DNA from: a virus
Taxonomy: Duplodnaviria; Heunggongvirae; Uroviricota; Caudoviricetes
Reading direction: 5' to 3' (one strand)
Length of the DNA stretch: 4,825 nucleotides
Virus record (IMG/VR): IMGVR_UViG_3300029006_000023
Coordinates: 1 to 4,825 of that record
Shown here: in pieces, positions 1-4,825 of the stretch
How positions within the stretch are numbered: position 1 is the first letter of the stretch
How the letters are laid out: every line of letters starts with the position of its first letter
Translations under genes and position numbers: made by a program
Notes under the pieces: model-generated
What the model saw: the letters and a program-made list of their open reading frames with translations, nothing else
The model's database searches: none
What the model was told of the DNA's origin: nothing

Positions 1-2068
1 CCGTCAGGGTGTATTCCCCGAGCGGCAGGCCACTGAAACGGTGCTCCGTGTCTGCAGTGATAGCGGTGGTCACCAGACGGCTGTCTTCACCGCTTCCGCT
101 GGTCAGTCGCAGACTGAAGCGCACGCCCTTCACCACCCGCGGCGTGTCCCATTTCGCCTGCGCCAGATACTGGCCGTCAGCGGCGCTCACCTCCACCGTA
201 AGGTGCTGCACTGCCGGTGGGATGACGCTGTTCAGGGTGCCTGACTGCGGCTCAAAGCTGGCCCCGTTATCCACGATGGCTTCTTTTTCCGGCACATGCT
301 GCACTGCCGTGATGGCAAAGGTGCCGTCCGTGTTTTCCCGGATGGAGACACAGCGGAACAGGCGACGACGCAGTGACGGCAGGGAGAGTCCCCACACCCC
401 GTATGTCTCCACACCATCCGGCAGGGTACTGACCTGTATCCGGTCCGGCGCGGGGTGTGCAGTGATGTCCACGCTCACCGGCTTACCGCTGCCGTTAATC
501 AGGTTCACCGTCGAAGTACCTGTCTCTGGCAGGCTCACCTCACGGTCCAGTGTCAGGGTGCGGCTGGCGGCATCAATGGACAGGATGCGTCCGCCGGTCA
601 TGGTCCCGGCATAGTCGTTATCACAGATTTCAATAATGTCACCGGGTGTGTGACGCAGCCCCTGTGACCCGAGCGTGAAATCCACCGTCTGCGTTTCCAG
701 CAGTTCGGTCTTTATCACCCACAGCCCGGCACGGTGGGCCTGACCGCGACTGGTGCAGCCGAACGCATCCATCTTCAGCAGGTTGCGCCCGTAGCGCAGT
801 ATGGCGTCCGGGTCTTCCACCAGTTCCGTGGAGGTCTGCCAGCCGTTCTGCGGGTCGGTGTAATTCACCTCCACCGCCGTGTGACGGTCCTTCAGGGCAC
901 TGAAGCTGTAGCGGAACCCCACGCCGTTATCATCCACCACCACATCGCTGTTGGTGTACGGCCACACCACATCCGACGGGCGGTCCTGAACGAACGTCAG
1001 CGTCTGGCCGTTCCATACCGGCATACAGCGCATCGCCGAGCAGAAATCACTGAGGACGTCCCACGCCTTACGCTGTTGTGACAGGTACGCATTAAAGGTC
1101 ATCCGCGGCTCTGTGCCCCCGAAACCATCCGGGACCATCTGGTCGCAGTACTGCCCGATGGCATACAGCGCCCATTTGTCCACATCCGCCGCCCCCAGGC
1201 GTTTTCCCATTCCGTAACGCGGATGAGTCAGCATGTCCCACAGGCACCAGGCCGGGTTGTTGCTGTATGCCGGTTTCAGGCTGCCGTCCCAGATGCCGCT
1301 GTAAGTGCGTTTTTCCGGGTCATAGTTTGACGGCACCTGGATGATGCGACCGCGGATATGGTAGTTCACCGTCATCTGCTGACCGCCAAACTGCTCCGCA
1401 TCCACCTGCAGGCCCACAATCGCCGTGTTCGGGTAGCACTGTTTCACATCGATGATTTCGGTGTATGACGACCACAGCGTCTTATTCTGCAGCTGGTCCG
1501 TGGTGCTGTCCGCCGTCTCCCGGACCATCCGGATGTTAAAAGGACGCTCAGGCAGGTTATCCAGAATCACCGACGCCAGAAACTGCGAGGTGGTCTTGCC
1601 ATTAATGGTGACATCCTTTTCCGTCACCCAGTTACCGTTACGCTGTAACTGAATCAGCAGCCGGACAGAAGCCGGATTACGGTCACCCTCTGACGTGGTC
1701 TGCACCAGTGACTGCACCCCGAAGGTGACCCGCAGGCGGTCAATGTTCGCGGACGTAATGGTGCGCGTCACCGGCTTTGCCTTCGTCACTTCCACGCCCA
1801 GTGCGGTTTCAGCTCCGGAGGACTCAAAGCCTTCGGGTGGTGTCTGCTCCTGCTCCCCGGCGCGCCAGACCGCGGTCACACCGTGTATCACGGGATTACC
1901 GTCCGTGTCCGTCAGCGGGGTTTTGTTCACCAGAATACTCTGCAGTCCCTTCACCGGACCTTCAATCGGCCCTTCACCAATGGCGTCAATCACGCTCATC
2001 ATCTGCGTGGACTTAAGATTGTCCTTTGCCTCAACCGGCGTGTGCGCCTTGCCGCCACCTTTGCCCAC
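1..2068 (-). CDS. J: Tail tip / central tail fibre host-specificity protein J, N-terminal ~689 codons (partial; 3' end lies beyond window start)
   Basis: Not in the ORF track because it runs off the window. My manual minus-strand translation from GTG (complement of 2066-2068) gives VGKGGGKAHTPVEAKDNLKSTQMMSVIDAIGEGPIEGP..., continuing with no stop to position 2. It matches my recollection of the lambda J N-terminus (MGKGSSKGHTPREAKDNLKSTQLLSVIDAISEGPIEGP...) and contains conserved blocks such as CYPNTA, WCLWDMLTHPRYGMGKRLG, DAFGCTSRGQAHRAGLW and AITAVQHVPEKEAIVDNG. An in-frame TGA lies 25 codons upstream of the GTG. An alternative in-frame GTG exists at 2083-2081. Confidence 0.9.
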   Translation of the reverse strand, partial: MGKGGGKAHTPVEAKDNLKSTQMMSVIDAIGEGPIEGPVKGLQSILVNKTPLTDTDGNPVIHGVTAVWRAGEQEQTPPEGFESSGAETALGVEVTKAKPVTRTITSANIDRLRVTFGVQSLVQTTSEGDRNPASVRLLIQLQRNGNWVTEKDVTINGKTTSQFLASVILDNLPERPFNIRMVRETADSTTDQLQNKTLWSSYTEIIDVKQCYPNTAIVGLQVDAEQFGGQQMTVNYHIRGRIIQVPSNYDPEKRTYSGIWDGSLKPAYSNNPAWCLWDMLTHPRYGMGKRLGAADVDKWALYAIGQYCDQMVPDGFGGTEPRMTFNAYLSQQRKAWDVLSDFCSAMRCMPVWNGQTLTFVQDRPSDVVWPYTNSDVVVDDNGVGFRYSFSALKDRHTAVEVNYTDPQNGWQTSTELVEDPDAILRYGRNLLKMDAFGCTSRGQAHRAGLWVIKTELLETQTVDFTLGSQGLRHTPGDIIEICDNDYAGTMTGGRILSIDAASRTLTLDREVSLPETGTSTVNLINGSGKPVSVDITAHPAPDRIQVSTLPDGVETYGVWGLSLPSLRRRLFRCVSIRENTDGTFAITAVQHVPEKEAIVDNGASFEPQSGTLNSVIPPAVQHLTVEVSAADGQYLAQAKWDTPRVVKGVRFSLRLTSGSGEDSRLVTTAITADTEHRFSGLPLGEYTLT

Positions 2069-2072
2069 GGAA

Positions 2073-2080
2073 TCCCCCTT
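2073..2080 (-). promoter_or_regulatory. Shine-Dalgarno for J (AAGGGGGA on minus strand), 4 nt upstream of GTG start
   Basis: Minus-strand sequence reads gaagggggattccGTG; purine-rich SD at appropriate spacing. Confidence 0.5.
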
Positions 2081-2109
2081 CACTGTCCGCTGCCGGACAC
2101 TGTTGATGT

Positions 2110-2141
2110 ACAAAAACAACAGGCACCCCGGAGAGTGCCTG
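2110..2141 (-). terminator. Terminator-like hairpin oriented for the minus strand, ~40 nt upstream of J start
   Basis: Plus-strand caggcac (2120-2126) and gtgcctg (2135-2141) form a 7-bp GC-rich stem with an 8-nt loop. On the minus strand the stem is followed by UUGUUUUUGU (complement of 2110-2119). Function not established. Confidence 0.4.
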
Positions 2142-2179
2142 CATCATGACGGAATAAAAATTCTGAATATCTTCACATT

Positions 2180-2207
2180 TTCACAAACAGCCTGTGGCGC
2201 TTATAAT
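2180..2207 (+). promoter_or_regulatory. Candidate sigma70 promoter on plus strand: -35 TTCACA (2180-2185), 16-nt spacer, -10 TATAAT (2202-2207)
   Basis: Perfect consensus -10 hexamer, -35 matching TTGACA at 5 of 6, spacing 16 nt. Sits in an AT-rich island and is preceded by a tandem TTCACA-TTT-TCACA repeat (2172-2185). Predicted start around 2214-2216. Confidence 0.5.
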
Positions 2208-2213
2208 TTCACC

Positions 2214-2312
2214 GCGCTAATGTTTTTTTGCCCGAGTAACAGAAACAAAAATAACTCCTTAACGTTAATCTTTGTCTGTCCCCGCAGCTCCGCAACTCTG
2301 CGGGATTTTTTT
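2214..2312 (+). ncRNA. Candidate small non-coding RNA (~100 nt), antisense to the tail late operon, in the I-J intergenic insertion
   Basis: Bounded by the promoter above and the intrinsic terminator below. The only ATG (2221) opens a frame with no SD that reads through the terminator without a stop. Contains six consecutive A-R-N triplets (AAC AGA AAC AAA AAU AAC, 2238-2255) and ends in a GC stem plus U7. Confidence 0.4.
2281..2312 (+). terminator. Rho-independent terminator on plus strand
   Basis: cccgcag (2281-2287) pairs with ctgcggg (2298-2304), 7-bp GC-rich stem with 10-nt loop; alternative 5-bp stem ccgca/tgcgg with 4-nt loop. Followed by a single A and then TTTTTTT (2306-2312). On the minus strand the stem is followed by gacagac, not a U-tract, so it is unidirectional. 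Confidence 0.6.
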
Positions 2313-2318
2313 ATGCTT

Positions 2319-2999
2319 TTACCCCTGCCGCCCGATAACCACCACCTTCCCGCCAGCGCCTTCATCACGGGTGCTGACGTCCTGGGATATTCGCCGGGAG
2401 CCAACCAGCATTTCACCGTAAGGCACCGGCATCGGATTACCCTGGGCAATCATGTTATCCAGCGACGAAAAGTAGGTGTTCTGTTTACCGTTATCCGTTG
2501 CCCTGTATTCCGGTGTTTTGGGCTTCGGGGCAAGCATCTGAGCCACACCACCCAGAATCATGCTGGCCCCCAGTGAAAACAGCATCGTGGTGGCAGAAAA
2601 ACCACCGGCTGCCAGGGCTGAACCCCATAACGCCATTGATGCCCCGGCCGTGAAGAACGACCCCACGATGGCCGCCGCCCCCAGCACAATCTGCAGTCCG
2701 CCCTTTCCGGCTCCGGCCAGTCGCGGCACAATGTGGATGACCGTTCCCTCACCCAGTTGTTCGTGAAGACGGGCGTACACCGCCTCCGGTGCCGTGTCCT
2801 CACCGCGAATACGTATCTGGTACCAGCCTTCGTTCATCTGACGGCGGAATCCCGGCATCTGCATCGACAGGGCGCGAATGGCTTCCGCTGCCGTGTTCAC
2901 ATACAGGCTGAGGCGGCGGCCAAATCGTTGTAAATCCCCGTGAAGGCAGATGCGTGCCAGTGGCGGTGACGCCAGACAGAATGCGTTCGTCGTTGCCAT
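2319..2999 (-). CDS. I: Tail tip assembly protein I
   Basis: 226-aa ORF (MATTNAFCLASPPLARICLHGDLQRFGRR...NGKQNTYFSSLDNM...VVVIGRQG) closely resembling lambda gpI as I recall it. Hydrophobic Gly/Ala-rich central segment. Start overlaps the K 3' end by 103 nt out of frame, as in lambda. Upstream GAGAGG could serve as SD. Confidence 0.9.
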   Translation of the reverse strand: MATTNAFCLASPPLARICLHGDLQRFGRRLSLYVNTAAEAIRALSMQMPGFRRQMNEGWYQIRIRGEDTAPEAVYARLHEQLGEGTVIHIVPRLAGAGKGGLQIVLGAAAIVGSFFTAGASMALWGSALAAGGFSATTMLFSLGASMILGGVAQMLAPKPKTPEYRATDNGKQNTYFSSLDNMIAQGNPMPVPYGEMLVGSRRISQDVSTRDEGAGGKVVVIGRQG

Positions 3000-3640
3000 T
3001 TTTCGGAATACCTCTCCCGTTTACTCAGTTGTTCAGGCAGATGGTGAAGCAGTTCACCGTTGCCGCAGTAAATGGCGGCATGATTGGCCACCGATGCGCC
3101 AAAGCAGCACAGCAGGATATCGCCCGCCTGTGCAGAGGACAGGGGCACCCGGTAAAAGCCCGTTGCCTCCATATTGTCCAGGTACAGGTTCTGACCGTTG
3201 CGCCACCACTCATCCTCACGGTGAAAATCCGGCATCTCAATCCCCGCCAGATGGTATGCATCCCGGAACAGGGTGTAACAGTCCGTCACCCCGTGCTCAA
3301 AGCGCCGTCCGGTCAGGTGCGGCACACAGCGGAATTTGTGAATGTCACCCCGGCAGACCAGCCACCAGGGCAGTGCGCTTTTTATCTGCAGCCGCCGGTC
3401 TGCCTCGCTCAGCCAGGGCAGACCACCGGGATGACTGTGGACCAGTGCCACAATCTCCCCCTGCATCTCTGCCCGCAGCCAGTCTTCCGGTGCAATACGA
3501 AAATACGCCTCCGGCTCTGCAGAGATATTCACACAAGGGATATAGCGCTCCCCCTCCGGCGTTCTCACCACAAAGCCGCACGACTCCGCAGGCGCACACC
3601 GCCGGGCATGCGCCAGAATCGCTGATTCTGTCTGTGTCAT
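2897..3640 (-). CDS. K: Tail tip assembly protein K (MPN/JAMM plus NlpC/P60 domains)
   Basis: 247-aa ORF starting 5 nt after the L stop. Contains H68-S-H70-x7-S78-x2-D81 (HSHPGGLPWLSEAD), a JAMM/MPN metal-binding motif, and a downstream GVTDCY Cys typical of NlpC/P60. Matches my recollection of lambda K; the start could be internal, but the tight L-K spacing favours 3640. Confidence 0.88.
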   Translation of the reverse strand: MTQTESAILAHARRCAPAESCGFVVRTPEGERYIPCVNISAEPEAYFRIAPEDWLRAEMQGEIVALVHSHPGGLPWLSEADRRLQIKSALPWWLVCRGDIHKFRCVPHLTGRRFEHGVTDCYTLFRDAYHLAGIEMPDFHREDEWWRNGQNLYLDNMEATGFYRVPLSSAQAGDILLCCFGASVANHAAIYCGNGELLHHLPEQLSKRERYSEKWQRRTHSVWRHRHWHASAFTGIYNDLAAASACM

Positions 3641-3645
3641 TGGAT

Positions 3646-4344
3646 TTACTGCGAAAGTTTATTAATGGAAAGGAAACCGCCAAAATTGCCGACATTGTTG
3701 CGCATCTCACACCCGCGCATGCACTTGCTGCATTTGTCCTTTGTGATATCGGACGTCGGCTGGTCATACTCATCCGCCACCGCCCCGCCCGTGTAACCAC
3801 ACTCATCAGAGCGGTAGGTCCACATACAGGTGTTCGCCAGCATGATGCGACCGGGAAACAGCGCCCCGTCCGTCTCCGTCGGCGTGGCCAGCACAAACGA
3901 GGCCGTCATGGCCGTCAGCTCTGACATCTGCTCCACCACCCAGCGGTCGGTCAGCTCCTGCTCCGGGTCTGCCTCAGGATTGCCTGCCACAAAGTTCACC
4001 GCATCCAGAAAACGCGCATACACCCGACGGCGGACCACCGTGGCCCCCACCAGACTCTGCAGGTCCTCCGCCATACCGGTGACAAGACCGAACAGATTGG
4101 ACACCGTCAGCGACGGTCTGGCACTGCTGCCCTTCCCGTTCATCTCAAAGCCGCTGCCCTCAATCGGGTACGCCTCATACTTCCGCCCCTGCCAGGTCAC
4201 CGGCTCCCCTTTTTCATTCAGCTCATTGCAGAAAAAATACCGCTCACCGCCCTGCACCGTCAGGTCGATTTCCCAGAGCACCACCCGCGGTGACTGCTCT
4301 GATTTCACCGACTCATTCAGACTTTCTTCATGAATATCCTGCAT
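3646..4344 (-). CDS. L: Minor tail protein L
   Basis: 232-aa ORF (MQDIHEESLNESVKSEQSPRVVLWEIDL...CSKCMRGCEM...) matching lambda gpL in length and sequence as I recall it. C-terminal cysteine cluster (ECGYTGG...DKCSKCMRGC). Start ATG overlaps the M stop (TGATG). Confidence 0.93.
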   Translation of the reverse strand: MQDIHEESLNESVKSEQSPRVVLWEIDLTVQGGERYFFCNELNEKGEPVTWQGRKYEAYPIEGSGFEMNGKGSSARPSLTVSNLFGLVTGMAEDLQSLVGATVVRRRVYARFLDAVNFVAGNPEADPEQELTDRWVVEQMSELTAMTASFVLATPTETDGALFPGRIMLANTCMWTYRSDECGYTGGAVADEYDQPTSDITKDKCSKCMRGCEMRNNVGNFGGFLSINKLSQ

Positions 4345-4673
4345 CAGTTCACCACCTGCTTAAACTCGGCACTGAATTCAACCCGCAGCATCCCGACCCG
4401 CGCAGACCACCCGGCGCAGGTCACCTTTATCTGCCGGTATGCATAGGGTGGCTTCCACAAAAATGCCTTCCAGCCCCCGTGCTCTGCCAGGAATGCTTCC
4501 AGATGCCGGGCCTCCTCCCGGGTCACGGAAAGCATCACCCGGTATGTTTTCAGGTCAGCATTCAGCCCTGCCGCCATACGCTGCGAATAGCCGTCACCAA
4601 AACGCACTTCACGCACCGACGGCTGCGAGTTCACCTCCATATCCGGCTTCACTTTCCAGCGAAAGGTTTTCAT
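4344..4673 (-). CDS. M: Minor tail protein M
   Basis: 109-aa ORF (MKTFRWKVKP...LRVEFSAEFKQVVN), same length as and near-identical in my recollection to lambda gpM. Start ATG overlaps the H stop (ATGA). Confidence 0.93.
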   Translation of the reverse strand: MKTFRWKVKPDMEVNSQPSVREVRFGDGYSQRMAAGLNADLKTYRVMLSVTREEARHLEAFLAEHGGWKAFLWKPPYAYRQIKVTCAGWSARVGMLRVEFSAEFKQVVN

Positions 4674-4825
4674 CGCCTGCCTCCGGAAAAGACGCCGCCA
4701 TCACGCATCTGCGCCTGAATCTCATCCTGCGCCCCCTTGCGGGCCATGTCATACACCGCTTTCATCAGCTGCGGCCCTGCCTGCCCGTTGGGGCCGTCGT
4801 TCTGAATCACCACGTGATTGTTCTG
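4670..4825 (-). CDS. H: Tail tape measure protein H, C-terminal 51 codons (partial; 5' end beyond window end)
   Basis: Manual minus-strand translation of 4825-4673 gives QNNHVVIQNDGPNGQAGPQLMKAVYDMARKGAQDEIQAQMRDGGVFSGGRR then TGA at 4672-4670. Open throughout, with ATGA coupling to M and position immediately upstream of M as in lambda. Confidence 0.8.
   Translation of the reverse strand, partial: QNNHVVIQNDGPNGQAGPQLMKAVYDMARKGAQDEIQAQMRDGGVFSGGRR

What the first reader, a model, noticed from the sequence alone, without database searches (positions are those of the whole stretch)
2069..2318. AT-rich moron between tail genes I and J carrying an antisense promoter-sRNA-terminator unit
The I-J junction is ~250 nt here, against roughly 60 nt in lambda as I recall it. 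The extra DNA is ~36% GC (hand count over 2141-2280) inside a GC-rich operon, which suggests horizontal acquisition. On the strand opposite the tail genes it has a near-consensus sigma70 promoter (TTCACA, 16 nt, TATAAT at 2180-2207) and about 75 nt downstream a strong intrinsic terminator (2281-2312). The ~100-nt transcript has no plausible ORF. This looks like a self-contained small RNA gene, expressible from the prophage in the lysogen independently of late transcription. Prophage-encoded sRNAs are known (DicF in Qin, IpeX in DLP12, anti-sRNAs in EHEC prophages), but I cannot tell from sequence alone whether this one matches any of them.
Basis: partly seen in the sequence, partly recalled or inferred. 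Interest (0 to 1): 0.8.

Follow-up and report, generated by a model that had tools for sequence, protein, structure and literature searches.

The report
PasB-family prophage small RNA gene

Summary
The I-J spacer is 2069-2318 (250 nt; lambda has 60). GC is 36% over 2141-2280, against 60% for the rest of the window. The + strand has TTCACA-16-TATAAT (2180-2207) and a terminator (stem 2281-2304, U7 2306-2312).

The spacer is homologous to the I-J spacer of EPEC E2348/69 prophage PP6, which holds PasB. PasB is an 83-nt, Hfq-dependent sRNA shown by Northern blot and RIL-seq, antisense to the tail genes, with its 3' end 6 nt from the I stop. A covariance model built without the window's own sequence class hits 2214-2312(+) at 75.5 bits (E 5e-13). 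The same model hits the O157 Sakai loci of EcOnc22/23/24 (~85 nt, destabilised without Hfq).

In my samples, 80/80 prophages with this type of gene I carry the element and 0/80 with lambda-type I do. It therefore behaves as a moron.

The RNA body is unstructured and has seven consecutive A-R-N triplets, a pyrimidine-rich core and a U-tail. The most likely mechanism is a trans-acting, Hfq-dependent base-pairing sRNA expressed in the lysogen; its targets are unknown.

Verdict: a new allele of a known family that is unannotated in RefSeq and absent from Rfam. Interest is modest.

The parts
2214..2312 (+). Predicted primary transcript of the PasB-family sRNA (99 nt). The part homologous to the published 83-nt EPEC PasB is 2229-2312.
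   Evidence: Covariance model R1, built without the window's sequence class, matches 2214-2312(+) full length at 75.5 bits, E 4.6e-13. Identity to E2348/69 PasB is 72/89 aligned columns, with three indels. PasB coordinates come from PMC8550237 Table S6.
2180..2207 (+). Sigma-70 promoter: -35 TTCACA 2180-2185, 16-nt spacer, -10 TATAAT 2202-2207.
   Evidence: 11/12 consensus match, rare in simulations. A -10 with A2 and T6 (TATAAT, AATAAT, GATAAT or TATCAT) is kept in every allele that has a promoter. The -35 is kept in only some classes.
2143..2182 (+). Highly conserved block upstream of the promoter. It contains a CRP-like TCTGA-N6-TCACA (2162-2177) and a direct repeat TTCACA-N2-TTCACA (2172-2185). 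Candidate activator site or UP element.
   Evidence: 33/40 columns are invariant in 32 unique spacers, the best-conserved internal segment. The only TGTGA-N6-TCACA match with at most 1 mismatch in the window lies here, but 29/200 shuffles also give at least one match. The function is inferred.
2235..2255 (+). Seven consecutive A-R-N triplets (AGU AAC AGA AAC AAA AAU AAC). Candidate binding motif for the distal face of Hfq.
   Evidence: The only such run in the window; 0.01 expected in 200 shuffles. By eye, 3-4 A-R-N triplets stand at the same place in the other alleles. A-R-N as an Hfq motif is from PMC4104026 (abstract).
2253..2272 (+). Conserved single-stranded core AAYUCY...UUAAUCUU. Candidate seed; ACUCCUUA is complementary to a Shine-Dalgarno-like UAAGGAGU.
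   Evidence: It holds most of the invariant columns inside the RNA body (A35, A38, A41, C44, T47, A55-T59, T62 of alignment A2). RNAalifold leaves the body unpaired. The seed role is inferred.
2281..2312 (+). Intrinsic terminator: stem CCCGCAG/CTGCGGG (2281-2287/2298-2304), 10-nt loop, U7 at 2306-2312. It ends 6 nt before the I stop codon.
   Evidence: The stem is kept in 23-24 of 24 alleles, while the loop varies in sequence and length (10-17 nt). Because the stem never varies, there is no covariation.
2109..2142 (-). Terminator-like hairpin on the tail-gene strand (stem 2142-2119, then UGUUUUUGU), about 40 nt upstream of the J start. It belongs to the ancestral junction, not to the sRNA cassette.
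   Evidence: Found. A 9-bp stem is paired in 98% of cells over 13 variants, with one compensatory pair (CG 8, UA 3, UG 1), not significant (48/500 shuffles). Lambda and 80 lambda-type junctions have an analogous hairpin, AACCGCC-NNNN-GGCGGTTTTGTC, in their 60-nt spacer.
2319..2999 (-). Tail assembly gene I (flanking gene).
   Evidence: ORF; Pfam Lambda_tail_I, 7e-16; 68% identical to lambda I.
1..2068 (-). 5' part of tail tip/host specificity gene J (flanking gene; it runs off the window).
   Evidence: Translation. RefSeq annotates it as gpJ in the 100%-identical E. coli UTAK-6 prophage.

Best explanation
Positions about 2143-2312 on the + strand form an autonomous small-RNA gene of the PasB family, inserted as a moron between the stop of tail gene I and the ancestral hairpin that precedes J. 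It is transcribed against the late operon from its own sigma-70 promoter (-10 at 2202-2207) and ends at its own intrinsic terminator (U-run 2306-2312). The product is an RNA of about 85-99 nt made in the lysogen while the tail genes are silent. The RNA body is unstructured and A/U-rich, with seven A-R-N triplets, a pyrimidine-rich core and a hairpin plus U7 tail. I propose that Hfq binds the A-R-N run and the U-tail and presents the core (about 2253-2280) for imperfect pairing with host and prophage mRNAs, probably at ribosome-binding sites. What is shown here: the anatomy, homology, synteny and presence/absence. What is shown in the literature for homologues: expression, size, Hfq dependence and many RNA partners. 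What is inferred: expression of this allele, the seed, the targets and the regulatory outcome.
For: Homology and synteny
- The spacer has 88% column identity to the E2348/69 I-J spacer.
- PasB lies there at 1466343->1466261, antisense to I (1465674-1466255) and J (from 1466496).
- Model R1, which excludes the window's own class, scores 75.5 bits (E 4.6e-13) at 2214-2312(+). It scores 99.5 bits on PasB itself and nothing on lambda.

Literature on homologues
- PasB was detected by Northern blot with Hfq-dependent stability and is more abundant in static LB (PMC8550237).
- The table comparing delta-hfq with wild type gives log2FC -6.8 and -2.4. PasB has 37 RIL-seq interactions and is the second RNA in 99-100% of chimeras.
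- The neighbouring I and J genes have baseMean 5-15, against 482-1082 for PasB.
- Sakai EcOnc22/23/24 are on the strand opposite the tail genes, about 85 nt by Northern, and destabilised in delta-hfq. After converting NC_002695.1 coordinates to NC_002695.2 (+128 to +137), their Hfq peaks fall inside the R1 hits at 2902836-2902926 and the equivalent positions in the other two prophages.

Anatomy
- 11/12 promoter match.
- Terminator.
- (ARN)7 run, 0.01 expected by chance.

Moron behaviour
- 80/80 loci with window-type I carry the element and 0/80 with lambda-type I do.
- GC is 36% against 60%.
Against: - No expression data exist for this allele. It is rare: one 100% match among 5,426 complete E. 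coli genomes.
- It differs from EPEC PasB by three indels and several substitutions in the putative seed, so targets need not be shared.
- There is no covariation support. The only conserved helix is invariant.
- The published EPEC 5' end sits about 15 nt downstream of the start predicted from the -10, so the true 5' end, or any processing, is unresolved.
- The source paper reported no target motif for PasB (no entry in its motif table), and the 2026 survey calls its function not elucidated.
- My search for pairing with 32 prophage translation-initiation regions was no better than shuffled controls.
Confidence: 0.85

Rival explanations
1. It acts mainly in cis. The RNA, or transcription from its promoter, opposes the late tail operon. 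Either it pairs with the fully complementary I-J segment of the late mRNA (processing or uncoupling of J from I), or RNA polymerases collide. The effect would be to tune J expression during lytic growth.
For: The RNA is perfectly complementary to 2214-2312 of the late transcript and convergent with it. Its position between I and J is fixed in all 80 carriers.
Against: The transcript stops 6 nt short of I and starts about 145 nt from the J start codon, so it covers no ribosome-binding site or coding sequence. In EPEC it is abundant when I and J are essentially silent. There it forms chimeras with many unlinked RNAs (37 interactions). Neither I nor J appears in the held part of the RIL-seq table. 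The lambda-type tail operon does without it.
Confidence: 0.1
2. It is a sponge (anti-sRNA) that titrates a core-genome sRNA or Hfq itself, like the prophage RNAs AgvB and AsxR, rather than a direct mRNA regulator.
For: It is prophage-encoded, short and Hfq-bound, with a long A-R-N run that could compete for the distal face of Hfq. AgvB and AsxR set a precedent in EHEC prophages (PMC4104026). One PasB chimera partner is an RNA from the PasA locus.
Against: It shows no similarity to AgvB or AsxR (no Rfam hit) and sits at a different site (tail junction versus the PR' moron site). In EPEC, 30 of 37 interactions are in the column I read as CDS/5'UTR partners, and PasB met the authors' criterion of more than 67% interactions with CDS/5'UTR.
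Confidence: 0.1
3. It is an inactive relic: sequence kept only as recombination homology at a mosaic junction or as a terminator for neighbouring cassettes, with no functional RNA from this allele.
For: The junction is a swap site. 12/80 loci have a sodC cassette that removed the sRNA promoter but kept the body and terminator, and 16/80 have another J-proximal module. The body differs widely between alleles.
Against: This allele has the best promoter of all the classes (11/12) together with an intact terminator and U7. Two other alleles are experimentally expressed. Conserved single-stranded motifs inside the body argue for selection on the RNA.
Confidence: 0.04
4. It encodes a small protein, starting at ATG 2220.
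For: The frame from ATG 2220 stays open through the spacer. It is part of a 293-codon antisense frame, 1695-2576.
Against: There is no Shine-Dalgarno sequence. The frame runs into the terminator with no stop codon. The ATG is not conserved, and homologues differ by indels of 1, 4 and 6 nt and other lengths. The long frame is simply the antisense of GC-rich J and I.
Confidence: 0.01

Closest known systems
PasB (E2348CN_0006), prophage PP6 of EPEC O127:H6 E2348/69. Pearl Mizrahi et al. 2021 (PMC8550237); distribution in Zhu, Shabalina and Storz 2026 (bioRxiv 10.64898/2026.05.13.724894).
   Same: Same site (I-J spacer), same strand relative to the tail genes, and the same 6-nt gap to the I stop. 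The terminator stem and U7 are the same, as are the -10 and the upstream conserved block. Identity over the RNA is 81%, and 88% over the spacer.
   Different: Three indels (+6, -4, -1 nt) and substitutions in the A-rich region and core. The window allele has 7 A-R-N triplets and can fold a small hairpin that displays UCCUUAAC, which the EPEC allele is not predicted to form. Its longest exact shared stretch of about 23 nt (read off the alignment) is below the 28-nt word used in the 2026 survey. It was probably not counted there.
EcOnc22/EcOnc23/EcOnc24 of E. coli O157:H7 Sakai prophages Sp15, Sp14 and Sp11. Tree et al. 2014 (PMC4104026, Table S2); listed with unknown targets in PMC7873438.
   Same: Same junction, strand and architecture. 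Model R1 scores 91.4 bits at each Sakai I-J spacer. The RNA is about 85 nt by Northern and destabilised in delta-hfq.
   Different: A different sequence class: no -35 match, an AATAAT -10, a shorter A-rich region and the core ACUCCAUAACGUUAAUCUUC. The link between PasB and EcOnc22-24 is my own mapping. It rests on a +128 to +137 coordinate conversion between genome versions. The PasB paper lists no EHEC homologue for PasB.
Prophage anti-sRNAs AgvB and AsxR (Rfam RF02702, RF02703).
   Same: Short Hfq-bound RNAs carried by lambdoid prophages as morons with their own promoter and terminator.
   Different: No sequence or structure match. They lie downstream of PR', near the lysis genes, as convergent pairs, and are 51-60 nt long.
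Phage lambda I-J junction.
   Same: The flanking genes are orthologous (I is 68% identical). Both junctions keep a terminator-like hairpin on the tail-gene strand just upstream of J.
   Different: Lambda has 60 nt and no antisense promoter, RNA body or terminator. R1 gives no hit in lambda or in 80 lambda-type loci.
STnc100/PasD (Rfam RF02076).
   Same: A prophage-borne enterobacterial sRNA. A true copy sits elsewhere in the source prophage (L083 39826-40032, 154 bits).
   Different: In the spacer there is only a 19.8-bit match on the opposite strand (2110-2191), far below the gathering score of 47. It is driven by the sense-strand hairpin.

Membership tests
PasB sRNA family | Located in the spacer between tail genes I and J of a lambdoid prophage, on the strand opposite the tail genes, with its 3' end next to the I stop codon. 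| tested here: met
   Window: 2214/2229-2312(+), with the I stop at 2319-2321(-). E2348/69: PasB 1466343->1466261(-), with I ending at 1466255(+). The gap is 6 nt in the window and 5-6 nt in E2348/69, depending on how the ends are counted.
PasB sRNA family | Sequence homology to the E2348/69 PasB RNA. | tested here: met
   72/89 aligned columns are identical. Model R1, built from 18 alleles excluding the window's class, gives 75.5 bits, E 4.6e-13, full length.
PasB sRNA family | Rho-independent terminator with a U-tract of at least 4 (the authors' sRNA criterion; 7 for PasB). | tested here: met
   Stem CCCGCAG/CTGCGGG plus U7.
PasB sRNA family | Own promoter, giving expression in the uninduced lysogen. 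| tested here: inconclusive
   A consensus promoter is present (11/12), but a consensus match is not activity. Expression is shown only for the EPEC and EHEC alleles.
PasB sRNA family | Hfq binding and Hfq-dependent stability, with multiple mRNA partners. | not testable with these tools
   Only sequence correlates are available: the (ARN)7 run, the U-tail and the unstructured A/U-rich body.
EcOnc22/23/24 (Tree et al. 2014) | Hfq-CRAC peak on the strand opposite the tail genes, in the I-J spacer of Sakai Sp15, Sp14 and Sp11. | tested here: met
   R1 hits lie at NC_002695.2 2902836-2902926 and the equivalent sites in Sp14 and Sp11 (91.4 bits). The published peaks, 2902714-2902774 and so on in NC_002695.1, land inside these hits after the +128 to +137 shift derived. 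The window allele is homologous to these loci through the same model.
Phage moron (Juhala et al. 2000, as cited in PMC4104026) | Extra DNA between two genes that are adjacent in related phages. | tested here: met
   Lambda and 80 lambda-type loci have a 59-60-nt spacer and no R1 hit. 80/80 window-type loci have one.
Phage moron (Juhala et al. 2000, as cited in PMC4104026) | Own promoter and terminator, and a base composition unlike the surrounding operon. This definition is from my own knowledge of the moron concept. | tested here: met
   Promoter and terminator. GC is 36.4% (2141-2280) against 59.8%.
Anti-sRNAs AgvB/AsxR; DicF; other curated prophage sRNAs in Rfam | Match to the Rfam covariance model at the gathering score. 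| tested here: not met
   No family reaches its gathering score anywhere in the window. The best sub-threshold matches in 2040-2350 are on the other strand: STnc100 at 19.8 bits (threshold 47) and Hrs1 at 19.6 bits (threshold 56.4).

The most novel reading that the evidence does not exclude
The I-J junction RNA is a modular locus in which the seed is swapped, not one conserved sRNA. An almost invariant upstream control block (2143-2182) and an invariant terminator would bracket a body that exists in at least five sequence classes (window type; EPEC PasB; Sakai EcOnc22-24; a BP-4795/Stx-phage class; a class also found downstream of sodC). Under this reading, prophages exchange target specificity by recombination, and polylysogens (up to 7 copies per genome) carry several alleles with different regulons under one shared signal. 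That signal might be CRP or a response regulator bound to the conserved block. The window allele would be a distinct specificity with an unusually strong Hfq distal-face motif.
Probability: 0.3. Interest if true: 0.55.

Novelty: new member of a known kind. Interest (0 to 1): 0.3.

Why it matters
It confirms that a tool-free reading of raw sequence can pick out a real, experimentally supported regulatory RNA gene that genome annotation (RefSeq) and Rfam both miss.

About 30% of complete E. coli genomes (1,647 of 5,426) carry a related spacer, often in several copies. If my mapping is right, two literatures (PasB in EPEC, EcOnc22-24 in EHEC) describe alleles of one family whose targets remain unknown.

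For prophage biology, it adds the I-J tail junction to the PR' region as a site where lambdoid phages carry cargo expressed in the lysogen, either an sRNA or sodC.

For this window specifically the result is ordinary: a variant allele of a known family.

Tried and rejected
- Rfam, gathering and permissive thresholds. Nothing usable. The weak STnc100 and Hrs1 matches are on the opposite strand and driven by hairpins.
- Covariation. The only consensus helix of the sRNA is invariant, so covariation says nothing for or against it. The sense-strand hairpin has one compensatory pair, which is not significant (48/500 shuffles).
- Coding potential. Rejected (see rivals).
- A second, sense-strand sRNA ending at the 2142-2119 hairpin. 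2105-2192(-) folds well (z -2.9), but there is no promoter-like site on that strand and no minus-strand Hfq peak is listed for Sakai. The hairpin also exists in lambda, which lacks the cassette. I treat it as an ancestral junction feature.
- CRP site. TCTGA-N6-TCACA at 2162-2177 has invariant half-sites and a variable centre. It is centred about -44.5 from the predicted start rather than the usual -41.5 or -61.5 (from my knowledge of CRP promoters). 29/200 shuffles give such a match. I keep it only as a lead. An OmpR-like tandem repeat is an equally loose alternative.
- Pairing of the RNA body with 32 translation-initiation regions of the source prophage. The best value, -35.6 kcal/mol (J), was equalled or beaten by 26/100 shuffles, and the duplexes were implausibly gapped.
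- HnrS (EcOnc10-12). Checked as a candidate identity, but it lies between the lysis and terminase genes, not at I-J.
- PasB target list. I could not pull it from the stored RIL-seq table.
- Species range. An exact 18-base pattern from the conserved block found only Escherichia albertii plus three tiny, probably contaminant, contigs among 185,579 species representatives. Divergent homologues would be missed.

Full report
**What is in the window.** All long genes are on the minus strand and are lambda-like tail genes: M (4344-4673), L (3646-4344), K (2897-3640) and I (2319-2999). J starts at GTG 2068 and runs off the left end. Pfam confirms Phage_min_tail, Phage_tail_L, JAB+NlpC/P60 and Lambda_tail_I. 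The window is 100% identical to a lambdoid prophage at ompW in bovine E. coli strain UTAK-6, where RefSeq annotates nothing between I and J.

**The observation.** The I-J spacer is exactly 2069-2318 (250 nt). Lambda's is 60 nt. GC is 36.4% over 2141-2280 and 59.8% outside the spacer.
- On the + strand the only promoter-like site in the window is TTCACA-16-TATAAT at 2180-2207, matching 11 of 12.
- A match that good arose in 1.5% of simulated windows and 0.36% of simulated spacers.
- A 7-bp GC-rich stem (2281-2287/2298-2304) followed by U7 (2306-2312) lies 74 nt downstream.
- The ATG at 2220 has no ribosome-binding site and no stop before the terminator, and it is not conserved.

**Identity.** Rfam has no family for this element. 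A literature search led to the Pas sRNAs of EPEC.
- Table S6 of Pearl Mizrahi et al. 2021 places PasB at NC_011601.1 1466343->1466261 (minus strand, 83 nt) between E2348C_1436 and E2348C_1437. Its Northern probe is complementary to a terminator nearly identical to the window's.
- In that genome these two genes are I (ending at 1466255) and J (starting at 1466496), both on the plus strand.
- PasB therefore occupies the I-J spacer, antisense, about 6 nt from the I stop, exactly as in the window.
- The two spacers align at 88% column identity and the RNAs at 72/89 columns with three indels.
- To avoid circularity I built a covariance model from 18 alleles that excluded the window's own sequence class. 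It finds 2214-2312(+) at 75.5 bits (E 4.6e-13), PasB at 99.5 bits, and nothing in lambda.

**A second name for the same family.** Table S2 of Tree et al. 2014 lists EcOnc22, EcOnc23 and EcOnc24 in Sakai prophages Sp15, Sp14 and Sp11. They are on the + strand, about 85 nt by Northern, and destabilised in delta-hfq.
- In NC_002695.2 the I-J spacers of these prophages have the tail genes on the minus strand, and the model hits each spacer on the + strand at 91.4 bits.
- The published peaks are in NC_002695.1 coordinates.
- From the Rfam position of AgvB and the three identical HnrS loci, I derived a shift of +128 to +137 nt between the two versions.
- That shift puts each peak inside the model hit.

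I conclude that EcOnc22-24 are alleles of the PasB family. The PasB paper lists no EHEC homologue for PasB, and a 2021 review lists EcOnc22-24 with unknown targets.

**Moron behaviour.** I collected 80 viral contigs whose I protein is at least 95% identical to the window's, and 80 whose I is at least 99% identical to lambda's. The two I types are 68% identical to each other.
- All 80 of the first set have a model hit immediately after the I stop on the opposite strand.
- None of the lambda-type set has a hit, and their spacers are 59-60 nt.
- Related spacers occur in 1,647 of 5,426 complete E. coli genomes, up to seven per genome, and in 147 phage records, mostly Stx-converting phages.
- Among species representatives, an exact pattern from the conserved block found only Escherichia albertii plus probable contaminants. 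This agrees with the Escherichia/Shigella range reported in 2026.

**Anatomy across alleles.** Forty-six distinct spacers from the first set, plus six phage and genome spacers, show a modular layout. The modules, in order from J to I, are:
- a variable J leader;
- a conserved hairpin with a U-run on the tail-gene strand (2142-2109), which lambda also has in its own form;
- an almost invariant 40-nt block (2143-2182; 33/40 invariant columns);
- a promoter region in three or more versions, of which only some have a -35 match;
- a body in at least five sequence classes;
- an invariant terminator stem with a variable loop.

RNAalifold predicts only the terminator, so the body is single-stranded. 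Inside the body the conserved elements are an A-rich run, AAYUCY and UUAAUCUU. The window allele has seven consecutive A-R-N triplets at 2235-2255, unique in the window and expected 0.01 times by chance. Tree et al. reported A-R-N repeats as the Hfq-binding motif.

**Mechanism.** The best-supported reading is a trans-acting, Hfq-dependent base-pairing sRNA expressed from the prophage in the lysogen.
- In EPEC the RNA is abundant while I and J are nearly silent.
- It drops strongly in the table comparing delta-hfq with wild type (log2FC -6.8 and -2.4) and is more abundant in static LB.
- It has 37 RIL-seq interactions, almost always as the second RNA of the chimera.

These are facts about a homologue. 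For this allele the expression, seed and targets are inferred. The core ACUCCUUA is complementary to a Shine-Dalgarno-like sequence, which suggests pairing at ribosome-binding sites, but I could not test this. A purely cis-antisense role is unlikely, because the RNA overlaps no coding sequence or ribosome-binding site. A sponge role cannot be excluded.

**Regulation (speculative).** Classes that lack a -35 match are nevertheless expressed (Sakai), and the block just upstream is the most conserved part of the spacer. This suggests an activator site or UP element. A CRP-like TCTGA-N6-TCACA with invariant half-sites sits at 2162-2177. Its spacing is atypical and its chance probability is not small, so it is only a lead.

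**Verdict.** What this analysis adds:
- this specific divergent allele;
- the equation of PasB with EcOnc22-24;
- the strict association with one lineage of gene I;
- the modular, multi-class structure of the locus.

Interest is modest.

Noticed in passing
window 2109-2142 (-); L082 760-790 (+): A terminator-like hairpin with a U-run lies on the tail-gene strand just upstream of J. It is conserved in the window-type spacers, and lambda-type junctions carry their own version. It sits inside the late operon, so Q-modified polymerase would have to read through it. Its role (insulating J in the lysogen, or an mRNA end) is unknown.
   Followed up: partly
window 2143-2182: This is the best-conserved internal segment of the spacer (33/40 invariant columns), better conserved than the sRNA body or the -35 region. 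It contains a CRP-like TCTGA-N6-TCACA and a direct repeat TTCACA-N2-TTCACA.
   Followed up: partly
L006 (and 11 other loci, e.g. L014, L033); spacer of 851 nt: At the same junction a Cu/Zn superoxide dismutase gene (sodC; Pfam Sod_Cu, 3.9e-32) lies on the sRNA strand with its own terminator. It replaces the sense-strand hairpin, the conserved block and the sRNA promoter. The sRNA body and terminator remain downstream of it.
   Followed up: partly
L011 (and 15 other loci); spacer of 341-344 nt: The J-proximal module is replaced by about 190 nt of unrelated sequence. It holds a hairpin AAACCCCGGTATC...GATACCGGGGTTTTCTTT flanked by A-runs and T-runs on both strands. There is no Rfam match, and it could be another small transcript.
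   Followed up: partly
window 1695-2576 (+): A 293-codon open frame on the antisense strand runs through J, the whole AT-rich spacer and into I. It is almost certainly an artefact of GC-rich antisense frames, and indels break it in homologues.
   Followed up: yes
L041 spacer, J leader (equivalent to window ~2085-2100): The J leader of some alleles carries 2-4 tandem copies of TGTCTGA (4 in L041). The window allele has a different leader.
   Followed up: no
L112 (Streptomyces flavalbus, 3.4-kb contig), L097 (Asaia platycodi, 546 nt), L105 (Parendozoicomonas haliclonae, 460 nt): Tiny contigs in assemblies of unrelated bacteria carry this E. coli lambdoid I-J spacer (74-90% identity; R1 gives 94-101 bits on L105 and L112). 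They are most likely contamination of those assemblies.
   Followed up: partly
L083 39826-40032 (-), outside the window: The source prophage in E. coli UTAK-6 also carries a full STnc100 copy (154 bits) next to tRNA-Arg near its late-promoter region. RefSeq flags its J gene as frameshifted.
   Followed up: no
NC_002695.1 versus NC_002695.2 (Sakai): Coordinates in the Tree et al. 2014 sRNA table are offset by about +128 to +137 nt from the current RefSeq version between 1.78 and 2.9 Mb. Used uncorrected, the peaks would be placed on the wrong feature.
   Followed up: yes
window 2897-2999 (-): The longest I frame overlaps the end of K by 103 nt. RefSeq starts I 33 nt further in (648-nt CDS). Lambda shows the same K/I overlap (14773-14875).
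   Followed up: no

What the first reader, a model, noticed from the sequence alone, without database searches (positions are those of the whole stretch)
2108..2312. Oppositely oriented intrinsic terminators bracket the insertion, one just upstream of the J RBS
The plus-strand terminator (2281-2312) ends the candidate sRNA 7 nt from the I stop codon. A second hairpin (stem 2120-2126 / 2135-2141, followed on the minus strand by UUGUUUUUGU) is oriented to stop minus-strand transcription ~40 nt before the J start. A terminator inside a late operon would block J expression unless RNA polymerase is antitermination-modified (lambda Q), so this could insulate J from read-through in the lysogen while being bypassed during lytic growth. 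It could instead mark the 3' end of a minus-strand transcript, or be a processing site that separates the J mRNA.
Basis: partly seen in the sequence, partly recalled or inferred. Interest (0 to 1): 0.45.

Follow-up and report, generated by a model that had tools for sequence, protein, structure and literature searches.

The report
PasB sRNA terminator plus pre-J terminator
Both hairpins are real, but one is simply the terminator of a known prophage small RNA (PasB family) inserted between tail genes I and J, and the other is the terminator-type hairpin that lambda-like phages usually carry just before gene J, so the finding is largely ordinary.

Summary
The window is the M-L-K-I-J tail block of a lambdoid E. 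coli prophage, on the minus strand, with 250 nt between I and J where lambda has 60 nt.

The plus-strand terminator (2281-2312) belongs to an antisense small RNA with an 11/12 sigma-70 promoter. Position, promoter context, terminator arms and 72 of 83 bases match PasB, an Hfq-dependent sRNA shown by northern blot and RIL-seq in EPEC E2348/69.

The minus-strand hairpin (2119-2142, 10 bp, UCCG loop, -18 to -19 kcal/mol, then UGUUUUUGUA) is also real and is kept in nearly all PasB-type junctions.

It is not peculiar to the insertion. Unrelated hairpins with T-runs occupy the same place just before J in lambda, HK97-like phages (79/79 loci), virulent T1-like phages (26/27) and three other phages. 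One of these is annotated "terminator" by its depositors.

So the sRNA cassette lies upstream of what is positionally the usual pre-J terminator. Read-through by Q-modified polymerase is plausible but inferred. Because virulent phages also have the hairpin, lysogen-specific insulation is unlikely to be its main purpose.

Both elements are new members of known kinds; interest is modest.

The parts
2319..2999 (-). Tail assembly protein I gene. This is the longest ORF; RefSeq starts it at 2966. The stop codon is 2319-2321.
   Evidence: ORF list. Pfam Lambda_tail_I, 7e-16. RefSeq annotation of the identical genome.
2161..2180 (+). A/T-rich conserved block directly upstream of the sRNA -35, at the UP-element position. 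On the late strand it reads AAATGTGAAGATATTCAGAA.
   Evidence: Conserved with two free positions in 190 oriented junctions.
2180..2207 (+). Sigma-70 promoter of the antisense sRNA: TTCACA, 16 nt, TATAAT (11 of 12). A second TTCACA copy lies at 2172-2177.
   Evidence: Scan. The -10 context GGCGCTTATAATTTC is identical to that upstream of PasB in E2348/69.
2214..2312 (+). PasB-family small RNA. 2214 is the start predicted from the promoter. 2229-2312 corresponds to the 83-nt PasB species reported in EPEC.
   Evidence: Alignment to E2348/69 PasB (1466343..1466261): 72 of 83 bases identical, same arrangement. Family alignment. No Rfam hit.
2281..2312 (+). Intrinsic terminator of the sRNA: CCCGCAG, 10-nt loop, CTGCGGG, then A and U7.
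   Evidence: The stem arms are invariant in 12 diverse family members while the loop varies. The published PasB northern probe is complementary to the equivalent stretch of E2348/69 PasB.
2109..2142 (-). Late-strand terminator-type hairpin (GCAGGCACUC UCCG GGGUGCCUGU, 2142-2119) plus U-rich tract (2118-2109). It occupies the position of the usual pre-J terminator.
   Evidence: Conserved in nearly all PasB-type junctions. 98.6% of cells paired, with one compensatory pair. Unrelated hairpins sit at the same place in other phage lineages.
2069..2108 (-). J leader: a leader-specific hairpin at 2081-2102, then Shine-Dalgarno AAGGGGGA at 2073-2080.
   Evidence: Fold. This leader type occurs in only a few loci, and other junctions carry unrelated leaders after the same hairpin.
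1..2068 (-). 5' part of the tip attachment / host specificity gene J, with a GTG start at 2068. All 689 codons in the window are open.
   Evidence: Pfam FNIII-A_GpJ, 8.5e-42.

Best explanation
The I-J gap holds two separate elements.

(1) An antisense small-RNA cassette has been added to the late operon. It has its own strong sigma-70 promoter (2180-2207), a roughly 85-100 nt transcript and an intrinsic terminator (2281-2312). It is a variant of PasB, an Hfq-dependent base-pairing sRNA that is expressed from the silent prophage. The plus-strand terminator ends that RNA and supplies its hairpin and U-tail, the usual Hfq-binding 3' end.

(2) The late-strand hairpin (2119-2142 plus U-tract) is positionally equivalent to the intrinsic-terminator-type element that lambda-like tail modules carry immediately before J. 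The sRNA cassette lies between the I stop codon and this element. RNA polymerase that is not antitermination-modified should stop there. Late transcription by Q-modified polymerase should read through to express J.

Shown: the sequences, their conservation, identity with PasB, and the recurrence of a hairpin at this position. Inferred: that the late-strand hairpin terminates transcription in vivo, that Q bypasses it, and what selective purpose it serves.
For: PasB identity:
- The published coordinates put PasB 6 nt after the I stop of E2348/69 prophage PP6, antisense, with J downstream.
- The window aligns throughout, with 72 of 83 PasB bases identical, the same terminator arms, the same U7 tail and the same -10 context.
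- In EPEC RNA-seq PasB is abundant and falls 6.8 log2 units in the hfq mutant, while I and J are nearly silent.

Late-strand hairpin:
- It has a strong fold and a U-rich tail.
- It is kept across junctions whose J leaders are unrelated.
- The T-tract columns are invariant.

Generality: a hairpin plus T-run lies in the spacer before J in every lineage sampled.
- Lambda and lambda-like prophages.
- HK97-like: 79 of 79 loci, against 0-8% in coding-flank controls.
- T1-like: 26 of 27 loci.
- KLB29, where the depositors annotate a terminator, plus Swain and LF82-40.
- The 343-nt class of PasB junctions, which carries a different hairpin.

Need for read-through: in several lineages the stem ends only 17-25 nt before the J start, too close for a promoter, so J must be reached by read-through.

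From established knowledge, not tested here: lambda Q makes polymerase resistant to terminators across the late operon.
Against: - No 3'-end mapping or in vitro termination data for the late strand could be reached.
- Covariation inside the family is weak. One pair changes on both sides and 27 of 500 shuffles do as well. The variants look like two haplotypes plus recombinants.
- Lambda's own hairpin is a marginal terminator by formal rules. Its tail score is -2.4 and the scan tool does not flag it.
- The 851-nt sodC-type junctions have no convincing late-strand terminator before J, so the element is dispensable.
- The exact CAGGCA hairpin was never found next to an I stop without PasB. It may have arrived with the cassette and not predate it.
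- Q and its site are outside the window.
Confidence: 0.6

Rival explanations
1. The late-strand hairpin is mainly an RNA-stability or processing element and not a site of termination. It would protect the upstream tail-gene mRNA from 3' exonucleases after cleavage, or cap the 5' end of a separate J mRNA.
For: It sits at an intercistronic boundary in a long polycistronic operon. Lambda's version has a poor U-tract by formal scoring. The element also occurs in virulent phages, where a strong terminator before an essential gene would be costly.
Against: In every lineage the stem is followed at once by a T-rich run, which a pure stabiliser does not need. In the PasB-type family the T-tract columns are invariant. 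The two roles do not exclude each other.
Confidence: 0.2
2. The hairpin belongs to the inserted cassette and is there to insulate J in the lysogen. It would stop stray late-strand transcripts, such as divergent initiation from the A/T-rich PasB promoter region or read-through across I, and would be bypassed only by Q-modified polymerase.
For: This exact hairpin was found only together with PasB-type modules. It abuts the upstream edge of the PasB promoter region. J is silent in the EPEC lysogen.
Against: Phages with no insertion, and virulent phages, have an equivalent hairpin at the same place. PasB also occurs with a different hairpin (343-nt class), and its remnant occurs with none (sodC class). 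In junctions with two modules in tandem, the hairpin follows only the module nearest J. No late-strand promoter is detected in the spacer.
Confidence: 0.13
3. The hairpin terminates a separate late-strand product encoded within the spacer, either a small protein or a second small RNA antisense to PasB.
For: Two phage records annotate "hypothetical proteins" in the spacer.
Against: Those ORFs differ in frame and position, overlap I or end before the hairpin, and are interrupted in the window. No late-strand promoter is found. No Hfq-bound sense-strand RNA from this spacer is listed in the EPEC tables that are held or in the Sakai CRAC list for Sp10.
Confidence: 0.04
4. The hairpins are chance inverted repeats with no function.
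For: Terminator-like patterns do occur by chance: 3.6 are expected in shuffles of the window.
Against: The fold z-scores are -4.1 and -2.6. Both are conserved across hundreds of loci. The plus-strand one belongs to an experimentally detected RNA. The pre-J position is occupied in 79 of 79 and 26 of 27 loci of other lineages, against 0-8% in most control windows.
Confidence: 0.02

Closest known systems
PasB, pathogenicity-associated small RNA B of EPEC E2348/69 (Pearl Mizrahi et al. 2021, PMC8550237; Zhu, Shabalina and Storz 2026 preprint, doi 10.64898/2026.05.13.724894)
   Same: Same site (between I and J, antisense, 3' end about 6 nt from the I stop), same promoter context, same terminator arms and U7 tail, and 72 of 83 bases identical. 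The preprint describes PasB as embedded in an operon of phage structural genes.
   Different: The window copy has a 6-nt insertion and a 4-nt deletion in the single-stranded body and a different terminator loop (AACUC in place of GAUCA). Its targets could differ. Neither paper, as far as I read them, mentions the late-strand hairpin next to it.
Morons of lambdoid phages (Juhala et al. 2000; Hendrix): extra DNA with its own promoter and terminator, placed between genes that are adjacent in relatives and expressed from the prophage
   Same: There are 250 nt where lambda has 60. The cassette has its own promoter and terminator, and its homologue is expressed while the flanking late genes are silent. 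sodC at the same junction is a classical moron.
   Different: The cargo is a non-coding RNA on the opposite strand. No conserved ORF is present.
Terminators read through by lambda Q-modified RNA polymerase (tR' and downstream terminators of the late operon)
   Same: It is an intrinsic-terminator-type signal on the late strand, upstream of an essential late gene, in a lambdoid prophage.
   Different: Its position is deep in the tail genes and not next to pR'. Q dependence was not tested, and equivalents exist in virulent T1-like phages, which are not known to use Q.
Convergent sRNA pairs at the PR' moron site of EHEC prophages (AgvB, AsxR; Tree et al. 2014, PMC4104026)
   Same: These are also prophage-borne, Hfq-associated short RNAs with a conserved 3' terminator and a variable 5' body, placed within the late operon.
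   Different: They lie at a different locus and belong to different families. Rfam holds AgvB and AsxR, and neither matches the window.

Membership tests
PasB sRNA family | Encoded between tail genes I and J, antisense to them, with its 3' end a few nt from the I stop | tested here: met
   PasB is at 1466343..1466261 (minus strand), the I stop at 1466255 and the J start at 1466496. In the window the sRNA ends at 2312 and the I stop is 2319-2321.
PasB sRNA family | Sequence similarity to the 83-nt PasB | tested here: met
   72 of 83 PasB bases are identical, or 81% of 89 aligned columns including gaps.
PasB sRNA family | 3' stem-loop followed by poly-U (terminator and likely Hfq site) | tested here: met
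   CCCGCAG...CTGCGGG plus A and U7. The arms are invariant in 12 family members.
PasB sRNA family | Own promoter upstream | tested here: met
   TTCACA, 16 nt, TATAAT, 11 of 12. The -10 context is identical to E2348/69.
PasB sRNA family | Hfq-dependent accumulation and RNA partners | not testable with these tools
   Known only for the E2348/69 copy.
Intrinsic (Rho-independent) terminator: the late-strand hairpin | G+C-rich stem-loop on the transcribed strand | tested here: met
   10 pairs, 6 of them G-C, UCCG loop, -18.1 kcal/mol alone and -19.3 in context, z = -4.1.
Intrinsic (Rho-independent) terminator: the late-strand hairpin | U-rich tract directly after the stem | tested here: met
   UGUUUUUGUA, tail score -4.1 to -4.5. 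The T columns are invariant in the family.
Intrinsic (Rho-independent) terminator: the late-strand hairpin | Pairing maintained by compensatory change | tested here: inconclusive
   98.6% of cells are paired, but only one pair changes on both sides, 27 of 500 shuffles do as well, and the variants look like recombinants of two haplotypes.
Intrinsic (Rho-independent) terminator: the late-strand hairpin | RNA 3' ends at the U-tract, or termination in vitro | not testable with these tools
   No accessible Term-seq table.
Terminator bypassed by Q antitermination | Q gene and Q-loading site in the same prophage; read-through depends on Q | not tested
   The Q region lies outside the 4.8-kb window, and there are no functional data.
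Moron | Extra DNA between genes that are adjacent in relatives, with its own promoter and terminator | tested here: met
   The lambda spacer is 60 nt and the window's is 250 nt. Promoter and terminator are present.
Moron | Carries a protein-coding gene (classical usage) | tested here: not met
   No conserved ORF. The annotated small ORFs differ between phages and are broken in the window.
AgvB / AsxR anti-sRNAs | Located in the PR' moron site, and matching Rfam RF02702 / RF02703 | tested here: not met
   The locus is different, and the window has no Rfam match at E <= 1 apart from one chance viral hit.
HnrS (EcOnc10-12) | 66-nt sRNA next to the lysis genes of Sakai prophages | tested here: not met
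   EcOnc11 maps just after the endopeptidase gene of Sp10, not at I-J.

The most novel reading that the evidence does not exclude
The terminator-type hairpin just before J could be a deeply conserved control point of lambda-like tail modules, present in lambda-, HK97- and T1-like phages. It would set J dosage or make J and the cargo genes downstream depend on read-through. It would also serve as the recombination joint for swapping host-range modules, and the gap beside it would be the preferred landing site for antisense cargo (PasB, a second sRNA, sodC). A further possibility not excluded here concerns the late transcript after induction. It carries a perfect complement of PasB just upstream of this hairpin, so it could both drain PasB and be cleaved there to release a separate J mRNA.
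Probability: 0.3. Interest if true: 0.5.

Novelty: new member of a known kind. Interest (0 to 1): 0.3.

Why it matters
For this window, the work turns an apparent "pair of terminators around an insertion" into two known kinds of element: a PasB-family regulatory RNA gene, and an ordinary pre-J terminator.

The wider point is modest but usable. The I-J junction of lambdoid prophages is a recurrent cargo site, with at least five states seen here. A terminator-type hairpin before the host-range gene J recurs across temperate and virulent siphophages.

If that hairpin does limit or gate J expression, it bears on how tail-tip stoichiometry is set. It also bears on how prophage cargo downstream of J (lom, tail fibres, nleG effectors in Sakai Sp10) is kept off in lysogens. 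It would additionally be a simple landmark for annotating PasB-like sRNAs, which Rfam 15 did not detect in this window.

Tried and rejected
- **AgvB:** my first guess from memory, prompted by the CA-rich body. Rejected: AgvB lies in the PR' moron site, and the Rfam scan, whose library holds the AgvB and AsxR families, gave no match in the window.
- **HnrS / EcOnc10-12:** rejected because EcOnc11 maps beside the lysis genes of Sp10.
- **Small late-strand protein gene:** the annotated ORFs are not conserved.
- **Promoter overlapping the T1-like terminator:** my reading of a -35 matched only 3 of 6 positions, and the scan tool finds no promoter.
- **Genome-contig scan for diverse J genes:** it returned mostly lambda itself as contamination in unrelated assemblies, so added little diversity.
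- **IMG/VR scan with the KLB29 J protein:** no relatives found.
- **Scan for the CAGGCA hairpin next to an I stop without PasB:** only three chance hits.
- **Literature searches for a described terminator before J:** nothing relevant.
- **Sakai Term-seq and CRAC tables:** the Term-seq supplement is not held, the CRAC list has no entry in the Sp10 I-J spacer, and Sp10 is of the sodC type anyway.
- **Covariation as proof of structure within the PasB-type family:** too little independent variation.

Full report
**What the window is.** The minus strand carries the end of the tape-measure gene, then M (4673-4344), L (4344-3646), K (3640-2897), I (2999-2319) and the first 689 codons of J, which starts with GTG at 2068. 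Pfam confirms Lambda_tail_I and the GpJ FNIII-A domain. The sequence is 100% identical to a prophage in the bovine E. coli strain UTAK-6, where RefSeq places the J start at the same base. All the tail genes abut or overlap except I and J, which are 250 nt apart. In phage lambda that spacer is 60 nt.

**Checking the observation.** Both hairpins exist.
- The plus-strand one is CCCGCAG (2281-2287) / CTGCGGG (2298-2304) followed by A and T7, ending at 2312, 6 nt from the I stop codon. It folds at -12.1 kcal/mol with z = -2.6.
It has ten pairs (2142-2133 with 2128-2119) closing a UCCG tetraloop, and folds at -18.1 kcal/mol alone and -19.3 in context, with z = -4.1 and no shuffle as good. TGTTTTTGTA follows it.
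- Simple tail scores are -4.0 to -4.5 for both.
- They include the longest stem among the window's terminator-like sites and lie in its only sizeable non-coding stretch.

**The plus-strand terminator belongs to a PasB-family sRNA.** An 11-of-12 sigma-70 promoter (TTCACA, 16 nt, TATAAT, 2180-2207) points at the terminator.
- My first idea, AgvB, was wrong. AgvB lies in the PR' moron site and has an Rfam family, and the window has no Rfam match.
- Table S6 of Pearl Mizrahi et al. 2021 gives PasB as an 83-nt RNA at 1466343..1466261 (minus strand) in prophage PP6 of EPEC E2348/69, between E2348C_1436 and E2348C_1437. It also gives a northern probe that lies in the terminator.
- Those two genes are I and J, and PasB ends 6 nt after the I stop, antisense.
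- The window aligns with that locus across the whole spacer. 72 of 83 PasB bases are identical, as are the terminator arms, the U7 tail and the -10 context.
- In that paper's RNA-seq, PasB is abundant and drops 6.8 log2 units without Hfq, while I and J are almost silent.
- A 2026 preprint describes PasB as embedded in an operon of phage structural genes.
- Across the loci I fetched, the family has an invariant 7-bp terminator stem, a variable loop, and a variable body with conserved AACUCC and UUAAUC motifs.
- The 301-nt stretch spanning the spacer matches 1,647 of 5,426 complete E. coli genomes, 549 of them over most of its length, and 147 phage records.

**The late-strand hairpin within this family.** I oriented 190 junctions on a conserved block next to the sRNA promoter. 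Nearly all PasB-type spacers (234-260 nt) carry CAGGCA[C/T]CC, a loop, then GG[G/A]TGCCTG and a T-rich run.
- The stem and T-tract are conserved, while the J leader that follows comes in at least three unrelated versions.
- Pair counting gives 98.6% of cells paired, but only one position changes on both sides (C-G to U-A), and 27 of 500 shuffles do as well.
- The intermediate forms (U.G and C.A) have left flanks that go with the left arm and right flanks that go with the right arm. They look like recombinants, so the hairpin sits on a mosaic joint between the sRNA module and the J-leader module.
- Covariation is therefore weak evidence here.

**The same position in other phages.** This is the stronger evidence.

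| Lineage | Element in the spacer before J |
|---|---|
| Lambda (no insertion) | AAACCGCC-TGCG-GGCGGTTT then TGTCATTTAT, ending about 21 nt before the J ATG. Lambda-like prophages keep it with a TCCG loop. |
| HK97-like mEp390 | GGCCACC-TTCG-GGTGGCT then TTTTTTAT, ending 17 nt before J. Present within 70 nt of J in 79 of 79 IMG/VR relatives; 0-8% in control windows placed in flanking coding DNA. |
| Virulent T1-like | AACCCGC-CTTGC-GCGGGTT then T6-8, in 26 of 27 loci |
| Klebsiella phage KLB29 | Hairpin annotated "terminator" by its depositors |
| Serratia phage Swain, phage LF82-40 | Clear examples |
| 343-nt class of PasB junctions | A different hairpin: CCCCGGTATC-TGCT-GATACCGGGG then TTTCTCTTT |

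There are limits to this evidence.
- Lambda's tail scores poorly (-2.4) and the scan tool does not flag it.
- The 851-nt class has no convincing late-strand terminator before J. In that class an antisense sodC gene has replaced the PasB promoter, as in Sakai Sp10.
- I never found the CAGGCA hairpin beside an I stop without PasB.
- In junctions with two antisense modules in tandem, the hairpin follows only the one nearest J.

**How it most likely works.** The spacer holds an antisense sRNA cassette and, on its J side, what is positionally the usual pre-J terminator.
- The cassette is transcribed from the silent prophage and ends at its own terminator. This is shown for the E2348/69 homologue and inferred for this copy.
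- The late-strand element has the anatomy of an intrinsic terminator. In several lineages it lies too close to J for a promoter, so J must be expressed by read-through.
- In lambdoid phages, read-through is what Q-modified polymerase provides. That rests on established knowledge and was not tested here.
- The element is shared with virulent phages and is missing from sodC-type junctions. This argues against lysogen insulation as its general purpose, and it is not essential.
- The alternatives are a role in mRNA stability or processing, or a cassette-specific insulator. A late-strand small gene is not supported: the ORFs annotated in two phages differ, end before the hairpin, and are broken in the window.

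**Comparison with what is known, and novelty.** The plus-strand RNA is a sequence variant of a described sRNA. The late-strand hairpin is a further instance of a terminator inside a late operon. I found no paper describing the pre-J terminator as a general feature, but at least one GenBank record annotates it. The finding is therefore a new member of known kinds, of modest interest. The recurrence of the hairpin before J and the variety of cargo at this junction are the parts worth a follow-up.

Noticed in passing
I-J spacers of L003 (lambda), window, L013, L008, L136: The I-J junction occurs in at least five states: 60 nt (lambda); 234-260 nt with PasB; about 343 nt with PasB plus an extra segment and a different hairpin; 851 nt with a promoter-less PasB remnant plus an antisense sodC gene (as in Sakai Sp10, ECs_1989); and a form with two antisense sRNA-like modules in tandem.
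   Followed up: partly
L136 about 9830-10130 (also L191, L211): A second antisense module lies 179 nt from the first. It has the same promoter-upstream block and its own terminator-like hairpin (CTCCCG...CGGGAG then CGTTTTTT) but an unrelated body, so it may be another sRNA gene.
   Followed up: no
Hairpin variants in L004, L023 and relatives: Hybrid hairpins (C.A mismatch or U.G wobble) have left and right flanks of different module types. This suggests recombination within the hairpin between the sRNA module and the J-leader module.
   Followed up: partly
J leaders of L043, L148, L006: One J-leader type contains the heptamer CAGACAT repeated one to three times just upstream of the J Shine-Dalgarno sequence.
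   Followed up: no
window 2081-2102 (-) and 2066-2080 (-): This J leader has its own 9-bp hairpin directly 5' of a strong Shine-Dalgarno (AAGGGGGA), and J starts with GTG. Most related junctions start J with ATG behind a different leader.
   Followed up: no
window 2172-2177 and 2180-2185 (+): There are two direct copies of TTCACA at the sRNA -35 region, so two alternative -35 registers are possible.
   Followed up: no
L085-L134: Contigs carrying lambda or lambdoid J genes sit in assemblies labelled Streptomyces, Pseudomonas, Shewanella, Bradyrhizobium, Paenibacillus and others. This is almost certainly lambda or E. coli DNA contamination in those assemblies.
   Followed up: no
L001 (NZ_CP157151.1), gpJ: RefSeq marks J as frameshifted in the source genome, but the 689 codons inside the window are open. 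The defect lies further downstream, and the prophage may be unable to make tails.
   Followed up: partly
L259 1201-1245 and L257 (T1-like spacers): The pre-J terminator is followed by a perfect TATAAT box, but there is no acceptable -35 and the scan tool calls no promoter. It is unclear whether J has its own start there.
   Followed up: partly
L372 435-533 and L373 462-614: The "hypothetical protein" genes annotated in the I-J spacer of phages PhiR12_1 and 1720a-02 are non-conserved ORFs lying antisense to the PasB-family RNA. They are probably annotation artefacts.
   Followed up: yes

What the first reader, a model, noticed from the sequence alone, without database searches (positions are those of the whole stretch)
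2238..2255. Six consecutive A-R-N triplets and a CA-rich tract in the candidate sRNA body
The predicted transcript contains AAC-AGA-AAC-AAA-AAU-AAC directly upstream of the terminator hairpin and U7 tail. (ARN)n repeats are the recognised Hfq distal-face motif, and an intrinsic terminator with a poly-U tail is the Hfq proximal-face signal, so together they resemble a class II Hfq-dependent sRNA or an sRNA sponge. The C/A-rich composition is also the kind of sequence bound by GU-rich seeds such as GcvB R1, which raises a seed-mimic possibility; that part is speculation.
Basis: inference. Interest (0 to 1): 0.5.

Follow-up and report, generated by a model that had tools for sequence, protein, structure and literature searches.

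The report
Prophage Hfq-binding small RNA, long-ARN allele
The A-rich triplet tract is real and lies in a prophage small RNA gene between tail genes I and J; the gene is a variant of EcOnc22/23/24, a known Hfq-bound RNA of E. coli O157 whose targets are still unknown, and the suggested mimicry of GcvB targets is not supported.

Summary
There are seven in-frame A-R-N triplets (2235-2255), which is rare in shuffled sequence. They sit in a predicted ~99-nt + strand transcript with an 11/12 sigma-70 promoter, a terminator hairpin and a U7 tail.

The gene fills the gap between lambdoid tail genes I and J and runs antisense to them. It is homologous to the I-J gaps of Sakai prophages Sp15, Sp14 and Sp11. 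Those gaps encode EcOnc22/23/24 of Tree et al. 2014: an Hfq-CRAC peak, a ~85-nt northern band, and loss of stability in a hfq deletion. The published northern probe and the CLASH reads match that RNA exactly.

Hfq dependence is therefore shown for the family, but not for this allele. Across 22 alleles only the terminator is a conserved structure. An A-rich tract of 2-7 triplets sits next to a conserved box, AACUCCUUAAC..UUAAUCUU. The Sakai allele has 3 triplets and the window has 7. This long allele occurs in 286 of 5426 complete E. coli genomes.

A class II-like Hfq mode is plausible but untested. GcvB mimicry fails: there is no CACAACA, the predicted duplex is no better than shuffles, and none of the CLASH hybrid rows I could read involves GcvB. 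This is a new allele of a known sRNA family, of modest interest.

The parts
1..2068 (-). 5' part of tail tip gene J. The GTG start is at 2068-2066 and the product begins MGKGGGKAHTP.
   Evidence: Pfam FNIII-A_GpJ, Phage-tail_3 and Ig_J. Annotated gpJ in the identical genome region.
2110..2142 (-). Terminator-like hairpin (2142-2119) followed by UUGUUUUUGU on the late-operon strand, just upstream of J. It bounds the I-J insert and is not part of the + strand sRNA.
   Evidence: The fold is -19.3 kcal/mol, z -4.1, and 0 of 200 shuffles fold as well. Variants keep the pairing as G.U on the - strand, or by a double change.
2143..2179 (+). Conserved A/T-rich stretch upstream of the promoter (CATGACGGAATAAAAATTCTGAATATCTTCACATTT). 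It may be an UP-like element; that reading is inference.
   Evidence: Nearly invariant across alleles.
2180..2207 (+). Sigma-70-type promoter: TTCACA, 16-nt spacer, TATAAT.
   Evidence: 11 of 12 consensus matches. The ATAAT of the -10 is conserved across most alleles.
2214..2312 (+). Predicted ~99-nt sRNA, an allele of EcOnc22/23/24. The start is inferred from the -10 position and is not mapped.
   Evidence: Homology to the Sakai I-J gaps. Published probe and CLASH reads. Fold.
2222..2229 (+). 5' U-rich tract, GUUUUUUU.
   Evidence: Present in most alleles.
2235..2255 (+). (ARN)7 tract AGU AAC AGA AAC AAA AAU AAC, the candidate Hfq distal-face module. It is the hypervariable part of the family.
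   Evidence: Alleles carry 2-7 triplets, and in most the run ends directly at UCC.
2253..2272 (+). Conserved single-stranded box AACUCCUUAACGUUAAUCUU, the candidate pairing region. It contains the anti-Shine-Dalgarno-like CUCCUUA.
   Evidence: Best conserved non-terminator block among 22 alleles. This region is the sRNA half of the yjbJ and ettA CLASH hybrids.
2281..2312 (+). Intrinsic terminator: 7-bp stem CCCGCAG/CUGCGGG with a 10-nt loop, then A and U7. An alternative 6-bp stem lies at 2289-2304.
   Evidence: All 7 pairs are kept in 22 alleles, and one pair changes G-C to A-U in 2 alleles.
2319..2999 (-). Tail assembly gene I. Its stop codon lies 6 nt beyond the sRNA U-tail.
   Evidence: Pfam Lambda_tail_I. 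Annotation.

Best explanation
The tract is the A-rich module of a prophage-encoded, Hfq-associated small RNA that is an allele of EcOnc22/23/24. The gene is a small self-contained insert between lambdoid tail genes I and J, and it is transcribed antisense to the late operon.

Steps shown or predicted from sequence: a near-consensus sigma-70 promoter (2180-2207) should give a ~99-nt RNA that ends at an intrinsic terminator with a U7 tail (2281-2312).

Steps inferred: the hairpin plus U-tail binds the proximal face of Hfq. The seven A-R-N triplets (2235-2255) bind the distal face, which has six A-R-N pockets per hexamer by established Hfq structural knowledge. This would make it a class II-like sRNA. 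The adjacent conserved, unstructured box AACUCCUUAACGUUAAUCUU is presented for base pairing with target RNAs in trans. Its CUCCUUA core looks like an anti-Shine-Dalgarno seed, so repression of translation is the most likely outcome.

Identity as an EcOnc22-family sRNA is about 0.95 certain. The roles of the ARN tract and the box are inference. The targets are unknown.
For: Context: genes M, L, K, I and J lie on the - strand. The promoter matches 11/12 and a terminator follows.

Homology: the window is 85% identical, column by column, to the Sakai Sp15 I-J gap, and the Sp14 and Sp11 copies are identical to Sp15 over the sRNA gene.

Experimental identity: Tree et al. Table S2 lists EcOnc22/23/24 as Hfq-CRAC peaks on this strand, ~85 nt by northern and destabilised in a hfq deletion. 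The reverse complement of their northern probe, GTTAATCTTCATCGTTCTCTCCC, matches the Sakai RNA body exactly. CLASH reads labelled EcOnc22-24 read GCCTGAAAAATAACTCCATAACGTTAATCTTCA. They fix the coordinate offset between genome versions at +135 to +137, which places the CRAC peak from 3 nt upstream of GCCUG into the terminator loop.

Family pattern: among 22 alleles only the terminator is a conserved structure, with one compensatory pair. The body is otherwise unstructured. An ARN run of 2-7 triplets ends at UCC in most alleles. The box after it is the best conserved block, and AACTCCTTAAGG recurs in a diverged second module in some contigs.

Statistics and spread: a 7-triplet run is rare in shuffles. 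The family is in 1647 of 5426 E. coli genomes with up to 7 copies and in Stx1a, Stx2a and Stx2c phages. The long-tract allele is in 286 genomes.

Precedent: Tree et al. showed that ARN motifs mark distal-face sites and that AgvB uses one.
Against: There are no expression or Hfq data for this allele. The Sakai allele has only 3 triplets. By my count it fails the ARN4m1 and ARN5m2 criteria, yet it binds Hfq and depends on it, so the long tract is not required for Hfq association. In the window allele the minimum-energy fold pairs ACAGA, CAAA and UAAC of the tract with downstream UCUGU, UUUG and GUUA, which would partly hide the tract. That helix is not conserved, since own-allele pairings are no better than cross-allele pairings, and the whole fold is not unusual (z -1.35). 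The CRAC peak is too broad to assign the contact to the tract. The CLASH hybrids are one or two reads each and fall inside coding sequences (yjbJ, ettA), not at ribosome-binding sites. Rfam has no model for this RNA.
Confidence: 0.55

Rival explanations
1. The RNA is a sponge (anti-sRNA) in the manner of AgvB or AsxR. It would sit on the Hfq distal face through the ARN tract and sequester a core-genome sRNA. GcvB, bound through a C/A-rich mimic of its targets, is the specific candidate the first reader raised.
For: Prophage-encoded anti-sRNAs with an ARN motif next to the mimic sequence exist in the same strains. The ARN region is the hypervariable part of the family, as the 5' domain is in AgvB and AsxR.
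Against: There is no CACAACA in the transcript even with one mismatch. Against GcvB R1 the longest Watson-Crick helix is 5 bp, and -13.0 kcal/mol is matched or beaten by 78% of shuffles. AgvB gives 10 bp and -21.0 kcal/mol, matched or beaten by 0.3% of shuffles. The whole body is no better than shuffles. None of the EcOnc22-24 CLASH rows I could read has an sRNA partner, against 82 AgvB-GcvB hybrids in the same data. The conserved box carries CUCC, which is regulator-like, and not a GGAG-like target mimic. There is no sequence similarity to the conserved AgvB/AsxR 3' domain, and the locus is different.
Confidence: 0.1
2. The RNA is a cis-antisense regulator or a source of transcriptional interference. 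Because it is transcribed against the late operon, it is fully complementary to the I-J spacer of the late mRNA of its own prophage and of co-resident prophages with the same allele. It could trigger cleavage of the duplex or collide with late transcription, and so lower J and downstream tail expression.
For: In every related locus examined that has both flanks, the gene sits between I and J and is antisense to them. The promoter is strong in this allele. Multiple identical copies occur per genome.
Against: The RNA overlaps neither the I stop codon nor the J start, which lies 146 nt beyond the predicted sRNA 5' end. A pure antisense role does not predict a conserved box flanked by variable segments, dependence on Hfq, or trans hybrids. 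There is no direct evidence either way.
Confidence: 0.13
3. The sRNA is real, but the extra triplets are neutral. On this view the tract is a slippage-prone low-complexity spacer whose length drifts, and Hfq binding rests on the terminator, the U-tail and U-rich parts.
For: Tract length varies from 2 to 7 triplets among alleles. The 3-triplet Sakai allele is Hfq-bound and Hfq-dependent. The window differs from Sakai by a 12-nt insertion or deletion in the tract, as repeat slippage would give. In this allele the tract is partly paired in the predicted fold.
Against: An A-rich run in ARN phase, ending at UCC, is kept in most alleles despite heavy turnover of the surrounding sequence. All pyrimidines in the window tract are in phase. 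The long allele is maintained in 286 genomes of several serotypes.
Confidence: 0.2

Closest known systems
EcOnc22/EcOnc23/EcOnc24 of E. coli O157:H7 Sakai prophages Sp15 (Stx1), Sp14 and Sp11 (Tree et al. 2014, PMC4104026; reviewed in PMC7873438)
   Same: Same locus (the I-J gap), same strand relative to the tail genes, same promoter position, the same conserved box and terminator, and a U7 tail. Column identity over the gap is 85%.
   Different: The window allele has 12 extra nucleotides (AGTAACAGAAAC), which raises the ARN run from 3 to 7 triplets. It has a consensus TATAAT -10 and a better -35, where Sakai has AATAAT. The box reads CCUUAACG where Sakai reads CCAUAACG. The linker before the terminator also differs. 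The function of the family was still listed as unknown in 2021, and the later papers I found do not cover it.
Class II Hfq-dependent sRNAs such as ChiX and CyaR
   Same: The layout matches: an A-rich ARN module, an adjacent anti-Shine-Dalgarno-like pairing region, and a terminator with a long U-tail. Some alleles resemble these RNAs locally. The Sakai module CUGAAAA--AUAACUCCAUAA resembles the CyaR 5' end CUGAAAAACAUAAC-CCAUAA (0 of 1000 shuffles score as well). Another allele shares GGCAUAAUAAU with ChiX.
   Different: It matches no Rfam family at E-value 1 or better. The window allele itself shows no significant similarity to CyaR or ChiX. It also carries a 5' U-rich tract. Dependence on the distal face has not been tested.
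AgvB and AsxR prophage anti-sRNAs (Tree et al. 2014)
   Same: Prophage-encoded and Hfq-bound, with an ARN motif in a variable region and a conserved 3' part with a terminator.
   Different: They lie at a different locus, the moron site 3' of PR', in convergent pairs. They are 51-60 nt long and unrelated in sequence. The window RNA has no GcvB complementarity comparable to that of AgvB.
HnrS (EcOnc10/11/12), a multicopy prophage sRNA that represses hha (PMC13502914)
   Same: A multicopy Hfq-associated sRNA carried in the late region of EHEC and EPEC lambdoid prophages. It acts on a ribosome-binding site in trans.
   Different: It is a different gene: 66 nt, in Sp9, Sp10 and Sp12 at other coordinates. 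I did not compare the sequences directly.

Membership tests
EcOnc22/23/24 sRNA family | Located in the gap between lambdoid tail genes I and J, and transcribed antisense to them | tested here: met
   Pfam identities of I and J. The Sakai peaks lie in the I-J gaps of Sp15, Sp14 and Sp11.
EcOnc22/23/24 sRNA family | Sequence homology to the RNA detected by the published probe and CLASH reads | tested here: met
   85% column identity over the gap. The box and terminator are shared. The probe complement and the CLASH reads match the Sakai allele exactly. In the window allele the probe site differs in the linker, so the exact 23-mer is absent.
EcOnc22/23/24 sRNA family | Own promoter and intrinsic terminator giving an RNA of about 85 nt | tested here: met
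   By prediction only: an 11/12 promoter, a hairpin and U7. The predicted length is 99 nt, against about 91 nt predicted for the Sakai allele.
EcOnc22/23/24 sRNA family | Hfq crosslinking and loss of stability in a hfq deletion | not testable with these tools
   Shown for the Sakai allele only.
Class II Hfq-dependent sRNA | Rho-independent terminator with a long U-tail (proximal-face signal) | tested here: met
   7-bp stem plus U7, conserved in 22 alleles.
Class II Hfq-dependent sRNA | Accessible A-R-N repeats (distal-face signal) | tested here: inconclusive
   Seven perfect triplets are present. In this allele they are partly paired in the predicted fold. No structure in this region is conserved across the family.
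Class II Hfq-dependent sRNA | Stability depends on distal-face residues of Hfq and not on rim residues | not testable with these tools
   This needs Hfq Y25D and R16A strains or EMSA.
AgvB/AsxR anti-sRNA family | Encoded 3' of PR' at the moron site, in a convergent sRNA pair | tested here: not met
   The gene lies in the I-J gap, within the tail genes.
AgvB/AsxR anti-sRNA family | Conserved ~42-nt 3' domain (GUAUCUCAUGC.AUUGCCCGAAC...) | tested here: not met
   No match in the window with up to 3 mismatches. The reference sequences come from the primers.
GcvB R1 target or mimic | CACAACA-type C/A-rich element with extended complementarity to R1 | tested here: not met
   No CACAACA with up to one mismatch in 2209-2312. 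The duplex is no better than shuffles, while the AgvB control is clearly better.

The most novel reading that the evidence does not exclude
The A-rich tract may be an exchangeable Hfq distal-face module whose length and sequence are under selection. On this reading, alleles with 2 to 7 triplets set how strongly a multicopy prophage sRNA competes with host class II sRNAs and mRNAs for Hfq; some alleles resemble the 5' modules of CyaR or ChiX. The 7-triplet allele would fill all six distal pockets, so the prophage could shift the host Hfq network as well as regulate specific targets.
Probability: 0.12. Interest if true: 0.55.

Novelty: new member of a known kind. Interest (0 to 1): 0.3.

Why it matters
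EcOnc22/23/24 is one of several Hfq-bound sRNAs of Shiga-toxin and related prophages that still has no known target. Relatives of this RNA occur in about 30% of complete E. coli genomes, often in several copies. The alleles keep one box and vary the A-rich tract next to it. That gives two concrete handles for experiments: a candidate seed, and a natural series of tract lengths (3 versus 7 triplets) for testing Hfq-face usage. The result also removes a tempting but unsupported link to GcvB.

Tried and rejected
- Rfam at E-value 1 or better found no family at this locus.
- I scanned genome contigs with a 16-mer anchor. The species range outside E. coli was therefore not assessed.
- AgvB identity is rejected. 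It lies at a different locus and is unrelated in sequence.
- The GcvB mimic is rejected.
- I ran RNAduplex of the sRNA against the translation-initiation regions of 32 prophage genes. It gave only long, loop-filled duplexes of no discriminating value.
- A conserved central hairpin that would present the box is rejected. Own-allele pairings average -2.7 kcal/mol and cross-allele pairings -3.3 (p = 0.93). RNAalifold finds only the terminator.
- A small ORF on the late-mRNA strand behind the AAGGAG complement of the box is rejected. Start, frame and stop differ between alleles, and two alleles have none. On the + strand, the ATG at 2220 has no Shine-Dalgarno sequence and is not conserved, and the frame runs off the terminator.
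- The label 'asxR2' for this locus in one CLASH table is a find-and-replace artefact (EcOnc2 changed to asxR), not a functional name.
- I found no good - strand promoter by eye that could use the - strand terminator.
- Similarity to CyaR and ChiX is allele-specific, involves low-complexity sequence and followed several comparisons. I treat it as a lead only.

Full report
**Context.** The window is the tail region of a lambdoid prophage read on the - strand. It holds M (4344-4673), L (3646-4344), K (2897-3640), I (2319-2999) and the first 689 codons of J (from 2068 down to 2). Each was identified by Pfam. A 250-nt gap (2069-2318) separates I from J, and the finding lies in it. A 236-nt stretch spanning the gap (2090-2325) is 100% identical to a prophage next to the trp operon in the bovine E. 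coli strain UTAK-6. That genome has nothing annotated in the gap.

**Observation.** Positions 2238-2255 are AAC AGA AAC AAA AAT AAC. The preceding AGT also fits, so the run is seven A-R-N triplets at 2235-2255. A run of seven or more appeared in 2 of 2000 dinucleotide-preserving shuffles of the window, 19 of 20000 shuffles of the gap and 0 of 20000 shuffles of the transcript body. On the + strand there is a promoter, TTCACA-16-TATAAT (2180-2207, 11/12 matches), and a terminator, CCCGCAG-N10-CTGCGGG, followed by A and U7 (2281-2312). The predicted RNA is about 99 nt (2214-2312). The tract is 25 nt from the hairpin, not directly against it. It is A-rich rather than C/A-rich.

**What it is.** Rfam has no match. 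DNA similarity finds the gap in 1647 of 5426 complete E. coli genomes, with up to 7 copies per genome, and in Stx1a-, Stx2a- and Stx2c-converting phages.

In O157:H7 Sakai, the I-J gaps of prophages Sp15, Sp14 and Sp11 carry identical homologues of the gene. Tree et al. 2014 (PMC4104026, Table S2) list EcOnc22, EcOnc23 and EcOnc24 in those three prophages. They are Hfq-CRAC peaks on the strand antisense to the tail genes. The northern band is about 85 nt, and the RNA is destabilised in a hfq deletion.

Their coordinates refer to an older genome version, so I checked the mapping in two independent ways.
- Their northern probe 'EcOnc22/23/24' has the reverse complement GTTAATCTTCATCGTTCTCTCCC. 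This is an exact 23-nt match to the Sakai gap, just 5' of the terminator.
- RNase E-CLASH reads labelled EcOnc22-24 (Waters et al., PMC5286369) read GCCTGAAAAATAACTCCATAACGTTAATCTTCA at old coordinate 2902717. This fixes the offset at +135 to +137.

With that offset, the CRAC peak runs from 3 nt upstream of GCCUG into the terminator loop. The A-rich tract starts 8 nt inside its 5' edge. The window gene is therefore an allele of a known Hfq-associated sRNA. A 2021 review lists its targets as unknown. Later papers from the same field characterise other EcOnc RNAs, HnrS (EcOnc10-12) and EcOnc27, but not this one.

**Family anatomy.** I collected about 80 related loci from IMG/VR, using one anchor inside the RNA and one outside it. 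These reduced to 48 distinct sequences and 22 alleles less than 93% identical to each other.
- Conserved parts are the ATAAT of the -10, GCGUUA near the predicted start, a U-rich run, the box AAYUCC(U/A)UAA..UUAAUCUUC, the terminator stem and the U-tail.
- RNAalifold finds only the terminator as a conserved structure. All seven pairs are kept, and one pair changes from G-C to A-U in two alleles.
- The segment between the U-run and the box is hypervariable, with insertions and deletions. It still contains an in-phase ARN run of 2-7 triplets that in most alleles ends directly at UCC.
- Sakai has 3 triplets (AAA AAU AAC). The window has 7 because of 12 extra nucleotides.
- The long-tract allele, allowing at most 2 mismatches over 43 nt, occurs in 286 of 5426 genomes, including O157:H7 and O121.

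**Structure of this allele.** The minimum-energy fold pairs part of the tract with the linker: ACAGA with UCUGU, CAAA with UUUG, and UAAC with GUUA. The fold as a whole is not unusual (z -1.35). The helix does not covary across alleles, because own-allele pairings are no better than cross-allele pairings. I treat it as incidental, but it leaves the accessibility of the tract in this allele open.

**Mechanism.** Homology plus published experiments show that this is an independently transcribed, Hfq-associated sRNA. The rest is inferred.
- The U7 tail and hairpin would bind the proximal face of Hfq.
- The ARN tract would bind the distal face. Seven triplets could fill all six pockets of the hexamer, by established Hfq structural knowledge.
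- The conserved box next to the tract would be the pairing region.
- Its CUCCUUA core resembles an anti-Shine-Dalgarno seed. The RNA therefore looks like a regulator rather than a target mimic.

The available CLASH hybrids are one or two reads each. They involve yjbJ (a 10-bp match, CCAUAACGUU with AACGUUAUGG), ettA, ECs4701, ECs5163, an antisense transcript and rRNA. The yjbJ and ettA sites lie inside coding sequences. They point to the box as the interacting region but do not define a target.

- Hfq-dependent sRNA: supported for the family.
- Class II mode: plausible and untested. The 3-triplet Sakai allele already binds Hfq, so a long tract is not required.
- GcvB mimic: not supported. There is no CACAACA with up to one mismatch in the transcript. 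Against R1, the best Watson-Crick helix is 5 bp, and -13.0 kcal/mol is matched or beaten by 78% of shuffles. AgvB gives 10 bp and -21.0 kcal/mol, matched or beaten by 0.3%.
- CLASH support for a GcvB link is absent. The hybrid rows I could read for EcOnc22-24 contain no GcvB, while the same dataset has 82 AgvB-GcvB hybrids. Those data are for the short allele.
- AgvB and AsxR are unrelated in sequence and sit at a different phage locus.

**Rivals kept open.**
- Cis-antisense action on the late I-J mRNA, or transcriptional interference. The position and orientation fit. The conserved box, the Hfq dependence and the trans hybrids are not predicted by this idea.
- Neutral length drift of a slippage-prone spacer.
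- A sponge for some other sRNA.

**Verdict.** The element is a new, longer-ARN allele of the known prophage sRNA family EcOnc22/23/24. The class II or sponge assignment is undecided. The GcvB speculation is not supported. Interest is modest.

Noticed in passing
window 2110-2142, - strand: A strong hairpin (-19.3 kcal/mol, z -4.1) followed by UUGUUUUUGU lies on the late-operon strand, about 40 nt upstream of the J start codon. In related loci, two variant classes keep the stem as G.U only when it is read on the - strand. One class shows a full compensatory change (CAGGCAT/ATGCCTG). One singleton is a wobble only on the + strand. It looks like an intrinsic terminator inside the late operon that Q-modified polymerase would read through. 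Its purpose is unknown.
   Followed up: partly
L009, L016, L019, L020; L006, L034, L065 (IMG/VR contigs): Some phages carry two sRNA modules in tandem in the I-J gap. In L006, L034 and L065 the first module is diverged. It has a different terminator but keeps an A-rich run followed by AACTCCTTAAGG.
   Followed up: partly
L001 1353-1372 (Sakai Sp15) versus MG1655 cyaR (L222 215-301) and chiX (L223 205-288): The A-rich module of the Sakai allele (CTGAAAA--ATAACTCCATAA) resembles the 5' end of CyaR (CTGAAAAACATAAC-CCATAA); 0 of 1000 shuffles score as well. Another allele shares GGCATAATAAT with the ARN module of ChiX. The window allele shows no significant match. The sequences are low-complexity and several comparisons were made, so this is a lead only.
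   Followed up: partly
L001 around 1353 (old Sakai coordinates 2902716/7): In the CLASH reads I saw that cover this region, the sRNA part begins at GCCUG, about 16 nt downstream of the predicted start. One read joins a ...CUGCGGGAUUUUUUU 3' end directly to GCCUGAAAAAUAAC. This suggests a processed 5' end that would put the ARN tract at the very 5' end of the RNA.
   Followed up: no
Supplementary file 4 of PMC5286369: EcOnc22 appears as 'asxR2' and EcOnc21 as 'asxR1'. This looks like a find-and-replace of 'EcOnc2' by 'asxR' and should not be read as a functional name.
   Followed up: yes
L225 (O157:H7 TR01) and window 2289-2304: The O157 TR01 long-tract allele has a shortened terminator, CCCGCA-ACTC-TGCGGG. 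This is the alternative 6-bp hairpin also possible in the window. Its tract reads AGC ACC AGA AAC AAA AAT AAC, with one triplet broken.
   Followed up: partly
L221 16493-19979; L225 1-2: J is annotated as frameshifted in UTAK-6 and in O157 TR01. These prophages may therefore be defective while the sRNA gene stays intact.
   Followed up: no
window 1695-2576, + strand: A 293-codon open frame runs antisense through J, the gap and I, in the same frame as the ARN triplets. It has no conserved start in other alleles and the sRNA terminator lies inside it, so I regard it as spurious.
   Followed up: partly
window 2112-2123, + strand: A second, shorter ARN run (AAA AAC AAC AGG, 4 triplets) with AACAACA lies just upstream of the hairpin and outside the predicted sRNA. 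On the - strand it is the U-tract of the terminator.
   Followed up: no

What the first reader, a model, noticed from the sequence alone, without database searches (positions are those of the whole stretch)
2214..2312. Candidate sRNA is fully antisense to the I-J intergenic part of the late tail mRNA
Any plus-strand transcript from this promoter is perfectly complementary to ~100 nt of the late operon mRNA between the I stop and the J translation start. Pairing would not cover the J SD (2073-2080), but it could create an RNase III substrate or alter coupling between I and J, and so modulate tail-fibre protein dosage. It would be a cis-antisense regulator of a structural gene junction.
Basis: inference. 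Interest (0 to 1): 0.45.

Follow-up and report, generated by a model that had tools for sequence, protein, structure and literature searches.

The report
PasB-family prophage sRNA gene
The candidate is a real small-RNA gene, a diverged copy of the Hfq-dependent prophage sRNA PasB that sits between tail genes I and J, and what is known about its relatives points to action on other transcripts in the lysogen rather than control of tail protein J.

Summary
On the + strand, a near-consensus sigma-70 promoter (TTCACA-16-TATAAT, 2180-2207) and an intrinsic terminator (2281-2312) bracket a ~99-nt unit. It lies wholly inside the 250-nt gap between the I stop (2321-2319) and the J start (2068) of a lambdoid tail operon on the - strand.

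The unit is not new. It is a positional and sequence homologue (85% over the module, 82% over the transcribed part) of PasB. PasB is an 83-nt sRNA of EPEC E2348/69, confirmed by Northern blot and stabilised by Hfq, and it occupies the same I-J gap. The Hfq-bound RNAs EcOnc22/23/24 of EHEC Sakai also lie in I-J gaps.

In EPEC lysogens PasB is abundant while I and J are nearly silent. It has 37 RIL-seq partners, none of them I or J in the part of the table held.

Across 15 diverse copies, conservation is mosaic: an upstream operator-like site, the -10, a pyrimidine-rich CUCCUU motif and the terminator. One copy is intact in a prophage remnant without usable I or J.

The best reading is a trans-acting, Hfq-dependent sRNA carried as an inserted, self-contained gene (a moron). 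Its antisense relation to the late mRNA comes from its position. A cis effect on J is untested and unsupported, but not excluded.

The parts
2156..2180 (+). Conserved upstream element AAAAATTCTGAATATCTTCACATTT. It contains the inverted repeat TCTGA-N6-TCACA (2162-2177), which resembles a CRP site. It is probably a regulator binding site or UP-like element of the sRNA promoter.
   Evidence: This is the most conserved block of the module in 15 diverse copies: AAAnnnTCTGAnnnTnnTCACATTT is invariant and mean column entropy is 0.21 bits. It matches the CRP half-sites AAATGTGA/TCACATTT at 14 of 16 positions, judged from my own knowledge of the consensus. Binding was not tested.
2180..2207 (+). Sigma-70 promoter: -35 TTCACA (2180-2185), 16-nt spacer, -10 TATAAT (2202-2207).
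   Evidence: 11/12 match. An equal match arose in 3 of 300 shuffles. The -10 is conserved across the family (entropy 0.27 bits), while the -35 and spacer vary (0.83 bits).
2214..2312 (+). Predicted primary transcript of the PasB-family sRNA, about 99 nt. If the 5' end matches the published PasB end, a mature form of about 84 nt would start near 2229.
   Evidence: Homology to PasB of E2348/69 (NC_011601 1466343-1466261, 83 nt, Northern-verified). The transcribed part is 81.7% identical. The TSS is inferred from the position of the -10.
2223..2229 (+). 5' U7 run, conserved in the family. The published PasB 5' end maps to its last U.
2238..2254 (+). Variable A-rich stretch (AACAGAAACAAAAAUAA, A-R-N type repeats). 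It carries a 6-nt insertion relative to PasB. It is a candidate contact for the distal face of Hfq.
   Evidence: Alignments A1 and A5; entropy 1.07 bits. ARN motifs as Hfq distal-face sites are described in PMC4104026. The Hfq contact is inferred.
2253..2272 (+). Conserved single-stranded core AACUCCUUAACGUUAAUCUU. It includes CUCCUU (2255-2260), which resembles the anti-Shine-Dalgarno sequence. It is the candidate seed.
   Evidence: Entropy is 0.50-0.56 bits against about 1.07 on both sides. RNAalifold predicts it unpaired. [quoted passage not shown]
2281..2312 (+). Intrinsic terminator and Hfq-binding module: stem CCCGCAG/CUGCGGG, a 10-nt loop, A, then U7.
   Evidence: It is the only structure conserved in the family. 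It matches the PasB Northern probe region except in the loop.
2319..2999 (-). Tail assembly gene I (stop TAA at 2321-2319). Its stop lies 6 nt beyond the end of the sRNA terminator.
1..2068 (-). 5' part of tail tip gene J (GTG 2068-2066, SD 2080-2073), open to the end of the window.
2109..2142 (-). Late-strand hairpin (10-bp stem, 4-nt loop) followed by UUGUUUUUGU, between the sRNA module and the J SD. It is an ancestral feature of the I-J gap and not part of the module.
   Evidence: dG -19.3, z -4.1. Lambda has a hairpin of different sequence plus a U run at the same position in its 60-nt gap.

Best explanation
Window 2156-2312 (+) is a self-contained sRNA gene (a moron). It was inserted between the stop codon of tail gene I and the ancestral I-J hairpin of a lambdoid prophage. 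It is a diverged member of the PasB family, which includes EPEC PasB and very probably EHEC EcOnc22/23/24.

Shown: the promoter and terminator are present, the unit is homologous to PasB and sits at the same locus, and conservation across the family is mosaic.

Taken from published work on the homologues: the RNA is made in lysogens from its own promoter, is about 83-85 nt, depends on Hfq for stability, and is found ligated to many core-genome and accessory-genome transcripts on Hfq.

Inferred: the sRNA binds Hfq through its terminator and U tail, and perhaps through its A-rich stretch. It uses the conserved single-stranded CUCCUU / GUUAAUCUU core to pair in trans with mRNAs, probably around ribosome-binding sites. 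It thereby adjusts host and accessory gene expression while the prophage is dormant. Its promoter is probably controlled through the invariant TCTGA-N6-TCACA site.

The perfect complementarity to the late tail mRNA follows from where the gene was inserted. During induction, the more likely direction of any cis effect is that head-on late transcription and the abundant late mRNA silence or titrate the sRNA, not that the sRNA sets J dosage.
For: Anatomy.

Identity:
- PasB lies at NC_011601 1466343-1466261 (-), between I (ends 1466255) and J (starts 1466496) of prophage PP6.
- The whole gap aligns at 88% column identity. The module is 84.6% identical and the transcribed part 81.7%.
- The PasB Northern probe matches the window terminator apart from the loop.

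Expression and Hfq dependence of homologues:
- PasB is Northern-verified and Hfq-dependent.
- Its baseMean is 482 and 1082, against 4.8 for I and 15 for J. Its log2FC in delta-hfq is -6.8 and -2.4. It has 37 interactions and is RNA2 in 99-100% of chimeras.
- EcOnc22/23/24 are Hfq-CRAC peaks. EcOnc22 gave a Northern band of ~85 nt and was destabilised in delta-hfq.
- These three peaks lie in the I-J gaps of Sakai Sp15, Sp14 and Sp11, antisense to the tail genes.
- With the coordinate offset measured at AgvB1 (+137 to +146), the two peaks mapped this way (EcOnc22 and EcOnc23) fall on the sRNA body.

Family signature:
- The body is unstructured and only the terminator is conserved as a structure.
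- The entropy profile is mosaic.
- Tandem arrays of 2 to 3 or more modules share the promoter element but differ in the body.

Independence from I and J:
- An intact module sits in an IS-riddled remnant with fragmentary I and J.
- J is annotated as frameshifted in the 100%-identical UTAK-6 prophage.
- Zhu et al. note that PasB often lies outside recognisable prophages.

Insertion: lambda has only the hairpin in a 60-nt gap.
Against: No expression data exist for this particular variant. It differs from PasB by a 6-nt insertion and a 4-nt deletion in the body, so its targets may differ.

No validated target or seed exists for PasB itself. No common target motif was found for it, and its function is 'not elucidated'.

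The promoter-predicted length (about 99 nt) exceeds the published 83-85 nt, so either the TSS or a processing step is unresolved.

The remap of the EcOnc peaks rests on an offset measured 0.2-1 Mb away.

RIL-seq was done on uninduced cells, so it could not have seen pairing with the late mRNA.

The CRP-like reading of the upstream site is pattern matching only, and a centre near -44.5 fits no canonical CRP class.
Confidence: 0.7

Rival explanations
1. The sRNA acts in cis on the late tail mRNA. The ~99-bp duplex is cut by RNase III, or otherwise changes the I-J junction, and so tunes J (and downstream) protein dosage during lytic growth.
For: Perfect complementarity over 2214-2312. After a cut, the I-proximal fragment would end in the complement of the sRNA terminator hairpin, and the J-proximal fragment would begin just upstream of the strong hairpin at 2142-2119. 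Both arrangements could stabilise the fragments, which is inference. There is precedent in lambda OOP RNA and cII, from my own knowledge.
Against: The target is essentially absent when the homologue is expressed: I and J have baseMean 5-15 against 482-1082 for PasB. The duplex ends 134 nt from the J SD. No translational coupling is possible across a 250-nt gap that contains a hairpin and ends in an independent SD. The body shows conserved motifs, and tandem paralogues have different bodies, neither of which a cis-only role needs. The module is retained where I and J are decayed. Q-modified late transcription from a strong late promoter should greatly outnumber the sRNA, which is inference.
Confidence: 0.1
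2. The cis relation works in the reverse direction. On induction, head-on late transcription occludes the sRNA promoter, and the abundant late mRNA sponges and co-degrades the sRNA. This switches off the lysogen-specific sRNA programme. It is compatible with the best explanation, as an added layer.
For: The geometry is convergent, and the late operon must read through the sRNA promoter and gene. The sRNA terminator does not terminate in the late direction, because an A run precedes that hairpin on the late strand. RNA sponges of sRNAs are established in this system, for example AgvB and AsxR.
Against: There are no data on PasB levels after induction. The effect could be a passive by-product without selective value.
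Confidence: 0.15
3. The promoter-like and terminator-like sites are chance or relic sequences, and no functional RNA is made from this copy.
For: There is no direct expression evidence for this variant. This exact allele is rare: only 1 of the 1796 matching records reaches 99% identity or more. The prophage's J is annotated as a pseudogene in UTAK-6.
Against: The promoter matches 11/12, which is rare in shuffles. All family-conserved elements are intact in this copy. Homologues are expressed.
Confidence: 0.03
4. The gap encodes a small protein. This would be either a late-strand ORF behind the SD-like UAAGGAG (the complement of CUCCUUA) or an ORF within the sRNA.
For: UAAGGAG on the late strand is followed by TTG or ATG at 5-12 nt in most copies.
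Against: ORF lengths range from 0 to 23 codons, with different frames and unrelated peptides, and the ORF is absent in 3 of 15 copies. The + strand ATG at 2220 has no SD, has no stop before the terminator, and is GTG in PasB.
Confidence: 0.02

Closest known systems
PasB sRNA of EPEC O127:H6 E2348/69 (Pearl Mizrahi et al. 2021, PMC8550237; Zhu, Shabalina and Storz 2026, bioRxiv 10.64898/2026.05.13.724894)
   Same: Same locus (I-J gap of a lambdoid prophage) and same antisense orientation. Same upstream element, -10, 5' GCGYUA and U run, CUCCUU core, terminator stem and U7. The module is 84.6% identical.
   Different: The window copy has a 6-nt insertion (AACAGA) in the A-rich stretch, a 4-nt deletion upstream of the terminator, and a different terminator loop. 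The transcribed part is only 81.7% identical. This exact allele was seen in 1 of 5426 complete E. coli genomes. Its expression, Hfq dependence and targets have not been measured.
EcOnc22/EcOnc23/EcOnc24 of EHEC O157:H7 Sakai (Tree et al. 2014, PMC4104026, Table S2)
   Same: They are Hfq-crosslinked RNAs on the strand antisense to the tail genes, inside the I-J gaps of Sp15, Sp14 and Sp11. EcOnc22 gave a Northern band of ~85 nt and was destabilised without Hfq. The Sakai module shares the upstream element, the core motif (CUCCAUA) and the terminator.
   Different: The module is about 70% identical to the window copy. Its -35 is poor (TTCCGG) and its -10 is AATAAT. The exact peak position depends on an inferred NC_002695.1 to .2 coordinate offset. 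The published tables do not link them to PasB.
Lambda OOP RNA (cis-antisense to cII; RNase III-dependent). From my own knowledge.
   Same: A short phage transcript with its own promoter and terminator, fully complementary to a phage mRNA on the other strand.
   Different: OOP overlaps the 3' coding end of its target and is co-expressed with it. Here the overlap is purely intergenic, the homologue is expressed when the target is silent, and it is Hfq-dependent with many trans partners.
AgvB/AsxR anti-sRNAs of EHEC prophages (Rfam RF02702, RF02703)
   Same: They are prophage-borne, Hfq-binding short RNAs with A-R-N motifs, carried as morons.
   Different: They lie 3' of PR' and not in the tail operon, and are 51-60 nt long. 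The Rfam models do not hit the window, although they do hit the Sakai control locus. No GcvB or FnrS sponge evidence exists for PasB.

Membership tests
PasB sRNA family | Encoded in the I-J intergenic gap of a lambdoid prophage, antisense to the tail operon | tested here: met
   Window gap 2069-2318. PasB lies between I (ends 1466255) and J (starts 1466496) on the opposite strand.
PasB sRNA family | Sequence homology to PasB of E2348/69 | tested here: met
   88% column identity over the gap. Module 84.6% and transcribed part 81.7% identical. The probe sequence matches outside the loop.
PasB sRNA family | [quoted passage not shown] | tested here: met
   Stem 2281-2287/2298-2304 plus U7. This is the only structure conserved in the family.
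PasB sRNA family | Transcript of about 83 nt seen by Northern blot and RNA-seq | tested here: inconclusive
   The promoter geometry predicts about 99 nt (2214-2312). The published PasB 5' end corresponds to about 2229, giving about 84 nt. No RNA data exist for this allele.
PasB sRNA family | Hfq-dependent stability and many Hfq-mediated trans interactions | not testable with these tools
   Known only for the homologues.
cis-antisense regulators of the lambda OOP type | Full complementarity to an mRNA from the opposite strand | tested here: met
   This is trivially true from the position.
cis-antisense regulators of the lambda OOP type | Overlap with a functional part of the target (coding end, RBS) or a demonstrated processing site | tested here: not met
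   The overlap is confined to a non-coding spacer. It ends 6 nt after the I stop and 134 nt before the J SD. No conserved late-strand ORF was found.
cis-antisense regulators of the lambda OOP type | Co-expression with the target and an RNase III-dependent effect | not testable with these tools
   In EPEC lysogens the target is nearly silent while PasB is abundant. Induced cells have not been examined.
AgvB/AsxR anti-sRNA family | Match to RF02702/RF02703, position 3' of PR', length 51-60 nt | tested here: not met
   No Rfam hit at E<=1 in the window, while the models detect AgvB1 in the Sakai control. The position and size differ.
CRP-activated promoters (for the upstream element only) | TGTGA-N6-TCACA site centred at -41.5, -61.5 or similar | tested here: inconclusive
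   TCTGA-N6-TCACATTT is invariant in 15 copies. It matches the consensus half-sites at 14/16 positions. The centre lies 32.5 bp upstream of the -10, about -44.5, which is off the canonical spacing. Binding was not tested.

The most novel reading that the evidence does not exclude
The I-J gap of lambdoid phages may be a dedicated cassette site. It would hold one to three or more PasB-type sRNA genes that share one invariant operator (TCTGA-N6-TCACA, possibly CRP) but carry different seeds. Their obligatory antisense position would be functional. Late transcription and the late mRNA would erase the lysogenic sRNA programme at induction. Alternatively, the sRNA/late-mRNA duplex would be processed by RNase III to uncouple the stability of the J-distal mRNA from the head-proximal part. 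Either way, nutrient state would be linked to tail-tip gene output.
Probability: 0.1. Interest if true: 0.55.

Novelty: new member of a known kind. Interest (0 to 1): 0.25.

Why it matters
The value lies in clarification. Its published behaviour is that of a trans-acting lysogen sRNA.

Four smaller points are worth keeping:
- The family is larger and more diverse than the close PasB variants catalogued so far. I found 3876 places in 1787 of 5426 complete E. coli genomes, against 1158 reported PasB hits.
- PasB and EcOnc22-24 appear to be the same locus family, a link the published tables do not make.
- Some phages carry tandem arrays of these modules.
- An invariant CRP-like operator suggests how the family is regulated.

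No target or function of PasB is yet known, so the cis question is still open for anyone working on induced lysogens.

Tried and rejected
- AgvB. My first recollection was that this might be the anti-GcvB sRNA, because of the CA-rich stretch. I rejected it: AgvB lies 3' of PR', is 51-60 nt long, and its Rfam model does not hit the window.
- Rfam at E<=1. The only hit was a chance match to an HCV element, elsewhere in the window.
- A genome-contig scan with TCTGAANNNCTTCACATTT.
- A conserved structure in the sRNA body. The single-sequence MFE is not better than shuffles (z -1.35), and RNAalifold keeps only the terminator.
- Terminator covariation. The divergent modules have a longer stem in a different register, so the alignment is out of register and I did not count pairs.
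- A late-strand small ORF behind UAAGGAG. It is not conserved.
- A minus-strand promoter that would use the 2142-2119 hairpin as its terminator. The scan found none and neither did inspection.
- duplexfold of the sRNA body against 25 translation-initiation regions of the prophage and its neighbours. Nothing stands out (best z -1.5, for J). The first attempt timed out.
- PasB's RIL-seq partner list. The table is held in about 40 parts and the find tool shows only the first rows, so individual targets were not extracted.
- The supplement of Sy et al. 2020, sought for TSS data. It is not held.
- A literature search for antisense RNAs in lambdoid tail operons. It found nothing relevant.

Full report
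**What the window is.** The - strand carries the distal tail genes of a lambdoid prophage. They are M (4673-4344), L (4344-3646), K (3640-2897), I (2999-2319) and the first 689 codons of J. J starts at GTG 2068-2066, behind the SD AAGGGGGA at 2080-2073. The window is 100% identical to a prophage next to trpA/ompW in E. coli UTAK-6, where J is annotated as frameshifted. It is also identical to one IMG/VR contig (L037).

**Check of the observation.** The I-J gap is 250 nt (2069-2318). Lambda has 60 nt at this place.
- On the + strand there is a promoter, TTCACA-16-TATAAT (2180-2207), matching 11/12. A match this good arose in 3 of 300 dinucleotide shuffles of the whole window.
- There is also an intrinsic terminator: stem 2281-2287/2298-2304 and U7 at 2306-2312.
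- A transcript from about 2214 to 2312 therefore lies wholly in the gap and is perfectly complementary to the late mRNA. It ends 6 nt from the I stop and 134 nt from the J SD.
The only correction is that J starts at 2068.

**What it is.** Rfam has no family for it. My first lead, AgvB, was wrong. The literature tools then identified PasB.
- PasB is one of five 'pathogenicity-associated' sRNAs found by Hfq RIL-seq in EPEC E2348/69. It is 83 nt, lies on the minus strand at NC_011601 1466343-1466261 in prophage PP6, between E2348C_1436 and E2348C_1437, and was confirmed by Northern blot.
- Those two genes are I and J, and PasB lies in their 240-nt gap on the opposite strand.
- The two gaps align end to end at 88% column identity. 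From the upstream element to the U tail the module is 84.6% identical, and the transcribed part is 81.7% identical.
- The window copy has a 6-nt insertion in the A-rich stretch, a 4-nt deletion upstream of the terminator, and a different terminator loop.
- The published 5' end of PasB lies 15 nt downstream of the start predicted from the shared TATAAT. Either the RNA is processed or the coverage-based end is approximate.

**A second experimental sighting.** Tree et al. (2014) list EcOnc22, EcOnc23 and EcOnc24 as homologous Hfq-CRAC peaks in Sakai prophages Sp15, Sp14 and Sp11. EcOnc22 gave a Northern band of ~85 nt and was destabilised in delta-hfq.
- All three coordinates fall in the I-J gaps of those prophages, on the strand antisense to the tail genes.
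- Their coordinates are in NC_002695.1, whereas the record I could read is version .2. I measured the offset at AgvB1 as +137 to +146.
- With that offset the two peaks I mapped, EcOnc22 and EcOnc23, cover the body of a module that is about 70% identical to the window's.
- The offset at 2.2-2.9 Mb is inferred, but with or without it the peaks stay inside the gap.
- The PasB paper lists no EHEC homologue for PasB.

**Family anatomy.** The module occurs at 3876 places in 1787 of 5426 complete E. coli genomes, with up to 8 copies per genome. Only 1 of the 1796 matching records reaches 99% identity or more to this allele. The module is also common in Stx phages and IMG/VR contigs.

I aligned 15 diverse copies, several of them not selected by any search pattern. 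Conservation is mosaic:

| Segment | Mean column entropy (bits) |
|---|---|
| Upstream block AAAnnnTCTGA-N6-TCACATTT | 0.21 |
| -35/-10 spacer | 0.83 |
| -10 | 0.27 |
| A-rich stretch | 1.07 |
| AACUCCUUA | 0.50 |
| GUUAAUCUU | 0.56 |
| Terminator arms | 0.16-0.21 |
| Terminator loop | 0.94 |

- RNAalifold keeps only the terminator hairpin, and the body is predicted single-stranded. This is the usual build of an Hfq-dependent trans-acting sRNA.
- Zhu et al. likewise place the PasB seed in the single-stranded stretch upstream of the terminator.
- CUCCUU resembles the anti-Shine-Dalgarno sequence, so pairing at ribosome-binding sites is a reasonable inference. It is only an inference.

**The module is an insertion.** Lambda's 60-nt gap contains only a late-strand hairpin plus a U run directly upstream of the J SD. 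The window has a hairpin of different sequence at the same place (2142-2119, dG -19.3, z -4.1), with the sRNA module between it and the I stop. Some phages carry two, three or more modules in tandem.

- *Expression.* In uninduced EPEC, PasB has baseMean 482 and 1082 in the two conditions, while I and J have 4.8 and 15.
- *Hfq behaviour.* PasB drops by log2 6.8 and 2.4 in delta-hfq. It has 37 RIL-seq interactions with core and accessory transcripts and is the 3' partner in 99-100% of chimeras. No I or J chimera is listed in the part of the table that is held.
- *Coupling.* I and J cannot be translationally coupled across a 250-nt gap that contains a strong hairpin and ends in an independent SD.
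- *Sequence constraint.* A purely cis-acting antisense RNA needs no conserved internal motifs, yet the family has them. Tandem paralogues keep the promoter element and diversify the body.
- *Independence from I and J.* In E. coli S1-ESP-03-A the module is intact inside an IS-riddled remnant, where I is a 173-nt pseudogene and J is truncated. J is annotated as frameshifted in UTAK-6. Zhu et al. report that PasB often lies outside recognisable prophages.

None of this excludes RNase III cleavage of a duplex during lytic growth, or promoter interference. Those conditions have not been examined, and RIL-seq on uninduced cells could not see them. If a cis effect exists, I think it more likely runs the other way, with late transcription and the abundant late mRNA silencing or titrating the sRNA.

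**Other readings rejected.**
- A late-strand small ORF behind the SD-like UAAGGAG is not conserved.
- The + strand ATG at 2220 opens no plausible ORF.
- A scan of the sRNA body against 25 translation-initiation regions of the prophage showed nothing beyond shuffles.

**Regulation (speculative).** The invariant TCTGA-N6-TCACATTT matches the CRP half-site consensus at 14 of 16 positions. Several family members have a poor -35, which would fit activator dependence. [quoted passage not shown] Spot 42 is CRP-repressed, which I state from my own knowledge. However, the site centre lies about 44.5 bp upstream of the predicted start, which is not a canonical CRP position. No binding data exist.

**Verdict.** It is a diverged allele of a known sRNA family, not a new kind of element. 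The proposed cis-antisense control of the I/J junction is unsupported. The most likely mechanism is Hfq-dependent trans regulation in the lysogen: about 0.9 for family identity and about 0.65-0.7 for the trans mechanism. Interest is low to moderate. No function is yet known for PasB, so the cis question remains a cheap experiment for anyone studying induced lysogens.

Noticed in passing
window 2109-2142 (- strand); L245 (lambda 15445-15504): There is a strong late-strand hairpin (10 bp, dG -19.3, z -4.1) followed by UUGUUUUUGU, directly upstream of the J SD. Lambda has a hairpin of unrelated sequence plus a U run at the same position in its 60-nt I-J gap. It looks like an ancestral intercistronic terminator or stabiliser of the tail operon, which Q-modified polymerase would read through. 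Its function is unknown to me.
   Followed up: partly
window 2156-2180 (+ strand): AAAnnnTCTGA-N6-TCACATTT is invariant in 15 diverse sRNA modules while the N6 and the -35/-10 spacer vary. It matches the CRP half-site consensus at 14/16 positions, but its centre is about -44.5. It is probably an operator for a dimeric regulator. This was not tested.
   Followed up: partly
L046 about 8150-8900; L246 393-937; L003, L024, L031, L095; L248 213-545: Some phages and E. coli prophages carry two, three or more PasB-type modules in tandem in the I-J gap. Each has the conserved upstream element and its own terminator, but the body sequences differ. In L003 and L248 the J-proximal module seems to lack a good -10. 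The published survey describes Pas genes as usually single per prophage.
   Followed up: partly
L247 393-551 / L251 (E. coli S1-ESP-03-A): An intact module (upstream element, CATAAT -10, body, terminator) survives in a prophage remnant full of IS elements. There, I is a 173-nt pseudogene and J is truncated and separated by transposases. An orphan terminator fragment of a second module lies upstream (L247 285-315).
   Followed up: partly
L121, L122, L252 (Sakai Sp15, Sp14, Sp11 I-J gaps): EcOnc22/23/24 of Tree et al. 2014 map to the same I-J gap locus as PasB and share its module architecture. Neither the PasB discovery table nor the review table makes this link. The exact peak placement depends on an inferred offset between NC_002695.1 and .2.
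   Followed up: yes
L002 2844 versus 2859 (E2348/69); window 2214 versus about 2229: The published PasB 5' end (83 nt) lies 15 nt downstream of the start predicted from the perfect TATAAT, at the last U of the conserved U7 run. Either the sRNA is 5'-processed or the coverage-based end is approximate.
   Followed up: no
window 2079-2100 (- strand): A second small hairpin (CAGUGUCCG-GCAG-CGGACAGUG, dG -12.9, not better than shuffles) abuts the J SD. An 8-nt stretch within it is gapped (absent) in the E2348/69 gap, so it is probably not a conserved element.
   Followed up: partly
L001 8523-12009 (UTAK-6 J): J is annotated as frameshifted in the 100%-identical UTAK-6 prophage, although its first 689 codons (the window part) are open. 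The prophage may be defective while keeping the sRNA gene.
   Followed up: no
L249 300-345: In one variant of the gap (E. coli AR_0017) the usual late-strand hairpin is replaced by a different, symmetrical hairpin flanked by A and T runs, which looks like a bidirectional terminator. The gap is also longer, at 343 nt.
   Followed up: no
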